Positions 1-64,000 of a DNA stretch of 64,000 bases are shown piece after piece. Made by a program: the position numbers and the translations under genes. The notes below the pieces were generated by a model. That model did not search any database. It was given only the letters and a program-made list of their open reading frames with translations, and was not told the DNA's origin. Each line of letters begins with the position of its first letter. Positions within the stretch are counted from its first letter, which is position 1. Origin of the DNA: Thermovirga sp. (GTDB lineage Bacteria > Synergistota > Synergistia > Synergistales > Thermovirgaceae); assembly GCF_017656375.1 (NCBI RefSeq), contig NZ_JACDOB010000005.1:1719-65718 (forward strand). The letters run 5' to 3'.

Positions 1-720
1 TTCCCTGAGCAGGTTACCGAACATCAAAACCCCTATCAGCGGTACCGAGGCAGGGAGAATGAGTCCTGCCGCTATGGTACAGATAATCGGGAACAACACT
101 CTCTCCCTCTTGCTCACAGGACGCAAGCTGTCCATCCGTATAGCCCTATCTTTCTTGGTAGTAAGAAGTTTAATTACAGGAGGTTGAATAAGAGGCACCA
201 GCGACATATAACTATAGGCCGCAACTGCCACAGCCCCAAGAATTTGAGGAGCCAACTTCATCGTGAGATATATCGACGTTGGACCATCAGCACCACCTAT
301 TATGGCTATAGATGCTGCCTCCTGCACGGTAAAACCGAGCATCATGGCCCCGAAAAGGGCAATAAACACGCCCAGCTGAGCCGCAGCTCCAAGTAAAAAC
401 GTTATGGGGTTTGCCAAAAGAGGTGAAAAATCGGTCAACGCACCAATACCCATAAATATGATGACCGGATATATCTCATGCTCAGTCCCAAAGAAAACAT
501 ACCTTAAAAATCCACCTTCATCCATTATCCCCGATAGTGGCAAATTAACAAGTATACAACCTGTAGCTATAGGAACCAGAAGAAGCGGTTCAAACCCCTT
601 TGCTATAGCAAGGTAAAGTAACACAAAAGCCACTATAAGCATTACTATATTACCTAAACTCAACCCTGCAAATCCTGACTCAGTCAGGATAGTCGACAAG
701 GCCTTAAAATACAGTCCCAT
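1..720 (-). CDS. mmdB: Na+-translocating decarboxylase, integral-membrane beta subunit (OadB/MmdB/GcdB family). N-terminal 240 codons only; the gene runs off the left edge.
   Basis: Absent from the ORF track because there is no stop inside the window. My own minus-strand translation from the ATG at 720 gives MGLYFKALSTILTESGFAGLSLGNIVMLIVAFVLLYLAIAKGFEPLLLVPIATGCILVNLP...IGGADGPTSIYLT...LIGVLMFGNLLRE, open to base 1. It is hydrophobic, carries family hallmarks, and follows mmdA-D-C. Confidence 0.85.
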   Translation of the reverse strand, partial: MGLYFKALSTILTESGFAGLSLGNIVMLIVAFVLLYLAIAKGFEPLLLVPIATGCILVNLPLSGIMDEGGFLRYVFFGTEHEIYPVIIFMGIGALTDFSPLLANPITFLLGAAAQLGVFIALFGAMMLGFTVQEAASIAIIGGADGPTSIYLTMKLAPQILGAVAVAAYSYMSLVPLIQPPVIKLLTTKKDRAIRMDSLRPVSKRERVLFPIICTIAAGLILPASVPLIGVLMFGNLLRE

Positions 721-744
721 GGCCTCTCACCCTTTCAAGCCAGA

Positions 745-1149
745 CTAGCCCAGCACGACGAGCACGTCACCGGTATTGACAGAATCGCCGTCTTTTACTC
801 GCACCTCTTTAACCGTGCCAGATACTGGAGCCTGAATTTCGTTTTCCATTTTCATGGCTTCCAAAATAAGGAGAACATCGCCAGCATTCACTTGTGCTCC
901 TACGCTCACCGAAACCTTCAGAACCTTACCAGGCATAGGAGCTTCTACTACTTCACCACCCGCCGGAGCTGGTGCAGCTGCGGGAGTAGGCGCTGGAGCT
1001 GGCGCAGCAGCAGGAGCTGGTGCAGCTGCAGGCGCCGGTGCAGGAGCTGCTGCTGGTTTACTGGCAGCAGAAGCTGTTGATGCTCCGAGCTCCTCCACTT
1101 CCACTTCGTAACTTGTGCCATTAACCGTGATCCTGTATTTACGTGCCAT
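745..1149 (-). CDS. mmdC: Biotin carboxyl carrier subunit of methylmalonyl-CoA decarboxylase
   Basis: 134 aa. C-terminal biotinyl domain with the EAMKMENEI biotin-lysine motif. Long Ala/Pro linker. N-terminal RITVNGTSYEVEVE. Confidence 0.85.
   Translation of the reverse strand: MARKYRITVNGTSYEVEVEELGASTASAASKPAAAPAPAPAAAPAPAAAPAPAPTPAAAPAPAGGEVVEAPMPGKVLKVSVSVGAQVNAGDVLLILEAMKMENEIQAPVSGTVKEVRVKDGDSVNTGDVLVVLG
957..1075. repeat. GC-rich low-complexity stretch of GCN/CCN codons encoding the (Ala-Pro)n linker of the biotin carrier
   Basis: Protein segment AAAPAPAPAAAPAPAAAPAPAPTPAAAPAPA. The DNA is made of reiterated gctgg/gcagc units. This is a coding linker, not an independent repeat element. 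Confidence 0.7.
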
Positions 1150-1215
1150 TGTTTCTCCTCCTTATCGACTTTTAGAAATTTCTTACATTACAATATATTC
1201 TTTCCCTAATTTAAA

Positions 1216-1632
1216 TTATTCAAGCCCCTCAGAAAGATCCATACGTCCAGCTAGCTTCCACGCCTTCGCCGTCGGCCTTAATCTGGCAGTTCCAACTGGG
1301 GCTGTCCTTCGTATGGAGGTAACAACACCACCACACGAAGCCGCTAATGCAGCAGCTATAACAGCTACGACTTCTTCATCGCCTCCAGCCATCTTGACTG
1401 CCTTTTGTGCCACAGGAGCTGAAGGAGCTTTAGGGACCGCCTTGCTGCTTGCGCCTCCTCTGTTATCGGTATGTTCCTTGGTTCCTAAAGCAGCAATAAA
1501 TCTCACCGCATATATGATCAAGGTCAATCCGATAAGCACCAGAAAGACTACCGAAAAAGCTATCATGGACAAAGCTAGAGCGCCACTTGTCCCTTGAGCA
1601 AACCTTTCAGCAAAAGTTGTCATCTCCATCAC
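1216..1632 (-). CDS. mmdD: Small membrane subunit of the decarboxylase Na+ pump (OadG/MmdD-like)
   Basis: 138 aa with one N-terminal TM helix (ALALSMIAFSVVFLVLIGLTLIIYAV) and a C-terminal EEVVAVIAAALAA segment. It lies between mmdA and mmdC, as in the mmdADCB order I recall for Propionigenium. Confidence 0.6.
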   Translation of the reverse strand: MMEMTTFAERFAQGTSGALALSMIAFSVVFLVLIGLTLIIYAVRFIAALGTKEHTDNRGGASSKAVPKAPSAPVAQKAVKMAGGDEEVVAVIAAALAASCGGVVTSIRRTAPVGTARLRPTAKAWKLAGRMDLSEGLE

Positions 1633-1643
1633 CAGGTCCCTCC

Positions 1644-3203
1644 TTAATGAGGCATTACGCCATGTTTTCTACGGGGCCTCAGGACACGTTTGCCTTCTGT
1701 CTGAACTAGGGCGTTGTAAATTTCCAACCTGGTCTCTTCGGGCAAGATTACGCGATCTACGAAACCTCTCTTAGCGGCCTGGTATGGCGTAGCGAAAGCT
1801 TCCCTATATTCCTCTATTTTCTTGGCCCTTTCGGCCTGGGGATCTTCAGCTGCCTCAATCTCCTTGCGGAAGATGATATTAGCAGCACCCTCGGCACCCA
1901 TTACGGCTATTTCTGCCTGCGGCCAAGCCAAGACCACATCTGCTCCCAGGTCTTTGCTGCACATGCCTAGATAAGATCCACCGTATGCCTTCCTGAGCAC
2001 AACGGTGATCAAGGGCACTGTGGCTTCGCTATAAGCATAAAGCAATTTCGCGCCGTGTCGTATAATTCCTCCAAGCTCCTGGGCTTTGCCTGGAAGGTAT
2101 CCAGGAACATCAACAAAAGTCACGATAGGAATATTAAAGGCATCACAGTAGCGAATAAACCTGCTAGCTTTGTCGGAAGCATCTATATCCAAACATCCAG
2201 CCATAACTGACGCTTGGTTTGCAATAATACCTATCACAAGGCCTCCTACGCGAGCAAAACCTGTAACTATATTTCTTGCCCACATGGGCTGAACCTCGAA
2301 AAATTCTCCATTGTCAACTACTTTCTGAATAACATCCTGCACCTTATACCCTTTGTTCGGGTTAGTGGGAACCATCTCGCGCAAGGCCATCTCTGTTCTA
2401 TCTACAGGATCGTCGGTCTCCACAAAGGGTGGCTCTTCCATGTTATTGCTGGGGAGATACGAGAGGAGTTTGCGTATCTGGGCAAAACATTCTTCCTCGT
2501 TCGCAGCGAAGAAATGAGCATTACCCGAAATCTGGTTATGAGTTCTAGCTCCGCCGATCTGCTCACTTGTCACATCTTCCCCAGTAACAGCCTTTATGAC
2601 GGCTGGACCAGTTATATGCATTATACCTATCTTGTCGACCATGAAGATGAAATCAGTTAAAGCGGGGCTATACACTGCACCACCTGCTGTGGGACCAACT
2701 ATGGCTGAAAGCTGTGGAACAACACCACTGGCAAGGGTATTACGATAGAAAATGTTGCCATATCCAGAAAGGCTGTCTACTGCTTCTTGTATACGAGCTC
2801 CACCAGAATCGTTCAGGCCTATAACAGGGGCACCGTTTGTTACGGCAAGATCCATAACTTTACATATCTTTTTGGCGTGCATCTCACCTAGAGAACCACC
2901 CATGACAGTAAAATCCTGGCTGAACACGTAAACTAGACGGCCATCAATAGTGCCATATCCGGTGACTACTCCGTCACCAGGATAAACCTTCTTGTCCATC
3001 CCGAAATTAACACACCTGTGCTCCACGAACTCGTCAATCTCAACAAAGCTTCCTGGATCAAGAAGCTTGTCGATCCTCTCACGAGCCGTGAGTTTGCCCT
3101 TCGCGTGCTGCTTTTCGATGGCCTTGCTACCGCCACCGCTTTGGGCTTTTTCTCTGCGCTTAAGAAGTTCTTCACACAACTCTCCGATGTTACGCTCACT
3201 CAT
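1644..3203 (-). CDS. mmdA: Methylmalonyl-CoA carboxyltransferase (decarboxylase alpha subunit; propionyl-CoA carboxylase beta family)
   Basis: 519 aa. Typical carboxyltransferase signatures: KQHAKGKLTARERIDKLLDPGSF, GGSLGEMHAKKI, GLNDSGGARIQE, and a C-terminal second CT domain. Confidence 0.9.
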   Translation of the reverse strand: MSERNIGELCEELLKRREKAQSGGGSKAIEKQHAKGKLTARERIDKLLDPGSFVEIDEFVEHRCVNFGMDKKVYPGDGVVTGYGTIDGRLVYVFSQDFTVMGGSLGEMHAKKICKVMDLAVTNGAPVIGLNDSGGARIQEAVDSLSGYGNIFYRNTLASGVVPQLSAIVGPTAGGAVYSPALTDFIFMVDKIGIMHITGPAVIKAVTGEDVTSEQIGGARTHNQISGNAHFFAANEEECFAQIRKLLSYLPSNNMEEPPFVETDDPVDRTEMALREMVPTNPNKGYKVQDVIQKVVDNGEFFEVQPMWARNIVTGFARVGGLVIGIIANQASVMAGCLDIDASDKASRFIRYCDAFNIPIVTFVDVPGYLPGKAQELGGIIRHGAKLLYAYSEATVPLITVVLRKAYGGSYLGMCSKDLGADVVLAWPQAEIAVMGAEGAANIIFRKEIEAAEDPQAERAKKIEEYREAFATPYQAAKRGFVDRVILPEETRLEIYNALVQTEGKRVLRPRRKHGVMPH

Positions 3204-3243
3204 TTTGCTTCCCCCTTAACTTTATGCCAATACTTCCCTGCCC

Positions 3244-3648
3244 TCAGTTCCTTTCGCTGAGTTCAAGGAGAACGCCGCCTGTTGACTTAGGGTGAACAAA
3301 GGCTATTCGAGCCCCACCAGCCCCATACCTGGGCTTTTCGTCTATGAGGCGCACACCTTTTTGTTTTAATTCCTCCAGCGCTTCTTCCAAATTTTCCACT
3401 CTTATGGCTATATGATGGATGCCCTCACCTTTTTTCTCTATAAATTTAGCTACCGGGCTATCCTCGCCAGTGGCCTCCAGAAGCTCAACCTCCGTGTCCT
3501 TTATAGGCAAGAAAGCTGTTTTTACTTTCTGCTCCTTTACTTCTTCTATCCCCTCACACTTAATACCCAAGGTAGCTTCCCAAAATTTCAAGGCATCCTC
3601 AATACTTTTTACTGCTATACCGATGTGATCTACTACAATAGGTTTCAT
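3244..3648 (-). CDS. mce: Methylmalonyl-CoA epimerase (glyoxalase/VOC fold)
   Basis: [20 protein letters not shown]...[15 protein letters not shown]...[16 protein letters not shown] prefer the ATG at 3648 (GGGGGG SD upstream) over the track start at 3681. Confidence 0.85.
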
Positions 3649-3790
3649 AAAGTTTACCCCCCGCTCGCAAATTATGCCCATAAGCCAAATTAAAAATCTG
3701 CAACTAGAATTCTGACCGAAATAAAAAAATGTTCTATGGCATCACTTGACAAACTCAACCCATGCTAGCAGTTAAGTGTTTTTGCGCATT

Positions 3791-4201
3791 TTATTTCCTT
3801 TTTTCAGCAACTGCTTTCTCAAGCCATTCTATGCAAGTTTGGGTTGGTGTTCCGGGACCAAAAACTGCCCCTACACCCATTTCGAGCAGCCCAGGAACAT
3901 CGTCTTCTGGGATAACTCCACCGCCAAAAACAATAATATCCTCAGCATTTTTTTCCTTGAGAAGCTTTATTATTTCCCTGAAGTAGTGCTCGTGGGCACC
4001 ACTTAAAATACTTACTCCTATAGCATCGGCATCTTCCTGTATGGCCGTTTCCACTATGCTCTCCGGAGTCTGCCTGAGTCCTGTGTATATTACTTCCATG
4101 CCCGCATCTCGAAGCGCCCTGGCCACAACCTTGGCCCCTCTATCGTGACCATCAAGACCAGGCTTTGCGACTACCACCCTGATTTTACGTTCCGACATCA
4201 C
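3791..4201 (-). CDS. Methylmalonyl-CoA mutase, small B12-binding subunit
   Basis: 136 aa with DGHDRGAKVVARALRDAGMEVIYTG (the DxHxxG cobalamin-binding motif) and GGGVIP. Confidence 0.9.
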   Translation of the reverse strand: MMSERKIRVVVAKPGLDGHDRGAKVVARALRDAGMEVIYTGLRQTPESIVETAIQEDADAIGVSILSGAHEHYFREIIKLLKEKNAEDIIVFGGGVIPEDDVPGLLEMGVGAVFGPGTPTQTCIEWLEKAVAEKRK

Positions 4202-4233
4202 CGTCGCACCTCCCGAATCACTTCTTATAATTC

Positions 4234-5916
4234 TTACAGAACTATATTCTCTTGATACTCGCCAAACTCCTCACGGAGCACGCCACAGATTTCACCTTCG
4301 GTAGCGTAAACCTTTACTGCCTCTATTATTGCAGGCATGAGGTTCCGGCTCTCATCACGGGCAGCCTCTCTTACTACCTCAAGAGCACGCCGTACTGCTT
4401 CGCCGTCTCTTCTGCTCTTCATTTCCTGCAGGGCCTTCACCTGGTTTTCTCCTACCTTAGGATCGACCTTCAAGAGTTCTCTCTTTTCTCCCTGCTCGTC
4501 CACAGTGAAGCGGTTGACTCCGACTACTACGGCCTCTCCGCTCTCTACGGCTTTCTGATAGTTATAAGCTGCATCCTGGATCTGTTGCTGCACATAACCA
4601 TTCTCTATCGCTCTCAGCATGCCGCCCATCTCGTCAATCTTGTTTATGTATTCCAAAGCCTGCTTTTCTATCTCGTTTGTCAAGCTTTCAATAGCGTAAC
4701 TGCCTGCCAATGGATCTACAGTGTTGGCCACACCGGACTCATAAGCTATGATCTGCTGAGTCCTCAAGGCTATACCGACACTCTTTTCCGTTGGCAACGC
4801 CAAAGCTTCGTCAAAGCTATTGGTGTGCAAGGATTGGGTTCCTCCCAGTACTGCAGCCAAAGCCTGAATAGCCACACGGACAATGTTGTTTTCCGGCTGT
4901 TGGGCTGTCAATGTGCTTCCAGCAGTCTGAGTATGGAAGCGGAGCATCAGCGCCTTCGGATCGGTTACCCCAAACCTCTCCTTCATGAGTTTAGCCCAAA
5001 GCCTCCTGGCCGCCCTGAATTTGGCTATCTCTTCAATGAAATCGTTGTGAGCATTGAAGAAGAACGAAAGCCTCCTGCCAAAGACATTGGGATCAAGACC
5101 TTTGGACACCGCAGCCTCAACATATGCCAACCCATCAGCCAATGTAAAGGCAACCTCCTGCACAGCAGTTGCGCCTGCCTCTCTTATGTGGTAACCCGAT
5201 ATGGAGATAGTGTTCCATTTGGGAACGTGAGTACTGCAGAATTCAAATATGTCAGTGATCAATCTCATGGATGGTTTTGGAGGAAAAATGTAGGTACCTC
5301 TTGCAATGTATTCTTTTAATATGTCGTTCTGAATGGTTCCAGAGAGCTTATCCATCGACACTCCCTGCTTCTCTCCGACAGCTATGTACATGGACAAAAG
5401 CACCGACGCTGGAGCATTGATGGTCATGGACGTGGAAACCTTGTCCAAAGGAATGCCGTCAAAAAGCACTTCCATGTCGGCCAAACTGTCAATGGCAACT
5501 CCTACCTTACCTACTTCACCCTGTGCCATCGGGTGATCTGAGTCATAACCTATCTGCGTAGGCAAGTCAAAGGCTACTGAAAGACCCGTTTGCCCTTGCT
5601 CAAGGAGATATCTGTAACGAGCGTTAGATTCTGCGGCCGTGGCGAAACCAGCATACTGACGCATCGTCCAAAATCTGCCCCGATACATGGTAGGCTGAAC
5701 GCCCCTGGTGAAAGGATACTGTCCAGGGAATCCAAGATCTTCCACATAACTGTGACCCTCAAGGTGCTCTGGAGTGTACAACCTCTCCAGAGGAAGGCCT
5801 CCTCCTGTCTTAAACTCTGGTTTCCTCTCCGCAAACTTCTGAAGAGCCTTTTGAACCTTCTCTTCGTACTTCTTGGTTCCTTCTTTGATCTTCTCAAGTT
5901 CTTCCTTATTAAACAC
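4234..5916 (-). CDS. Methylmalonyl-CoA mutase, large catalytic (TIM-barrel) subunit
   Basis: 560 aa. [62 protein letters not shown] start with an AGGAAAGGGG SD. Confidence 0.92.
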
Positions 5917-6075
5917 TTCAGGACGCCCCTTTCCTTCTTAAGCGTTCTGTCTCCTTCATACATAAAGTGAAGGGATATTCAATCTTGCAACATTATTTAT
6001 CAGAAGACAAAATAATGCAAGCATTTTCTTAGAATTGCAAGACAAAAGACTACAAATTGCACATATCTTCATGCT

Positions 6076-7224
6076 TCACCTTAAAAATTTCACAATAAGA
6101 GTGGTAAACATAACCATAAAAAACAGTGCCAATGGATAAGTAGCTCCATATCCTGCAGCGGGATCTTCACTCCCCGTAGCATCAATAGCCGCTCCCAAGC
6201 CTGGAGTGCTAGTCATGGCGCCACATATGGCCCCCGACAAAATAATCCAATTCATCTTCCATAGTTTTCGACCCAAAAGATAGCCTACCAAAATTGAAAA
6301 ACAAGCAGTAATTGTGCCAATCGCTGCCAGGACCAAACCACTTTCAAAGAATACTTCCAACATTGCTGGGCCAGCCATCAAACCGGCCGAAGCAAGGAAA
6401 AACGAAAGGGAAAAATCCCTAAAAGCTCCCAAGATCTTCCTGTCCATACGCATATCCAACGGGCCTATTTTATTAAACGATCCAAGCAACAGTGCTGATA
6501 GCAGAGCGCCTCCAGTAGTACCCAAACTTATATTCCCTACCCCTGGTATTGGAAATGACAATTTCCCCATAAGCATCCCAAGCAAAATGCATGTTGAAAA
6601 AGAAATAATACTAAAAGCCCTAGATGGATTAGAGGCACCTTCGCCTTCTTTTCGCCATAAGATTTTAGTCATTTCTTTTAAAGCAACTTTCTCTTCTTCC
6701 ACATCTATCTTCAAAAGTACTGGAGCCAACTGAACAAATAGCACAACGGCCAATACACCGAAGGGGTACGCTATGGTGTAACCTGCCACTACTCCTGGGT
6801 TCCCTGCTGAAGACTCTAAAGCAGCGCCAAGGCCTGGAGAACTAGTCAAAGCACCTACGTAAGTGCCAGCCACAACGTAAGGGTCAATTGCTTTACCTCC
6901 TAAATGGACAAAAAGCCAGGTACTTGTAGCACCAACAGCCGTAACAGCCGTAGAGAGCGCAGCGAACTTCCAGCCAAATTTTTTTATAAATAGGACCACA
7001 TCCCTTGCGGCCAAAAGTCCCACACTTGTAACAAAAACTATCAAATTCCAATAAAAGAAAACTTTGCCAACCTGTAATCCCAAAGCACCTAATATCAAAC
7101 CCGTAAAAAGGCACCCCGAAGTACCCAAAGAAACTCTACCAATGGAAATTTTCCCCAAAATCAGTCCGCTTGCTACAGCCAAAACTAAAATAAATATCTC
7201 ATTGGACAAAAGTTTTACAAACAT
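6076..7224 (-). CDS. AAEx (AspT/YidE/YbjL-type) transporter with two Asp-Al_Ex halves and no TrkA-C insert
   Basis: 382 aa polytopic protein. Internal duplication: ILGKISIGRVSLGTSGCLFTGLILG / LMGKLSFPIPGVGNISLGTTGGALLSALLLG, and GALTSSPGLGAALES / GAMTSTPGLGAAIDA. Confidence 0.6.
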   Translation of the reverse strand: MFVKLLSNEIFILVLAVASGLILGKISIGRVSLGTSGCLFTGLILGALGLQVGKVFFYWNLIVFVTSVGLLAARDVVLFIKKFGWKFAALSTAVTAVGATSTWLFVHLGGKAIDPYVVAGTYVGALTSSPGLGAALESSAGNPGVVAGYTIAYPFGVLAVVLFVQLAPVLLKIDVEEEKVALKEMTKILWRKEGEGASNPSRAFSIISFSTCILLGMLMGKLSFPIPGVGNISLGTTGGALLSALLLGSFNKIGPLDMRMDRKILGAFRDFSLSFFLASAGLMAGPAMLEVFFESGLVLAAIGTITACFSILVGYLLGRKLWKMNWIILSGAICGAMTSTPGLGAAIDATGSEDPAAGYGATYPLALFFMVMFTTLIVKFLR

Positions 7225-7246
7225 TGTTTATGCTCTCCTAAAATTT

Positions 7247-7810
7247 TTATGCTTTACGATATTTGGGCGGTTCTGTCTCATAAAGGTCATTGCCATAGGC
7301 ATCAATCACCACAATGGCAGGGAAATTCCTTACAGTAAACTTCATGATTGCCTCTGGCCCCAAATCTTCATAAGCCACCTTTTCAACTCGAACAATGCTT
7401 TTCGCCAACAGCGCAGCTGCTCCTCCAACTGCCCCGAAATAAACAGCCTTATACTTTTTCATGGCTTTTTTTACCTCTTGAGACCTTTTCCCTTTACCTA
7501 TCATTCCCTTGAGCCCCAATTTCAACAAAGTAGGAGTATATGGATCCATCCTGCCGCTAGTTGTAGGGCCTGCTGCGCCCACAACCCAGCCGGGAGGAGC
7601 GGGAGCAGGGCCTACATAGTAAATGACCTGCCCCTTTAGATCGAAAGGAAGGGGCTCTTTGCTCTCCGCAGCCTGAATTATCCTTTTATGGGCAGCATCT
7701 CTTGCTGTATAGACATCCCCATTTATGAATACTCGATCACCAGCCTTTAGGCGCATTACCAGGTCATCGTCCATAGGCACTTTTATCTCCATAGCTTCTA
7801 TCATCTGCAT
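7247..7810 (-). CDS. fumB: Class I (Fe-S) fumarate hydratase, beta subunit
   Basis: 187 aa. GDRVFINGDVYTARDAAHKR, GPTTSGRMDPY, KGMIGKGKR (Fe-S hydro-lyase C-terminal domain). Confidence 0.85.
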   Translation of the reverse strand: MQMIEAMEIKVPMDDDLVMRLKAGDRVFINGDVYTARDAAHKRIIQAAESKEPLPFDLKGQVIYYVGPAPAPPGWVVGAAGPTTSGRMDPYTPTLLKLGLKGMIGKGKRSQEVKKAMKKYKAVYFGAVGGAAALLAKSIVRVEKVAYEDLGPEAIMKFTVRNFPAIVVIDAYGNDLYETEPPKYRKA

Positions 7811-7816
7811 TTCCTC

Positions 7817-8677
7817 CTAAATGGTTACTTCTGCATGCCTGCAGGCATGACAGCAAACATTGACGGCCACAGGAATTCCAGCTAAATGCCCTGGAACATA
7901 TTCTATATGTAGCGCCAAACAAGAGGTCGTCCCCCCTAATCCCCCAGGCCCAATGCCAAGGCTGTTTATTCTTTCCAGGATTTCCCTTTCTAGTTGGGCG
8001 TAGCGGGGATCTTCATTGGAGGAACCAACAGGCCTTGCTGTAGCCCTCTTGGCGATCAAAGCTGCCTGTTCCATAGTTCCACCAATTCCCACCCCAATGA
8101 CCGTGGGAGGGCAAGGGTTTGGTCCTGCATCCATCACGGTTTTTACGACGAAATCCTTGACTCCTTCAACTCCTGCGGCAGGAGTTAACATCTTAAGGGC
8201 ACTCATGTTCTCGCTACCAAACCCCTTTGGCATGGCAAGAATCCTTACCCTGTCTCCTTTAACTATTTTTGTGTGTATCACCGCTGGAGTGTTTGTTTGA
8301 GTGTTCTTCCTCTCAAAGAGGGGATCATCAACAACTGATTTTCTAAAATACCCTTCATCATACGCAGCCTTTACCCCCCTGTTTACGGCATCCTCAACGA
8401 GGCCTCCCACTAGATGAACATCTTGGCCAATATCCAAGAAAACCACGGCCATTCCCGTATCCTGGCACATGGCTATGCCCTTATCTCTGGCTATATCGTG
8501 ATTTTTTAGGATTTGATCCAATACATCCTTGCCGAGAGGAGACTTTTCGTATTTATCCCTCATGTCCAAGAGAGCATTATATATATCTTGCCCAATCGAA
8601 GTATTAGCCTTCAAAAAAAGGGCCTTAACTGCATCTTCTATCATTCCCACATGTATTTCTCTCACTCTCATTGGCAC
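7817..8677 (-). CDS. fumA: Class I (Fe-S) fumarate hydratase, alpha subunit
   Basis: 286 aa. MCQDTGMAVVFLDIG, GGTMEQAALIAK, and C-terminal CCHACRH cluster cysteines. Confidence 0.85.
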   Translation of the reverse strand: MPMRVREIHVGMIEDAVKALFLKANTSIGQDIYNALLDMRDKYEKSPLGKDVLDQILKNHDIARDKGIAMCQDTGMAVVFLDIGQDVHLVGGLVEDAVNRGVKAAYDEGYFRKSVVDDPLFERKNTQTNTPAVIHTKIVKGDRVRILAMPKGFGSENMSALKMLTPAAGVEGVKDFVVKTVMDAGPNPCPPTVIGVGIGGTMEQAALIAKRATARPVGSSNEDPRYAQLEREILERINSLGIGPGGLGGTTSCLALHIEYVPGHLAGIPVAVNVCCHACRHAEVTI

Positions 8678-8708
8678 ACCTCCCTTTCAAAACCCGTTTG
8701 AACTCCGT

Positions 8709-9812
8709 TTACTCTGGTGGTTTTTTCATGCCTGAGCCTGTAAGAGGAACCACTACCAGGTCTTTGGAGTCAAGAAGTCCCATTTCTCTCAAAAGCGCCT
8801 CAGCGGCGGGGGCCACAGCTGCTGTAGGCTCTACTAACAGCCCCTCCTCCTTAGCAAGCCTGCTTTGTTCAGACGCTATTTCCTCTTCGGAGACCGTTAA
8901 TACCCCTCCTCCAGTGGAACGTACAGCGCTCAACATCTCATTCAATCTAGGAGGCTCCGCCACGGCTATCCCTTCCGCCAGAGTCTTGCCAATCCTCTTT
9001 CCCTGTTTGTAAAAAGCACTATAAAGTGGATTGCAGCGCTCCGACTGGACTGCAAATATTTTAGGCATCCTCCTCGCCAGGCCCCTCTGCATAAGCTCCT
9101 TAAAGCCTTTGTAAAGCCCCAAAAGCATTGTACCGTTACCAGCTGGAGACAGCACAGCATCTGGTGCCATCTCTCCAAGCTGTTCCCAAATTTCAAAAGC
9201 TACCGTCTTGGTCCCTTCTATAAAAAGGGGGTTCCACACATGACTAGCATAAAAAAATTTTTCGGCCATTCCCATTGCCTTCTTTGCCGCTTCAGACCTT
9301 CCTCCAGGCACTTCTATAACTTCTGCTCCAAAAGCCGCAATCTGCTTCTTTTTCCCTTCAGAAGTACCTTTTGGTACCACTACGTATGCTTTGATCCTTG
9401 CCCTTGCAGAATACGCCGCAACAGACGCTCCGGCATTTCCTGACGAATCTATGACCACACTGTCACAGCAGGCATTGACAGCGTCTGCAACGACCATCAC
9501 TGCCCCCCTGTCTTTGAAAGAGCCAGTAGGACATAAAAACTCCAATTTAAAAAAAAGGTTGTCCCTACCCAACGCCGGTATCAAAGGTGTCCAACCTTCC
9601 CCCATGGACAAGTCTTCATCTACAAGAGGCAGCGCTTGAAAATAGCGGAACATACCTCTTTTGGAAGGGTCAATATCCAAGGCTTGCCAATCAGTCGTCG
9701 AAGAAAGAGGTTTTCCACAAACACACCGTGGAGGTCTTAACTGTGGTTCATAATTTTTTCCGCACTCAGGACAGTAAACTCTGAATTTCATCTTTAAAAT
9801 CACCATCTTCAC
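8709..9812 (-). CDS. Threonine-synthase-family PLP enzyme with an N-terminal Zn-ribbon
   Basis: FKLEFLCPTGSFKDRGA (PLP lysine), SSGNAGASVA, N-terminal CPECG...CVCG. The start is uncertain: GTG at 9812 or ATG at 9791. Confidence 0.7.
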   Translation of the reverse strand: MKMVILKMKFRVYCPECGKNYEPQLRPPRCVCGKPLSSTTDWQALDIDPSKRGMFRYFQALPLVDEDLSMGEGWTPLIPALGRDNLFFKLEFLCPTGSFKDRGAVMVVADAVNACCDSVVIDSSGNAGASVAAYSARARIKAYVVVPKGTSEGKKKQIAAFGAEVIEVPGGRSEAAKKAMGMAEKFFYASHVWNPLFIEGTKTVAFEIWEQLGEMAPDAVLSPAGNGTMLLGLYKGFKELMQRGLARRMPKIFAVQSERCNPLYSAFYKQGKRIGKTLAEGIAVAEPPRLNEMLSAVRSTGGGVLTVSEEEIASEQSRLAKEEGLLVEPTAAVAPAAEALLREMGLLDSKDLVVVPLTGSGMKKPPE

Positions 9813-9896
9813 AGGATAATTCTCTTCTAAATGAGCATTTCGGAATTAAATATACCACAGCAAATTCCTAAGTGCCTTACTTAAAAATTTCACCAT

Positions 9897-9925
9897 TTGA
9901 CACTATTTATTTTTAGGATTATAAA
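9897..9925 (+). promoter_or_regulatory. Sigma-70-type promoter for the thiT leader
   Basis: TTGACA (9897-9902), 17 nt spacer, TATAAA (9920-9925). Confidence 0.5.
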
Positions 9926-9931
9926 AAGCTA

Positions 9932-10024
9932 TGCAATGGGGGAGTCTGCTTAGTGCGGGCTGAGAGGAGATATATTCTCGACCCCTTGAACCTGATCCGG
10001 GTCATGCCGGCGTAGGAAATTGCA
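9932..10024 (+). promoter_or_regulatory. TPP (THI-box) riboswitch
   Basis: P1 is TGCAAT (9932-9937) pairing with ATTGCA (10019-10024). Core GGGGAGTC...GCTGAGAGG...ACCCCTTGAACCTGATCCGGGTCATGCCGGCGTAGGAA matches the THI element consensus and sits directly upstream of thiT. Confidence 0.85.
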
Positions 10025-10136
10025 AGGCGCCTTTTCACAAAGCTAACCTTTCCAAGACTTCCCAGCATGATTTGGATGGTTCCCCCTTTGTAAGCATCAA
10101 AGCATACATTGCATTGGCGAAAGGAGGGAAACTCTT

Positions 10137-10637
10137 ATGAAAGATGAAAGAATCAAAATACTAATAGAAGGGGCTCTTGCAGCTTCTTTTGCTTTGGCTC
10201 TTTCATATGTGAGATTATGGCATATGCCTCAAGGTGGTTCTGTAACATTGGAAAACATCCCCATACTTCTTTTTGCACTGCGTAGGGGGATTAAGGCCGG
10301 ATGCGGGGCTGGAGCAATAGCGGGCATTCTACAGCTTGTCCTAAGTGGCTATGTGGTGCACCCCGCCCAGGCTATTCTAGATTATCCTTTGGCCTTCGGA
10401 GTTCTAGGAGCTGCTGCTTTAATTAAAAAGCCCCTATGGGGCGGCCTAGCTTTAGGGTCAGCTTTACGTTTTCTGTGCCATCTGCTCTCAGGAGTGATTT
10501 TCTTCGGAAGCTACGCTCCCGAAGGTACTAATGTTTGGGCCTACTCAGCTATATACAACGGAAGCTACATGATCCCTAATCTCATTCTGGCTGTTATCCT
10601 TACCTATCTAATTTGGCCAAGGCTAAAAAATCTGTAA
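10137..10637 (+). CDS. thiT: Thiamine transporter ThiT (ECF S-component)
   Basis: 166 aa, 6 TM. LSYVRLWHMPQGGSVTLENIPILLFALRRG. Preceded by the TPP riboswitch. Confidence 0.85.
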   Translation: MKDERIKILIEGALAASFALALSYVRLWHMPQGGSVTLENIPILLFALRRGIKAGCGAGAIAGILQLVLSGYVVHPAQAILDYPLAFGVLGAAALIKKPLWGGLALGSALRFLCHLLSGVIFFGSYAPEGTNVWAYSAIYNGSYMIPNLILAVILTYLIWPRLKNL

Positions 10638-10656
10638 TGTGAAAACCCAAAGGGGA

Positions 10657-10688
10657 AGGGGCAGCTGTCAACCGCAAGCTGCCCCTTC
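10657..10688. terminator. 11-bp GC-rich hairpin between the convergent thiT and pssA genes
   Basis: AAGGGGCAGCT (10657-10667) pairs with AGCTGCCCCTT (10678-10688). T-rich only on the minus-strand side. Confidence 0.5.
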
Positions 10689-10733
10689 TGACCTATCATC
10701 TTAATCTTATTTCATTATCTGTTTGTTTTTATT

Positions 10734-11471
10734 TCAATCCAAGTTGTTCTCTCTAGGTACAGTCTTGCCCTCATTGCAACTCAACCATTTGCTCCAATCT
10801 ATACCCACGAAACCGCTTAACATGTAGATGCCGATACCAGCAAGAGGAGCTTTTTCTTTCAAGACGACAATTAACGACAACGCCAATATCCAGAGGAAAG
10901 CAACTTTTTGCTTATTCACTAAACCTTTCTTGAGCCCTTTCAAGTTACCAAAAGGTATGGAAGATATCATTAGAAGCCCAGTCCCAACAGTCATGAACAA
11001 CATAACAGCTGGATGAACATCAAGGCCTGCGAATACAAAGGAAGCCAGAAAATGCCCTCCTGCAGGTATGGGCAGGCCCTTGAAGAACGATCCGGGAGTA
11101 TGCTCCACATTGAACCTTGCGAGCCTTAGCGCTCCACAAAGGGCAAAAAAGGCAACTGCCAATGCCCCCATCGCTCCACCAAAGCCCTGCAAATAACGAG
11201 CATATATCAACATAGCAGGGGCAACTCCGAAGCTCACCACATCAGCCAAGCTATCAAGCTCAACGCCAAATGCAGTGCTGCCACCTATGCGCCTAGCAAC
11301 TTTTCCGTCCATGAAGTCAAATATCACTGCCATGTATATAAGAATCACTGAGGGAACATAATGACCGTGCAGGGTCAAAACTAGGGATAGCATCCCACAA
11401 AGAATGTTTCCGCTAGTTATCATGTTCGGAATCAACTTTTTAAACGGTATCTTTTCGCGCCTCTTTCTCAA
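10734..11471 (-). CDS. pssA: CDP-diacylglycerol--serine O-phosphatidyltransferase
   Basis: CDP-alcohol phosphatidyltransferase motif DFMDGKVARRIGGSTAFGVELDSLAD. Polytopic. Downstream of psd. Confidence 0.85.
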   Translation of the reverse strand: MRKRREKIPFKKLIPNMITSGNILCGMLSLVLTLHGHYVPSVILIYMAVIFDFMDGKVARRIGGSTAFGVELDSLADVVSFGVAPAMLIYARYLQGFGGAMGALAVAFFALCGALRLARFNVEHTPGSFFKGLPIPAGGHFLASFVFAGLDVHPAVMLFMTVGTGLLMISSIPFGNLKGLKKGLVNKQKVAFLWILALSLIVVLKEKAPLAGIGIYMLSGFVGIDWSKWLSCNEGKTVPRENNLD

Positions 11472-12087
11472 AGCTATCCTCTCCTATTATAGATATCCCT
11501 GCTTTAACCTTATCTCCAATGCTCACCACTGGTTTAACGCCCTCAGGCAAATACAGGTCCACTTTAGATCCTAATTTTATCATACCTATCCTTTCGCCAC
11601 GTCTCAGCTTTTCGCCCATCTTCACTGTTGAGCTTATGCGCCTGGCTAAAAAACCGGCTATCTGCACAACCAAGGCCTTACCACGCCCAGTTTTTAGGCC
11701 AACGTAAAACCTCTCGTTTAACTCCGAGGCTTTTGGCTCAAAGGCCATCCATTTTTTCCCAGGCACGTACTCTAGAAAAGCAACTTCCCCTTCATAGGGG
11801 CACCGATTGACGTGAACATCAATCGGCGACATGAAAATACCTACCTTACAGGCCTCACCGGTGAAGGGGTGATATGCCCTTTCAATCTCCACGACTTTAC
11901 CATCTGCCGGGCTAACCCACGCTCCTGGGATATCAGGCGATTCCCGTTTTGGATCCCTGTAAAACCAAAGCAAGAAAAGCCCTCCCACGCCAAGTAATAT
12001 TGATAATAAAACGCTAAAAAACAATGAGCCACAACTTAACACCAGAACAATAAGAATACCAACTCTGCCTTCCGGAGCAATCCTCAT
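11440..12087 (-). CDS. psd: Phosphatidylserine decarboxylase proenzyme
   Basis: 215 aa with an N-terminal TM helix. SPADGKV, FMSPIDVHVNR, and a KLGSKVD self-cleavage-type GS site. Confidence 0.85.
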   Translation of the reverse strand: MRIAPEGRVGILIVLVLSCGSLFFSVLLSILLGVGGLFLLWFYRDPKRESPDIPGAWVSPADGKVVEIERAYHPFTGEACKVGIFMSPIDVHVNRCPYEGEVAFLEYVPGKKWMAFEPKASELNERFYVGLKTGRGKALVVQIAGFLARRISSTVKMGEKLRRGERIGMIKLGSKVDLYLPEGVKPVVSIGDKVKAGISIIGEDSFEKEARKDTV

Positions 12088-12093
12088 TTTGGA

Positions 12094-14541
12094 TTATTCC
12101 CCTTCATCCTCATTGCTGTGTATTACGCTTACATCGGCCACTTCGTCTCCCTCTTCCAGTTTAACAACCCTGTAACCTGTGGCCGTCCGACCGAGAAGAG
12201 AAATATCTTTTGCATCTAACCTTATAACCCTGCCCATGTTAGTCATTAATATAACTTCATCTTCAGGGGAAAGGCTCCAAGAGCCTACCAAAGTTCCAGT
12301 CTTATCAGATATAGACATGGCCTTAACACCGCCACTGCCTCTGTGATGACAGGTAAACTCGCTATAGTCCGTCTTCTTGCCTACTCCCTTCGTGCTGACC
12401 AAGAAGGTGTGTTTGTCTTCCTTTATCACGTCACAACCGACGACGAAATCCCCCTGAGCAAGACGAATACCCCTTACACCCCTAGCTTGCCTGCCCATGG
12501 GCCTGAACTCTTCTTCCTTGACCCTCAAGGCCTTACCTTTGGCTGTCACAAAAAGCAGCTCATCGTTACCAGAGGTAAACCTTACTCTAGCTATCTTGTC
12601 GCCTTCACTGAGGGAAAGGACTATTCTTCCAGCTCTTGTAAGGTTAACAAGTTCCTCTGCAGGCAAACGTTTAGCCGTCCCTTTTTCCGTTATGAAAAAG
12701 ACGAATTTGGCACCCTTCAGCTTGCTATCCGCAACGGCAACAATCTTTTCGTTTGCGTCTAGGCTTAGATAATTGCTTATCAACCTTCCTTTACCCACTT
12801 TAGGCTCAGGAAGAACGTATCCTTTTATAGCGTACACTCTGCCCCTAGACGTGAACAAAAATATATCTCTATGGGTTGAGGAAACAGTGATGATAGCAGC
12901 TTCATCACCGCTCTTAGGAGTAGCACCTTTTACTCCTTTGCCTCCTCTCCCCTGGCAACGATAAGACTGGAGAGGCATCCTCTTTATGTATCCATCCCTT
13001 GAGAGCGCCACCACTATTTCCTCTTCCGGAATAAGATCTTCAAATTCCACGTCTTCTTCGGTGTTCATTATTTCCGTTCTTCTTTTATCAGCAAATTTGG
13101 CCTTGACGTCCAAGAGTTCTTCTTTTACCACTCCATCCAACACTGCAACATTGGAAAGAATGCTCTCATATCTTGATATATCGGCTAAAAGTCCCGCCAA
13201 TTCTTCTTCCAGACGATGCTTCTCCAATCCTGTCAACCTCTGAAGTCGCATATCAAGGATCGCCTGAGCCTGAGCCTCACTGAAGCCAAACTGGCCTATA
13301 AGGCCTTCTCTCGCTTCCGAAGTATCCTTTGATCCCCTGATGAGGGCTATCACCTCATCTATCATATCGATCGCTTTGAGAAGCCCTTCCACTATGTGAG
13401 CTCTTTCCTTGGCCTTACGCAACCTGTAACTGGTTCTTCTTCGAACCACGTTGCGCCTGTAATCTAGGAAGTGGCTAAGCATCTGGATTATAGACAGAAC
13501 TTTGGGTTCACCGTCCACCAACGCTAAATTGATAATCCCGAAAGTTGTCTGAAGCTGCGTTCTCCTGTAAAGCTGCCTTAGCGTCAGGTTAGGATCTGCA
13601 TCTCTGGAGAGCTCCAGGACAATCCGTATGCCTCTCTTATCCGATTCATCCCTGAGGTCAGTTATGCCATTAATGGTTTTATTCTGTACTCCTTTGGCAA
13701 TATTCTCCAACAGGCTGGTCTTGTTGACCATATATGGAATCTCGGTTATCACTATAGAGTTTTTCCCTCTTTTCCCTTCTTCCACATGGGTCTTGCCTCT
13801 GACCGTTACCTTGCCTCGCCCCGTCTGATAAGCCTCTACTATCCCATCTCTGCCTAAAATAATGCCACCTGTGGGGAAATCAGGCCCGGGCATTCTCCTC
13901 AATATTTCGTCCAGTTCCGGTTGAGGCTCCTCCAAGAGGTAGCACAAAGCATCGATAACCTCTCCGAGGTTATGGGGAGGAATGTTGGTAGCCATTCCTA
14001 CAGCTATACCAGTACTTCCGTTTATCAATAAATTGGGCAGTCTAGTAGGGAGCGTCAATGGCTCCTGTAGAGAGTCATCGAAATTAGGTCCCCAATCCAC
14101 CGTCTCCTCATCTATGTCAGAGAGCATCATCTCGCCCACGAAGGATAGGCGAGCTTCCGTATATCGCATGGCCGCGGGAGGATCTCCATCTATGGAACCA
14201 AAATTACCCTGCCCATCAACCAATGCGTACCTCATAGTAAAGTCTTGGGCCATGCGGGTCATGGTATCGTAGATCGCCGAGTCTCCATGGGGATGATATT
14301 TACCCATGGTCTCACCGACCACTCTAGCTGACTTTTTGAAAGACTGGTTATGCCTAAGCCCTAATTCCAACATTGAATAAAGGACTCGCCTCTGAACCGG
14401 CTTAAGGCCATCCCGCACATCAGGAAGGGCTCTGCCTACAATAACGCTCATGGCATAGTCAAGATAGCTGTGCTTTATCTCCTCCTCTAAAGGCAAAGGG
14501 ATTACCTTCCCGAAAGGAAGAGTACCAGAATTTCTTTCCAT
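12094..14541 (-). CDS. gyrA: DNA gyrase subunit A
   Basis: 815 aa. [29 protein letters not shown] (QRDR), AAMRYTE (active-site Tyr), and a C-terminal beta-pinwheel repeat region. Confidence 0.95.
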
Positions 14542-14636
14542 TAGTTATCTCTCCTTCTTCAACCACAAATCATAAATAGTAACTCTCAATGCACAATGTT
14601 TTATTGTACCCTAGAATAGGGATTTTGTTTCATAAT

Positions 14637-15155
14637 TTACCATTGATTTAAGTGAACTTTACCGTCCAGTATGCCCTCATGGGGGTCTTTATTTTCCGCA
14701 GGATAACCTAGAGCCGCTATCCCTAAAACCTTTATGTGAGGTGGTATCTTAAGAAATTCCCTTACTGCCAGCTCTACTGCCGGAGCGTGCTGCACCCCCA
14801 ACCAAACACTACCTAAATCTAGCGCCTGAGCCGCCAAAAGGATATTTTCCATGGCGGCAGAACAATCCTCCTCCCAATAATATGAAGCCTGTTCGCTTTG
14901 GGTTGGATCACCACAGACTACTATCGCCAAAGGGCAGCGTTCCAACATTTTGCCGAAAGGATGGGCTTTTGCAAGGGAAGAAAGCAATTTCTTGTCATCC
15001 ACTACAATAAAATGAGCGGGCCTACTGTTACCTGCACTTGGCGCAGCAAAGGCACACTCTATTATGAGTTTAACTTTATCCTCTTCCACGGGCTTATCAT
15101 GGAAACGCCTTATGCTTCTTCTGGCAAGTATGTTTCTGATAGTTTCATTTACCAT
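14637..15155 (-). CDS. Nitroreductase-family flavoprotein
   Basis: 172 aa. ILARRSIRRF, AAPSAGNSRP, LGSVWLG. Paralogue of 50101-50622. Confidence 0.8.
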   Translation of the reverse strand: MVNETIRNILARRSIRRFHDKPVEEDKVKLIIECAFAAPSAGNSRPAHFIVVDDKKLLSSLAKAHPFGKMLERCPLAIVVCGDPTQSEQASYYWEEDCSAAMENILLAAQALDLGSVWLGVQHAPAVELAVREFLKIPPHIKVLGIAALGYPAENKDPHEGILDGKVHLNQW

Positions 15156-15317
15156 TTTTTCCCCTCCAAGAAAATTGACTCCGTTTATTATAAGCCATAT
15201 TGATATTTTTCTAATCCATGGCCAGAAATGCTGTAAAAATTGAATTTGCCATCGACTCTACCACGTTATAATATTAGGATAAATAATTAAATCATTTCAA
15301 CGTGAGGAGGAAACAAA

Positions 15318-15830
15318 ATGCAAAACAAAATAGCAATTTTGGTAGAGAACGATTTTCACGACATAGAGTTCTGGTACCCATACTATCGACTGCAGGAAGC
15401 CGGATTCGAACCTCTAATCGTAGCTCCTGTGGCTCCCATGCTCTACAAGGGGAAATACGGCACCACCATAGAAGCCACATACGACCCAGAAAGATTAAAA
15501 GGGAAAATGCTTCGTGGCATTATAATTCCAGGCGGATGGGCTCCCGATCGGCTCAGGCTGTCCAAAGAAGTTTTGGAACTTGTAAACCAAGTTTACGACA
15601 GCGGAGGCATCATAGCTGGAATATGTCATGCTGGAAGCGTGTTGGTATCAGCAAAAATAGTCAAAGGGAAAAATGTAACCAGTTATCCCAGCATCAAAGA
15701 TGACCTGCAAAATGCAGGAGCCCAATGGGTAGACGAGCCAGTGATAAGCTGTCAAAGAATAATAACAAGCCGGAAGCCTTCAGATTTGCCCTATTTTATG
15801 GTCGAAGTCATAAAGGCGCTTTCAAGCTGA
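15318..15830 (+). CDS. DJ-1/PfpI-family intracellular protease/amidase
   Basis: 170 aa with the nucleophile elbow GIIAGICHAG and IIIPGGWAP. Confidence 0.85.
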   Translation: MQNKIAILVENDFHDIEFWYPYYRLQEAGFEPLIVAPVAPMLYKGKYGTTIEATYDPERLKGKMLRGIIIPGGWAPDRLRLSKEVLELVNQVYDSGGIIAGICHAGSVLVSAKIVKGKNVTSYPSIKDDLQNAGAQWVDEPVISCQRIITSRKPSDLPYFMVEVIKALSS

Positions 15831-16606
15831 AATCTATCAAACAGAACATCTACCAAGTTCATTAAAGGATGGATCACCGTTTTCTGGAGGGGCAATGGTT
15901 CCCCCTTCATGCTTGCTTCCTCCAGGGCTGGAAAGTAGGGAATAACAGCGGCAGGTTCAAGATCGTTTGCTTTTAAGCGGTCTGTCATGTGGGTTTTTGT
16001 CCTTTCGCTCACCTTGTTCAAGATCAAGTAAATTCTTTTGTTTAATTTTACAGACAACTCCCGCATCTTAACAGCCAGTTCCAAAGATTCCATTGTTGGA
16101 TCTAAAACCACCAAAAATTCATCACATGCTTCATAAAGGGACCTTGCAACGTGCTCCATAGGTGAACTTGTATCTATCAGATAAGTCCAATTACCCATAT
16201 ACAGCATGGATATAAATTGTCTAGCCAAATCGGTCATAACACATGAACAACCTTCTTTTGGCTCCCTGATTTTTCCTATAGATACAAGATATAGGTTATC
16301 CCTACAACTGACACAAGTGCAAGGCAAATCTCTAACGTGTAAGCCCCGTGAAAACCTTGGGTCTTTTATTTTCTCTAAAGACATCCCCGAAGAAAAGCCT
16401 TTAGCTATAGCCTCTCGCCCGCCAAGTTCCTCAACCAGTGTCCTCTCTGGAGAAGGTAAATTTATCATCCTATGTAAACTAAAGCTGCCTTCATCTGCAT
16501 CAATGGCACAGACGGACCTCCCATTTACGGCTAAATAACGAGCTAAAAGAGCTGTAACGGTACTTTTACCGCTGCCCCCTTTGCCGCACACTATAATCTT
16601 CGCCAA
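15791..16606 (-). CDS. CooC-like (MinD/ParA-fold) metal-centre maturation ATPase, orphan
   Basis: Deviant Walker A CGKGGSGKST, a CxC motif (EGCSCVM), IDTSSPMEH. I place the start at TTG 16606 (GAGGTG SD 6 nt upstream) rather than the track start at 16714. Confidence 0.65.
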   Translation of the reverse strand: MAKIIVCGKGGSGKSTVTALLARYLAVNGRSVCAIDADEGSFSLHRMINLPSPERTLVEELGGREAIAKGFSSGMSLEKIKDPRFSRGLHVRDLPCTCVSCRDNLYLVSIGKIREPKEGCSCVMTDLARQFISMLYMGNWTYLIDTSSPMEHVARSLYEACDEFLVVLDPTMESLELAVKMRELSVKLNKRIYLILNKVSERTKTHMTDRLKANDLEPAAVIPYFPALEEASMKGEPLPLQKTVIHPLMNLVDVLFDRFQLESAFMTSTIK

Positions 16607-16724
16607 CAAAAGCACCTCACACGAAATAAAAAGAAATTTAATGTGGCCAACCTGCCCTGAGGGATAATAACACATGGAGGGTAAAAATAGAAGTCCTTTA
16701 ACATCGCTATGCACTTAGATAAAG

Positions 16725-16733
16725 TGTTATAAT
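16725..16733 (+). promoter_or_regulatory. Extended -10 promoter element (TGTTATAAT) for the repeat-protein gene
   Basis: TG at 16725-16726, TATAAT at 16728-16733. No good -35 seen. Confidence 0.4.
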
Positions 16734-16791
16734 GTTAATTACTAAAGCTTTGCAGCCTCAGCATCATAAAAGCAAGAAAGGAGGGTAAATC

Positions 16792-18585
16792 GTGAAAACA
16801 AGGGTCATAAACTCAAAAATTGCCACCGCTATCGTTTTTTTGCTGATAATATGCCTGGCTCCTGAGCATGCTGCTTTTGGCGCAATGGGGGAAATAGAAA
16901 CCTTTCGGTTTTCGGATATGAGCCAGGACCTGATCTCCCTTGATGGCGATGCATCTTCCGATGGGATTCCAGAAGCCCACTTCACAGCAACCATAAAAGG
17001 AATAGGAGCTCTCTCAAACGTCGAGATAAAAGCTCTAACCACTGGTCAAGTATGGAACAGCTCTAGCAGGAATATGCTTATCCAAGATTCAAAGGGAGAA
17101 GCCATAATGAAACCAGGAGGAGGGATTTCTTTACTGCCTTTTTTGGGATTTATAACGTTGCACATATACATAGCAGATGATGGGGAAAATTTCTCTAAAA
17201 CTCAACAATACGAGATAACCGCTACATTTCTGGATGGCAGTTCTGCTAAAGCAAAAGCAACGGTTGATGGACGCTCCGAACTGTTTGTCCCCCCTCAAAT
17301 TCCTTCTCCATCTGGAGAAACCATTACGCTGAAAGCTATAAACCTCGGTATAGGTGACCGGGACCTGGCGCGCCGCAGTGAAGTAATTCAACCTGACGGA
17401 TATCGCGATGCTCATCTTCAGGTAAGGCTCAATACCATATCAGTTATAAAAGAAATTGTCATCCGAAATTTGAATGGGGCATCTTCAGCGTGGGATACTG
17501 TCCCTGGAAACGGTATTTGGGGCATATGTGTAATCAAAGATGGAGTCATGAAAAATAGGTCCGATGGTAGTGTGCTCTTCACAGTTGAAGGGGATACCAC
17601 CCTGGATCTGTGGTTTGCAGATAACGGTTCGGTCGCAGAAGGTAATACTATTTATGAAGTAATGGTAAAACTAAACGACGGTACAATCCTTCGAGGCATA
17701 ACCCAGGCTTCTTCGCAACCCTCTCTAGGCCAAACCCAAGAAGGAATAGTCTCTGCCCGGCTATATGCTCCATCCGAAGTAGATATAACTAATAAGGGAG
17801 AAACTCTGGGTGGGGATGGTCAGCCTGATTGGCTCATTAAAGCAGAACTGAAGGGTAAAAACCGACTTATAAGCATGATAATACGTGGTGATGACGGAAG
17901 CTCTGAATGGGATACGTTACCACGTAACGGCAAATGGCTGATAGGTGTAACAAACACTCAAGGAGAAGTGCTCAACGACGAAAGGGGTGCTGTATCCATT
18001 CCCTTCGATGGGACCTTGAAAATTAATTTATGGATCTCTGACAACGGATCGTTAAGCGAAGGTAACACCAACTACAAGTTAATCGCAGTAGCAGAGAACG
18101 GGAAAATCTACGAACAAAAAATTACCAGACCAGCTATATTAGAGCTATCTTTACCCCAAAAAACTCAAGTTTCAAAAGGAACAAAAGCCCGTTACCTCGG
18201 GAAAGGACCTAAAAACTACCTGAGAAAGGGAGAGATGCCATCATTACTTGAACCTCCTGATGCTAACGTGGACGCCCATGTAAAACTAAGACTGTCTAAC
18301 GTCAATGGAACCATCAATAGCATCACCATCCAAAAAATAGGAGGGGGAGGGCTTAAATGGGACACTATACCTGGAAATGGCAACTGGAACATAGTTGTAA
18401 CTAAAACACCTTCAGGGGGGATTTTATCAAACGCTGACGGTTCCATAAACATGACTGTCTCAGGCAACACCACTTTGCACCTTTGGCTTGCAGATGACGG
18501 CATCTTTGGCTCAAAACCCGACCGCTTTGAAATTGTAATCAGTATGTCTAACGGCAAGAAAATAAAAGTTCCTATCCATAAATAG
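16792..18585 (+). CDS. Secreted protein of unknown function built from four tandem modules of about 140 aa
   Basis: GTG start after AAGGAGGG. Signal peptide ...LAPEHAAFGA. Recurring W(D/N)T.PGNG.W...V ... L.LW.ADNGS..EGNT.Y ... DG pattern with W at aa 88, 234, 373 and 523. Confidence 0.75.
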   Translation: MKTRVINSKIATAIVFLLIICLAPEHAAFGAMGEIETFRFSDMSQDLISLDGDASSDGIPEAHFTATIKGIGALSNVEIKALTTGQVWNSSSRNMLIQDSKGEAIMKPGGGISLLPFLGFITLHIYIADDGENFSKTQQYEITATFLDGSSAKAKATVDGRSELFVPPQIPSPSGETITLKAINLGIGDRDLARRSEVIQPDGYRDAHLQVRLNTISVIKEIVIRNLNGASSAWDTVPGNGIWGICVIKDGVMKNRSDGSVLFTVEGDTTLDLWFADNGSVAEGNTIYEVMVKLNDGTILRGITQASSQPSLGQTQEGIVSARLYAPSEVDITNKGETLGGDGQPDWLIKAELKGKNRLISMIIRGDDGSSEWDTLPRNGKWLIGVTNTQGEVLNDERGAVSIPFDGTLKINLWISDNGSLSEGNTNYKLIAVAENGKIYEQKITRPAILELSLPQKTQVSKGTKARYLGKGPKNYLRKGEMPSLLEPPDANVDAHVKLRLSNVNGTINSITIQKIGGGGLKWDTIPGNGNWNIVVTKTPSGGILSNADGSINMTVSGNTTLHLWLADDGIFGSKPDRFEIVISMSNGKKIKVPIHK

Positions 18586-18588
18586 GCA

Positions 18589-18625
18589 AATGAGTGGCAA
18601 GAGAATCTCTTGCCACTCATTTTTT
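18589..18625. terminator. 15-bp hairpin plus T5; intrinsic terminator shared by convergent genes
   Basis: AATGAGTGGCAAGAG (18589-18603) pairs with CTCTTGCCACTCATT (18607-18621), followed by TTTT. Confidence 0.8.
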
Positions 18626-19534
18626 ACGTAAAAAAGATTTTATGTTGTTCTCTAATATTATGGCTATTACTGCAATAACTATGAGACTGCCCCCTATAAC
18701 AACTCCTATGGAGGGCTTTTCTCCCAGCAAAAAAAAGGCAAAACATCCCGCAAAAACTATCTCGGTCATAGAGGTTAAAGAGGCTACGACACTCGGAATG
18801 TGCCTAAGAGCCATACTAATCAGAGCATAAGATAAAACTGTAGGAAACAGAGCCAGGTGCAAGACAGCAGCCCACCCTTTCAGGGACAAATTTCCCAGAT
18901 CCGGGATTTCGCCTCGCACAAACATGATCAAACCCATTATCAAGGTACCCCAAATGAACATTTGCACAAAGGTCTTCAATGGTTCCTTGTTTCCTGTTCC
19001 ATAACGGGTATTTATCATATAAAGGGAGTAGCCTACTCCAGAAGCCACTGCAAAAAACGCCCCAGACAGTTTAAATTGGCCGCTCAAGGGGCTGCCTACA
19101 GCAAACCACACCCCCAGAAAGCCCACTAGGACCACCATAATCCTAAAAATGGTTATTCGCTCTTTTCCTAGAAGGGCAGCTATTATTATCGTCCAAAAGG
19201 GGTTCGTATAAAACAAAAGAACCGTTAGGCTGACAGGAATAGTTACGAAAGCTATATTAGAAAAGTAAAGCACAAAAACGACGCCAAACAAACCGACTAA
19301 CGCAAATTTTAGAAACTCTCTACCTCTGATTAAAAGAGCTTGGGGGTTCTTTACACTTGCATAAATAACTGCCACAAAGGCAGTGACAGCAGCCCTTATG
19401 AAAGAGACACCTGCTGGCGTAACGCCGTTTTCGAGCGCAACGCGCTCCATAGGCCCTAGAGTCCCAAAAAAGACTGTAGCAGCCAACATCATCAAAATGC
19501 CTTTCAAAAAATTTCCGCTCTCTTTATGACTCAC
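18617..19534 (-). CDS. EamA/DMT-family transporter
   Basis: 305 aa, about 10 TM, two EamA-like halves. Confidence 0.75.
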   Translation of the reverse strand: MSHKESGNFLKGILMMLAATVFFGTLGPMERVALENGVTPAGVSFIRAAVTAFVAVIYASVKNPQALLIRGREFLKFALVGLFGVVFVLYFSNIAFVTIPVSLTVLLFYTNPFWTIIIAALLGKERITIFRIMVVLVGFLGVWFAVGSPLSGQFKLSGAFFAVASGVGYSLYMINTRYGTGNKEPLKTFVQMFIWGTLIMGLIMFVRGEIPDLGNLSLKGWAAVLHLALFPTVLSYALISMALRHIPSVVASLTSMTEIVFAGCFAFFLLGEKPSIGVVIGGSLIVIAVIAIILENNIKSFLRKK

Positions 19535-20204
19535 TAGATAGCACCCTCACTTTATCTTCGCAAACAAGATAGGCTTTTTGAGGCAGGCTTTGCCAAAAAC
19601 CAGTCTCCACAACTCCAGGAATTCTTATCAGCTTTTCTTGGATCTCCAACAAGTCCGAGGGAGGATCCTCAAAATAGATATCCACCACAAAAGTACCTCT
19701 TTCGGTCACCAATGGACCATTCAAAGTATGGTCTCTGCGCAGGATAGGCTCTCCTGCTGTTTCGTATATCTTTTTCAAGGTTGCCATGAAACCAAAGGGC
19801 TCAATTTCTGCTGCGATGGGGCCCTTAAACCTCTTAAAACTCTCGACAAAGCCGTTCACATTTACTACCAATACACTTCTTGCAGAATTTGCAACTATTT
19901 TTCCTCCAAGGAGGTCGCCATTTACTTTTACAGCTTGTAAACTTGAATCAAGAACATCAACTTCTTCCACACAGAGATCGACCCCTCGATCGTCAAGATC
20001 CATAACAGGCACCCCACAGCTTTTGGCCAAACTCTTCGTCCTCTTAGAACATGGAACGCTCCATACATCAACAAGGTCTCCCCCAGAAATGCGCTGTCCA
20101 AGCTTTTGGATGAGAAAATCCACCACAGGTCCTGTACCCAAACCTATAAACATACCGCTTTGGATTTCTTCGATTATTTTTTCTACGGCAAGCAATTGGA
20201 ACAT
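19524..20204 (-). CDS. Ribose-5-phosphate isomerase A-like protein (divergent)
   Basis: GLGTGPVV (compare GTGST), PCSKRTKSLAKSCGVPV, C-terminal IPGVVETGF. The start is ATG 20204 or GTG 20222. It overlaps the EamA gene start by 11 nt. Confidence 0.6.
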   Translation of the reverse strand: MFQLLAVEKIIEEIQSGMFIGLGTGPVVDFLIQKLGQRISGGDLVDVWSVPCSKRTKSLAKSCGVPVMDLDDRGVDLCVEEVDVLDSSLQAVKVNGDLLGGKIVANSARSVLVVNVNGFVESFKRFKGPIAAEIEPFGFMATLKKIYETAGEPILRRDHTLNGPLVTERGTFVVDIYFEDPPSDLLEIQEKLIRIPGVVETGFWQSLPQKAYLVCEDKVRVLSSES

Positions 20205-20243
20205 TACAACATATTCCCCCACTCAAGCTTCATTATACAAATC

Positions 20244-20273
20244 TTTACAGATTTATTAAAACAAGAGTATAAT
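20244..20273 (+). promoter_or_regulatory. Sigma-70-type promoter for otsA
   Basis: TTTACA (20244-20249), 18 nt spacer, TATAAT (20268-20273). Confidence 0.5.
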
Positions 20274-20381
20274 ATAATGAAGATTGGTTTCCTTAATTTT
20301 TATAATAAAACAAATCTCATAAGCCCTTCTAGAAGTTTACAACATACTTGAGAAATTCTACTACCCGGGAGGAGGATTTGT

Positions 20382-21887
20382 TTGTCAAACCTAAAAGATA
20401 AAAATCGCTTCATAATAGTTTCAAATCGCCTTCCCATAAAGATGGAGAAAGAGGCTAACTCCTGGAGGGTAAGCCCTTCTGCTGGAGGGTTAGTTTCAGC
20501 ATTGAGCCCTATCCTCAAAAACAGAGGGGGCATCTGGATAGGCTGGACTGGAACAACAGAGCGTATAGGGTTAAGGCCTTGTCGGGAAATACTTGATAAT
20601 ATGTCGAAGGAAATAGGATATCGTATATTTCCGGTGATGTTAACAGAAAACGAAGTTTCTTTGTACTATTACGGCCTCTCTAATGAAATCATATGGCCTC
20701 TCTTTCACGATTTGCCAGGTCTTGCCAACTTTGACCCTACTTACTGGAGAGCATACCGCAAGGTCAATGAAAAGTTTGCGAGGGCCGTAGCAAGGCACAG
20801 CAGAAATGAAGATCTAGTATGGGTCCACGACTATCAGTTGATCCCGCTGGCTCAAAAACTAAAAGAACTAGGTATCGAAAGAAGATGCTTTTTTTTCCTG
20901 CACATTCCTTTCCCCTCTCCCGACATTTTCATGAAAATGCCTTGGCGATACGAACTTCTATCTGACCTATTGGAATATGAATTCATCGCATTTCAAACCG
21001 CTCAGGACCGAAGAAATTTCATAAGCTGCCTAAACAACATGCCTCAAAAACTCAAGACTTCCGGCAGAGGACCGGTAATTGAAGTTACAGAAGGGGAAAA
21101 GAAAATAAAAGTTGCTTACTTACCCATAAGTATTGATTTTAAGAGCTTTACGAGAATGGCCACCTCTGAAAAGGTCTGTGCCATGCTTAAAGATTACAAA
21201 AAGAAATTGCACAGAAAAACAGTGATCCTCGGAGTAGATAGGCTAGATTACACAAAGGGGATCCCTTTGCGGTTGAAAGCCTTTCAAATGGCATTAGAGA
21301 AATACCCGCAACTGCATGAAAACGTCACACTTGTGCAAATAGTTGTGCCAAGCAGGGAAGAAGTGCTTGCTTATAGTGAACTGAAAAACAACATAGAAAC
21401 GCTTGTAAGCAGCATAAACGGAACGTTTACTACTCCAGGATGGGTACCTGTACACTACATGTACCACCCGGTACCTAGAGAGGAACTTGTCGCCTTGTAC
21501 AGGCTCGCTGACGTGGCGTTGGTGACTCCCTTGAGAGATGGCATGAATCTGGTAGCAAAAGAATACTGTGCGTGCAAAATAGACAACGATGGCGTCTTAA
21601 TCTTAAGCGAATTTGCAGGAGCTGCCGCACAAATGTACCACCATGCCCTGATAGTGAACCCATATGATACAGAAAGAATGGCAGACCTTATCCTAAAGGC
21701 AGTAGAAATGCCAACAAAAGAGAAAAAGAGTCGCATGAGAAATTTAAGGAAAAAACTCAAGGAACAAGATGTTTTCTGGTGGGTGGACAATTTCCTGCGC
21801 GCTGCAACAGGCAAAGCCCTAGTTGACTTTCCCGAAAAAGAACTGCCTCCCATACTTTATGCCATTTCGCCTAGAGGAAGATCATAA
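20382..21887 (+). CDS. otsA: Alpha,alpha-trehalose-phosphate synthase (GT20)
   Basis: 501 aa. IIVSNRLP, GGLVSAL, NEIIWPLFH, VWVHDYQLIPLA, GVDRLDYTKGI, TPLRDGMNLVAKEY, ILSEFAGAA. Confidence 0.85.
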   Translation: MSNLKDKNRFIIVSNRLPIKMEKEANSWRVSPSAGGLVSALSPILKNRGGIWIGWTGTTERIGLRPCREILDNMSKEIGYRIFPVMLTENEVSLYYYGLSNEIIWPLFHDLPGLANFDPTYWRAYRKVNEKFARAVARHSRNEDLVWVHDYQLIPLAQKLKELGIERRCFFFLHIPFPSPDIFMKMPWRYELLSDLLEYEFIAFQTAQDRRNFISCLNNMPQKLKTSGRGPVIEVTEGEKKIKVAYLPISIDFKSFTRMATSEKVCAMLKDYKKKLHRKTVILGVDRLDYTKGIPLRLKAFQMALEKYPQLHENVTLVQIVVPSREEVLAYSELKNNIETLVSSINGTFTTPGWVPVHYMYHPVPREELVALYRLADVALVTPLRDGMNLVAKEYCACKIDNDGVLILSEFAGAAAQMYHHALIVNPYDTERMADLILKAVEMPTKEKKSRMRNLRKKLKEQDVFWWVDNFLRAATGKALVDFPEKELPPILYAISPRGRS

Positions 21888-21893
21888 AGCATA

Positions 21894-22295
21894 TTACTGG
21901 TCTTTTTCAATCTTTAATATCACCTCCCGTGTTCGGGGCCCATCAAACTCACAGAAAAATATTCCCTGCCATCTACCTAGCAAAAGCTTGCCACCTTCTA
22001 TTATCACTCTTTCACTTACACCTACAATGGAAGACTTGATATGAGCTGCAGAATTGCCCTCTATATGTCTATATCCATCTTCAAAGGGAATTACCTTATT
22101 TATTTCATTTATGAAGTCCACACACACATCTGGATCAGCAGCCTCGTTTATGGTTACAGCCGCCGTCGTGTGAGGAACAAATATTGTACAATACCCACTT
22201 TTTACACCACTTTTTTCGACGGCCATCCTTACTCTTTCTGTAATATCTATCATTTGTGTTCTTTGAGTGGACCTGACATTCAATTTCATCAACAT
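21894..22295 (-). CDS. yjbQ: YjbQ/UPF0047-family protein (secondary thiamine-phosphate synthase-like)
   Basis: 133 aa. IDITERV, TIFVPHTTAAVTINEAADPDV, GNSAAHIKSS. Confidence 0.8.
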   Translation of the reverse strand: MLMKLNVRSTQRTQMIDITERVRMAVEKSGVKSGYCTIFVPHTTAAVTINEAADPDVCVDFINEINKVIPFEDGYRHIEGNSAAHIKSSIVGVSERVIIEGGKLLLGRWQGIFFCEFDGPRTREVILKIEKDQ

Positions 22296-22374
22296 TGCGT
22301 CTACCTCCTAATCTAACTCGAGAGTACAATAAATGTATCTCAAATCTACACATAATAACAACCGGGGGGAAATC

Positions 22375-23121
22375 ATGAGCGTAACTTTGGTTTTTCACAG
22401 GGATTTATCGTATTTGCTAAAAAACCACAATGAAAGCAACAAACAAAGCACGGTAAGGACTCTTGACAGAATCGCATCGGTGAAGGATTTAATAGAATCT
22501 CAAGGCGTGCCTCATACAGAGGTTGGAAGTATAATTTCAAATGGAACAGATAAGTCCTTTGATTACATACCTGTGGATGGGGAAGTTATACACGTTTACC
22601 CTTTGACTCCTCCAGTAGATGTGGAAAAATCTACTCTTCTGAGAGAAAATCCAGTTAAGGAAATATCCTTTATAGTCGACGTAAATGTAGGAAGGCTTGC
22701 CAAGCTCCTCAGGCTTTTGGGGTTTGATACTCTATACAACCCTGATTGGTCAGACAAGGAGCTGGCAGGCATAGCCGTCAGGCATAATAAAATACTTCTG
22801 ACCAAAGATCGGGAACTTTTAATGAGAAAGACCGTAACATGGGGGAAATTGATACGCTCAATTTCCCCCTGGGAACAGCTATTCGAAGTAATACTGTTCT
22901 ACGGCCTGAAAGACCAAATTAAGCTTTTTTCGCGGTGCACATCTTGTAACAGCCTTCTTGTTCCTGTGACAAAAGAAAAAATTGTAGATCAGCTCGAGCC
23001 CCTTACCAGAATTATGTATAACGAGTTCACCCAGTGCCCCAAATGCGGTAAGGTGTTTTGGAGGGGCTCTCATCATCAGCATATTCTCAAAAAGCTGCAA
23101 AATATAATGACCACAAAATGA
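22375..23121 (+). CDS. Mut7-C (PIN-like) RNase-domain protein with an N-terminal ubiquitin-like domain and a C-terminal Zn-ribbon
   Basis: FIVDVNVGRLAKLLRLLGFDT, LLTKDREL, CTSCNS...CPKCGKVFWRGSH. ATG at 22375 after a GGGGGGA SD. Confidence 0.75.
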   Translation: MSVTLVFHRDLSYLLKNHNESNKQSTVRTLDRIASVKDLIESQGVPHTEVGSIISNGTDKSFDYIPVDGEVIHVYPLTPPVDVEKSTLLRENPVKEISFIVDVNVGRLAKLLRLLGFDTLYNPDWSDKELAGIAVRHNKILLTKDRELLMRKTVTWGKLIRSISPWEQLFEVILFYGLKDQIKLFSRCTSCNSLLVPVTKEKIVDQLEPLTRIMYNEFTQCPKCGKVFWRGSHHQHILKKLQNIMTTK

Positions 23122-23128
23122 TACAGCC

Positions 23129-24313
23129 TTATACCCTCGCGCAAGCCCACTTCCCTAGAGCTTCTGCTATCCTGCTAGCAGCTTCAGCTAAGACTTCCGG
23201 TTCTCGCACTAAAGCTATTCGAACATACCCTCGTCCCTTTTCTCCAAAAGCTCTACCTGGCGTCACAACTACCCCGGTTTCCCTTATGCAAAATTCGACA
23301 AAAGAAACATCATCATCACAATTAGGGACTTTTGTCCATATGAACATGCTGCCCATGGGAGGGATAACTTCCCAGCCCTTCTCCGCTGCCGATTGTATGA
23401 AGGCGTCCCGCCTATCCTGATACATTTGCCTTGTTCTTGCAATTATTGCATCCCTGTCAGGGTGAGTTAAAGCTTTTATGGCTGCTTTCTGAACAGGCAT
23501 AAACAGGCCGTAATCTATGTTGCCCTTCAATCGACCAAGGGCTTTTACAAATCTTTCATTTCCAACGACGAAACCTATGCGCATGCCTGCCATATTAAAG
23601 GTCTTTGAAAAGGAATTAACTTCCACTGCTACGTCTAAAGCACCTTCAACCTCTAGCACGCTGGGTGGCCTGAAACCATCGAAGGCAAGCTCGCAATAAG
23701 CATTGTCATATATAAGCCAGATGTCATGCTTTTTGCAAAACTTAACTGCATCCTCCAAAACATCCAACGTAGCTCCAACACCAAGGGGATTGTTGGGGTA
23801 ATTCAATACCAAAAACCGCGCCTTTTGCGCCACATCCTCTGGAACCCCAGAAAAATCCGGCATGAAGCCATTTTTTTCTTCCAGCGGCAAATTCCACGAG
23901 TGTCCGTCAACCATGTTAGGCATGTAGTGATAGATGGGGTAACCTGGATCAGGGAGGATACAAAGGTCTTCTTGCTCCATGGTCACTAACGGGAAGTGGG
24001 CAAATCCCTCCTGAGAACCCCAAAGGGGCAAAACCTGGTTTTCAGGCTCGAGAGAAACTCCAAACCTGTCCTTGTACCAATCAGCAATGGCCTCCGGCAG
24101 TTTGGGGTCAATAAAGGGATATTCGTAAGATTTATCCTCCTTGGCAGACTCCAAAAGTTCCTGGAGTATTGGGTTTTCTGGCCGCCTATTGGGACTTCCT
24201 ACCCCCAAGTTTATAATCTCTTTGCCATCCTTTCTCGCCTGGGCTATCCAATTCTGTAAAAGGCAAAAAACCCCCTCCTCACCTGCACCAACGCGATTCG
24301 CAATATACGGCAT
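23129..24313 (-). CDS. Class I/II PLP-dependent aminotransferase
   Basis: 394 aa. NYPNNPLG, SFSKTFNMAGMRIGF (PLP lysine), YVRIAL. Confidence 0.85.
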   Translation of the reverse strand: MPYIANRVGAGEEGVFCLLQNWIAQARKDGKEIINLGVGSPNRRPENPILQELLESAKEDKSYEYPFIDPKLPEAIADWYKDRFGVSLEPENQVLPLWGSQEGFAHFPLVTMEQEDLCILPDPGYPIYHYMPNMVDGHSWNLPLEEKNGFMPDFSGVPEDVAQKARFLVLNYPNNPLGVGATLDVLEDAVKFCKKHDIWLIYDNAYCELAFDGFRPPSVLEVEGALDVAVEVNSFSKTFNMAGMRIGFVVGNERFVKALGRLKGNIDYGLFMPVQKAAIKALTHPDRDAIIARTRQMYQDRRDAFIQSAAEKGWEVIPPMGSMFIWTKVPNCDDDVSFVEFCIRETGVVVTPGRAFGEKGRGYVRIALVREPEVLAEAASRIAEALGKWACARV

Positions 24314-24503
24314 ATATATTCCTCCCCTACTTCGGATTCACATATTGTACTGCAACTCTTTATCAAAACATACCACTATTTTGAAAGGCCTTCAATGGCC
24401 ACAAGTTTATCCTCTTCAACACGACAATAGGCCAAGGCTCTTTTCTAATGACAATGTGGAGGTGACAATATCACTGTCCGGTAACAAAACACAATTAGAA
24501 AGA

Positions 24504-24532
24504 TTGACACGGAGTATAAAACGTGATATAAA
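24504..24532 (+). promoter_or_regulatory. Strong sigma-70-type promoter
   Basis: TTGACA (24504-24509), 17 nt spacer with TG at 24524-24525, TATAAA (24527-24532). Confidence 0.6.
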
Positions 24533-24581
24533 CCCCCCAACAACATAAAGCATACAATTTGTTTTCGGAGGCAGAAATACA

Positions 24582-24677
24582 GTGAATAATCAAACTATCA
24601 GTATAAATAATAACAGCGCTTACAGCTTCTTCTTTTTTACCGGCACGGGTCCCGTTCGCAGGACTGGTGCCAGTTAG
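24582..24677 (+). CDS. Candidate leader peptide, 31 codons with a YSFFFF block
   Basis: GGAGG (24567-24571) lies 10 nt before the GTG at 24582. Translation V/MNNQTISINNNSAYSFFFFTGTGPVRRTGAS*, with TTC TTC TTT TTT at 24627-24638 and a TAG stop at 24675-24677. Below the ORF-track size cutoff. Confidence 0.5.
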   Translation: MNNQTISINNNSAYSFFFFTGTGPVRRTGAS

Positions 24678-24700
24678 GCGCTGGAACCAAGCGAACTGAG

Positions 24701-24731
24701 GGCCCCCACAGGGAAGTGGGGGCCTTTTTTT
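24701..24731 (+). terminator. Intrinsic terminator 33 nt upstream of the paaK-like start
   Basis: GGCCCCCAC (24701-24709) pairs with GTGGGGGCC (24716-24724), followed by T7. Confidence 0.8.
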
Positions 24732-24764
24732 ATACCTAATAATAAAATTTAGAGGAGGAGATAT

Positions 24765-26012
24765 ATGATGAAAGGAAAGGCCAAATCAAACAGGGAGAGA
24801 AAGCTTCGCGAGCTTGTGAAGAGAGTTTGGGAAAATGTCCCACACTACAGGGCAAAGATGGAGGATGTTGGAGTAACGCCTCATGATATATCCACCGCCA
24901 GAGATTTATGGAAACTCCCCTTCACGACGAAAGAAGACCTTAGAAATACTTACCCCTCGGGGCTTTTAGCATGTAGCAAGGAGAAAATTGTCAGATTTCA
25001 TGCATCCTCCGGGACTACTGGTAAACCAACGGTCGTAGCTTATACTAGAAATGACCTTCAAACATGGACTGATGCCATGGCTTCTTGTCTGAAAAGGGCA
25101 GGTGTAACTAGTAGTGATGTAGTACAAATAGCTTACGGATACGGCCTTTTCACTGGAGGGCTAGGGCTCCATTACGGTGCAGAGAAGTTGGGATGCGCTG
25201 TTATTCCCGCATCTGGTGGCTTTTCTGAAAGGCAATTGATGCTTATGGAAGACTTGGGCACTTCGGTTTTGGCGTGCACTCCTTCATACGCCCTTAAACT
25301 ATCCGAAATGCTCCAGCAAAAAAACAAGGCACTGAAGCTACGGCTAGGGATCTTTGGCGCTGAGCCCTGGTCCGAGACATTACGAAAGACCCTGGAAGAA
25401 AACTTGAAAATTACAGCCCTGGACGTGTATGGGTTGTCGGAAATAATGGGACCTGGTGTAGCCATGGAGTGCCCTGCTAAAATGGGCCTTCACCTTGCCC
25501 AGGACTTCTTTCTTGTGGAGATCATAAACCCTGAGACTGGGCAACCTGTAAAAGAAGGAGAAGAAGGGGAGCTCGTAATAACGACTTTAACAAAGGAAGC
25601 CCTACCCCTAATTCGATACAGGACAAGAGACATAACCAAAATTCTGCCTGGCAAATGTGATTGCGGCGACAGCAGTACGCGTATTGCCCGTATAAGGGGA
25701 AGATCTGACGAGATGCTCATCATAAGAGGAGTAAACGTCTTTCCTACTCAAGTTGAAACAGCTTTAGGCAAAACTTTTGGTCTTTCCTGCCATTACTATC
25801 TTGAGGTCACAGGCTCTGAGGGGCACAAGGATCTCCACGTATACTCAGAAATGCTGGAAAACCTTTCTCCTGAAGCAGAGGAACGCCTAAAGGCGAAAGC
25901 TATATCTAATCTGCACAATATTTTGGGCATAAGAGTTGAACTTCACCTTTTACCTCCTGGAAGCATAGAAAGAAGCGACGGCAAATCAAAACGGATAAGA
26001 AGTACACTATGA
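24765..26012 (+). CDS. paaK: Phenylacetate-CoA ligase (PaaK / F390-synthetase family)
   Basis: 415 aa. HASSGTTGKPTVV (AMP-binding P-loop), YGLSE, RYRTRD, RSDEMLIIRGVNVFP. AGGAGG SD. Confidence 0.8.
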   Translation: MMKGKAKSNRERKLRELVKRVWENVPHYRAKMEDVGVTPHDISTARDLWKLPFTTKEDLRNTYPSGLLACSKEKIVRFHASSGTTGKPTVVAYTRNDLQTWTDAMASCLKRAGVTSSDVVQIAYGYGLFTGGLGLHYGAEKLGCAVIPASGGFSERQLMLMEDLGTSVLACTPSYALKLSEMLQQKNKALKLRLGIFGAEPWSETLRKTLEENLKITALDVYGLSEIMGPGVAMECPAKMGLHLAQDFFLVEIINPETGQPVKEGEEGELVITTLTKEALPLIRYRTRDITKILPGKCDCGDSSTRIARIRGRSDEMLIIRGVNVFPTQVETALGKTFGLSCHYYLEVTGSEGHKDLHVYSEMLENLSPEAEERLKAKAISNLHNILGIRVELHLLPPGSIERSDGKSKRIRSTL

Positions 26013-26025
26013 AAAGGCAAGAGGC

Positions 26026-26976
26026 TTATTTCGCGGGGGAAGAGGCGCCCTTCTCCCGCTTTGCCCTACGTAAGGGCGTTTTCAACTTCCCCGGATCTGA
26101 GCGGTCAAGGGACATTAGAGCTATACCGGAAAGCACCATAGCACCTCCTAAGATCGCAGAGGTTTCAGGCTTTTCTGACAAAATAACGAAAGCCCACATC
26201 ATGGAAAAAGGAACCTCGCTCATAGTAGCAATCGATGCGGCATTGCCTGATATGAACCTCAACGACAAGATAAAAATGCCGTAAGGGATGAGGGTGCAAA
26301 ATATAGCAAGGTAAAGAAGCACAAACCAAGCTTTCAGAGGAAGATACAGCAAAACTCCCAATCGTCCAGAACAAACGGCCAAGACGGTCATCATGGCCGT
26401 CGCCACGAAAAAGGTCCTAGCATACATGCCCAATCTATCATCTCTTCCTGGACCGAAGTGCCCATTTAGAACATACATGGCGTAACCCACCGCAGCCGCA
26501 AGGGCAGCAATAAGGCCCACAAGGTCTAAGGTTCCTTCAGCTTTTGCTCCACCTACAGCTTTCCATATCCCCAATAAAGCCATCAAAAACGCCATAAGCT
26601 GCAGGAGGGTCACCTTGTGGCGCCCTAAAAGCCAGCTTCCAACCATTACCCAACAGGGAGCACTATAATATATGACCATGGAGAGCCCTATGGAGATTCT
26701 AAGAAAGGCCACATTGAGTCCCAAACTGCTCAAAAGCATGCCCGCAGAACCGAGGATGAAAAGTGGGCGCTTCCAGTTCCATGTCCCTACGCTCCGCTTT
26801 TTGATCACGAAAAACAAGACCAAAGAACATACGGCATATCTCACAAAATTGACAGTCACAACATCCAGGTTCCACTGGCTGGCTATTCTGAACGCTGGAC
26901 CCGTTGTACCCCACAATGAAGACGCCACAACGGCAAGCAAAAGCCCCAGCAAATACAATTTCTCACCCCCCGACAC
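26026..26976 (-). CDS. EamA/DMT-family transporter
   Basis: 316 aa, about 10 TM. 43 nt downstream of the acyltransferase gene on the same strand. Confidence 0.75.
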   Translation of the reverse strand: MSGGEKLYLLGLLLAVVASSLWGTTGPAFRIASQWNLDVVTVNFVRYAVCSLVLFFVIKKRSVGTWNWKRPLFILGSAGMLLSSLGLNVAFLRISIGLSMVIYYSAPCWVMVGSWLLGRHKVTLLQLMAFLMALLGIWKAVGGAKAEGTLDLVGLIAALAAAVGYAMYVLNGHFGPGRDDRLGMYARTFFVATAMMTVLAVCSGRLGVLLYLPLKAWFVLLYLAIFCTLIPYGIFILSLRFISGNAASIATMSEVPFSMMWAFVILSEKPETSAILGGAMVLSGIALMSLDRSDPGKLKTPLRRAKREKGASSPAK

Positions 26977-27019
26977 CCTTTATTGTACACTATTTAAGAT
27001 TCCGTGTCAGGGCAATACG

Positions 27020-28801
27020 TTAAACAGAAATAAAGCTTTCCGCCATGTTATATATTGTTTCCATTGTTTCCACCAAATTTAATGCCAGGTCCTCCAGCAC
27101 ATGGGCCTGAGGCTCTCTGCAGCTTAAACAGAAAAACACTTTATCGTCAAATACGAGATATCTGCCCCCAAACCCATCCTCCACAACAGGGCCATAACAA
27201 ACCAATTCAAGCCCATCAGTACTGCTGGTGCTGGTAGCAATTACAGAGTGGTTAAGAATCTTCCAAGACCTGGACTCAAACAAGGAAGGGGCTTTTTGTA
27301 TGTCCAGATTGAACATGTCCCTGTGCTCATAAATGCTCTTTAAGCCAAAAAGATGCCTTTCTACTCCCTTCGCGGATTTACACTGAACTATGCGCTTTTT
27401 ATGTGTTTCCTTAGCCTTTAGGAAAGCACCCATTTTTTTGTCAACAGAGGCAGTAGGGTTCAGCATGGTCATGACAAACTCCTTGGACTCAGAAGTGACG
27501 GTCCGTAGGGCCTCAGTTCTACCGTGATAGAAATGGCGCATCATGACAGTCTCATAAGAGTTCACGAATTCCCCAGAAATTTTGTAATGAGCCAACTGAA
27601 GGGCCAACTGGCAAAAAGCATCAGGAGATAGCCCTCTAGAGCGAAGAGATGACCTTCCGATTCCCTCCAGCTCTATCACGCGGAAAAAACTTTTTGCCTT
27701 AGCTGAGGCAAGCCATTTTTTGGCATCTACAAGCTTTTTTCCTAATATATCATTTAAATATAAAATACCTCTTTCCCAAAGCAGGCAATCTTCCTTGCTG
27801 AAGGAAACATATTTTTGCTCTCTAGCCTTAGACACCAAATAGGAACAAAGCCTAACCATAATGGATCCATCAATGCAAGTGTGTTCCATGGTAACACCTA
27901 CCTGGCCGTCCTTAAATACAATAATACTAAAGGATTTGTCGAGCCATCTGTTCTCCCCTGAGCCAACAAGCCCCTCTATGGGAAATTGCTTCAGGCTTCG
28001 GGGTGAGGCATCATCGAAGGACATAACAAAAAGAGACGATTTTATTTTTTCCAATGTCGGCTGATTCAGCTCTACCCTTTCCAAATCCTCCCATATAGCA
28101 GCCCATTCTTCTCTTGGGAGAGCTGTAAAAACTCCTGCTCCCTTTAGGCCTTCTTGAAGCTTTAAATTGTCCAATATATACAAAAGGCCGCTGGCGATCC
28201 GTTCTACAGGCAGGACATTGCCATCTTCATCCAAGATATGGACAAAAGCGATGTTCCCCTCAGACATAATTGTTATATGGGTAGGGAATGGGGCATTTCC
28301 AGCAGCGCAAAAACTTATTATCTCATCAACTTTTTTTCTTGGAATCCGTGTGGTACCGAAAAGTAGTTCATATTGGGACATGCACAGCATTTGGCCGTGA
28401 TCCCAATCAGGGGTAAGCTCTTTCCGTCTTATGAGGTCGTAGAACTTCCCTGCCCAATGGCAAAGGCTAGCGGCTCTCCATATTCTCTCCAACTCACTAC
28501 CTGTCGGAGCCAAAGCAAGCTTATAAAAGACATTATCACTATACAATGGAAGGGAACGCCTTTCGGAAAGATAAGCTTCGATCCAAAAGGGTTCCAACCA
28601 ATTTGCCACATCCTCCCTCTGAGCAAATTTAACAAGCTCTCTTTGGAGCAACAAACCCGAGCTGTTTTCGGCCAGCAGCTCAGCCATACATTTTTTAGCC
28701 TCTTCCAGCACATCTGCGGATACAAAAGGAGCAATCCATGGAATGTACCGTTCCTTAGTCTCCTCAAGAGGTGGTACTGGCAGCTTGGGCATATTTCGCA
28801 T
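27020..28801 (-). CDS. Carnitine/choline O-acyltransferase-family enzyme (eukaryote-type)
   Basis: 593 aa. N-terminal KLPVPPLEETKERY, catalytic RWLDKSFSIIVFKDGQVGVTMEHTCIDGS (His307), YETVMMRHFYHGRTEALR, HLFGLK, ATSTS, GPVVEDGFGGRY. Each has a counterpart in animal CrAT as I remember it. Confidence 0.8.
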   Translation of the reverse strand: MRNMPKLPVPPLEETKERYIPWIAPFVSADVLEEAKKCMAELLAENSSGLLLQRELVKFAQREDVANWLEPFWIEAYLSERRSLPLYSDNVFYKLALAPTGSELERIWRAASLCHWAGKFYDLIRRKELTPDWDHGQMLCMSQYELLFGTTRIPRKKVDEIISFCAAGNAPFPTHITIMSEGNIAFVHILDEDGNVLPVERIASGLLYILDNLKLQEGLKGAGVFTALPREEWAAIWEDLERVELNQPTLEKIKSSLFVMSFDDASPRSLKQFPIEGLVGSGENRWLDKSFSIIVFKDGQVGVTMEHTCIDGSIMVRLCSYLVSKAREQKYVSFSKEDCLLWERGILYLNDILGKKLVDAKKWLASAKAKSFFRVIELEGIGRSSLRSRGLSPDAFCQLALQLAHYKISGEFVNSYETVMMRHFYHGRTEALRTVTSESKEFVMTMLNPTASVDKKMGAFLKAKETHKKRIVQCKSAKGVERHLFGLKSIYEHRDMFNLDIQKAPSLFESRSWKILNHSVIATSTSSTDGLELVCYGPVVEDGFGGRYLVFDDKVFFCLSCREPQAHVLEDLALNLVETMETIYNMAESFISV

Positions 28802-28826
28802 ACACTTGCCTCCTTCTCAGATAAAG

Positions 28827-29219
28827 TTATACAAGGTCAATATATTCATCTGGGGTAACTGAGGCTTCTACAGTTCCTTCCGGGTAAACGTACACGCAAG
28901 CAGTGGCAGAGAAAATTACACAGCACTTTATTCCTGATTTTTTTGCATAATCCATTACTTCTACAATGACCGAGGCATACCCTTCATAGGTAATGCGCTC
29001 TCCTTCATAAGGGCGAGAGCACGCCACCACGAAGCCGTTATCTATGGGATCTAAAGAGGAGGACATGAAATCCACAAATTTCACAAGCCGCAGCAAGGGC
29101 TTTGCGCCCTCTATAACAATATAAGGATATTTCACCCTGCTTACAAGCTCGTACTCTCCCTTTGCGGGATTGCGAACTACTACGTAGGACTTCCCCCCTG
29201 TCGTCATCCTGCTTGCCAT
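28827..29219 (-). CDS. Hypothetical protein, first gene of the acyltransferase operon
   Basis: ATG at 29219 with a GAGGGGGG SD (the track start at 29273 is less likely). 130 aa with no motif I recognise. 25 nt before the acyltransferase start. Confidence 0.5.
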   Translation of the reverse strand: MASRMTTGGKSYVVVRNPAKGEYELVSRVKYPYIVIEGAKPLLRLVKFVDFMSSSLDPIDNGFVVACSRPYEGERITYEGYASVIVEVMDYAKKSGIKCCVIFSATACVYVYPEGTVEASVTPDEYIDLV

Positions 29220-29443
29220 CGAAATCCCCCCTCGGAAGGTTGAGCAAAGCACAACCACATCTCTGGCAACCAATAAAAGCTCTCTTCTTGCTATTTATTA
29301 CTTTACCCAAATAGCGTACTTTTACTAAGGATTTCTGTCAATATTTTTCGTGGCTCTCCATAAATTGATTGTAATGTTTTGACCTTTTTGATAATATCCC
29401 CCGTGTAGTTAAAAATGCTGTAGGCTTAGTTAAGGATACAATA

Positions 29444-30838
29444 GTGTTCTCTGTTTCAGCTGGCTATGATTACTTTACAAACCATATGCTCTGCGCGAGA
29501 GCTGTTAATTGGCAAGACGATGGTGAAAGGGGAGCCTTGGTAAGCATCATGGATCAACATAAAGATAAGAGACTCTTTGTAGAAGAAAACCTTTTTATAT
29601 ATGAGGAAATATTTGAAACCTCCCTAGACGCAATAGCCATTCTAGACAAAAGTTCGAGGGTATCTAAAATTTCCAAAAGCTTTTCAGAAATTTTTGGCTA
29701 CAGCAAGAAAGAAGTCTTAAATAGAGAAATAATCGACTTCATATACGAACAAGATAAGCTGATCGTAGAAAAGGAAACAAAACGCAGACATTCTGGATAC
29801 AAGGGAGATTACGAGATACGCTTTACCCACAAAGATGGATTTCCCATCTGGTGCCGAGTGGCAGCTTCGGGATTTTTCGATAAACAAGGCAATTACTACG
29901 GATGTTTAGCAATGATTTCCGATATTACTGAAAGGAAACAGTTGCAAAAAGAGATTATAATGCAGAAGACTTTTCTTGAAACCATCATACAAAAACTACC
30001 AGAAGCCATTGCCGTCCTAGATAATGAACACAATATAATAACCATAAATGAGGCCTTTACGAAACTATTTGGCTACCAGCTTGAAGAAATCAAGGGGCAA
30101 AACCTGGATGATGTGTTAGACAGAGGAAAAGAAAAAAGCGCTAACCGCGAAAAAACATTGGACGTTCTTTCTGGCAAGGAAGTTACAGATAAAGGATTTA
30201 GATACTCAAAGGACAGAAAACCTCTCTACGTGAACGTAAAAGCCTCGCCTATCATTATTGATGGGGAAATTGTTGGGGCAGTCTCTATCTACATAGATAC
30301 GACATCACAAAAGGAATATGAAGCATACCTAGAAAAAGCATCCCTACATGATTCACTGACTGGACTTTACAATAGGACTTTTTTAAATAGACAATTAATT
30401 ATTTTACAGACAGATGACAATAATTTCCCTGTAACTGTAATCATGGCTGATATGGATGGGTTAAAGGATATAAACGACACTTATGGCCATACAATAGGCG
30501 ACAAGTACCTTAAAAAGTGCGGAGAAATTTTTTCAAGTTGCACACGACGCGGAGACATAGTTGCAAGGATCGGAGGAGATGAATTTTGCATTTTAATTCC
30601 ATCTGCAGATGAAAAATTAGCACAAAAGGTTATAAGGCGCATTACAGAAGCAGTAGAAGCTTGCAATAAAGGCAAAAAACTGCCTGTGCCTCTTTCCATC
30701 TCCCTGGGGTACTCCATTGCTCAAAGCAAAGCCGACCTGCCTGATAAGGCGCTTAACGAAGCGGACTCTTTCATGTACCGCAACAAGGCAATCAAAAAGG
30801 CTGTAAATAAATCCAAAAACGAAAAGCCCCATGCCTAA
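29444..30838 (+). CDS. PAS-PAS-GGDEF diguanylate cyclase
   Basis: Two PAS blocks (IFETSLDAIAILD..., TIIQKLPEAIAVLD...), an intact GGDEF motif (RIGGDEFCIL) and an RxxD I-site (RRGD) 5 aa upstream. Confidence 0.85.
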   Translation: MFSVSAGYDYFTNHMLCARAVNWQDDGERGALVSIMDQHKDKRLFVEENLFIYEEIFETSLDAIAILDKSSRVSKISKSFSEIFGYSKKEVLNREIIDFIYEQDKLIVEKETKRRHSGYKGDYEIRFTHKDGFPIWCRVAASGFFDKQGNYYGCLAMISDITERKQLQKEIIMQKTFLETIIQKLPEAIAVLDNEHNIITINEAFTKLFGYQLEEIKGQNLDDVLDRGKEKSANREKTLDVLSGKEVTDKGFRYSKDRKPLYVNVKASPIIIDGEIVGAVSIYIDTTSQKEYEAYLEKASLHDSLTGLYNRTFLNRQLIILQTDDNNFPVTVIMADMDGLKDINDTYGHTIGDKYLKKCGEIFSSCTRRGDIVARIGGDEFCILIPSADEKLAQKVIRRITEAVEACNKGKKLPVPLSISLGYSIAQSKADLPDKALNEADSFMYRNKAIKKAVNKSKNEKPHA

Positions 30839-30856
30839 AGTATAGGCATGGGGCTT
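30824..30856. terminator. 14-bp perfect hairpin between convergent genes
   Basis: AAAGCCCCATGCCTA pairs with TAGGCATGGGGCTTT (30824-30856). It overlaps the stop codon of the GGDEF gene. Confidence 0.65.
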
Positions 30857-30866
30857 GTAATTAAAG

Positions 30867-31664
30867 CTATCTTTCTTGCCAAACAGGCTTTCTTTTTTGA
30901 AGAAAAGCATTTAGGCCTTCTTTGGCATCTTCTGCAAGCCCTAATGCCGTAAACTTTTCTCCGGCAAGTTCAATAGCTCTTTCCAAAGGAAGGCTTTCCA
31001 TTTGCTGCAAGCCTCGTTTGCCGGTCCTAACCGCCAAGGGGCTTTTTTCAGCAAGTTTACGCCCAAGGCGTAAAGCTTCTTCCAACAAATTATCTTGAGG
31101 GACCACCTTCCATACGAACCCCATCTCATAAGCCTTCTGGGCAGGGATAAACTCCCCTGTCAAAACATACTGAATAGCCCTTTTGGGGCCAATCCACCTG
31201 GACAGTTGGTAACCTGGCTCAAGGCATATCAACCCCACGTTTACGGCAGTTGTGCCAAAGACCGCATTATCTGCTGCCACTATGAAATCACACGCCAAGG
31301 CTAAACCTGTCCCATTAGCCAAAGCATACCCTTGAACCGCTGCAATTACGGGCTTGGCCATTTTAAAAAGGGTAAAGTTGTGTTCGTCCATTAACCTTAA
31401 AAATTCCCTCAAAGTGTGCCTTTCCTGAGCAAGAAACTCCTTGAGGTCAATCCCCGTGGAAAAATGTTTACCTGCAGCGTCCATTACTACTACCCTTACC
31501 TTTTTATCCTTTTCCATGGCCTCTAGCGCCTCGTTGAGTTCTCTTGCCAATTCTACCGTGAAAGTATTCATACTATCAGGCCTGTTCAGGGTAACCCTAC
31601 CTATTCCACCATCAAGCACCGAAACTAGCACACTTTTTGTGTTATCCAAGATGACCACCTCCAT
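30867..31664 (-). CDS. Enoyl-CoA hydratase/isomerase (crotonase) family protein
   Basis: 265 aa. GKHFSTGIDLKE, AAVQGYALANGTGLALACD. Confidence 0.85.
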   Translation of the reverse strand: MEVVILDNTKSVLVSVLDGGIGRVTLNRPDSMNTFTVELARELNEALEAMEKDKKVRVVVMDAAGKHFSTGIDLKEFLAQERHTLREFLRLMDEHNFTLFKMAKPVIAAVQGYALANGTGLALACDFIVAADNAVFGTTAVNVGLICLEPGYQLSRWIGPKRAIQYVLTGEFIPAQKAYEMGFVWKVVPQDNLLEEALRLGRKLAEKSPLAVRTGKRGLQQMESLPLERAIELAGEKFTALGLAEDAKEGLNAFLQKRKPVWQER

Positions 31665-31715
31665 TCTTAAATAAGAATAACGCCTTCCTGGAGAAATTTA
31701 CAAATAGGAGTTCTA

Positions 31716-31744
31716 TTGACACCTTTTTGCAGTTGGTGTAATTT
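31716..31744 (+). promoter_or_regulatory. Sigma-70-type promoter for the IclR regulator gene
   Basis: TTGACA (31716-31721), 17 nt spacer, TAATTT (31739-31744). Confidence 0.45.
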
Positions 31745-31791
31745 TATAGCTGCATATATGGGACAGATTGTCCCGTTTTTGGAGGCCTACA

Positions 31792-32529
31792 ATGCAATAT
31801 CATACTAAGAGAATGGATCATGTAGAAAAAATAACTCGTGTAATGGAAGTGCTCTGCAGGGACAAAGCCACGTACAGCCTTAGGGACTTGGAAAGGTTGA
31901 CGGGTATTCCAAAGAGCACTCTCCATCGCCTTTTGACCTCTCTGGAAAAGCAGGAATGGGTCTATAAAGACGCTTCAACTGGAAGCTTTAGGCCTGGCAT
32001 AAGGTTCTTCCTCTTGAACAACCGGACCTGTTTTTATCAGGAGCTCATAGGGAAAGCCCAAGAACAGATGGAAAACCTCGTAAAACAAACAGGTAAAACA
32101 TGCCTCATGTGTGTTCTTGAGGGAAGCGTTGGGCTTTGCATCCACAGTGTAGAACCTCCTTACCCCGTTAAATACGTTGCCCATAAGGGTATGGCTATTC
32201 CTCTTTATGCAGGAGCTTCTGGAAAGGTTCTTTTGGCTTTCTGCAATGAATCACTGAGGAGAAAAATTCTCACAGAAGGTCTTCCTCCCGAGGTAGACCG
32301 CAAAGAATTATTGGCTCAGCTGGAAGCCATCCGTGAAAAAGGCTACGCTTTCAGCAGGGAAGAGTGGATCCCTCATGCAGGAGATATTAGTGCTCCCATT
32401 TTCGACCGCAAGGGTAATTTTGTGGCCCAAATAGGCGTGGCAGGCCTTGCAACCAGTTTCGAGGGACGTGAGGATGAAATAGCAAAAATGGTAAAAGAGG
32501 CAGCCAAAAATATAGGCTGCTCCATCTAA
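31792..32529 (+). CDS. IclR-family transcriptional regulator
   Basis: N-terminal wHTH (LRDLERLTGIPKSTLHRLLTSL) and a C-terminal IclR effector domain. ATG at 31792 after GGAGG. Confidence 0.85.
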   Translation: MQYHTKRMDHVEKITRVMEVLCRDKATYSLRDLERLTGIPKSTLHRLLTSLEKQEWVYKDASTGSFRPGIRFFLLNNRTCFYQELIGKAQEQMENLVKQTGKTCLMCVLEGSVGLCIHSVEPPYPVKYVAHKGMAIPLYAGASGKVLLAFCNESLRRKILTEGLPPEVDRKELLAQLEAIREKGYAFSREEWIPHAGDISAPIFDRKGNFVAQIGVAGLATSFEGREDEIAKMVKEAAKNIGCSI

Positions 32530-32564
32530 TTAATAACAAAAATAAAGACACGGAGGTAAGTACA

Positions 32565-33482
32565 ATGGCAAAACAGCTAATTGAGTGCGTACCAAATTTT
32601 AGTGAAGGTAGAAGGAAAGATGTCATTGAAGCAATAGTTGAACCTTTCAAAAAACAGAAAGGATGCTACCTCTTCGATTATCGTGCAGACGAAGATCACA
32701 ACAGGTTGGTCGTCAGCTTGGCCGGCGAGCCCCAGCCCATCTGCGACGCGGTACTTGAAGCCTCAAAAATCGCCATGCAGCACATCGACATGAACACCCA
32801 TCAGGGCGCTCACCCAAGAATCGGTGCAATCGACGTAATACCCTTCACTCCTATAAGCAACATAACAATGGAAGAGTGCGTAGAATTGGCCAGAACCTTT
32901 GGAGAACGCTACTACAACGAACTCAAGATTCCCGTATACTATTACGAAGAAGCGGCCATAAGGCCTGATAGGACCCGCCTTGAAGTCATCCGTAAAGGAC
33001 AATATGAGGTGCTAAAAGAAGAAGTAGTAAAGCCAGAACGCCATCCAGACGTAGGAGAGCCAAAACTTCACCCAACTGCAGGAGCGACAGTAATAGGAGC
33101 AAGAAAGTTCCTCATAGCCTTCAACGTAAATCTCAACACAACCGATGTCAGCATCGCCAAGGCCATAGCCAAGAGAGTGAGAGCCTCCGGCGGTGGATTT
33201 ACGGCAGTTAAGGGGATCGGCTTAGCCTTGGAGGATAAAGGGCTCGTTCAGGTAAGCATGAACATAGTAGACTACGACAAGACAGCCATTTACAGGGTCT
33301 TGGAGTTCATCCGCATGGAAGCCGCAAGGTGGGGAGTCACCATAAATGGCACAGAAGTCTACGGCATGATCCCCGCTGCAGCATTAATCCAGAGCGCTGA
33401 ATATTACCTACAAATCGACGACTTTGATCCTTCTCAGGTCTTAGAGTTGAAGCTCCTTGAACTTATGAGAGAGGAAGATTAA
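32565..33482 (+). CDS. Glutamate formimidoyltransferase
   Basis: 305 aa. IECVPNFSEGR, HPRIGAIDVIPF. Confidence 0.85.
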   Translation: MAKQLIECVPNFSEGRRKDVIEAIVEPFKKQKGCYLFDYRADEDHNRLVVSLAGEPQPICDAVLEASKIAMQHIDMNTHQGAHPRIGAIDVIPFTPISNITMEECVELARTFGERYYNELKIPVYYYEEAAIRPDRTRLEVIRKGQYEVLKEEVVKPERHPDVGEPKLHPTAGATVIGARKFLIAFNVNLNTTDVSIAKAIAKRVRASGGGFTAVKGIGLALEDKGLVQVSMNIVDYDKTAIYRVLEFIRMEAARWGVTINGTEVYGMIPAAALIQSAEYYLQIDDFDPSQVLELKLLELMREED

Positions 33483-33484
33483 TT

Positions 33485-34729
33485 ATGCTTACAACCCTGT
33501 TTCGCAACGCTGCCATATACACTCCTGTTGATGAGGGTAAACCCTTGGCAGGCAAGCTCCAGGGACAGGTGAGGTCGTGGGAAAAAGGGGCTCTCCTCTG
33601 TGACAAGGGGGTAATAATGGCGGTAGGCCCTGAGGAAGAAGTCCTCTCAAAAGCCAAGGAACTAGACATCGACATGGAAATAGACTGTCAGGGTGCGTGC
33701 ATGATACCAGGGTTCGTAGATCCTCATACTCATATTTGTTTTGCCGAACGTAGGGAAAAGGAATTTTCCATGCGCCTTGCAGGCGCCTCGTACCTGGACA
33801 TCCTAAAGGCTGGAGGCGGCATACTCTCTTCAGTCCGGGCCGTGAGAAATGCTTCAGAGGAAGAGCTGCTCGCTACAACGTTGGACAACGTCTTGACAGC
33901 GTTGAGCTTTGGTACCACCTCCATGGAGATTAAAAGCGGCTACGGCCTAGACACGGAAACAGAGCTTAAAATGCTCCGGGTAATAGACAGAATAGGGAAA
34001 GAAACTCCTCTGGATGTGGTGCCCACTTTCATGGGCGCTCACGCCATACCTGAAGAATACAAGTCAGACCCTGAAGCTTTCGTTAAGCTACTTATCGAGG
34101 AGATGATTCCAGCGGCAGCTGACCAGAACATTGCTCAATTTTGCGATGTTTTCTGCGAAGAAGGCGTTTTCTCCGTGGAACAGAGCCGAAAAATTCTTTT
34201 GGCTGCCAAAGAACATGGCTTTAAGCTGAGGATACATGCCGACGAAGTCCATGACCTAGGTGGAGCTGGACTCGCTGCAGAGTTGAGGACCACATCTGCA
34301 GAGCATCTTCTGGCAGCTAGCGAAGAAAATCTCAAGGCCATGGCCGAAAGCGGAGTAATAGCTAACCTGCTGCCTGCGACGGCCTACAGCCTGAAAAAAC
34401 CTTACGCAAAGGCAAGGAAGATGATAGAACTGGGTGTCCCCGTGGCTCTCGCCACAGACTGCAATCCTGGTTCAAGTTACACCGAATCGATGCCCTTTGT
34501 CTTCGGCCTCGCTGTAATGAACATGAATCTCACCGTCGAGGAGGCGCTGGTTGCCTCCACGTTGAATGCAGCCTGGTCAATAGGCCTAAATCATAAAGTA
34601 GGAAGCTTGGAAGTAGGAAAACAGGCAGACTTCCTGCTCCTGGACGGTGAAACGCCTGCCATACTGGCATACCACGCTGGAGTCTCTCCGGTAATGGAAG
34701 TTTACAAAAAAGGCATCCACGTAGCCTAG
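33485..34729 (+). CDS. hutI: Imidazolonepropionase
   Basis: 414 aa amidohydrolase. PGFVDPHTHICF, IHADE, ATDCNPGSS. Confidence 0.9.
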   Translation: MLTTLFRNAAIYTPVDEGKPLAGKLQGQVRSWEKGALLCDKGVIMAVGPEEEVLSKAKELDIDMEIDCQGACMIPGFVDPHTHICFAERREKEFSMRLAGASYLDILKAGGGILSSVRAVRNASEEELLATTLDNVLTALSFGTTSMEIKSGYGLDTETELKMLRVIDRIGKETPLDVVPTFMGAHAIPEEYKSDPEAFVKLLIEEMIPAAADQNIAQFCDVFCEEGVFSVEQSRKILLAAKEHGFKLRIHADEVHDLGGAGLAAELRTTSAEHLLAASEENLKAMAESGVIANLLPATAYSLKKPYAKARKMIELGVPVALATDCNPGSSYTESMPFVFGLAVMNMNLTVEEALVASTLNAAWSIGLNHKVGSLEVGKQADFLLLDGETPAILAYHAGVSPVMEVYKKGIHVA

Positions 34730-34751
34730 ATAAAAGACAGGAGGTTATAAA

Positions 34752-35381
34752 ATGAAGCTATCAGAACTTACCATAAAGGCGTTTACAGATGAACTTGCTT
34801 CCTCCTCTCCTGCTCCTGGTGGAGGTAGTGTCGCAGCTTTAGCAGCATCCTTGGGCTCTGCCCTCTCATCCATGGTAGGAAGACTGACTGTCGGTAAGGA
34901 AAAGTACCGCGATAACTGGGAAGCCATGGAAAAGGTAATCGAGACTGGAGATACGTTGAAGGATAGATTCCTCCAGCTGATGGAAGATGACACCGAGGCG
35001 TTCAACGACTTCATGGCCGCTTTGAAGATGCCCAAGGACACTGAAGAACAGAAGGCTGCTCGCACGAAAGCCATGCAGGAAGGGCTCAAAAAAGCCGTCA
35101 AAGTGCCTCTTGAGACGTTGAAAGCCTGCAAGGCAATGGCAGAAATTGCCCTGACTGCCACGCAAAAAGGGAATCCCAATGCCATTACTGATGCAGGCAC
35201 AGCAGTGCTTCTTGCCAAAACTGCAGGGATTGCCGCTGCATATAACGTAAGGATAAACCTTGGAAGCATAAAGGACGAGGCCTTTGTCTCAGAGGTAAGC
35301 CAGGAAGTAAAAGAGACGCTGAAAAGCATCTTTGAGATAGCAGATAAGGCTGGGGAAATAGTGGAACAAGCCCTCGTATAG
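34752..35381 (+). CDS. Formimidoyltetrahydrofolate cyclodeaminase
   Basis: 209 aa. FTDELASSSPAPGGGSVAALAASLGSAL, typical of the cyclodeaminase domain. Confidence 0.85.
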   Translation: MKLSELTIKAFTDELASSSPAPGGGSVAALAASLGSALSSMVGRLTVGKEKYRDNWEAMEKVIETGDTLKDRFLQLMEDDTEAFNDFMAALKMPKDTEEQKAARTKAMQEGLKKAVKVPLETLKACKAMAEIALTATQKGNPNAITDAGTAVLLAKTAGIAAAYNVRINLGSIKDEAFVSEVSQEVKETLKSIFEIADKAGEIVEQALV

Positions 35382-35420
35382 GCGAGGATTTTAGCAAAAA
35401 GCAAAAGGAGGGGATTAGTA

Positions 35421-37457
35421 ATGGATCTTAACTTTCTCAACGGAGAAGCCATGACCATAAAACTGGATGCTGAGCTCCCTGAGTATCCAGAATTTGTACC
35501 TGGAATAAGAAGGGCACCAGACAGAGGGTGGACCTTGAATCAGAAAGAAACAGAGCTCGCATTGAAGAACGCCCTCAGGTACGTACCGGAGGAACTTCAC
35601 GAGAAACTTGCCCCTGAGTTCATGGAAGAGCTCATGACAAGGGGGCGTATCTACGCTTACAGGTACCGTCCTGCGGGGCGCATCTGGGGCAAACCCATTC
35701 ACGAGTACAAGGGCAAGTGCCTTGCCGGTAAGGCGTTTCAGGTAATGATAGACAACAACCTTGACTTTGATGTCGCCCTCTATCCTTACGAACTCGTGAC
35801 ATATGGAGAAACCGGGCAAGTTTGCCAGAACTGGCTGCAGTACAGGCTCATCAAAAAGTACCTTGAAGAGCTAACGGAAGACACCACATTGGTTATAGAG
35901 AGCGGACATCCCGTGGGACTCTTTAAGTCAAGGCCAGATGCCCCTAGGGTCATCATCACCAATGGCCTTTTGGTTGGCATGTTCGACAACCCCAAGGATT
36001 GGCACAGGGGAATGCAGCTTGGTGTTACAAACTACGGCCAGATGACAGCAGGCGGTTGGATGTACATAGGCCCCCAGGGAATAGTACACGGCACCTACAA
36101 CACCATACTCAACGCAGCTAGGCAGCAGTTGGGTGTAGGCCCTAAAGATAACCTGGCAGGCATTCTCTTTGTCTCCTCAGGCCTTGGTGGCATGAGCGGA
36201 GCCCAGCCCAAAGCTGTTGAAATCGCAGGCGGCGTTGGCATCATCGCAGAAGTGGATCCTTCAAGGATAGAGACCAGAAGGAAACAAGGATGGGTAAATG
36301 AGGTTACCGACAGCTGCGAAAAAGCCTTTGCCATGGCCAAGGAAGCTGCCGATCAGAAGCGCCCCTTGTCAATTGCGTACCATGGTAACATAGTAGACTT
36401 ACTCCAATACGCCGTGGACAACAATATCCACATTCCTCTTCTTTCGGATCAGACTTCCTGCCATGCACCATACGAGGGTGGCTACTGCCCCGTAGGGCTC
36501 ACATTCGAAGAAAGGACCAAGATGCTTCACGAAAATCCTGAAGAATATCGCAGGAGAGTGGACGAGACCCTCAGAAAGCACTTTGAGCTCATCAAGACTT
36601 TAACTGAGCGTGGAACCTACTTCTTCGACTACGGTAACTCCTTCATGAAGGCTGTTTTCGATGCTGGGGTTAAAGAGATCTGCAAAAACGGCAAAGACAC
36701 CTACGACGGGTTCATCTGGCCTTCCTACGTTGAGGATATCATGGGACCAGTGCTCTTTGACTACGGCTACGGCCCCTTCCGCTGGGTATGCTTGAGTGGA
36801 GATCCAGAGGACCTCAGAAAGACCGACAAGGCTGCAATGGAGTGTATAGATCCTAACCGCCGGGCTCAGGACTACGACAACTGGATCTGGATCAGGGACG
36901 CAGAGAAAAACAAGCTAGTCGTAGGAACTCAGGCCAGAATCTTGTATCAGGATGCAGAAGGCCGACTCAAGATAGCCTTAAAGTTCAACGAAATGGTAAG
37001 AAAGGGAGAAATTGGCCCTGTCATGCTTGGAAGGGACCATCATGACGTTTCGGGTACTGACTCACCATTTAGAGAGACTTCCAACATTAAGGATGGCAGT
37101 AACATAACCGCTGACATGGCAATCCAATGCTTCGCAGGTAACGCTGCAAGAGGCATGACCCTGTGCGCCCTTCACAACGGTGGCGGAGTAGGCATAGGCA
37201 AGGCTATCAACGGCGGCTTTGGCATGCTGCTTGACGGGTCTGAGCGGGTTGATGAGATATTGAAGTCCGCCATGATGTGGGACGTCCTCGGCGGTGTAGC
37301 CAGAAGGGCCTGGGGACGCTGTGAGCACGCCATGGAAGTAAGCCGAGAAATCAACAGCAAGTACAAAGACAGCTATCACATCACCCTGCCATACGTGCCT
37401 GACGATGAACTAGTCTCCAAGACTGTCGCTGAAGCAATAGAGAAACACAAAAAATAA
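35421..37457 (+). CDS. hutU: Urocanate hydratase
   Basis: 678 aa. YGQMTAGGWMYIGPQGIVHGTY, GLGGMSGAQPKA, LHNGGGVGIG. Confidence 0.92.
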   Translation: MDLNFLNGEAMTIKLDAELPEYPEFVPGIRRAPDRGWTLNQKETELALKNALRYVPEELHEKLAPEFMEELMTRGRIYAYRYRPAGRIWGKPIHEYKGKCLAGKAFQVMIDNNLDFDVALYPYELVTYGETGQVCQNWLQYRLIKKYLEELTEDTTLVIESGHPVGLFKSRPDAPRVIITNGLLVGMFDNPKDWHRGMQLGVTNYGQMTAGGWMYIGPQGIVHGTYNTILNAARQQLGVGPKDNLAGILFVSSGLGGMSGAQPKAVEIAGGVGIIAEVDPSRIETRRKQGWVNEVTDSCEKAFAMAKEAADQKRPLSIAYHGNIVDLLQYAVDNNIHIPLLSDQTSCHAPYEGGYCPVGLTFEERTKMLHENPEEYRRRVDETLRKHFELIKTLTERGTYFFDYGNSFMKAVFDAGVKEICKNGKDTYDGFIWPSYVEDIMGPVLFDYGYGPFRWVCLSGDPEDLRKTDKAAMECIDPNRRAQDYDNWIWIRDAEKNKLVVGTQARILYQDAEGRLKIALKFNEMVRKGEIGPVMLGRDHHDVSGTDSPFRETSNIKDGSNITADMAIQCFAGNAARGMTLCALHNGGGVGIGKAINGGFGMLLDGSERVDEILKSAMMWDVLGGVARRAWGRCEHAMEVSREINSKYKDSYHITLPYVPDDELVSKTVAEAIEKHKK

Positions 37458-37481
37458 GATAGCAAAAGAAAAGCGAACGAA

Positions 37482-37509
37482 GGTCCCGGCAGGCTTTGCC
37501 GGGACCTTT
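37482..37509 (+). terminator. 10-bp perfect hairpin with a short T tract between hutU and the hutG-like gene (partial terminator or processing site)
   Basis: GGTCCCGGCA (37482-37491) pairs with TGCCGGGACC (37497-37506), then TTTC. Confidence 0.5.
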
Positions 37510-37528
37510 CAATAGGGAGGCAGGCCAA

Positions 37529-38518
37529 ATGGAGCTTTTTATAAGTCCACCTCTGTCGGAGTGGTTTTACAGTCGAAATGACCCATCTGATCCGAGGCTG
37601 GGAGACCTGATAAAACCTGTAGAAAAAGACCTTCAAGAAGAGATCAAGAAAGCTCATATAGCTATCCTGGGGTTCCCAGAGGACCGGGGAATAATAGCGA
37701 ACGGCGGTAAGGCTGGCGCATCCTTGGGCCCTGAATACATACGAAAGGCCTTTTACAAACTAACTCCCGGCTTCGGCAATGCCTTCATGAGCTTGAGCAT
37801 AATTGACCTAGGGAATATAATACCTGGCCAAACCCTGGAGGAGAGTCACACAAGGCTCAAGGAGGCTGTAAAAGTAGTCGTAGAAAATGGGGTTTTCCCC
37901 ATAGTTTTGGGGGGAGGGCATGACCTTTCCTTTGCAGGTTTTTGTGGCCTAGTAGAAGGCCTTCAGCTAGGTGAAAAGGCCCTTGGGGGAATCAACGTAG
38001 ACTGCCACCTGGACGTACGAGAATATCACGATAAAATAACAAGCGGAACTCCCTTTAGGCGGGCACTGGAAGAACTCCCCAACCGTGCCCTGAATCCAAG
38101 AGCCTTCGTTGAATTTGGGATACAGGAGCCATATAATTCCCCCTACCACTACGAGTGGATAAAAAAACAGCACGTAACGGTAATGACCTTGAACAACATA
38201 GGCAACAGGCCTATAGAATTCTTCTTGGAGGCCTGCCGCATTGCCAGCGAAGGCACAAGGGCCGTAGCACTCTCCATAGATATAGATTCAGCACGAAATC
38301 ACGAAGCGCCTGGGGCCTCGGCCAGCAATCCAAGGGGATTCAAGGCACCGGAACTGGAAAGAATAGCATATATAGCTGGAAGAACCGGAAAAATAAGGTA
38401 CCTGGACATAGCAGAGATGAGTCCTCCCCTAGATCAAGGGGGCCGCACTGCTTCTTTATGTGCGGGGATCCTCTTTTGGTTCTGCAAAGGCTTTTCCGAA
38501 AGGGCATATTTGACATAA
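37529..38518 (+). CDS. hutG: Arginase-fold ureohydrolase, formimidoylglutamase-like
   Basis: GGGHDLSF, DCHLDVRE, SIDIDS (Mn-binding arginase-family motifs) in a hut context. ATG at 37529 after GGGAGG. Confidence 0.7.
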   Translation: MELFISPPLSEWFYSRNDPSDPRLGDLIKPVEKDLQEEIKKAHIAILGFPEDRGIIANGGKAGASLGPEYIRKAFYKLTPGFGNAFMSLSIIDLGNIIPGQTLEESHTRLKEAVKVVVENGVFPIVLGGGHDLSFAGFCGLVEGLQLGEKALGGINVDCHLDVREYHDKITSGTPFRRALEELPNRALNPRAFVEFGIQEPYNSPYHYEWIKKQHVTVMTLNNIGNRPIEFFLEACRIASEGTRAVALSIDIDSARNHEAPGASASNPRGFKAPELERIAYIAGRTGKIRYLDIAEMSPPLDQGGRTASLCAGILFWFCKGFSERAYLT

Positions 38519-38572
38519 AACAAACGCCATGTTAGGATTGCTCAAAATGATATCACGAGGAGCATTTACGCG

Positions 38573-38623
38573 ATGAAGATAAATAGTTTCAAGTTTTGCT
38601 GTTGTAGGCAGATGGTTAGTTAA
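38573..38623 (+). CDS. Candidate cysteine-sensing leader peptide MKINSFKFCCCRQMVS
   Basis: GAGGAG (38557-38562), ATG at 38573, UGC-UGU-UGU at 38597-38605, TAA at 38621-38623. Below the ORF-track size cutoff. Confidence 0.55.
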   Translation: MKINSFKFCCCRQMVS

Positions 38624-38710
38624 CCTCTGCCGCAGCCGGAAAGGCTGCGGGAGAAAAAGCCCGCATGTGCCTTCCGGCCAACAAAATAAACTGAACCGAT
38701 AAGTGATAAG

Positions 38711-38747
38711 AAGCGGGCTTTCTTTAAGGAAAGCCCGCTTTATTTTT
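38711..38747 (+). terminator. Intrinsic terminator inside the cysE leader
   Basis: AAGCGGGCTTTC pairs with GAAAGCCCGCTT (12 bp), followed by TATTTTT. Confidence 0.8.
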
Positions 38748-38861
38748 CAAAAGGCAAAGAATAAGGAGGTGAGGTCCGTGGAAAGCGGTTGTGGCTGTTG
38801 TAGGCCAGTCATCAAAGAAAAACACAATTTTAGCTATTTAAAGATAAGGAGGAATAAAAAC

Positions 38862-39545
38862 ATGGGAATTATAAAAGACATAATAGCAGATTACAAGGCC
38901 ATAAGAGATCAAGACCCCGCTTTCCGCGGGGGGATGCTAGGTTTTCTGGAGATAATATTCTGCTATCCTGGCTTTCACGCTCTTTTGGTTCATAAACTAA
39001 ACCACTTTATGTATCAAAAACTGAAGTTAAGGATTTTACCTAGGCTCATAAGCTTAATAGTGCGATGGATCACCGGCATAGAGATCCATCCAGGAGCAAA
39101 AATAGCTGGTGGCGTCTTCATAGACCACGGTATGGGAATAGTAATAGGCGAAACCGCCACAGTAGGGCAAGGAGTGACCATATATCAAGGAGTCACCCTC
39201 GGTGCTACCGGCAATGAAAAAAGTTTCCAGAGGCACCCAACCATCGGTGATGGCACCATCATAGGAAGCGGTGCCAGGGTTCTGGGCAATATAACTGTAG
39301 GGGCAAACTCCAAAATAGGAGCTAACAGCGTGGTACTTAAAAACATTCCTCCCAACAGTACAGTGGTCGGAATCCCAGCTAAGATCGTCAAAATAAATGG
39401 CATGAAGACCGTGTCATTACAAGAGCCAAATCAGGACCTTTTGAACAAAATAAATAAACTTCAGAAAGAAATAGAAATTCTTAAGGACCAACTCAAAATG
39501 ATTGAGAAAACTGAAGAAATTTTTGACGGAAAGGTGGTAATTTAA
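38862..39545 (+). CDS. cysE: Serine O-acetyltransferase
   Basis: MGIIKDIIADYKAIRDQDPA, hexapeptide repeats GIEIHPGAKIAGGVFIDHGMGIVIGETATVG. AGGAGG SD before the ATG at 38862. An in-frame upstream GTG at 38778 with its own SD is discussed in the findings. The C-terminal 50 aa look like a coiled-coil extension. Confidence 0.85.
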   Translation: MGIIKDIIADYKAIRDQDPAFRGGMLGFLEIIFCYPGFHALLVHKLNHFMYQKLKLRILPRLISLIVRWITGIEIHPGAKIAGGVFIDHGMGIVIGETATVGQGVTIYQGVTLGATGNEKSFQRHPTIGDGTIIGSGARVLGNITVGANSKIGANSVVLKNIPPNSTVVGIPAKIVKINGMKTVSLQEPNQDLLNKINKLQKEIEILKDQLKMIEKTEEIFDGKVVI

Positions 39546-40466
39546 ATGATATCCATCAACTCTTTACCTTTAGCCAAATTGATAGGCAGAACCCCCATGT
39601 ATCAGATAAATCCCATAAAAAATGCTGCTAAAATCCTCATAAAGCTTGAAGGCAACAACATTGGAGGGTCAATAAAGGACCGAGCAGCCTGGGGTATGAT
39701 GCAATTTGCAGAAAAAGAAGGAAAACTGCAAGATCAAACCGTAATAGTGGAACCTACCAGCGGCAACACTGGCATAGCCTTAGCCATGTTGGGCTCTGCC
39801 ATGGGGTTGAAGGTCATGTTGACCATGCCAGAATCCATGTCAAAAGAGAGACAGGGCATACTCAAAGCCTACGGAGCGGAGCTAGTCCTGACGAAGGCAG
39901 GAGAAGGAATGAAAGGCGCCATCAAAGCCGCTCATGAAATAGCCAATAACACACCCTTTGCCTTTATGCCAGACCAGTTCTCCAACCCAGGGAACCCGTG
40001 GGCTCATTCGGTAACCACTGCCCCAGAAATACTGAGGGATCTAAACGGCAAGGCTCCATTCGCTTTCGTCGCTGGCATAGGAACAGGAGGAACCATCTCA
40101 GGAATTGGCAAGGTATTAAAATCCGTTTTCCCCTCTACAAAGGTCATAGGTGTCGAGCCAGCCAAAAGTGCTGTGCTATCCGGCAGAGCCCCAGGCCCTC
40201 ATGGCATACAAGGCATAGGAGCCGGGTTTGTACCCCCCAATCTAGACCTTGAAGTGGTGGATGAAATAATAGCTGTAGAGGACGAACAGGCATTCGATAT
40301 GGCCCGATGGCTAGGGAAAAAGGAAGGGTTGTTCTGCGGTATATCCTCAGGAGCAAATATTTGGGCTGCTATGAAAATCGCAGAAACTGCTCCACCTGAC
40401 GCTGTAGTAGTAACTATCGCCCCCGACAGAGGAGATAAATATCTTAGTGCTTCGGTGTTCAACTGA
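39546..40466 (+). CDS. cysK: Cysteine synthase A (O-acetylserine sulfhydrylase)
   Basis: 306 aa. GGSIKDRAA (PLP lysine), PTSGNTGIALA, GTGGTISG. Confidence 0.9.
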   Translation: MISINSLPLAKLIGRTPMYQINPIKNAAKILIKLEGNNIGGSIKDRAAWGMMQFAEKEGKLQDQTVIVEPTSGNTGIALAMLGSAMGLKVMLTMPESMSKERQGILKAYGAELVLTKAGEGMKGAIKAAHEIANNTPFAFMPDQFSNPGNPWAHSVTTAPEILRDLNGKAPFAFVAGIGTGGTISGIGKVLKSVFPSTKVIGVEPAKSAVLSGRAPGPHGIQGIGAGFVPPNLDLEVVDEIIAVEDEQAFDMARWLGKKEGLFCGISSGANIWAAMKIAETAPPDAVVVTIAPDRGDKYLSASVFN

Positions 40467-40514
40467 CGTAACATGGGGCGGTAAACCTCAACCGCCCCAA
40501 CAACCATTACATTA

Positions 40515-41801
40515 TTATAAATAACGCCAAAAGACATATGCGGCAGAAACCGCCAAAGTTGCTAACATTAAAACCATCCCTCTCGCAAGGAAGGTCTTAA
40601 AATCCAGTTTGATGCCAGCCTTATTAGCAACACCTGCCATAACTAGGTTAGCTGATGCACCCACCAAAGTTCCATTGCCACCTAAGCACGCCCCAAGAGC
40701 CAGGGCCCACCATAAGGGCCTCGGATCGTATCCTCCAAGTTGGGAAATATGTTTGACCAATGGAATAACTGCTGCAGTATATGGAACATTATCAACTACC
40801 GCAGATGCTACACCTGATGCCCATATCAAAATCATCGTCAATGCCCTGAAGTGATCGCCAAAAAGGGAAAACATCTTCGTAGCAAACAACTCTATCACGC
40901 CGACATGCTCAAGGGTACCTACAAGCATGAAAAGCATGGAAAAGAACAAGATAGTCACCCAATCCACGTCCAGTAATATTTCCTCCACGTCAACGGGACA
41001 CACTATCAATGCAAGGGTCGCCCCTGCAAGGGCTATTGTGGCAGCTTCAAAATGAAGCATCCCATGCAATATAAAACCAACTAAGACAAGAGCCATTACA
41101 AATAGCACTTTAACAGTAAGAGCTGGATCGTGAAGCTTTTTCGGAACAGAAAACTCTCCTTTCGACATTTCTCCATCTCTTTTCGGCCTCAAGTCATTGC
41201 CATACCAAAAATAGAGCAAGCCAAAAAGGACAATCATGGACAAAGCCACTGGCGGGCCCAGGTTTATTATGAACTCATTAAAAGTAAGGCCCGCAGCTGA
41301 ACCTATCAGTAGGTTAGGAGGGTCTCCGATGAGGGTTGCAGTACCACCTATGTTTGAAGAGAAAATCTCAGCAAATATGAAAGGCATGGGATTTATCTCC
41401 ATGACATCCGCCACCGCCAAGGCTATCGGCCCCACCAACAGTACGGTTGTCACATTATCTATGAGGGCAGACACTACTGCCGTAAGGGAAGCCAAAAAAA
41501 CCAAAAGTATCCAAGCGTTCCCTTTGCTGTAGCTTACTGCCTCAGCAGCTATATGCTGGATGAGGCCAGTTTTTTTAAGTATGCCTACCAAAATCATCAT
41601 GCCCAGCAAAAGCCCAATGGTGTTGAAATCTATAAAAGAGAAAATCTCACTTTGTTCAACCAATTGCATTAGGAGCACCAGTGAGAAACCCAACATTGCT
41701 GCTTTGAGTCTGTGAAGTCGCTCCGTAATTATGAAAGCATATGTAAGGCAAAAGATAATAAGAGCAAGTAACTGGACACGATTCAAGAATATCATCTCCA
41801 A
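40515..41801 (-). CDS. ArsB/NhaD-superfamily (CitMHS-like) anion permease
   Basis: 428 aa, about 11-12 TM. GGTATLIGDPPNLLIG and GGNGTLVGASANLV, a repeated hairpin motif typical of this superfamily. Confidence 0.7.
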   Translation of the reverse strand: MEMIFLNRVQLLALIIFCLTYAFIITERLHRLKAAMLGFSLVLLMQLVEQSEIFSFIDFNTIGLLLGMMILVGILKKTGLIQHIAAEAVSYSKGNAWILLVFLASLTAVVSALIDNVTTVLLVGPIALAVADVMEINPMPFIFAEIFSSNIGGTATLIGDPPNLLIGSAAGLTFNEFIINLGPPVALSMIVLFGLLYFWYGNDLRPKRDGEMSKGEFSVPKKLHDPALTVKVLFVMALVLVGFILHGMLHFEAATIALAGATLALIVCPVDVEEILLDVDWVTILFFSMLFMLVGTLEHVGVIELFATKMFSLFGDHFRALTMILIWASGVASAVVDNVPYTAAVIPLVKHISQLGGYDPRPLWWALALGACLGGNGTLVGASANLVMAGVANKAGIKLDFKTFLARGMVLMLATLAVSAAYVFWRYL

Positions 41802-41917
41802 AAATCTATAAATTTGCTAAATTGGCCCTCGACGGGGAAAAATAGTACTCCTTTTTTCCATTTTTTCAAGCCAAACCCAATAATTCTTGATTGCTCTACA
41901 ATATATAATAGGATTTT

Positions 41918-43051
41918 CTAGTTCCCTATCAGCCCTTCCAACTTCACAGCCATACCCCTGTTCAATATTTTTAAGATCTCTACCTCCTTGGCGGCACCTT
42001 CTCTGTTCCCCAAGAGCAGGAAAGTTACTCCCTTGCCAAAATGGCTGTCAGGAAAGTTGGGCTCCAGGGCAAGGGCCTTTTCGAAGGCCTCCATAGCTTC
42101 TTCGTAGTGATCTACTCCTATAAGGGCAAACCCCAAGCTGTTGTACGCCCTGTAGGACTGGCTATCCGCTTCAACTGCCTTCTGGGCTGCATCAAGAGCC
42201 CTTTGGTAACTTTGAAGGCGAAGGTAGGTCTGACTGAGGTTGTTCCAGGTTTCCACCGAGGTTGGATCCAACTCTCCTGCCCTGGCAAAGGCTTCAGCCG
42301 CAGCATTGTACTGCCTGTTCGAAAAAAGCATGACTCCGAAGTTGTAGAGCAGCTTTGGATTATCCGGATCTTTGGCTATGGCTTCCTTGAAGACTTCTGT
42401 ACCTTTATCGGCCATTCCCATTCTCCTATAGGCAAATGCCAAGGCCACTTTTGCATTGGTATAATCAGGCCTTAGTTCTAGGGCTTTGTTGTATTGGGCT
42501 ATAGCACTCTCATAATCACCAAGGGCTTTTTGAGCTTCGCCAAGGTAATAATGGTTTTGAGGGCTTTCAGGAGCAAGAAGAGCTGCCTTTTGAAGATATG
42601 AAAGGGCTTCCTGCGGCCTGCGCTCTGCTAGAAGGAGCCTGCCTAGATTGGACCACCCCAAAGAGAAGCTTTCATCTACTTCCACTGATTTTTTAAATGC
42701 CTTCTCGGCCTCAGAAAGTTTTCCCATTTTCCAGTAAAGGTTTCCTAAACTGTTATGTATTTCAGGCATATTGTCTTTAAACTTTAAGGCCTCCTGATAT
42801 TCCCTAAGGGCCTGGTCAAATTCTTCTTTGCTTTCCAAAACCACTCCCAGGTTATAATGCGCTTCCGCTAATGTAGGCTTTAATTGCAGTGCCTCTTGTA
42901 AAAGCTCTTCAGCATCATCAAGCCTTCCCTCCGAAGCTGCATCTATGGCTTTATTAACGAGGTTCTCTGCTTCGCCTGCAAAAGCAGCTCCTGTAGCAAA
43001 AGCGAAAATCATAAGACCTGTAACTAAAAGCATAAAAACTTTCTTCATCAT
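41918..43051 (-). CDS. Secreted TPR-repeat protein
   Basis: Signal peptide MMKKVFMLLVTGLMIFAFATGAAFA, then about 9 TPR units (AEAHYNLG, EIHNSLGNLY, LGWSNLG, NHYYLGEA and others). Confidence 0.8.
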   Translation of the reverse strand: MMKKVFMLLVTGLMIFAFATGAAFAGEAENLVNKAIDAASEGRLDDAEELLQEALQLKPTLAEAHYNLGVVLESKEEFDQALREYQEALKFKDNMPEIHNSLGNLYWKMGKLSEAEKAFKKSVEVDESFSLGWSNLGRLLLAERRPQEALSYLQKAALLAPESPQNHYYLGEAQKALGDYESAIAQYNKALELRPDYTNAKVALAFAYRRMGMADKGTEVFKEAIAKDPDNPKLLYNFGVMLFSNRQYNAAAEAFARAGELDPTSVETWNNLSQTYLRLQSYQRALDAAQKAVEADSQSYRAYNSLGFALIGVDHYEEAMEAFEKALALEPNFPDSHFGKGVTFLLLGNREGAAKEVEILKILNRGMAVKLEGLIGN

Positions 43052-43063
43052 TCACATCCCCTT

Positions 43064-43453
43064 TCATGGGCGACCTAACCTTCTTTTGGCCCATAAGTCT
43101 GCCTCTGTTTCCTTCTGCTCTTTAAATCGAAACCACCACTTGGCATCTTTGGTAGGAACAGGAATATTCTGAGTGTGATGCTCAAGCTTCAGATGGGCTA
43201 TTTCATGAAGGAGTAGGAATTCAAACAGTTTCTCTTCTGGCACATCCCTATTCCCCCACTTGGAATAATATGATTCGGGTGAAAAGGCTTCCAGCATCTC
43301 TACTCGAGCAACTCCTTCAGAAGGGATCGTTATACGGGCGAACATATCTGCTCCAAGGTATGACCTGAAATCCACCTCTACTCCCCACTCGGAAGCCATC
43401 TGCTTGAGCCTTTTCTTTTCTGAGGTGGTAATTCTTATAACGCCTTTTCTCAA
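43064..43453 (-). CDS. Small HExxH metallohydrolase-like protein (YgjP/DUF45 or SprT-like)
   Basis: 129 aa with LLLHEIAHLKLEHH. Confidence 0.55.
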   Translation of the reverse strand: MRKGVIRITTSEKKRLKQMASEWGVEVDFRSYLGADMFARITIPSEGVARVEMLEAFSPESYYSKWGNRDVPEEKLFEFLLLHEIAHLKLEHHTQNIPVPTKDAKWWFRFKEQKETEADLWAKRRLGRP

Positions 43454-43457
43454 GGTC

Positions 43458-43802
43458 TTATTCCTCGTCCTTTTTTACGTGAATTGCAAGCCACAAGCAA
43501 GGAGGGTCAAAAGATGTATAAGCTACTCTATGTTTCTTCCCCGCAGGCAAAAAAACCCAATCCCCCTCCTTCAATTCCTGAATAGAGCCATCCTCATACT
43601 CCAATTGCGACTCTCCCCTGAGGAGCACGACCCACTCATCAGTACTTTGATCATACCATACTCCTTTAGGGGTTTCGCTGCCAAAGGAGATTATACGCTC
43701 TACCCACAATGCTTTATTCTTTAAAAGAACCTCTATTATCTCTTGGCCCCTTTCGCCTTCAGGCATCTGATAAAAATTTCCTTTTTCTTTCACATTCATC
43801 AA
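43458..43802 (-). CDS. Cupin-fold protein lacking the HxH metal motif
   Basis: 114 aa. DEWVVLLRGES...GDWVFLPAGKKHRV. Confidence 0.6.
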   Translation of the reverse strand: MMNVKEKGNFYQMPEGERGQEIIEVLLKNKALWVERIISFGSETPKGVWYDQSTDEWVVLLRGESQLEYEDGSIQELKEGDWVFLPAGKKHRVAYTSFDPPCLWLAIHVKKDEE

Positions 43803-45637
43803 CCCTTTGATAAATTCATCTTTGCCCTGTTTTTTGACTCATACATCCTTTTGTCCGCTTTTTTGAGTAAGCTATCTATATTTACTCCATCCTCCGGACA
43901 TGAAGCCACCCCAAAATCAATGGCCATTTTCAACCCTCTGCTTCCCCACAGGTTGCTCTCAATCTCTTTACTTATCTTCTCCCACAAGCGCACCGCCTTT
44001 TCCAAAGACGTTTGAGGGTGAAAAGCAACGAATTCATCGCCCCCATAGCGGGCTATAATATCGCTTTTTCTTATCCTCATCTCCAACAGCAACGCCAACT
44101 CAATCAATAACCTATCTCCTTCCAGGTGCCCAAAAGTGTCATTTATAGCTTTGAAATCCCTTAAATCAACCATCACTAAAGCAAAAGTCCCCCCGTATCT
44201 TTTACATCTCTCAAGTTCCTCTTCCATTTTCATTGAAAAGTATTTTCTATTCCATAACCCTGTCAAAGAATCCCTTAGGGCCTCGTGTTTTGTTTTCAAT
44301 ATTATTTCCTTATACCCCCAAAGAATTCCCAAATGCCTAGCGAGGATGCTCAGCATATCCTTGCCTTCTTTATTGCTGAAATACCCTTGTCTATCCATAA
44401 TCCTTAAAATTCCGAAGACCTTCCCCTCAAAAGCTATTGGAACATCTATTGAATTTCCCACCGCAACATTTATATTATCCTTCATATCTTCAAAAATTTT
44501 GGCGCTTTCTCCTCTTGCTATCACCTTAATTTCTCGTTTGTCTTTTATGGTGGATATTTTATATACGAGGGCTTGACAAAGAGCAGTCTCATTAAGTTTT
44601 TTAACTACGTACCCACATATCTCCTCAATGCTATCTTTTCCTGCGGCCTCTATGATAATCTCTAAAAAAGCCCGCTCCATTCGCCTCATTCTAGCGAGCT
44701 TCTTAAACTGGCTTCGAGTTGTCAGAATGGCAGCAAAATAGCTGCACAAGGAGCTAAGAAGCTCTCCGTCTCTTTTGTTGATAGCTTTCCCAGAAGGACT
44801 TTTAACAAATAAGGTACCCCAAAAGGTGTCTTCATATTTTATTGCTACTGCCATTTCCGAAGGGTCAGTTGCTTTTATTGTGAAAGGAAGAATAATTTTT
44901 GTTTTCTGGCTTTCCCTGATAGAATCCACAGAGCCTTTAGATAAATCCTCCCTTTTTGAATCTGCCCAAAGAAGACTGACATCCACAAACCCAAAGACAT
45001 CCCTTATTTTGTCTATCAAAAATTCACCTATGTCATCTCTACTTTGATATTCAAAAAGCTTTAACGACACATCGACAAGTAGTTTTTTCTTTTTATTTAA
45101 GCTAGCCAATGCATCAAGGCTTGTAGCCAGGCTTTCTTTAAGTTTGATAAAGCTCATAGATTTCGCTGCAATGGTTGCCATAAATTCTAAAAGCTCAATA
45201 CTTTCCTCTGGCAAATTTTTCAAAGATTCTACCACTAACGCTCCCATTAATCGCTGTTCCCACACAATAGGTACTATTATTTTTTGAGTTGCGTTACAAA
45301 CAGAGAGGATCTCTTTAGGAATAAGGCTGCAATCAAGAACTACCGTCTCTTTCCTGATGAGTGCCTTCCAGTAAAGGGTGTTTTTCCTTTCTATGGAATA
45401 AAGTTCAGGAGAATAGCTTCCATACGCTAACAATACTAATTGTTTTTGGTTCTCGCTTAAGACATAAAAACATGCATAGCACCCCTGCAACACCTTTTCT
45501 ATGGTCTCTACAACATACTGGGCCACAGACGGGATGCTTTCATGTTTTTCTATCTCTTCGCAAAAACAAATCAGATCTTTAAGATTTATCATTCTAACCC
45601 CTTCTACAGTTACTTTTTGCTTTTTGATTCTAATCAA
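43799..45637 (-). CDS. GAF-domain diguanylate cyclase (GGDEF)
   Basis: 612 aa. GAF-like blocks (IVPIVWEQRLMGALVVES; AFEGKVFGILRIMD), LTGLWNRKYF, RYGGDEFVAF, and an RKSD I-site. Confidence 0.85.
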   Translation of the reverse strand: MIRIKKQKVTVEGVRMINLKDLICFCEEIEKHESIPSVAQYVVETIEKVLQGCYACFYVLSENQKQLVLLAYGSYSPELYSIERKNTLYWKALIRKETVVLDCSLIPKEILSVCNATQKIIVPIVWEQRLMGALVVESLKNLPEESIELLEFMATIAAKSMSFIKLKESLATSLDALASLNKKKKLLVDVSLKLFEYQSRDDIGEFLIDKIRDVFGFVDVSLLWADSKREDLSKGSVDSIRESQKTKIILPFTIKATDPSEMAVAIKYEDTFWGTLFVKSPSGKAINKRDGELLSSLCSYFAAILTTRSQFKKLARMRRMERAFLEIIIEAAGKDSIEEICGYVVKKLNETALCQALVYKISTIKDKREIKVIARGESAKIFEDMKDNINVAVGNSIDVPIAFEGKVFGILRIMDRQGYFSNKEGKDMLSILARHLGILWGYKEIILKTKHEALRDSLTGLWNRKYFSMKMEEELERCKRYGGTFALVMVDLRDFKAINDTFGHLEGDRLLIELALLLEMRIRKSDIIARYGGDEFVAFHPQTSLEKAVRLWEKISKEIESNLWGSRGLKMAIDFGVASCPEDGVNIDSLLKKADKRMYESKNRAKMNLSKG

Positions 45638-45723
45638 AAAAATGATCTGTCACAAGAAATATATTGTTTTTGTTGTATTATTATTTTAGCAACTGGTTTT
45701 TTGAGAAATATTCAAAACAAAGG

Positions 45724-46755
45724 ATGTGGATCGACTTGGGTAACATTATTACCGTTTTTGGAGCAGGAAGTTGGGGAACTGCCCTAGCCAATCATTTAAG
45801 TTATCAAGGAAAAAGGGTGACCCTGTGGTGCAGGCGGCCAGAACAGGCCAAAACTATAAACGCAACAGGCAGAAACCCCGACTATTTGAAGGACATAGAT
45901 CTTTCAGAAAACCTAACAGCCACATCTGATTTAGAAGAAGCCTGCGATACCGACAAATTTATACTAGCAATTCCAACTCAATCTGTGAGAGGCTTTCTAG
46001 AACAAACAAAGTCTTTCCTCGACGATAAAGTGCATCTATGTAATGCGGCCAAAGGAATGGAAATCTCCACAGCAAAACGCATAAGCGAAATAGTAAAAGA
46101 AATAATGCCAACAGCGCAATACAGCGTCATCTCGGGACCAAGCCACGCAGAGGAGGTAGCCTTGTTTAAGCCAACAGCTGTAGTGGTAGCTTCCTTTTCT
46201 GAAGAGGAGGCAATTATGTGGCAAAACCTTCTGAACAAAGGTTTTTTCAGAGTCTACACAAGCTGTGATGTAGTAGGTGTAGAGATAGGAGGCGCTGTAA
46301 AGAACGTAATAGCTATAGCGGCAGGAATCGCCTCTGAAATGAACCTGGGAGACAACGCCATGGCAGCCCTGGTGAGCAGGGGATTAGCTGAAGTAATGCG
46401 GCTGGGGGCAAAAGCAGGAGCAAACCCCCTGACCTTGGCAGGCCTCGCCGGAATAGGAGACCTAATGGTGACTTGCTACAGCAGCTTATCCCGAAACTAC
46501 AGGCTTGGTCAGGCCATAGCCAGAGGAGAGACGCTAGAAAAGGCCAAGGAATCTCTGGGGCAGGTAGCAGAAGGGGCATACACGGTGAGAGCACTGGTAG
46601 AACATGCCAAGGAGCTGGGCTTGGAGCTACCTATTGCAGAAGCAATCTACCAAGTGCTTTATGAACAGAAAACTCCTGCCTCCTTGCTGGAGGAGCTGTT
46701 CTCCCGATGCCCAAAGCCTGAGATGCCCCCGGAAATGAATTGGGGTTCAAAATAA
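45724..46755 (+). CDS. gpsA: NAD(P)H-dependent glycerol-3-phosphate dehydrogenase
   Basis: ITVFGAGSWGTALA, NAAKGME, GGAVKNVIAIAAG. ATG at 45724 preferred over the track start. Confidence 0.9.
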   Translation: MWIDLGNIITVFGAGSWGTALANHLSYQGKRVTLWCRRPEQAKTINATGRNPDYLKDIDLSENLTATSDLEEACDTDKFILAIPTQSVRGFLEQTKSFLDDKVHLCNAAKGMEISTAKRISEIVKEIMPTAQYSVISGPSHAEEVALFKPTAVVVASFSEEEAIMWQNLLNKGFFRVYTSCDVVGVEIGGAVKNVIAIAAGIASEMNLGDNAMAALVSRGLAEVMRLGAKAGANPLTLAGLAGIGDLMVTCYSSLSRNYRLGQAIARGETLEKAKESLGQVAEGAYTVRALVEHAKELGLELPIAEAIYQVLYEQKTPASLLEELFSRCPKPEMPPEMNWGSK

Positions 46756-46761
46756 AACCTA

Positions 46762-47223
46762 TTAAGTTCTAAGAGCCTCCAGACTGTCCTTCGTGGCAAC
46801 AGGCGATTTATGGCAGTGCACCAGCTTCCAATCGGGCTCTTTCTCGGTACCGAAGTTATGAAAGACCCTTGTTTCGTTGTGGCTTTTGTGAAGCGCCCCA
46901 TCGGGCAGGACCGCCCTGATCATGAGAGTAAAAGTAACTATTGCAGTCTTACCGTAAAACTGGACCCTCGGCTGAAGAATTTCATGCTCGAAGAAGTGCT
47001 CTTTCTCCTCAAGAGGGTCCATTGAACCTTCAAGAACATTTCTGTGTATCCTAAGTTCCCTCAGGTGGAAATCAAGGCCATCTATCCTCACTGGACTTAT
47101 GTACCACTCAAAAAAAGAACAATCTTCGGCCACCGTGCCAGCATAAACATTGGCGTCCCCGTGCCAGATGCTGTCCAGTTGCTTTTCTACTAATTTCAGT
47201 ATGTCTTCCGCTTCCTTGTTCAC
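46762..47223 (-). CDS. NTF2-like (SnoaL/DUF4440-type) protein
   Basis: 153 aa. Call is by size and pattern only; weak. Confidence 0.4.
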   Translation of the reverse strand: MNKEAEDILKLVEKQLDSIWHGDANVYAGTVAEDCSFFEWYISPVRIDGLDFHLRELRIHRNVLEGSMDPLEEKEHFFEHEILQPRVQFYGKTAIVTFTLMIRAVLPDGALHKSHNETRVFHNFGTEKEPDWKLVHCHKSPVATKDSLEALRT

Positions 47224-47260
47224 TGATATCCCTCCTTGAAAATCTTAACCTGCCAAAATG

Positions 47261-47289
47261 TTGTTCCTTTTCGCTTTATAGGATAAAAT
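47261..47289 (+). promoter_or_regulatory. Sigma-70-type promoter for the ferredoxin gene
   Basis: TTGTTC (47261-47266), 17 nt spacer, TAAAAT (47284-47289). Confidence 0.4.
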
Positions 47290-47345
47290 GATTTTGATTC
47301 AACTTCAACAACCTTTAATAACCAATCAAGTAAGGAGGGAATAGA

Positions 47346-47519
47346 ATGGCAAAGGCAGTCGTAGACAAGGACACATGTGTAGGTTGCGAGGCTTGCGTAG
47401 GCACATGCCCCGTAGCAGCTATCAGCATGGTTGATGGCAAGGCAGAAGTGGATCCGGATACTTGCGTGGAGTGTGGCGCTTGTGTTGCAGTTTGCCCAGT
47501 AAGCGCTATTTCCCAATAA
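47346..47519 (+). CDS. 2x[4Fe-4S] clostridial-type ferredoxin (57 aa)
   Basis: Missing from the ORF track because it is under 60 aa. AAGGAGGG SD. MAKAVVDKDTCVGCEACVGTCPVAAISMVDGKAEVDPDTCVECGACVAVCPVSAISQ has two CxxCxxCxxxCP motifs. Confidence 0.85.
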   Translation: MAKAVVDKDTCVGCEACVGTCPVAAISMVDGKAEVDPDTCVECGACVAVCPVSAISQ

Positions 47520-47631
47520 CAAACTGAAATAGGTTTCTAAATACGCCTAAAACGTGCTGGAGCCGCCCTGTGCAAAGCTAGCGTAGGGGTGGCTTCAGTG
47601 TATTTTAGGTTTAGAGAGAAAGGGTTTAAAG

Positions 47632-48879
47632 ATGAAGGAACCCTGGAAGAAAGCTCTATACGTCATTGACATTTTAGAGAAAAAAGGATTCGAGGCTTTT
47701 ATAGTTGGAGGAGCAGTAAGAGACCTTCTGCTCTGCAAAACTCCCGTGGATATAGACATCACCACTTCAGCTAATCTTAGCGATATAAAGGAAATATTAC
47801 CTAAAGCCAAAGTAATAGGCAAAGAAAATCGCAAATCCGCATGCATTTCCATAGAAGGTGTAACTATAGATATAGTTTCCTTTGCACACACCACGTTAGA
47901 AGAAGACCTCAAAAGACGAGACTTCACCATAAATGCCATGGCCATGAGCAGATGTGGCAATATAATCGACCCTTGGGGTGGCCTTTTAGACCTATCCGCA
48001 AGGCTTATAAGATTTACAGAGTCTCCTGAAAATAGGGTTCTAGAAGACCCCGCACGGATAGTAAGGGCTGCTCGATTAACTGCATCAATGCCTGGCTTTA
48101 CACTCGCAGAAGAGACAAACAACATGTGCAAAAAACATGGGAATCTTTTAAAAAAGATTCCCCCTGAACGTATAGGTAAAGAGATCCTAAAGGCTTTCGA
48201 CGGAAAGCCTTCTGCATTCGTGGATATCCTAGAAAATTTGGATATTCTAAACATAGTCATTCCTTGCCTAAGTGCCCTGAAAGCAGTGAACCAAGATCCC
48301 GTTAAACACCCCGAGGGAGATGCTTTTACCCACTCTCTGCTGTGCCTGAAAACAATGGAGAGCCTAACCTTTGACAAAATAATGAAGATCGCCTCTTTAT
48401 TTCACGACCTTGGCAAAGCTGTAAGCATTTCAGATCACGAAGCAAAAGGGGCAAAAATAGCCAGAGAGACTTTCATGCGCTGGTCATGGCCACAAAACCT
48501 AACAAATGAAGTTTGTTCTTTGATAGAGTGGCACTGGGCACCCTTTCGCTTGCCTGAAACTAAAACTGCAGCAAAGCTACTTCTGACCAAAGGCTCAGAG
48601 TGGATAGGCAAACTTTTCCTACTGGGATATGCAGATACGCTAGCAGGAGCTGGGGACATGGAAAGATATATAAGAAATAGAGAAACAATCCTCAAAATTC
48701 TTTTCAATTTGAGCTCTGGGTTGCCTATTAGTGGAAAAGACATCATAAACCTATACCCCGCTTTGAAGGGAGAAAAAATAGGACAAATACTTGATGAGTT
48801 GGCAGAAAAAATAGCCACATCAGGACCTCTAAGCAAGCTGGAAGCCGTAACATGGTTAAATAATAAATACAACCATTAA
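47632..48879 (+). CDS. cca: CCA-adding tRNA nucleotidyltransferase with an HD domain
   Basis: VGGAVRDLLL, DIDITT, RRDFTINAMA, HDLGK. Confidence 0.85.
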   Translation: MKEPWKKALYVIDILEKKGFEAFIVGGAVRDLLLCKTPVDIDITTSANLSDIKEILPKAKVIGKENRKSACISIEGVTIDIVSFAHTTLEEDLKRRDFTINAMAMSRCGNIIDPWGGLLDLSARLIRFTESPENRVLEDPARIVRAARLTASMPGFTLAEETNNMCKKHGNLLKKIPPERIGKEILKAFDGKPSAFVDILENLDILNIVIPCLSALKAVNQDPVKHPEGDAFTHSLLCLKTMESLTFDKIMKIASLFHDLGKAVSISDHEAKGAKIARETFMRWSWPQNLTNEVCSLIEWHWAPFRLPETKTAAKLLLTKGSEWIGKLFLLGYADTLAGAGDMERYIRNRETILKILFNLSSGLPISGKDIINLYPALKGEKIGQILDELAEKIATSGPLSKLEAVTWLNNKYNH

Positions 48880-48979
48880 AAAAGTTGTTACCCTACCTTT
48901 ATTCAGCTATTATTATATTGTTACTGGTTAATTGGCTAATTAAACTTGATGGCTTTTACCCGAGAAGGGGGGCTTATTT

Positions 48980-50104
48980 ATGAGTGAACAAATTGAAATA
49001 CAACAGAGCACCCAATTCAAGGATCGAAAAACCTTCCGAGCCTTAAGCAACTGCCTGGTCCTTGCTGCCTGGTTTGGGGCCATGTATGCAGCTGATGTGG
49101 CTTTTGGGTTTCACCGTGCCAAGATGCTGGACGCATCGCTTGCCTTGATATACCTTGCAGCTTCGCCTCTTGTAACTGTAAAGTTTTCAGAAACATGGAA
49201 AAAAGCGCTGGGGGTTGTCGTCATCGCAAATCTGCTTATTATTTCTTCCATACCTCTGTTCTACGTCCAACTCGGCCTTACGGTACAAGTGGCTCTTTCG
49301 AGGCACATAATATCCCTTTTGTTCTGCATACTTCTTGGGCCCTACTTTTTGCAGCCCAAGGGATTACCTTTCTTCTTCGTCTTGTTCTACAACGCCCTTT
49401 GTTTTTATATACCCATGATGAAACATGGAGAAGTTGACATGAATCTGGCCTACATAGTGATAGTCTATTCTTTTACCTTGCTCTTCTCGTACTTTTTCAT
49501 TGACATACTGAGGCTGCATGTCACCCAGATATCACTGCTCATAAAAGCCCACAAGGAAGCACAGAAAAAGGCTATAGAAGATTCCCTTACGGGCGTATAC
49601 AATAGAAACTACCTGGATAATTTCATAAAGGCACTGGTAGAAAGCGATGTCGAAAAGGTTTTGCTATTTATCTCCCTGGATGACCACGATAAAATCGTGG
49701 AAAACCATGGTCACATTGTAGCGGACGCTTACATCAAGAAGGCTGCTAAGATGATAGCAGAAAAGATACGATCAAAAGATGTCCTGGCCCGCTACGGTGG
49801 TGTAGAATTCATGGTAATATTGGACAATCCAAGCATAAACCTGGGACAAACCGTAGCTAGAAGAATCCTCAGTGGCCTTAAAGAAATAATGCCCGAATAC
49901 TCCAAGGCCTCAATTGGCATAACAAAGATTGTCCCAGGGATAACCTATCAGGCAGTTATGGTCAACGCAGATACTGCCTTATTCAGAGCCAAAAACTCTG
50001 TCTTTGAAGATGTGTCTGTCGTAGACCCTGAAAATCCTACTTTTGATTCTATCCATTTTGAAGATATAATCGAAAACCCACAAAAGGAGGTAGATAGGCC
50101 ATGA
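48980..50104 (+). CDS. Membrane protein with a degenerate GGDEF domain (GGVEF)
   Basis: About 6 N-terminal TM helices. SLTGVYNRNYL, GHIVAD in place of GHxxGD, RYGGVEFMV in place of GG(D/E)EF. Confidence 0.75.
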   Translation: MSEQIEIQQSTQFKDRKTFRALSNCLVLAAWFGAMYAADVAFGFHRAKMLDASLALIYLAASPLVTVKFSETWKKALGVVVIANLLIISSIPLFYVQLGLTVQVALSRHIISLLFCILLGPYFLQPKGLPFFFVLFYNALCFYIPMMKHGEVDMNLAYIVIVYSFTLLFSYFFIDILRLHVTQISLLIKAHKEAQKKAIEDSLTGVYNRNYLDNFIKALVESDVEKVLLFISLDDHDKIVENHGHIVADAYIKKAAKMIAEKIRSKDVLARYGGVEFMVILDNPSINLGQTVARRILSGLKEIMPEYSKASIGITKIVPGITYQAVMVNADTALFRAKNSVFEDVSVVDPENPTFDSIHFEDIIENPQKEVDRP

Positions 50105-50622
50105 GCGAGAAGTCAAAAGCTCTTGAGGTTATTCTCTCAAGAAGAAGTATCAGGTCCTTTGAGAACAAACCCTTGAACGATGCTATTTTCGAGCATCTCC
50201 TTAAAGCCGCTATGGCCGCGCCATCGGCCCACAATCAACAACCTTGGGAATTCATCATAATAGACGACAGAAAGTTATTAGATGAAATACCCACATTTCA
50301 CCCCTACTCCAAAATGCTCCTAGGAGCGCCAGCAGCAATTTTAGTGTGCGCTAAAAAGGACTACATCAAAGACGAAGACCTTTGGCCTCAAGATTGTGCT
50401 GCCGCAACGGAAAACATCCTGTTAGCTGCTACAGCACTGAACCTAGGTTCCGTTTGGCTTGGAGTTTATCCCAAAAAAGCACTCATGGATGGCTTAAGCA
50501 AAACCCTAGGCCTACAGGAAAACGTAATACCCTTTTCTTTAATAGCCTTGGGCTATCCAGCAAAAACCAAGGAGCCATCGAACAGATATGACTCCTCTAG
50601 GGTGCACAGAAACGGCTGGTAA
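50101..50622 (+). CDS. Nitroreductase-family flavoprotein
   Basis: 173 aa. LSRRSIRSF, AAPSAHNQQPW, LGSVWLG. ATGA overlap with the upstream gene. Confidence 0.8.
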   Translation: MSEKSKALEVILSRRSIRSFENKPLNDAIFEHLLKAAMAAPSAHNQQPWEFIIIDDRKLLDEIPTFHPYSKMLLGAPAAILVCAKKDYIKDEDLWPQDCAAATENILLAATALNLGSVWLGVYPKKALMDGLSKTLGLQENVIPFSLIALGYPAKTKEPSNRYDSSRVHRNGW

Positions 50623-50657
50623 AAGTTAAAAGGCTGACTTAAAGGTAGGGGGCCCTT

Positions 50658-51848
50658 GTGACATCAGACATCGAAAAAGAAGAACTCAGCAATGCACTAA
50701 AGGATGAAAACCTTTACATAGTTTTCGCCGTAACCTTGCTTTCGGTGTTAGGTGTAGCAAGCGTAACCCCTGCTTTTCCACAGATTGCCATTTTTTTCAA
50801 TATTTCCCCCGCAAAAACAGGGTTAATTGTCTCTGCTTTCACCATACCAGGCATAATAGCAACGCCTCTTCTAGGGCTTTTAGCGGACACATATGGAAGG
50901 AAAAAAATTCTTGTGCCCTGTCTGCTCTTGTTTGGCCTTTCTGGTGTGATGTGCGCTTTCTCCCGAACCTTCAATGAGCTTTTGTTTATGAGGGTACTGC
51001 AGGGTATGGGAGCTTCAGCGTTAAACTCCCTGAATATAACTATTATAGGTGACCTCTACCAAAAGAGACTAAGGACAGAAGCCATGGGATACAACTCCAG
51101 CATCCTGGGTGTTGGAACAGCAACATACCCTGCTTTGGGAGGATTGCTATCCATGTTGGGATGGCGGTACCCTTTCCTACTACCCATTGCAGCCATTCCG
51201 GTTGCCCTTTGGGTAATGTTGAGGTTGAAGCAAACAGACCTTCCGAAACACAAAGCAGACCAACCCTTTAGAAAAATGTTTCAAGCCTTTTCGAACCCCA
51301 TGGCAATTCTACTTTTTTCCACTAGTACAATTACTTTCATAATATTTTACGGCGCATTCCTGACATTTCTCCCCTTTTACCTTAACAGCAATTTTCAGGC
51401 AACAGCCTTGCAAATAGGCCTCATATCGGCTTTCATGTCCTTATCCAGTGCTATTGTTGCTTTCAACACAAAAAATATATCGAAAATGCTATCCGAAAGG
51501 ATTCGCCTTTCTTTGGCTTTCGTGCTTTACTGCCTGGCCCTCATCATAGCCCTGTACCTTCCCAACTGCCTGAGTGCCCTGATTCCTGCCGGTCTCATGG
51601 GTGCCGCACAGGGCCTTAACATGCCAACACTGATGACCATGATCACAAACATTGCCCCAGAGGAAAACAGAGCTGCCTTTATATCTCTAAACAGCATGTC
51701 TTTAAGGTTAGGCCAAACCATCGGACCATTCCTAATGGGAGGCATCTATTCCCTGTTGGGCATAAACTGCGTCTTTTCCTCCGGAGCAATACTAGCCGGT
51801 ACAATGTCCGCCGTTCTTTATTTTGTCCTCAAAAGCAAGTCCAAATAA
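50658..51848 (+). CDS. MFS transporter
   Basis: 396 aa, 12 TM. LADTYGRKK (the MFS loop 2-3 motif). Confidence 0.8.
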   Translation: MTSDIEKEELSNALKDENLYIVFAVTLLSVLGVASVTPAFPQIAIFFNISPAKTGLIVSAFTIPGIIATPLLGLLADTYGRKKILVPCLLLFGLSGVMCAFSRTFNELLFMRVLQGMGASALNSLNITIIGDLYQKRLRTEAMGYNSSILGVGTATYPALGGLLSMLGWRYPFLLPIAAIPVALWVMLRLKQTDLPKHKADQPFRKMFQAFSNPMAILLFSTSTITFIIFYGAFLTFLPFYLNSNFQATALQIGLISAFMSLSSAIVAFNTKNISKMLSERIRLSLAFVLYCLALIIALYLPNCLSALIPAGLMGAAQGLNMPTLMTMITNIAPEENRAAFISLNSMSLRLGQTIGPFLMGGIYSLLGINCVFSSGAILAGTMSAVLYFVLKSKSK

Positions 51849-51855
51849 CACCAGG

Positions 51856-52215
51856 CTACTCAGCAATAATAGCCATAAAAACTAAAGGCTCTTCCCCGGT
51901 GTTTTCCAAGGAATGCTTATGCCCATCTAACGTTATCATCACGTCCCCTGGACCCACTTCATATCTTTTATCGTCATCGGTAAATATCCCATGTCCGGAG
52001 ACGATGAAGTATATTTCCTCATCTCCTTTATGCTCATGCTCCCCCACTGCCGCCTTGGGATCAAGCTCTATCCTGGCAACCATCTTGAAATGGCTTCCCT
52101 GGGGTTTCTCCCCAATAGATATAAAGGGGAAATAAAGAGCCCCACCTGGTCCATTTTGCAGGTGCTCCCTCCTAAAACCCTTGGTCTCAGAAAATTTGAA
52201 AAACATACCTAACAT
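51856..52215 (-). CDS. Cupin_2-domain protein (metal-binding type)
   Basis: 119 aa. GEHEHKGDEEIYFIVSGHG ... GHKHSLEN. Confidence 0.7.
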   Translation of the reverse strand: MLGMFFKFSETKGFRREHLQNGPGGALYFPFISIGEKPQGSHFKMVARIELDPKAAVGEHEHKGDEEIYFIVSGHGIFTDDDKRYEVGPGDVMITLDGHKHSLENTGEEPLVFMAIIAE

Positions 52216-52234
52216 TCCCCCTTCAAAATAAAAA

Positions 52235-53980
52235 TTACAGGCGATTTGGCTTATCTTTTAGCCACTCAAGCAAATGATCTAACTTCCAACAGTTTACCAC
52301 CCTTTCCTTTCCCAGCCATGCCCTGCGGGCAACTGAGACGCCAAAATCAAGAAACTCCATATGAGAAGGCCTGTGAGCGTCCGAACCTATGGAAAAAAGG
52401 CATCCTTTTTCTTTCGCTAAAGCTGCCAGGTAGTCAGGGAGGTCCAATCTGTAAGGGTTGGCATTTATCTCCAATATGGTCCCTGTTCGAGCAGCTTCCT
52501 CAAAAACAACTTCCCAATTCGCGTTCATGCCTTGCCGCTGGCCCATAAGCCTGCCCGTTGGGTGAGCTATTATATGAACCCTGGGGTGCCTTATGGCCTT
52601 TAAATATCTTTTCGTTATCTCTTCCTCTGTCTGACGCATGGAAAGGTGAATAGCACCTATTATCACATCCAATTCTCCCATTAAATCCTCAGGCACATCT
52701 ATAGTCCCATCGGCTAAAATCTCCGCTTCCACACCCTTTAGCACGCGCACCTTGCTTTGATTCTGATTTATGTCATCAATCTCCTTCATTTGGGCTTTAA
52801 GCCTATCTGCATCCAAGCCACCTGCAACTGCAAGAGTGGCGCTGTGGTCAGTAATGGCGATCCAACTTAGGCCTTTTCTATGAGCACTGAGCACCATATC
52901 CTCAATGGAGCTCATGCCATCGCTCCAAAAGGTATGAACGTGAGAATCCCCTTTCAGATCTTCCACATCCACAACATCGGGCAAGGTGCCCTTTAAGGCC
53001 TCCTCTATGGCCTTGCGGCCTTCCCTCAGCTCGGGCAATATCCAGGGAAGACCCAAAAAACGATAGACATCCTCCTCTTCGGCACACAAGATCTCCTCAC
53101 TTCCCTCGACGGCCTTGAAGGAATACTCGCTCAAGCTGAACCCTTTTTTCAGAGCCAACTCCCTCAATTGTACGTTATGCTCCTTGCTCCCAGTAAAATA
53201 CTGCAGAGCTGTCCCCCATCTAGAAGGTTCAATTACTCTGAGGTCACCCTGCAACGATCCCCTCAAGAGAACGCTTGCCTTTTTGCTTCCTTTTAGCAAA
53301 ACTTTCTCCACTATAGGTAGAGAACAAAATTTTTCGACAGCAGCTTCTGGATCATCAGCGGAGACGAGAAAATCCAGGTCTCCTACCGTATCTTTCCGCC
53401 TGCGGAAAGATCCTCCTACTTCTATTCTTATACCTGGAAGGTCCGAAAGGCCTTCCTTCACCATCTCCGCCAAGGGCCAAACCTCAATCAAGGGGATTCT
53501 ATCTACACTTGACGCTCTCTTTCTCTCTTCGATCCCGGCAAGGATTTTCGCAGAAATTTTAGGGCCAAAGCCTGGAAGGCCAGCCAGCTTTCCACTTCTT
53601 GCCGCTTCCTCAAGCTCCTCTATTGTCTGCACCCCCAAGGCCTTCCAAACAGCCTTCACCCTCTTAGGCCCCATGTCGGGGATTTTCAGCATTTCTAGCA
53701 ATGAATGGGGAACTTCCTGGGATATTTTTTCGTAATATTCTAGCCTTCCTGTAGTCACCAATTCTGTTATCTTCTCCCCTATGGCCTTCCCAATACCGTC
53801 AATGGTGAATATGGTTCCATCCTGGACCATGGATTCCAAATCCCTGCCCAAACCACGGATGTTCTCGGCAGCTCTTCTGTAAGCATTTACCTTGAAGACG
53901 CTCTCCCCTAATATCTCGAGCATATCCCCTATTTCTTCAAGTATTTCCGCTACCCTCTCGTTATTGAGTTTTTCAGACAA
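52235..53980 (-). CDS. polX: Family X DNA polymerase with a C-terminal PHP domain
   Basis: HhH motifs (PDMGPKRV, LPGFGPKI), GSFRRRKDTVGDLDFLV, PHP DSHVHTFWSDG...HPTGR. I favour TTG at 53980 (AGAGGTG SD). ATG at 54022 and the track start at 54079 are alternatives. Confidence 0.85.
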   Translation of the reverse strand: MSEKLNNERVAEILEEIGDMLEILGESVFKVNAYRRAAENIRGLGRDLESMVQDGTIFTIDGIGKAIGEKITELVTTGRLEYYEKISQEVPHSLLEMLKIPDMGPKRVKAVWKALGVQTIEELEEAARSGKLAGLPGFGPKISAKILAGIEERKRASSVDRIPLIEVWPLAEMVKEGLSDLPGIRIEVGGSFRRRKDTVGDLDFLVSADDPEAAVEKFCSLPIVEKVLLKGSKKASVLLRGSLQGDLRVIEPSRWGTALQYFTGSKEHNVQLRELALKKGFSLSEYSFKAVEGSEEILCAEEEDVYRFLGLPWILPELREGRKAIEEALKGTLPDVVDVEDLKGDSHVHTFWSDGMSSIEDMVLSAHRKGLSWIAITDHSATLAVAGGLDADRLKAQMKEIDDINQNQSKVRVLKGVEAEILADGTIDVPEDLMGELDVIIGAIHLSMRQTEEEITKRYLKAIRHPRVHIIAHPTGRLMGQRQGMNANWEVVFEEAARTGTILEINANPYRLDLPDYLAALAKEKGCLFSIGSDAHRPSHMEFLDFGVSVARRAWLGKERVVNCWKLDHLLEWLKDKPNRL

Positions 53981-54115
53981 ACTTCTACACCTCTGCTTTT
54001 GTGTTAACTTTAATATATTCATTATACAACTGTACGGGAAGTTAAAATCACCAGTAAAAACGTACACCTTACTACCCAAACTGTGCTATATTTTGTTAAC
54101 AAGCCGGAAAAGGAG

Positions 54116-55816
54116 ATGAAACGGAGGATGAGAGAGCCCTTTCGTAAAATATGTTTGTTTGCCATAGCAATTTTTGCCTGTTTATTTTGTTTTCCGAACA
54201 TCCAATCTTTCGGAGCCAACAACGTAGTGAACTTGGAGAACATCAAGGGGCCTAAAATAAAGGACCTGTACATGGTGATATACAGGGATCCAGACTCCCA
54301 AATACTGGCATTAGAGACAGGAAAGCTAGACGTCCTGGGTGACATCATAAGGCCTGTGGACATAAAGAGGCTTTCTTCCAGAGACGATATACTCATGACA
54401 TTGTCTGAAGGCTTCCACATATTCTTTTTGGGCTTCAATCTCAGAGAATACCCCTGGAATGACTTGGCACTGCGAAAGGCCCTCTCCCACGCCGTCCCAA
54501 GAAAAAAATTTGTAAGAGACCTTTTTGCGGGGTACTGCTTGCCCATATATACATACCTCCCACCCGTCTCCCCATATTACGAACCTGACGTCACCCATTA
54601 TGAGTACGATCCAGAGAAAGCAAAAAAAATCCTTGCCAAAGCCGGATGGAAGTGGAGCCAAGGAGGACTATTAATACCTCCCGGTAGCGACAAGCCTCTG
54701 GAAAAGGTGTCTTTGCTATGCCCCACCGCACAGGCAGCTCCTACAACAGCAGAGCTGGCTTCTAGAATAGCGGAATCCTTCTCCAGCCTGGGGCTTCCGG
54801 TGGAACTGGAAATGCTTGACTTTTCCATGATGATAAAAAGGCTGGATAAGCACGACTTTGATCTATTCGTAATGGCCTGGAGTTTAAGCCGCGACCCTGA
54901 TAACCTATTTGCCTTCTTCCATTCCTCCATGGACACCGAAGGGGGGTACAATATTCAGGGCCTCCACGACTCCGAAATAGATAAAGTTCTTGAAGACCTT
55001 CGCTGGGCTCCCGACAAGGACTCTGCCGTCAAGGCAGCCAAAGAGGCTCAAGAGATGCTGTCAGATAAGGCACCGTGGATTCCCATATATTCCCGTTACA
55101 TGATATCTGCCATAAGGAAAGACTGGAAGGGGTTAACATTCTCAAAGAAGACTACAGCAGACAACATATGGAGCCTTCTAAACATGGAGCCAGTAAACGG
55201 AAAAATGAGGCCCTTATACTGGTGCCTGCCTGAAGACCCGAGGACTCTCAACCCCCTTGCGGCTGGTTCCGCTTACGACTGGGCTGTTTTGGGGTTGATA
55301 TATGAATCCCTTATAGGTACAGACCCTTATACTCTGGACGATATTCCACAGCTAGCTTTAAAATGGAATATAGAAACCGAAACTCACGGCACAAAAAAAT
55401 TAACAAAACTCGTATTTCACCTTCGTGAAGATGTTACTTGGCAAGACGGAGCACTTTTTACCTCTGAGGACGTTAAAGAGACTATACTTTTCTTAAAAAA
55501 ACACCAACTTCCCCGTTATTTCGACCAAGTTAACAACGTAGTCTCAGTGGAAACGCCCAACGAGCATGAGGTCGTCGTCACTTTAGAGAACACCAGCTAC
55601 TGGTACCTGCACAACATAGGAGGGCTACCCATTTTCCCGGCACACATCCTCAAGAATGTTGAGAACTGGAAAAGCTGGAGGCCAGAAAGGCAAGAGAACC
55701 CCAAGGACCCAAAACTTACCCAACTTGTGGGAACTGGGCCTTTTATATTCATGGAATACAAGCCAGGAGAATACGTACATCTGAAAAGGTATGATGGGTA
55801 TTGGAAAAACAGATAA
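54116..55816 (+). CDS. ABC transporter substrate-binding protein, family 5 (peptide/nickel/opine type)
   Basis: Signal-like N-terminus ICLFAIAIFACLF, about 560 aa. The start is ambiguous between 54116 and 54128. Confidence 0.8.
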   Translation: MKRRMREPFRKICLFAIAIFACLFCFPNIQSFGANNVVNLENIKGPKIKDLYMVIYRDPDSQILALETGKLDVLGDIIRPVDIKRLSSRDDILMTLSEGFHIFFLGFNLREYPWNDLALRKALSHAVPRKKFVRDLFAGYCLPIYTYLPPVSPYYEPDVTHYEYDPEKAKKILAKAGWKWSQGGLLIPPGSDKPLEKVSLLCPTAQAAPTTAELASRIAESFSSLGLPVELEMLDFSMMIKRLDKHDFDLFVMAWSLSRDPDNLFAFFHSSMDTEGGYNIQGLHDSEIDKVLEDLRWAPDKDSAVKAAKEAQEMLSDKAPWIPIYSRYMISAIRKDWKGLTFSKKTTADNIWSLLNMEPVNGKMRPLYWCLPEDPRTLNPLAAGSAYDWAVLGLIYESLIGTDPYTLDDIPQLALKWNIETETHGTKKLTKLVFHLREDVTWQDGALFTSEDVKETILFLKKHQLPRYFDQVNNVVSVETPNEHEVVVTLENTSYWYLHNIGGLPIFPAHILKNVENWKSWRPERQENPKDPKLTQLVGTGPFIFMEYKPGEYVHLKRYDGYWKNR

Positions 55817-56799
55817 TGATTAAACTCATCAAAAACTACTGGTTCAGGCGCATAGTAGGATCGCTGGTAGTCCTATTGGTGGTGCTGATTTTGAATTTCT
55901 TTTTGTTTCGTATAATGCCGGGGGACCCGGTTAGCACCATCATTGATCCTCATTTTTCACCTCAGGCCAAGCAGCACCTCAGGGCGCAGTTTGGCTTGGA
56001 TCTACCTCTTTACCAGCAATTTTACCTTTACGTAAAATCCCTGGTCACCTTCAACTTTGGCCAATCTTTTCTCTCTCAAAAGCCCGTGTGGGAGGAACTA
56101 AGGACGAGAATCCCAAACACGGTGTTCCTCCTGGGAACGGCTTTCATGCTATCTGCGCTGCTGGGAATATGGCTAGGGGTAAAAGCAGCACAAAAAAGGG
56201 GAAGTGCCCTTGAGAAAGTGGTCCTTCTGGCAGGCTCTATATCCTTTTCCTTCCCCTCTTTCTTCGTGCAGCTTGTCCTGCTTATGATTTTTGGATGGGC
56301 CATTCCCATATTCCCCATACGAGGATCTCTGTCAGTTCCACCGCCTTCAGGTATGGCAGCCCTTTGGGATTTTCTATGGCATATGACCTTGCCAATATTC
56401 TCTCTGGTGTTATTGGGGTTTGGGTCATGGGCCATATACGTGAGGAACCTAATGATCAAGACTTTCTCGGAGGACTACATTCTCCTTGCCCGGGCCAAAG
56501 GCCTTCCGGAAAATAAGATCCTATGGGGGCATGCTTTCAGAGCTTCCCTCCCACCTATAGTAACCATGTTTCTTTTGGCTCTTCCCGGCATTCTTTCTGG
56601 GGCAGTAATAACAGAAACAGTCTTCTCTCTGCACGGGGTAGGGAAATTCTTACTCGACTCAATTTTGGGGCATGATTATCCCGCCGCAGGAGCTGCCTTC
56701 TACCTTTTGGCGATAATAACCATAATCTGCAACCTCACCGCTGACTTCGCATATGGGCTGGTGGACCCAAGGATCCGGCTCGGGAGGAAAATGGAATGA
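55816..56799 (+). CDS. ABC transporter permease (DppB/OppB-like)
   Basis: N-terminal MIKLIKNYWFRRI, an EAA-loop region (DYILLARAKGL). TAATG overlap with the SBP stop. Confidence 0.85.
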   Translation: MIKLIKNYWFRRIVGSLVVLLVVLILNFFLFRIMPGDPVSTIIDPHFSPQAKQHLRAQFGLDLPLYQQFYLYVKSLVTFNFGQSFLSQKPVWEELRTRIPNTVFLLGTAFMLSALLGIWLGVKAAQKRGSALEKVVLLAGSISFSFPSFFVQLVLLMIFGWAIPIFPIRGSLSVPPPSGMAALWDFLWHMTLPIFSLVLLGFGSWAIYVRNLMIKTFSEDYILLARAKGLPENKILWGHAFRASLPPIVTMFLLALPGILSGAVITETVFSLHGVGKFLLDSILGHDYPAAGAAFYLLAIITIICNLTADFAYGLVDPRIRLGRKME

Positions 56800-57998
56800 A
56801 AAGAATCCTAAGGCGGTTCAGCTTTTGGCTTTTGATAGGATTCATACTGGCAGGCATATGGGGGCCAAAATGTTTCAAAAGCAGTGCTGAAACTCAGGTG
56901 GCTTCTCCCTTCTCCATGCCATTATGGGTAAAAAAAGACACATCACCGACCATGTCCTTTGCGCTAGAACCCAAAAGGGAGCACGTTCAATTTGAATGGA
57001 ACTGGGAAGCCCCACCAAACATCACCATATGGGGAACCGCAAAGTTTGAAAAAGAAACTTCTGCATCACTGATTTTGGAGAACCCGAACGGGGAGACAAT
57101 TCTCCTCGCACAAAACGAGGGGAACACGTTCCTGACAGTAGACGTAGATGGAAGGGACATGAGCTTCAAAATGGGCTTAGGGCTATCGCCCTTTGACGAT
57201 CCAATGAAAGAACTGTTTCCCACTAAGGGCCGGTACACAATAAAACTATGGCCGCCTGATCTAAAGATAAAATCTGGAGCCATCAACATAAGAATAGAAG
57301 GTTCCAGATGGGGCCTTCTTGGGACAGATCAAAGAGGAAGAGATGTGTTTCACCTCTTTCTCTTAGGCATAAGGATATCTCTACTGGTAGGAATCTCCGC
57401 CACATTGCTGGCCACATTGCTTGGAGTTTCTGTAGGGCTGGTGGCTGGTTACGCCGGGGGCCTGGTGGACACTGTACTCATGCGAATAGTAGATGTGCTT
57501 TTGGCCATACCGGGGCTGCCCATACTCATGGTCCTTGCAGGGATTTGGGGTAAAGGGCTTTGGCAACTTGTGGTCATATTAAGTATCTTCTCATGGATGG
57601 GAACAGCTAGAACCATAAGGTCCCTTACTCTTTCCCTTAGAGAGAGCACCTTTGTGGAAGGCCTTAGAGCATTAGGGGCTAAGCCTTCGTACATAATGTT
57701 CCGGCACCTTCTACCAGAAAGCCTCCCCATACTCCTGGCCAACATAGCTTTAGGGGTGCCCTCGGCTATCCTGGCAGAAGCAGGTTTATCCTTTTTGGGA
57801 CTGTCTGATCCCAGGATAATATCATGGGGGCGCATGTTGAACGAGGCCCACGGCTTTGGGGCTTTCACTACAGGCGCATGGTGGCTTATACTTCCTCCAG
57901 GCATTGGCATATCATTGATATGCCTTGCCTTTCTCGATTTAGGGAGAACCCTGGAGGAGATGGCCGACCCCAGGCTTAAAGGCGGTGCCAATAAATGA
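56796..57998 (+). CDS. ABC transporter permease (DppC/OppC-like) with an extracytoplasmic insert of about 170 aa after TM1
   Basis: LLGTDQRGRDVF, EGLRALGAKP (EAA loop). The long hydrophilic segment spans aa 25-195. Confidence 0.85.
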   Translation: MKRILRRFSFWLLIGFILAGIWGPKCFKSSAETQVASPFSMPLWVKKDTSPTMSFALEPKREHVQFEWNWEAPPNITIWGTAKFEKETSASLILENPNGETILLAQNEGNTFLTVDVDGRDMSFKMGLGLSPFDDPMKELFPTKGRYTIKLWPPDLKIKSGAINIRIEGSRWGLLGTDQRGRDVFHLFLLGIRISLLVGISATLLATLLGVSVGLVAGYAGGLVDTVLMRIVDVLLAIPGLPILMVLAGIWGKGLWQLVVILSIFSWMGTARTIRSLTLSLRESTFVEGLRALGAKPSYIMFRHLLPESLPILLANIALGVPSAILAEAGLSFLGLSDPRIISWGRMLNEAHGFGAFTTGAWWLILPPGIGISLICLAFLDLGRTLEEMADPRLKGGANK

Positions 57999-58783
57999 TC
58001 CACATTCAAAGGCTCTCCGTCTCCTATAAAACCGAGAGAGGGCAAGTTCCGGCCCTAAAAAATATCAACCTTAGCATACCTAAGGGAACGGCTACTGCCA
58101 TAGTTGGGGAATCAGGAAGCGGGAAAAGCACCCTCCTTCACAGCATCATGAGGCTTTTGCCACCAGAAGCAGAACTTTCAGGGAAAATAATGTTCGAAGG
58201 TATGGATATAACGTCCATGGATGACGCTGCCCTCAGGTCCTTTCGCTGGAGGAAGTGCTCTCTGGTGCTTCAGGGAGCCATGAGCTCCTTCAACCCAGTA
58301 CTATCTATAGGGAAACAGATAGCAGAAACAGTAGCGTACCATCTGCACCTCTCTTCAAAAGGCTCTTACAAAAGGGCAGAAGAACTGCTGGAGATGGTGG
58401 GGTTGCCTACTTTCTTTTCGAAACGGTTCCCACATGAGCTGTCTGGAGGACAGAAACAAAGGGCAGCTATAGCTATGGCCTTAGCGTGTAGCCCACCATG
58501 CATTTTGGCAGACGAGCCTACTACAGCATTAGATGTAATAACACAAGCGGAAATAGTCTGGCTGCTTAAGGAAATAACCCGAAAAAACAACATGACCCTT
58601 TGCATGGTAACCCATGACTTGCCTCTAGCTCTTTCTGTATGCGACAGAGTCGCAGTTATGCATAGGGGTGAGATTGTAGAGATACAAACACCTTCAGGAA
58701 TATTAAATAACCCTACACACCCTCACACTAAAAAATTGGTGGAATCCATAAGATCCATAGAAGAGAGGGGTAACCCAAAATGA
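57995..58783 (+). CDS. ABC transporter ATP-binding protein (DppD/OppD-like)
   Basis: GESGSGKST, LSGGQKQR, ILADEPT. Confidence 0.9.
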   Translation: MIHIQRLSVSYKTERGQVPALKNINLSIPKGTATAIVGESGSGKSTLLHSIMRLLPPEAELSGKIMFEGMDITSMDDAALRSFRWRKCSLVLQGAMSSFNPVLSIGKQIAETVAYHLHLSSKGSYKRAEELLEMVGLPTFFSKRFPHELSGGQKQRAAIAMALACSPPCILADEPTTALDVITQAEIVWLLKEITRKNNMTLCMVTHDLPLALSVCDRVAVMHRGEIVEIQTPSGILNNPTHPHTKKLVESIRSIEERGNPK

Positions 58784-59715
58784 GGCAAAACGCTCTTGAA
58801 GTATCTGAACTATGGGTCTCATTCGAGAAGGGCTCAAAAGCTTTTCACGCGTTGAGAGGAATAAGCTTCTCCCTTGAGAAGGGTCAAACTCTCTCGCTGG
58901 TAGGAGAGTCCGGCAGTGGTAAAACCACTGCAACCCGCGCATCTTTGGGGCTTATCGCTCCCACGAAGGGCAAAGTCACCCTCCTGGGAGTTGACATAAA
59001 CAATTGCAGCAAGGATAAGCTCATAGAGACCAGGCGGCGCTGCGGGTACATATCCCAGAACCCCTACGACTCCATACCACCTACTCTGACCACCTTGGAT
59101 GCAGTTGCAGAGCCTCTTGTCATATGTAAAGGGTTGAACAAGAAAACAGCAAGGGAAAGAGCTAAAGAGATGCTATCTGTATGCGGTATCGTAGATGAAG
59201 TAGTATTAAATGGAAGGGTAAAGTTCTCTCTATCTGGTGGGCAAAAACAGCGAGTTGCTCTAGCCAGGGCCCTTGTAACCGACCCTGAGATCATCTTCGC
59301 TGACGAACCCACGAGCATGCAGGATGCCTCCAACCGAGGAGACATCCTGGATATACTTCAAGAGTACGTAAAAAAAGGCTCTTCCTTGGTACTCACTACT
59401 CACGATCTTTATTTGGCTGCCGCTGCCACGGAGCACTCCATAATTCTCTTTCACGGCAAAATCATGGAAGCTGGCCCATCCAAGGAAATACTGAAAAAAC
59501 CTCTTCATTTTTATACGAAGGCTCTCCTAGATGCCCTCCCTGGATTGGGCAAGAAAATAAAAAAGCCTTCCCTTAAGCAGGGAGAGCCTGAATATCGACT
59601 TTCAGGATGTCCTTTCCTGACAAGATGTCCAAGGGGAATCGACAAATGCAGCAAAACTTGCCCTCCCATTAAGGAAGTATCCCCAGGACACTTTGTGGCC
59701 TGCTGGCTTCTTTAG
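58780..59715 (+). CDS. ABC transporter ATP-binding protein (DppF/OppF-like) with a Cys-rich C-terminal tail
   Basis: GESGSGKTT, LSGGQKQR, IFADEPT. C-terminal CPFLTRCPRGIDKCSKTCP. Confidence 0.9.
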   Translation: MRQNALEVSELWVSFEKGSKAFHALRGISFSLEKGQTLSLVGESGSGKTTATRASLGLIAPTKGKVTLLGVDINNCSKDKLIETRRRCGYISQNPYDSIPPTLTTLDAVAEPLVICKGLNKKTARERAKEMLSVCGIVDEVVLNGRVKFSLSGGQKQRVALARALVTDPEIIFADEPTSMQDASNRGDILDILQEYVKKGSSLVLTTHDLYLAAAATEHSIILFHGKIMEAGPSKEILKKPLHFYTKALLDALPGLGKKIKKPSLKQGEPEYRLSGCPFLTRCPRGIDKCSKTCPPIKEVSPGHFVACWLL

Positions 59716-59736
59716 ACATTGTCACCTCACAAAGTC

Positions 59737-60228
59737 CTATTTCCTTGGAAACTTCTTCTCAAGCAACATAAGGAAAGGGACTCCAAGGCAAAAACAAGCC
59801 ACCACTTCGCCGGCCCCTACGTAAAGCATTGCAGCCTGCCAGGAAAAATCCGTCAAAAATGACAAATAGGCACCAACAATCACGGCGTTTACCACTACTG
59901 GCGGAATTGCTGCCGTTATCTTGCTAGGCATCTTCCTTGTCAGCATGGCAGCCACAAGGGTTGCAAGGCTTCCAAAGACCACATCTATTATGCCAAATCC
60001 TCCAGCAAAATTAGCTATAACGCAACCTATAAACAAACCAGGTATGGCCTCCACCCAAAGCCAGGGAAGAAGCGTCAAGGCTTCAGACACTCTAACTTGT
60101 ACTGGGCCATAAGAGATGGGAGCAAAGAAAATGGTGAGCATGGCATAAGCTGCCCCTATTATAGCCGCTTTTGCTATACCTTTTGGTGTAGTTATTTTGC
60201 TCCAGGCTTCCTTGACATCTTCGAACAT
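59737..60228 (-). CDS. queT: Queuosine-precursor transporter QueT (ECF S-component)
   Basis: 163 aa. GPVQVRVSEALTLLP, the QueT-family pattern. Confidence 0.75.
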   Translation of the reverse strand: MFEDVKEAWSKITTPKGIAKAAIIGAAYAMLTIFFAPISYGPVQVRVSEALTLLPWLWVEAIPGLFIGCVIANFAGGFGIIDVVFGSLATLVAAMLTRKMPSKITAAIPPVVVNAVIVGAYLSFLTDFSWQAAMLYVGAGEVVACFCLGVPFLMLLEKKFPRK

Positions 60229-60263
60229 TTTCGTCTCATCCCTCCTATTGCTTTCGCTCTCTA

Positions 60264-61889
60264 TTACACTTCTTTAAAAGCTTTAACTGCTCTCTCAAGC
60301 AGGGCAGGGAAGACCTCTAGGGAGAAAGGCAGATAAAGCCTTTCCGTTGGCTTGTGGGGGTCTTTCCCCGACGGCCCTATGTTCAAAACGGGGATATCTA
60401 GCTTCATCAGGTCCTTAACTGCCACTCTGTAAATGCTCCCCCAACCCGGCATGTTGGCTGCCACGCAGAAGGGGTCGAAGGCACTTCCCTTGTAGCCCAT
60501 GTAGCTCAAGTCACAAATTCCACCAAAGAACTCCTTAATTTCCATATCTATACCGAACTTATCCTTGGCTTCATTAACTACCTTCTGAGCCACATCAGCA
60601 ACTAACAAATCTGAACTGGTCTCTCTCGTGTTCTCCCTGTGTGGGTACCAAGGAGGCAAAAAGCCTACTACTATTTTGGGTTTCCTTGAAGGATCCTTAT
60701 CACTTAACTTCTTCAAGAGCTCTATAGCCCTTTCCCTATCGTCATTAAGTTCGGCAAGCTCCGACGCTATCCTTCGAATTTCCCCTTTTATGTCAGGGTT
60801 AGCCCTGGCAAGCTCGGTCAGATATTCCTCAAAGGATAGCACTAGGGGAGAAAATTCATCGGCATCGAAACCGGCGCTTTTTGCTGAATCAGCCAAATGC
60901 TCTAAGGCCCTCTTGAATGCTCGTTCTGCAATCTTCTTAAGTTCTTTGATAATATCCGCCGGGTACTTTCTCAGCGTCAGCAAATTATAATACACCAGGG
61001 CACGATCAGGAAGGGTTACAGAGTAAGATTCCCTAAGGTCCCTAAAGTAAAGGCATGCTGGTGGGGGAGTTTTTTCCCCGTTAACTTCCTCTATGAGGTC
61101 AGGGTTGGCTTCCATTAGCTGGTTACAGAAGGAGGCAAGCAGCGTTGCACTCAAGCCCCTGTAGTACTGCCCTACATGAGCTCCTGCTCCCATGCAGTAG
61201 AAAAAGGGCATGAGCTTACCAACCGTTCCACAGAAGATAAGCTCTTTGCCCTCTACCTGAGCCCCCGCACTGGATGGCTCGGTCAGAATGGCTCCCAGGT
61301 AGCGCAGGTTTTCTTTTTCCTGCAACTCTACAAGAAGGCTCACTGCTGCCCGCATCCCCTCGGAACTGTCCTCCTCGTCAGGTACTGCTAGGAAAAGAAC
61401 ATTAACCGGAAATTTGGACACATCCGCAGCAAACTCTTCAAGAAGAGCCATCTCCGCGGCAAGGCCGCACTTCATGTCCATTATTCCCCGCCCAAAGAGG
61501 TAATCGCCAGAAAGCAAATCTTGCTTCGATTCTGTGTCCAGATTTTCTCCTTTAAGGGCTTTAGTGTACTCCATGGGAGAAAAAGCCAATTTTTTGTATT
61601 TCCCATAATCTCCGACATCTACTACATCATAGTGTCCCGTCAAGATAACGGTGTCTTTCGTGTCCTCTGCGGAATAAACGATGGCCCCTACTACATGCCT
61701 TCCCAATGGATCGTTAGGTAGGGGATACCATATCAAGTTTTTGGGGTTGTCCTTTAGGCCAGGGACCCTTTCCAAGAGCTTCTCCTTTATGAAAGCTCCC
61801 ATTCTAGCCTCTCCCTCGGTCCTGCTAACACTGGGAACCTCCGTAAGAGCAAGTAGCAACTCCATAATAGACGATTTATGCAAAGCCAT
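60264..61889 (-). CDS. M20-family metallopeptidase (RocB-like)
   Basis: 541 aa. ILTGHYDVVDV, GRGIMDMKCGLA, AVPDEEDSSEG. Confidence 0.75.
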   Translation of the reverse strand: MALHKSSIMELLLALTEVPSVSRTEGEARMGAFIKEKLLERVPGLKDNPKNLIWYPLPNDPLGRHVVGAIVYSAEDTKDTVILTGHYDVVDVGDYGKYKKLAFSPMEYTKALKGENLDTESKQDLLSGDYLFGRGIMDMKCGLAAEMALLEEFAADVSKFPVNVLFLAVPDEEDSSEGMRAAVSLLVELQEKENLRYLGAILTEPSSAGAQVEGKELIFCGTVGKLMPFFYCMGAGAHVGQYYRGLSATLLASFCNQLMEANPDLIEEVNGEKTPPPACLYFRDLRESYSVTLPDRALVYYNLLTLRKYPADIIKELKKIAERAFKRALEHLADSAKSAGFDADEFSPLVLSFEEYLTELARANPDIKGEIRRIASELAELNDDRERAIELLKKLSDKDPSRKPKIVVGFLPPWYPHRENTRETSSDLLVADVAQKVVNEAKDKFGIDMEIKEFFGGICDLSYMGYKGSAFDPFCVAANMPGWGSIYRVAVKDLMKLDIPVLNIGPSGKDPHKPTERLYLPFSLEVFPALLERAVKAFKEV

Positions 61890-61983
61890 GGTAACACCTC
61901 ACAATTAACAATATTAGGTGGACTTTACGAACAGGATACAGTATAACATCAAGGGGTTTGTATTTGCTAACGAGGTGATTTTC

Positions 61984-63159
61984 ATGAAAAAAATAAAAAT
62001 AAAGTTTATAGAAAACAACTTAAGGCTCTTGGTAATAGCCTTATCACACTTCGTGAACGATATTCATAGTGCTTTCCTGCCCACGTTTATCCCTATTATA
62101 GTAGAACAGCTTGGAATCGGTTATGGACAAGCAGGCCTTTTGAAATCATTATCGGGTATCATCCACATGCTCATACAACCAATGGCCGGTTATATGTCGG
62201 ATTCATTCTCAAGGCCTTATGCCATTGTAGCAGGCCCCTTCATGACTGCATTTGGGGCAAGCATGCTGCCACTTAGCCATTCCTATGGAATGGCATTCCT
62301 CTTTGTAGGGTTATGGAGTATGGGAAGTGCAATATACCATCCACTAGGGAATGGGGGAGTTGGACACATAGTACCTCCATGGAAATTAGCTTCATCCTTG
62401 GCCATATTCTCCGTTGGTGGAGTTCTAGGTGCTACTATAAGCCCTCTTTACGCCATTACTCTTTATAAAATATTCGGCCCCACTTTCCTTCTGCCATTGG
62501 GAGCTATGATCCCCGTGGCTGTCGTCTCTTACCTCATATGGAAGACGTTCCCCACCCTCTCTAGCAACAGTTCCAGTGATAAACCTTCTCCACTCAACTT
62601 CCTCCAAACTACCATGCGCGTGTTCAAGACAATATTCCCAATTTGGACAGTATCAGTATCCAGAGATACCGCAACACAAGGAATAAAATTCTTCCTCCCC
62701 CTCTTGATAGCCTCAAAAGGAGGAAATATCGTGGATATAGGGACGATATTGTTCATAATAAGTATCATCGGAGCTATCTCTCCAATTCTAGGCGGAAGGC
62801 TTGCAGATAAGCTAGGTGATAAAAGGGTAATAATCGTCGTTATGACGTTAGCCCCTGTATTTCTACTCCCTGCAGCACTCACTGAGGGACTCACTTCAAT
62901 AGCCTTATATGTGGTAGGCATTGCCCTGTTACAAGCTATTTTGCCTGTAACAGGAGCTGCAGCACAAAAAAAAGCGCCTGAATCTAGAAGTGTTGTAGCA
63001 TCTCTTGTTGGCGGACTTGCTTACGGCTTGGGAGGAATCCTGGTGGCCCCCCTTGGAATTTTTGCAGACATTTGGGGATTAGAAGCCACCCTTTCGTTTA
63101 TAGCCCTTCTTCCATGGCTTCCCATGTCCCTATTCTTCTTGCGGCACAAATCTTTATAA
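61984..63159 (+). CDS. MFS transporter
   Basis: About 12 TM. ATG at 61984 after a GAGGTGA SD. Confidence 0.75.
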   Translation: MKKIKIKFIENNLRLLVIALSHFVNDIHSAFLPTFIPIIVEQLGIGYGQAGLLKSLSGIIHMLIQPMAGYMSDSFSRPYAIVAGPFMTAFGASMLPLSHSYGMAFLFVGLWSMGSAIYHPLGNGGVGHIVPPWKLASSLAIFSVGGVLGATISPLYAITLYKIFGPTFLLPLGAMIPVAVVSYLIWKTFPTLSSNSSSDKPSPLNFLQTTMRVFKTIFPIWTVSVSRDTATQGIKFFLPLLIASKGGNIVDIGTILFIISIIGAISPILGGRLADKLGDKRVIIVVMTLAPVFLLPAALTEGLTSIALYVVGIALLQAILPVTGAAAQKKAPESRSVVASLVGGLAYGLGGILVAPLGIFADIWGLEATLSFIALLPWLPMSLFFLRHKSL

Positions 63160-63184
63160 TCTATAGCATATCACCGAAATGATG

Positions 63185-63193
63185 TGTTATAAT
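63185..63193 (+). promoter_or_regulatory. Extended -10 promoter element (TGTTATAAT)
   Basis: TG at 63185-63186, TATAAT at 63188-63193. Confidence 0.45.
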
Positions 63194-63218
63194 GTCGCAC
63201 TGAAGGAGGGTGATTTAA

Positions 63219-63539
63219 TTGCTTAAAATGGAAGTAGATCAGTATCTTGATTTGCACAAAAAGATGGAAGCTCGTGCTGAGGAATTATGCAGGCTTTATA
63301 TGAAGGCTTATTTTGATGTAGAGGCCAGTGACATAATGGTCACTAACCTTGAAGCAGGCAAAAGCGGCCGCATAAAGATAATGTTTACCGAATCGACTAC
63401 CAACACGGAAGAGATACTTAACCTGCCTTTAGAGTATTTTTGGCTCACAAACGATGAGGTAAAAGTACGAATGTCCCTGGACAAGGAAGAAAAAGAAAAA
63501 CTGAGAAAGCAAAAACACCAACAAAAGGACAAAAAATAA
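63219..63539 (+). CDS. Hypothetical protein with a Lys/Glu-rich tail
   Basis: AAGGAGGG SD. 106 aa ending in EEKEKLRKQKHQQKDKK. No recognisable motif. Confidence 0.5.
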   Translation: MLKMEVDQYLDLHKKMEARAEELCRLYMKAYFDVEASDIMVTNLEAGKSGRIKIMFTESTTNTEEILNLPLEYFWLTNDEVKVRMSLDKEEKEKLRKQKHQQKDKK

Positions 63540-63551
63540 CATTAACTTTAA

Positions 63552-64000
63552 TTATTCTTTTTGGGGGCCTTCATTGACGGGTCCCCAAAAAGATAGAAGA
63601 GCGGCAATAGTAGCCACGAAAACTACCCCATAATAGGCAACGACCACCGAAGTTTTACCCAAAAATCCTCCTATCAGTGGGCCAAAGGCCCATGCCATGT
63701 CATCAGAGGTGATGACAGCCGTAAGCAAGGCGTTCTTCTCATATTTTATCCTTTCAACAGCAACTGAAATAAGGGTGGGCTGCAGGGGAGCAAAAGCTAT
63801 CCCTAACAAAAAAGAGCACATCAATATCAGTAATGGATCATGAAAAACAACAATTCCTGCTGCAGATAGGGCCATTGCAGAAAAACCAAGCACCAAAACA
63901 ATTCTTGGAGAAACCTTGCTAACCCATACAGCCAGAGGTCCCCTAACCAGCAATGTTCCCACTGCATAAGGAGTAAAAAACCTCCACAGAGATATTCCTT
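63552..64000 (-). CDS. MFS transporter, C-terminal part (the gene continues past the right edge)
   Basis: Hydrophobic helices. My reading of the frame stays open upstream of the track start, through 63963-64000 (…NISLWRFFTPYAVGTLL…). Confidence 0.6.
   Translation of the reverse strand, partial: GISLWRFFTPYAVGTLLVRGPLAVWVSKVSPRIVLVLGFSAMALSAAGIVVFHDPLLILMCSFLLGIAFAPLQPTLISVAVERIKYEKNALLTAVITSDDMAWAFGPLIGGFLGKTSVVVAYYGVVFVATIAALLSFWGPVNEGPQKE

Follow-up and report, generated by a model that had tools for sequence, protein, structure and literature searches.

A candidate phenylalanine-codon leader attenuator upstream of a PaaK-like acyl-CoA ligase gene in Synergistota

The described regulators closest to the locus presented here are pheL and pheM, the leaders of pheA and pheST, which Rfam holds as family RF01859. 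In each, a short ORF carries Phe codons in an internal run and is accompanied by alternative hairpins and by a terminator just upstream of the gene; stalling of the ribosome at the Phe codons favors the antiterminator. They are found in Gammaproteobacteria, ahead of genes for chorismate mutase/prephenate dehydratase or Phe-tRNA synthetase; the 53 genes described for pheL all come from the gamma subdivision (PMC3082878). In the E. coli trp attenuator (trpL), with its hairpins 1:2, 2:3, and 3:4, the antiterminator is a single 2:3 helix. Outside the Proteobacteria, the Lactococcus Leu/Phe leader (RF01743) is a leader-peptide attenuator with runs of Leu or Phe codons. The Phe-specific T-box leaders of the Firmicutes have the input predicted for the leader described here (the charging of tRNA-Phe) and the same output (terminator versus antiterminator), but they bind the tRNA directly and have no ORF.

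Here we analyze a leader in a stretch of 64,000 nucleotides of Thermovirga DNA (phylum Synergistota), to which we refer as the window. We observe the anatomy of this leader, its conservation and covariation, and its computed energetics. Modeled folds and comparative data together make it quite probable that the element is a ribosome-mediated leader-peptide transcription attenuator, one that would sense charged tRNA-Phe and control a monocistronic gene for a PaaK-like acyl-CoA ligase. The mechanism is classical; the Synergistota leader family and its ligase target are absent from Rfam 15 and from the literature searched, in which no attenuator or leader peptide is linked to paaK, to phenylacetate-CoA ligase, or to Synergistota.

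Neither the window nor nine related loci match any Rfam family (Rfam 15) at gathering score. A preliminary description of the locus had likened it to pheA/pheST-type attenuation, a likeness that holds for the mechanism and fails for homology: the leader reaches 22.6 bits with RF01859 (E = 0.2), where the gathering score is 55, in an alignment that is mostly terminator, and no homology is detectable. Under permissive settings, this Phe_leader match appears together with mmgR/suhB and Arrc14; all are sub-threshold and driven by the terminator, and we rejected them as assignments. RF01743 has no match at E <= 10, and its lineage and downstream genes differ. A T-box reading uncharged tRNA-Phe directly would also be compatible with a long leader that closes with a terminator, with the amino-acid-related gene behind it, and with a lineage in which RNA regulators have been little studied. 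But RF00230 is unmatched in the window even at E <= 10 with permissive filters, as it is at gathering score in the nine related loci, and there is no specifier loop or T-box sequence in a leader of only about 190 nt that is mostly ORF. Judged on the sequence, the T-box explanation appears effectively refuted.

Leader anatomy and conservation

All features of the leader are on the forward strand. The promoter that the preliminary description placed at 24504-24532 can be read directly from the sequence as TTGACA (24504-24509), a 17-nt spacer ending in TG, and TATAAA (24527-24532), which gives an extended -10 element TGaTATAAA (24524-24532). An automated promoter scan does not list it because the scan demands a T at the last -10 position. 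A regular expression for TTGAC-N17/18-(TG)nTATAA[AG] finds a similar promoter upstream of 16 of 22 related leaders, and by eye there is one at L115 as well.

The other elements that had been described are also present. The Shine-Dalgarno sequence GGAGG (24567-24571) lies 10 nt 5′ of a GTG start at 24582, which opens an ORF of 31 codons (24582-24677, VNNQTISINNNSAYSFFFFTGTGPVRRTGAS in the ORF listing). This ORF carries the putative regulatory codons TTC TTC TTT TTT (FFFF) at 24627-24638 and ends at a TAG stop codon at 24675-24677. A hairpin of 12 pairs (24639-24652 with 24661-24674) belongs to the minimum free energy (MFE) fold, and a terminator scan reports the intrinsic terminator, with its 9-bp GC core and T7, 33 nt before the paaK-like start. 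Thus, as an attenuator would have it, the 5′ leader contains a short translatable ORF with Shine-Dalgarno, start, and stop, and an intrinsic terminator stands between that ORF and the gene to be regulated.

A scan of genome contigs with the single ligase protein found no close relatives of it, and ligase relatives were gathered via a protein database and contig look-ups for each protein. Of 11 paaK-like orthologue loci fetched in this way, by protein identity alone, 10 have the same leader (L001, L004, L005, L006, L007, L009, L111, L112, L113, and L115; 59-84% amino acid identity, all Synergistota), and among the 11 it is absent only from the Carboxydothermus (Firmicutes) locus, L114. Pattern scans provided further Synergistota copies, every one of them upstream of the same ligase gene; sequences recovered by a DNA pattern hold its core by construction. 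About 33 of the 45 genome matches and 44 of the 55 metagenome matches to the 21-nt core pattern are chance matches, mostly in coding regions of unrelated phyla, and we retained matches only if they had a downstream terminator and a leader ORF. The total is 23 distinct leaders in at least 8 clades, and by this sequence comparison the recurrence of the arrangement before paaK-like orthologues exceeds chance. A covariance model built from the leaders has a single match in the 64-kb window, at 24609-24732, with 112.8 bits.

The preliminary description had tied its proposal to a Phe run kept in a conserved frame in relatives and to the persistence of the terminator, and both are found: a run of F/Y is in frame in 23/23 leaders, as expected for a cluster of regulatory codons, and all relatives have a terminator. 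Variants of the run in relatives are FFF, FFFF, FFFFF, FYFF, YFF, FSF, and FFSF. The N-termini of the leader peptides are not conserved, and their lengths differ by whole codons. All 23 leaders have a start codon (mostly ATG, with a few GTG or TTG), in most relatives with a Shine-Dalgarno sequence (GGAGG, GGAAGG, or GAAAGG) 5-10 nt before it, weak in L112 and L113. In L001, a 3-nt in-frame insertion of TTT makes the run FFFFF. Letters other than T within the T-initial codons are codon-phased, with 31 C at position 3 and, at position 2, 7 A (Tyr) and 5 C. L112 and L113 have a synonymous change of GGU to GGA. We take the starts, the Shine-Dalgarno sequences, the in-frame insertion, the codon-phased variation, and the synonymous change as signs that the leader ORF is translated.

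These signs bear on the possibility that binding of a metabolite, be it phenylalanine or phenylacetate, or of a regulatory protein selects the fold, as in a riboswitch, with the small ORF being incidental. In its favor, the core TTTTTTACCnnCnnGGGTCCC shows nucleotide-level conservation, wobble positions included, and the leader of 198 nt folds more stably than its shuffles (z = -3.56 for the MFE fold). But start codons in every clade, Shine-Dalgarno sequences in most, an in-frame run, indels of whole codons, and a stop codon in a loop are all unexpected for an untranslated aptamer. Nor is a conserved unpaired pocket evident, the conserved nucleotides being either run codons or helix strands, and the nulls at Rfam gathering score reported above for the window and nine related loci also weigh against it. 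We regard such a ligand- or protein-bound leader as very unlikely.

With its own strong promoter and strong terminator, the leader could also be a stand-alone unit for a micro-protein or a trans-acting sRNA, the ligase being expressed from a promoter of its own in the 33-nt gap or by constitutive read-through. There is precedent for trans action, as attenuator leader products rnTrpL and peTrpL also act in trans according to PMC7298713 and PMC7968998. Against a stand-alone unit, the N-terminus of the peptide is unconserved, the 33-nt gap contains only the ligase Shine-Dalgarno, the leader is always attached to the same downstream gene while neighborhoods change, and a conserved antiterminator overlapping the terminator would have no purpose. 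The chance that this explanation holds is, in our judgment, slim. An attenuator leader may also act in trans.

Two competing folds

In the default fold, the hairpin H1 (24639-24674, the anti-antiterminator, or '1:2' hairpin; -19.4 kcal/mol) begins right after the last Phe codon and finishes 1 nt 5′ of the stop codon. H1 is also the RNAalifold consensus. It has 94.4% of cells paired in 21 sequences and three pairs changed on both sides, compared with at most 46% for slid controls; its pair 35-64 is GC nine times, AU nine times, and GU three times. In the MFE of the window leader, an outer helix P0 (24614-24682), formed by AGCGCUUAC (24614-22) with GUUAGGCGCU (24673-82), encloses the Phe codons and H1. 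Similar pairing occurs in the MFEs of L004, L005, and L006, and not in every clade; P0 is probably part of the default terminating fold, of which it is the weakest-supported element.

The intrinsic terminator (24698-24731) has a stem of 12 pairs, 8 of them GC, at 24698-24727, with loop AGGGAA, T7 at 24725-31, and -24.3 kcal/mol; its 9-bp GC core pairs 24701-24709 with 24716-24724. L009 and L111 show a compensatory C/G to U/A change in it, and the terminator stems of clades F and G, L115, and L030 are wholly different. For the full-length transcript, the terminator fold is favored, with -61.8 vs. -50.3 kcal/mol.

The preliminary description had proposed GGGTCCC with GGGCCC as an antiterminator and had called it only modest. 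The pairing is part of a larger structure: the helix extends by GUUCGC with GCGAAC, encloses a second hairpin, H2, and reaches -32.3 kcal/mol. The resulting antiterminator is 59 nt long (24647-24705), with an outer helix GGGUCC-C-GUUCGC (24647-59) with GCGAAC-UGA-GGGCCC (24691-24705), and it ties up 24698 and 24700-05 of the 5′ arm of the terminator. H2 (24661-24688) pairs CUGGUGCC (24664-71) with GGCGCUGG (24677-84) around the loop AGUUA, plus GG:CC (24661-62 with 24687-88). H2 takes over H1's 3′ arm and has the stop codon UAG (24675-77) within its loop. Two other pairings were considered. Inspection of the window shows no classical '2:3' antiterminator, in which H1 would pair through its 3′ arm with the 5′ arm of the terminator, and we prefer the nested fold; GGGUCC could pair on paper with the 3′ arm of the terminator, which we dismissed as kinetically implausible.

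The logic is shared with trpL, in that H1 would be the protector that forms first and the antiterminator shares strands with both H1 and the terminator. The differences are that the antiterminator here is two-tier, an outer helix around H2, as opposed to a single 2:3 helix, and that H1 rivals the two tiers at once, contending for GGGUCC with the outer helix and for GGUGCC with H2.

In the window, the antiterminator fold has z = -4.10, and none of 200 shuffles is equally stable. Of 9 clade representatives, 8 have z-scores between -2.4 and -4.3, and clade B (L004-type) has a weak antiterminator fold (z = -1.3). We recover the fold in all 19 relatives parsed, and with explicit anchors in 23/23 leaders. 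The outer helix is 82-83% paired with 4 double-change pairs; H2 is 78% paired in a MAFFT alignment and 86.6% in a model-fitted alignment, with CG/UA and GC/AU exchanges; and the two together are 84% paired with 6 double-change pairs, while slid controls reach at most 53%. In L038 a spacer segment is lost.

In relatives with an unrelated terminator (clades F and G, L115, and L030), the leader strand is still complementary to the arm of its own terminator. As an example, the L112 leader has GGGACCC, complementary to GGGUCCC in its terminator. When strands are swapped between leaders, cognate strands give -19.7 kcal/mol and swapped ones -16.8 kcal/mol (51/5040 permutations). A control of the outer helix that shuffles only the spacer is non-significant in 4 of 7 clade representatives, with comparable duplex energies. 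For the second half of this helix, the statistics thus give moderate support.

Ribosome position and fold choice

From these observations we infer a ribosome footprint geometry, a kinetic order, and a response to phenylalanine. Transcription would start at about 24540, and the leader RNA could adopt one of two mutually exclusive folds. In the default fold, P0 and H1 would occupy GGGUCC and the 5′ arm of H2, so that the terminator can form and end transcription 33 nt short of the gene. In the alternative fold, the antiterminator, with its outer helix and H2 (24647-24705), would capture the first half of the 5′ arm of the terminator. Which of the two forms would be set by the position of the ribosome on the leader ORF.

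When Phe-tRNA is scarce, the ribosome would stall on FFFF with its leading edge over ACCGGCAC, 8 nt that make up the lower part of H1's 5′ arm, just short of GGGUCC. H1 and P0 would then be blocked, the antiterminator would fold once its 3′ half is transcribed, and the polymerase would enter the gene. With ample Phe-tRNA, translation would proceed across the whole 5′ half of the antiterminator and reach the stop codon at the apical loop, leaving the terminator free to form. In an untranslated leader, H1 would form first, and the result would again be termination.

Folding under constraints, which the preliminary description had envisaged, agrees with this scheme. If the positions that a ribosome on Phe3 or Phe4 would cover are masked in the window leader, the nascent transcript has the antiterminator as its MFE fold (-36.8 kcal/mol), and with the mask at the stop codon the antiterminator cannot form; the outcome is the same in all 19 relatives parsed. 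Computationally, the antiterminator thus appears both exclusive of the terminator and dependent on ribosome position, as attenuation demands. In a ribosome-free truncated transcript, the antiterminator is thermodynamically favored in most sequences, and therefore termination by default would rest on kinetics, by which we infer that H1 folds first. In all leaders, 8 nt separate the final codon of the run from GGG, and 21 of the 23 have their stop codon in the antiterminator's apical loop. In this respect the element also departs from pheL and pheM: its ORF runs 10-14 codons beyond the Phe run, through the 5′ half of the antiterminator, and ends in the apical loop.

A conserved peptide end raises the question of whether Phe matters as a residue, as opposed to a sensor of tRNA charging. 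A C-terminal F-F-(T/S)-x-x-G-P could stall the ribosome via the exit tunnel (cf. SecM ...RAGP, and TnaC), perhaps in response to free phenylalanine or some other ligand. The SecM arrest motif ends in Gly-Pro; here G-P is invariant and the Thr nearly so in the 23 leaders, and the change of GGU to GGA in L112 and L113 keeps the residue. However, that same change also restores an A-U pair with the terminator of that clade, and the x positions swap residues (G/S/N; T/A/V/R) while preserving base pairs. The conserved residues are already explained by constraints on the RNA, because their nucleotides (ACC, GGGUCCC) take part in base pairs of H1 and of the antiterminator alike. Moreover, a stall at G-P would park the ribosome on the 5′ strand of the antiterminator, which would favor termination and not regulation. 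We consider peptide arrest unlikely, and stalling on Phe codons as part of attenuation the better reading of the leader.

The ligase and the biology of phenylacetate

The gene that would be under this control (24752-26012) begins with a Shine-Dalgarno sequence GAGGAGGA at 24752-59 and a CDS of 415 aa at 24765-26012, its ATG at 24765 lying 33 nt past the T-run of the terminator. The protein has the Pfam domains AMP-binding and AMP-binding_C_2, which places it in the family of PaaK, and scores 496.1 bits against TIGR02155 PaaK, under the equivalog cut-off of 646.3. Close homologues are named 'phenylacetate--CoA ligase (family protein)' in their source records. Every Synergistota leader found precedes an orthologue of this ligase, in contrast to the pheA and pheST genes that follow pheL and pheM.

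On the reverse strand, a divergent gene (23129-24313) encodes a class I/II aminotransferase of 394 aa (Pfam Aminotran_1_2), under all NCBIfam cut-offs; this divergent arrangement is kept in L001-L004 and not in other clades. In L007 and L113, a sodium:solute symporter gene comes after the ligase gene, and L007 has shikimate-pathway genes upstream. Ten further ORFs of the window were scanned (eight of more than 430 aa), and none is an indolepyruvate oxidoreductase or Phe-pathway gene.

The PaaK of aerobic phenylacetate catabolism, encoded in the paa operon, is of the same family and has the same domain architecture. The canonical paaK responds to its substrate, which induces it via PaaX or PaaR. 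The present gene, in contrast, forms a monocistronic unit, lacks paa catabolic genes in its vicinity, and would be induced by Phe starvation, which points to an anabolic or salvage role. Phenylacetate as the predicted substrate has indirect support, in that control by Phe codons would tie the gene to phenylalanine metabolism. A ligase made in response to Phe starvation, as predicted here, would, arguing from regulatory logic alone, most likely have a role in phenylalanine supply, and the breakdown of Phe is a poor fit to that logic. By the same logic, the probable route is from phenylacetate to phenylacetyl-CoA, reductive carboxylation to phenylpyruvate, and transamination. In Methanococcus maripaludis, aryl acids enter aromatic amino acid synthesis via indolepyruvate oxidoreductase, according to Porat et al. 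as cited in PMC4162585.

Tentatively, and at rather less than even chances, we propose a Phe-biosynthetic role, flagged by the attenuator, for the PaaK-like ligase of Synergistota and possibly of further anaerobes: the entry step, induced by uncharged tRNA-Phe, of a route from phenylacetate to phenylalanine with a ferredoxin-dependent reductive carboxylation. A less probable extension of this proposal is that the abundant terminated leader RNA, or its F-rich peptide, works in trans as well.

The attenuator prediction is directly testable because complete genomes (CP072943.1 and CP074691.1) exist for at least one host of the leader, Aminithiophilus ramosus, in which it lies at 1845-1962 of L009. 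The 23 sequences and their covariance model suffice to seed a new RNA family. The element would extend leader-peptide attenuation to Synergistota, a phylum for which the literature searched has no such attenuator, and offers a conserved example of a two-tier antiterminator with a stop codon at its apex. It would also provide a regulatory 'label' for a ligase gene of uncertain role, since induction by Phe starvation is hard to square with the catabolism of phenylalanine or phenylacetate. The label points to the assimilation of environmental phenylacetate into phenylalanine, an old observation in anaerobes to which few genes and no known regulators have been assigned. If this is true, the leader would be the first defined regulator of the long-known, genetically ill-defined bacterial pathway from phenylacetate to phenylalanine, and the 'phenylacetate degradation' genes of a large group of anaerobes that ferment amino acids would be re-annotated as anabolic or salvage genes.

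A probably translated Phe-codon leader

The paaK-like acyl-CoA ligase gene (24765-26012, +) is preceded by an RNA leader of about 190 nt, and the comparative and computational evidence indicates that this element is very probably a Phe-codon leader-peptide attenuator. All the leader elements listed in a preliminary description are present in the window sequence where it had placed them. On the forward strand, a promoter (TTGACA at 24504-24509 and TATAAA at 24527-24532, with a 17-nt spacer ending in TG) is followed by the Shine-Dalgarno site GGAGG (24567-24571) of a 31-codon ORF, which starts at a GTG and encodes VNNQTISINNNSAYSFFFFTGTGPVRRTGAS (24582-24677, ORF listing). The ORF contains the Phe run TTC TTC TTT TTT (24627-24638) and, in the computed fold, the 12-pair hairpin H1 (24639-24652 with 24661-24674). 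The terminator scan gives a 12-pair stem with 8 GC (24698-24727) and then T7, and the ATG of the ligase gene is at 24765. The promoter, in the form TTGAC-N17/18-(TG)nTATAA, is also kept in related leaders.

The small Phe-run ORF, first proposed from the window alone, is borne out by its relatives. A start codon is found in 23/23 distinct leaders (mostly ATG, GTG in the window and in locus L081, TTG in a few), preceded at 5-10 nt by a Shine-Dalgarno site in most, which is weak in loci L112 and L113. The N-terminal 10-17 residues of the peptide are conserved in neither sequence nor length, and every leader has an in-frame aromatic run: FFFF, FFFFF, FFF, FYFF, YFF, FSF, FFSF or YFYFF. Relative to the window, locus L001 has an extra TTT inserted with the frame preserved. 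Of the non-T letters in the T-initial codons of the run, 31 are C at position 3 (TTC, synonymous); the others are at position 2, with 7 A (Tyr) and 5 C. Such codon-phased variation is not what one expects of an untranslated U-tract, and a leader controlled by a ligand or a protein, with an incidental ORF, is an unlikely reading.

Following the run, the leaders also share a conserved peptide motif, (T/S)-x-x-G-P. Nascent-peptide arrest at this motif is unlikely: its conservation is explained by RNA pairing, since ACC and GGGUCCC are helix strands, and at the x positions the amino acid varies while the base pairs are kept.

Two computed folds and a proposed role for ribosome position

The full-length leader favors a terminating fold (-61.8 kcal/mol) that combines the terminator, H1, and the outer helix P0 (24614-24682) enclosing the Phe codons and H1. 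H1 is the RNAalifold consensus; it is 94.4% paired over 21 sequences, with both sides changing in three pairs, against no more than 46% for slid controls.

When the nascent transcript is folded, that is, truncated before the 3′ arm of the terminator, the minimum free energy (MFE) structure is a two-tier antiterminator hairpin in 19/19 relatives of one parse and 23/23 of another. In the window, its outer helix pairs GGGUCC-C-GUUCGC (24647-24659) with GCGAAC-UGA-GGGCCC (24691-24705), and encloses an inner hairpin H2, CUGGUGCC (24664-24671) with GGCGCUGG (24677-24684), whose 5′ arm is also the 3′ arm of H1. The GGGUCCC:GGGCCC pairing noticed by eye is one part of this predicted fold, which extends it into the outer helix around H2. 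This 59-nt hairpin (-32.3 kcal/mol, z = -4.1) leaves just 4 nt of the terminator 5′ arm unpaired.

Z-scores of the antiterminator lie between -2.4 and -4.3 in 8/9 clade representatives, clade B being weak (-1.3). Pairing in a MAFFT alignment amounts to 82.8% for the outer helix, with 4 double-change pairs, and to 78% for H2; in a model-fitted alignment, which leans towards structure, it comes to 84.1% for the fold as a whole, with 6 double-change pairs (slid controls at most 53%). Clades with sequence-unrelated terminator stems, CCGGGGUCCCGC (clades F and G), GGGGCCCC (locus L115) and CGGGGGA (locus L030), still have a strand in the leader that can pair with the arm of their own terminator, and in L112 and L113 a U-to-A change in GGGACCC lets it pair with GGGUCCC over all 7 bp. 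Exchanging strands among clades gives weaker duplexes (cognate -19.7 vs. swapped -16.8 kcal/mol; 51 of 5040 permutations). A spacer-only shuffle is not significant in 4/7 clades, so the extension beyond the GC core has only moderate statistical support. On balance, we favor this specific two-tier model as the probable antiterminator.

The footprint of a bacterial ribosome reaches some 12-13 nt downstream from the first nucleotide of the P site, and in every leader 8 nt separate the last run codon from GGG. Given this spacing and footprint, a ribosome held at the end of the Phe run for want of Phe-tRNA would have ACCGGCAC, the lower 5′ arm of H1, under its footprint, with its front edge just short of the antiterminator strand. 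In 21/23 leaders the stop codon falls within the antiterminator's apical loop (4-6 nt into the 3′ arm in the other two), so an undelayed ribosome would unzip the entire 5′ half and sit on the apex, leaving the terminator free to form. Constrained folds switch accordingly with the mask: masking the stalled-ribosome positions makes the antiterminator the nascent-RNA MFE (the window at -36.8 kcal/mol, relatives at -27 to -44.5 kcal/mol), and a mask at the stop codon abolishes it in both. These computed folds support the original proposal of pheA/pheST-type attenuation. Under a kinetic assumption, H1 and P0 would form first if there were no translation, and termination would follow; thermodynamically, the truncated RNA without a ribosome slightly favors the antiterminator.

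Known families and distribution

The leader has no gathering-level match in Rfam 15. (The window's only such match is a TPP riboswitch, RF00059, at 9928-10035 (+), 76.1 bits vs. a gathering score of 54.3.) In a permissive search, the best matches include Phe_leader RF01859 (22.6 bits, E = 0.2, gathering score 55) and a few sRNA models aligned essentially to the terminator. A T-box is unlikely; neither T-box nor Leu/Phe-leader matched the leader at E ≤ 10. Nine related loci gave nothing at the Rfam gathering score. The suggested likeness to pheA/pheST-type attenuation holds for the proposed mechanism, which is that of the classical pheL, pheM and trpL leader-peptide attenuators, but not for homology to pheL by the Rfam test; phylum and kind of target gene differ as well, all documented pheL genes (53) being gammaproteobacterial (PMC3082878). 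We found no description of a Synergistota paaK-like leader family in the literature searched.

Among the contigs of eleven ligase homologues, fetched by protein identity alone, ten (L001, L004, L005, L006, L007, L009, L111, L112, L113 and L115; 59-84% amino-acid identity) have a homologous leader directly upstream of the ligase gene, kept though gene neighbors vary. Scans of genomes and metagenomes for the invariant core TTTTTTACCnnCnnGGGTCCC gave mostly chance matches, plus more Synergistota leaders (Thermovirgaceae, Synergistaceae, Aminiphilus), each before the same ligase gene. A stand-alone small gene or sRNA is an unlikely account of an element so placed; besides attenuation, the leader may also act in trans. 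In the window, a covariance model from 21 sequences has a single match (24609-24732, 112.8 bits); the model also recovers L115 from outside the seed (44.6 bits), and weakly recovers a leader in L030 (25 bits), a MAG labelled Proteobacteria.

L030 (217-735 of WGDA01000021.1, "Proteobacteria bacterium") has two tandem leader-like units, each an F/Y-rich small ORF (MVRRNFVKSDFFYFYFFSGSGLPMG at 217-294; MRLNRGVNGKKAENFAYFYFFTGRGPPFGSGA at 382-480) with a terminator. The second gives the 25-bit match, and the first is marginal (16 bits, E = 0.59). Downstream are a 56-aa ORF (565-735) and a convergent 546-aa membrane protein gene, with no paaK-like gene. Together these units may form an attenuator of tandem design for aromatic amino acids, in a different phylum.

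The Firmicutes orthologue locus L114 (1416-3227; Carboxydothermus ferrireducens, JACCBS010000001.1) has no leader in its 85-nt intergenic region. An ACT-domain protein gene lies downstream of its ligase gene, and none was called in any leader-bearing Synergistota locus; leader and ACT-domain gene may be alternative routes to an amino-acid response of the ligase.

The ligase and its possible role

Homologues of the ligase (415 aa, AMP-binding and AMP-binding_C_2 domains) place the host in Synergistota, the nearest named ones being from Thermovirgaceae. Its best-fitting model is PaaK TIGR02155, with 496 bits against an equivalog cut-off of 646, which it thus falls short of. The gene is monocistronic in the window. 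Divergent from it is a class I/II aminotransferase gene (23129-24313, minus), an arrangement found in clades A and B; on its other flank lies a convergent gene for an EamA transporter. In L001 and L003 to L005, synteny with the aminotransferase and ligase genes extends to a gene for a Mut7-C RNase domain protein that carries a ubiquitin-like Ub-Mut7C domain at its N-terminus (22333-23121, +) and to the adjoining YjbQ/UPF0047 gene (21894-22295, -). At 27020-28801 (-), a 593-aa protein is a full-length match to choline/carnitine O-acyltransferase (PF00755, E = 1.9e-144), a mainly eukaryotic family, and the gene keeps this position in L001. Histidine-degradation genes (formiminotransferase, 32565-33482 (+); urocanase, 35421-37457 (+)) and those for methylmalonyl-CoA mutase and carboxyltransferase (1644-5916, -) fit an amino-acid-fermenting Synergistota host. 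Directly downstream of the ligase gene are 40-52 aa ORFs without Pfam matches in L006 (3284-3406), L009 (3292-3435) and L111 (2813-2971), and a sodium:solute symporter (SSF) gene in L007 (3398-4840) and L113 (2960-4275), which could be a partner for aryl-acid uptake.

The switch would be on when Phe-tRNA is scarce, a logic that points to a gene supplying phenylalanine, not degrading it. Anaerobes can convert phenylacetate to its CoA thioester, then by ferredoxin-dependent reductive carboxylation to phenylpyruvate, and by transamination to phenylalanine. In Methanococcus maripaludis, aryl acids are reported to enter aromatic amino-acid synthesis by way of indolepyruvate oxidoreductase (Porat et al., as cited in PMC4162585). 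The gene context, with the divergent aminotransferase, the symporter of L007 and L113 and, in L007, shikimate genes upstream, fits phenylalanine supply by the ligase but does not prove it; an indolepyruvate oxidoreductase gene was not found among ten further window ORFs scanned. An anabolic phenylacetate-salvage role is for us a tentative assignment, with somewhat less than an even chance. For anaerobes, the leader thereby hints at what their PaaK-family ligases may do.

Follow-up and report, generated by a model that had tools for sequence, protein, structure and literature searches.

The question raised by this locus is how a short open reading frame with three consecutive Cys codons, lying between a hutG (formimidoylglutamase-like) gene and the cysE-cysK genes of a Thermovirga sp., might take part in the control of cysteine biosynthesis. 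The window analyzed here is a 64-kb stretch of DNA (64,000 nucleotides) whose GyrA shares 93% identity with the Thermovirga lienii DSM 17291 protein, with the next tier of matches in Thermovirgaceae and Synergistales; features described below lie on its forward strand unless stated otherwise. The cysE gene (38862–39545) encodes a serine O-acetyltransferase of 227 aa (TIGR01172, 220.4 bits, cutoff 210.65); it has its own Shine-Dalgarno (SD) sequence AAGGAGG at 38846–38852, and homologues begin at the same Met (ATG at 38862). The cysK gene (39546–40466), which abuts the cysE stop, encodes a cysteine synthase A of 306 aa (TIGR01139, 397.5 bits, cutoff 350.95). Upstream, a consensus scan predicted a sigma-70-type promoter, absent from the first-pass annotation, at 38510–38538 (TTGACA, a 17-nt spacer and a TG-extended TAGGAT), whose -35 hexamer overlaps the hutG stop codon and whose -10 hexamer (38533–38538) ends 34 nt 5′ of the leader ATG; transcription would start about 7 nt past the -10 hexamer. 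Reading of the sequence placed the SD of the leader ORF (GAGGAG) at 38557–38562, with a longish spacing of 10 nt to the ATG at 38573. The ORF (38573–38623) has 16 codons, MKINSFKFCCCRQMVS, and a TAA at 38621–38623, and the putative regulatory Cys codons UGC UGU UGU are at 38597–38605, corresponding to leader codons 9–11. A first-pass annotation of this DNA had reported the SD, the 16-codon ORF and the three Cys codons, and all of them are indeed present at these positions. From the folding, ribosome-position and comparative data presented below, we consider it highly probable that this leader subjects the Thermovirga cysE-cysK operon to cysteine-specific transcription attenuation of the ribosome-mediated, leader-peptide type.

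Folding showed that the leader is organized as six segments that can adopt two mutually exclusive folds. Over its whole length of 204 nt the leader folded with a z-score of -5.7, and 0 of 200 shuffled sequences folded as well. Hairpin 1:2 (38607–38631), which was absent from the first-pass annotation, pairs the arm GGCAGA.GGUU (38607–38617) with the arm AACC UCUGCC (38622–38631) and so connects the codons immediately 3′ of the Cys run with the following helix, at its 5′ arm; it can be extended to 38598–38636 (-19.5 kcal/mol, z -3.2), and the leader stop codon falls across the loop and the 3′ side of this hairpin. In the absence of a ribosome, this hairpin would hold segment 2. Helix 2:3 (38626–38654) pairs 38626–38637 with 38643–38654 (-23.0 kcal/mol, z -5.0), while hairpin 3:4 (38635–38678) pairs 38635–38651 with 38660–38678 (-28.3 kcal/mol, z -4.5) and, as an anti-antiterminator, would sequester AAAGCCCGC. 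The antiterminator 4:5 (38656–38721) joins AAAGCCCGC (38656–38664) to GCGGGCTTT (38713–38721), with -19.2 kcal/mol including internal structure and a z-score of -3.2. The intrinsic terminator (38710–38748) consists of a GC-rich 14-bp stem (38710–38723 with 38728–38741), a UUAA loop and a U-tract (ATTTTT), folds with -23.6 kcal/mol (z -5.7), and was the one terminator returned by the consensus scan (a 14-pair stem at 38710–38741). Thus, 1:2, 3:4 and the terminator (5:6) make up the terminated fold, versus 2:3 and 4:5 in the read-through fold.

Most of this architecture had been paired by hand in the first-pass annotation. Its helix B′ corresponds to 2:3 and has 11 pairs and one mismatch on folding, its helix C with an outer stem folds as hairpin 3:4 with the energy and z-score given above, and its antiterminator has 9 of 9 pairs; the stem and U-run of its terminator are present, with a stem slightly longer than the 12 bp described, at 14 pairs. 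The trp-style layout that it had assigned needs revision, as the six segments found are of the his type and not of the four-segment trp type. The his leader follows the scheme A:B, C:D and E:F versus B:C and D:E and has seven His codons; measured against this scheme, the Thermovirga leader is a like six-segment relay (1:2, 3:4 and 5:6 versus 2:3 and 4:5), and is unlike it in having three regulatory codons against the seven.

When the full-length RNA was folded to equilibrium, the terminator was in the minimum-energy fold at every ribosome position. Since the terminator always wins at equilibrium, the switch must be kinetic, with the choice made co-transcriptionally, which is how classical attenuators operate. 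The test RNA for ribosome position was a transcript ending just before the terminator 3′ arm, on which 28 nt, from -12 to +15 counted from the P-site codon's first base, were kept single-stranded as a ribosome footprint. The results showed that, in this shortened transcript of the window, the probability of the antiterminator was 0.04 without a ribosome and 0.00–0.05 with the A-site at leader codons 2–8, reached 0.96–0.97 when any of the Cys codons 9–11 occupied the A-site, and was 0.00 with the ribosome at the stop codon. The onset fell exactly at the first Cys codon, both in the window and in a T. lienii-like relative (L171, described below), and the switching result was left unchanged by footprint 3′ limits of +13 to +19 nt, failing only at +11. 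The equilibrium result on the full-length RNA was not taken to refute attenuation, classical attenuators being kinetic, and the shortened transcript is the relevant test. Across lineages, switching was judged on explicit structures, as a generic measure, how likely the 5′ arm of the terminator is to pair with any upstream sequence, was too noisy. The contrast between a Cys stall and a ribosome at the stop was present in the minimum-energy folds of five of eight lineages (the window, L171, L183, L178 and L186) and, for the first Cys codon only, in those of L091; with this simple thermodynamic model, a Cys stall yielded no antiterminator in L181 or in L184.

From these data we infer that the leader ORF is translated, that ribosomes stall on it, and that read-through responds to cysteine. 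A ribosome loading on the leader ORF would report the supply of Cys-tRNA(Cys). With Cys-tRNA scarce, the ribosome would stall with a Cys codon (38597–38605) in the A-site and melt hairpin 1:2, segment 2 (38626–38637) would stay free and pair with segment 3 once the latter is made, and segment 4 (AAAGCCCGC), left single, would pair with the terminator 5′ arm, segment 5 (GCGGGCTTT); with the antiterminator formed, polymerase would continue into cysE-cysK. With Cys-tRNA plentiful, the ribosome would reach the stop codon (38621–38623) and cover segment 2, hairpin 3:4 would form, segment 5 would remain free for the 14-bp terminator, and transcription would end at about 38748. If the leader were not translated, 1:2, 3:4 and the terminator would form, leading to termination as well. 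Both branches had been proposed in the first-pass annotation, and constrained folding together with the comparative evidence reproduces them: in the stall branch B′ and then the antiterminator form, and in the stop branch the ribosome covers the 5′ arm of B′, followed by formation of C and of the terminator.

The comparative evidence comes from the window's own species and from more distant Synergistota. The exact CysE of the window was found on 11 metagenomic contigs, on which the leaders are near-identical apart from a hypervariable patch (about 38546–38578); in the strain variants the SD (as GAGGTG) and the ATG are nevertheless present within this patch, and across strain variants and L171 the SD is kept as GAGGTG or AAGGAG. 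Only two clusters of CysE with more than 55% identity were present in a set of 5.8 billion proteins, the 81% cluster being that of T. lienii. The T. lienii-like 81% relative (L171) has the same arrangement, with the leader peptide MKSFSFVLCCCRQMVR. Its cysE DNA is 76% identical to that of the window and 50% identical at third codon positions, and its 87-nt leader core is 95% identical with four differences, which include a synonymous Cys change (UGC to UGU) and a TAA to TGA change that retains the stop. The -35 and -10 hexamers are without change in this relative and in the strain variants, and comparable promoters precede the leaders of L178, L091, L181 and L184.

Further homologous leaders were found in Aminobacterium (L178–L180, leader peptide MVINAMNICCCGRTI), an unclassified Aminobacterium sp. 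(L091, MVFNATFNFCCCGRRN), Acetomicrobium sp. S15 (L184/L185, ..NVCICRWILS), and the Synergistota lineages L181 (MSERNSFTCCCRWMSL) and L183 (MFYRDLNSCCRRWIVI). In each homologous member a short ORF carries CCC, CC or CxC immediately ahead of hairpin 1:2 and terminates within that hairpin, while the other leader codons diverge; the SD and ATG of the leader ORF are retained in the variants and in six other lineages. Alignment of the regions upstream of cysE in related genomes, a check suggested along with the first-pass annotation, thus showed the Cys run, the stop position, both folds and the terminator to be kept in seven lineages. L186 has an analogous, non-alignable CCCC leader (MMKKSAFVTVKTKFCCCCMEDPKG) that looks leaderless and is followed by a terminator of -33 kcal/mol. 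A covariance model built from the leader core scored 61–88 bits for the homologous members (Thermovirga, Aminobacterium, Acetomicrobium, L181 and L183), and a search of about 170 cysE loci of other phyla and of the rest of the 64-kb window returned nothing convincing, the best match outside the family having 20 bits (E 0.015). The CysE relatives retrieved from other phyla, which are about 50% identical, have no such leader 5′ of cysE. In addition, two Synergistetes MAG loci (L172 and L175) contain cysE with no leader, indicating that the element is not universal in Synergistota.

Covariation was counted on the seven-lineage alignment. In the terminated fold 91% of cells were paired versus 41–51% in slid controls, with double changes in 11 pairs, and in the read-through fold 90.6% were paired versus 40–52%, with double changes in 5 pairs; the structure was taken from one aligned row, which favors it over the slid controls. 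Among the individual helices, compensatory changes across lineages affected 4 of 10 pairs of hairpin 1:2, helix 2:3 had 94.8% of cells paired and double changes in 3 pairs, the inner helix of hairpin 3:4 was conserved, and the terminator had 97.9% of cells paired and double changes in 6 pairs. In L181 the three interacting strands change in concert, with segment 4 going from GCCCGC to GCCCGU, segment 5 from GCGGGC to ACGGGC, and segment 6 from GCCCGC to GCCCGU. We regard these counts as supportive of the two folds; coming from a small sample of seven lineages, they fall short of being statistically decisive.

Given this conservation, we weighed other explanations for the arrangement. The best placed of them, although improbable in our judgment, holds that the ORF senses cysteine while its output is mainly translational or Rho-dependent, the hairpin and U-tract being a leaky stop for hut transcripts. 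Cys-codon ORFs of mycobacteria do act on translation (Canestrari et al., 2020, bioRxiv 10.1101/834739), and a second Cys-rich ORF lies directly 5′ of cysE in Thermovirga. No terminator separates hutG from the leader, and the hairpin might therefore serve to halt hut read-through as well. Against this, the gene upstream of the leader differs by lineage (hutG, Iso_dh, an HD-domain response regulator, a cupin, a divergent LMWPc or glutamine synthetase), which indicates that the leader belongs to cysE, and the terminator and antiterminator covary in lineages in which the leader is preceded by an unrelated or a divergent gene; the leaders also have their own promoters. The cysE SD, furthermore, is sequestered by no structure: no stable or conserved RNA structure was found from the terminator to the cysE start or around the cysE SD, and an SD-sequestering duplex of the mycobacterial type is therefore not supported.

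Somewhat less probable again is a riboswitch or protein-binding leader that responds to a metabolite (O-acetylserine, sulfide or cysteine) or to a regulator, in which the ORF would be incidental. The near-invariance of the 87-nt core, at 50% identity of cysE third positions, is of the level seen in ligand-binding RNAs, and a database search that matches no known family could miss an undescribed aptamer. Such invariance, however, is also expected where each nucleotide has two alternative pairing partners, and the core has no multi-helix junction or conserved unpaired center typical of aptamers. An incidental ORF is also difficult to reconcile with the retention of the Cys codons, frame, stop position, SD and start in seven lineages in which the other codons diverge, or with a fold that switches exactly as the A-site meets the first Cys codon. 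Finally, the bare Cys triplet is not rare (TGYTGYTGY occurs 6 times in the 64-kb window versus 4.9 expected), so that the case for an attenuator rests on context and conservation and not on the codon run alone, but a chance meeting of a terminator-like hairpin with a short ORF that happens to hold three Cys codons is scarcely credible for an arrangement conserved as a whole across genera, with compensatory changes and a folding z-score of -5.7.

With cysteine-specific attenuation as the preferred reading, the leader was compared with known systems. Rfam models returned nothing in the leader region at gathering scores, and the best leader match was Thr_leader, with 13.7 bits on the wrong strand. 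The T-box (RF00230) and SAM/S-box models gave no match even at E up to 10, in agreement with the first-pass reading that no T-box or S-box core is present. In Bacillota, cys genes are under the control of T-box and SAM (S-box) leaders; the Thermovirga element is like them in being a 5′ leader of cysE/cysK-type genes with a terminator versus antiterminator output, and unlike them in that its sensor would not be the binding of tRNA or SAM to RNA. With the classical enterobacterial attenuators (his, trp, leu, thr, pheA and ilv) it shares a short ORF with successive codons for the amino acid that the pathway makes, an intrinsic terminator 5′ of biosynthetic genes, and exclusive hairpins among which the ribosome would select. 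It differs from them in the amino acid sensed, which would be cysteine, in its host (Synergistota versus Proteobacteria), and in having no similarity at the level of sequence or Rfam models.

The first-pass annotation named trp, his, leu, phe and thr as the main cases of amino-acid-specific attenuation; cysteine has more precedent than it assumed, in Actinobacteria, in mycobacteria and in cysS of Rhodobacterales. The last of these, uORFC-8-2, was predicted to be a ribosome-mediated attenuator: its upstream ORF has tandem Cys codons (positions ~14–15), two stems overlap these codons, and a U-run terminator is present (Brewer et al., 2021, PMC8632094). A Cys-codon upstream ORF, stems and a terminator are common to both elements, whereas uORFC-8-2 belongs to cysS in Alphaproteobacteria and the present leader to cysE-cysK; the two are set apart here by the published description of uORFC-8-2, and no Rfam family matched the Thermovirga leader. 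In Actinobacteria, leader peptides with Cys runs and without terminators have been predicted 5′ of cys operons (Seliverstov et al., 2005, PMC1262725). The polycysteine leaderless small ORFs of mycobacteria were shown to be translational in Mycobacterium smegmatis, where, in the case studied, stalling on Cys codons frees a sequestered ribosome-binding site, and two to three consecutive Cys codons are documented there as effective (Canestrari et al., 2020, bioRxiv 10.1101/834739). Like these mycobacterial and actinobacterial leaders, the Thermovirga ORF has consecutive Cys codons in a short ORF 5′ of cysteine-metabolism genes. Unlike them (leaderless, with no intrinsic terminator), it is preceded by an SD and a 5′ UTR and would act through a canonical terminator/antiterminator pair.

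Full-text literature searches found no such element described for cysE-cysK or for Synergistota. The mechanism is thus of a known kind, and the Synergistota cysE-leader family appears to be undescribed. The cysteine cases in the searchable literature either lack terminators (Actinobacteria) or lie on cysS, which is not a biosynthetic gene (Rhodobacterales). On sequence evidence, no other classical attenuator yet seen for cysteine biosynthesis genes is as complete as the Thermovirga leader, which would add cysteine to the amino acids with a complete classical attenuator, comprising a leader ORF, an antiterminator and an intrinsic terminator. Within the searchable literature it would also be the first RNA-level regulatory element found for sulfur metabolism in Synergistota, a phylum that has received little study and some of whose members, such as Thermovirga lienii and Aminobacterium colombiense, can be cultivated, and the covariance model of the leader could seed an Rfam-type family.

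A second Cys-rich upstream ORF, MESGCGCC..., which the first-pass annotation did not contain, lies directly 3′ of the terminator at 38763–38861, with a perfect SD (AAGGAGGTGA) at 38763–38772 and a GTG start at 38778, and in the window it runs in frame into cysE. Its Cys codons are at 38790–38792 and 38796–38801. Its opening codons follow the conserved pattern ME-x-[G/D]-C (MESGCGCC in T. lienii, MENDCGCR in L181, MESDCPYAC in L091 and MECDCICCC in L178), and the remaining 20–28 codons are variable even within the window's species. The ORF is in frame with cysE in Thermovirga, L181 and one Aminobacterium, is out of frame in the Aminobacterium L178, where it ends 73 nt inside cysE, and is absent from L183, L184 and L186. 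It may act as a translational Cys sensor by occlusion of the cysE start, or it may encode a genuine Cys-rich N-terminal isoform. That the locus is a two-tier cysteine sensor, in which the his-type attenuator is followed by this second Cys ORF, is a tentative proposal that we consider rather doubtful. Under such an arrangement, ribosomes on the second ORF would occlude the cysE start when cysteine is plentiful, and stalling on its Cys codons would free that start when cysteine is scarce; alternatively, the second ORF would yield a CysE isoform with a Cys-rich N-terminal extension. If true, cysteine would be read twice, by RNA polymerase and by the initiating ribosome, with no sequestering hairpin. 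The second Cys ORF may work as a translational sensor of this kind in its own right, with no hairpin involved, and could prove more original than the attenuator.

Three sequence resemblances noticed at this locus were set aside. An identical 12-mer, GCTGTTGTAGGC, occurs in both Cys ORFs and was considered as a binding repeat for a protein or RNA; it is not kept in L171, and most simply represents two Cys codons plus AGG. The second ORF contains GGYUGYGG, which resembles segment 3; this likeness is missing in Aminobacterium and is attributed to chance, as is a match to TGCTGTTGTAGGA on the minus strand at 54739–54751, inside a substrate-binding-protein gene. Several gene callers place the CysE start at the second ORF, giving proteins of 252–255 aa, while NCBI uses the ATG (226–227 aa); the second ORF accounts for this recurring annotation problem, in which CysE is called 25–28 codons too early.

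A second upstream ORF rich in cysteine codons (MESGCGCC...) occupies window positions 38763-38861, directly 3′ of the terminator; it is preceded by a perfect SD and runs into cysE. Counterparts were located in the T. lienii-like relative L171 (5989-6078), in Aminobacterium (L178, 2437-2574), in an unclassified Aminobacterium sp. (L091, 2390-2452) and in a further lineage with a homologous leader (L181, 2420-2500). In the five lineages compared, conservation is confined to the first 7-9 codons, and the ORF is in frame with cysE in four but out of frame in the fifth, Aminobacterium L178. No RNA structure was found around this ORF. For CysE (38778-39545 in the window; proteins P0001, P0002, P0056 and P0273), the gene callers of JGI, ENA and Logan place the start at the second ORF, giving 245-255 aa, whereas NCBI uses an internal ATG to yield 224-227 aa, a start that matches the N-terminal end of every other CysE homologue; the disagreement between callers is systematic.

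The 12-mer GCTGTTGTAGGC occurs identically in both Cys ORFs (38598-38609 and 38794-38805), with a chance expectation of 0.3 for a match with at most one mismatch. The repeat is not kept in L171, which suggests that it probably represents only Cys-Cys-Arg codons. Comparison of near-identical strains revealed a hypervariable patch at 38546-38578, with approximately 11 changes in 30 nt, that spans the 5′ UTR and codons 1-2 of the leader ORF; an SD and the ATG of that ORF survive within it, and the 290 nt downstream are virtually invariant in the same strains.

A Cys leader non-homologous to that of the window, MMKKSAFVTVKTKFCCCCMEDPKG, precedes a stand-alone cysE at locus L186 (1715-1925). Since it starts approximately 7 nt downstream of a TAGAAT -10 box, this leader looks leaderless, and a terminator of -33 kcal/mol follows it before cysE. 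The same regulatory logic may have arisen here independently. Two Synergistetes MAG loci, each with the gene order PALP gene, cysE, second PALP gene, showed a promoter and SD alone and no Cys leader upstream of cysE (L172, 2390-2520; L175, 2395-2520), and thus not every member of the phylum carries the element.

Upstream of the cys leader, the histidine-utilization cluster on the forward strand (32565-38518; FTCD-like, imidazolonepropionase-like amidohydrolase, urocanase and formimidoylglutamase-like genes) has no terminator of its own before the leader, and therefore the attenuator terminator would stop hut read-through as well. Convergent with cysK, on the reverse strand, are genes for an ArsB/CitMHS-family transporter and a TPR protein (40515-43051), neighbors also conserved in L171; the top NCBIfam match of the transporter is MamN and the top match of the TPR protein is MamA, both scoring under the curated cutoff. 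Separately, a TPP riboswitch (RF00059; 76.1 bits, E 3e-13) was detected on the forward strand at 9928-10035, positioned 5′ of an ORF at 10137-10637.
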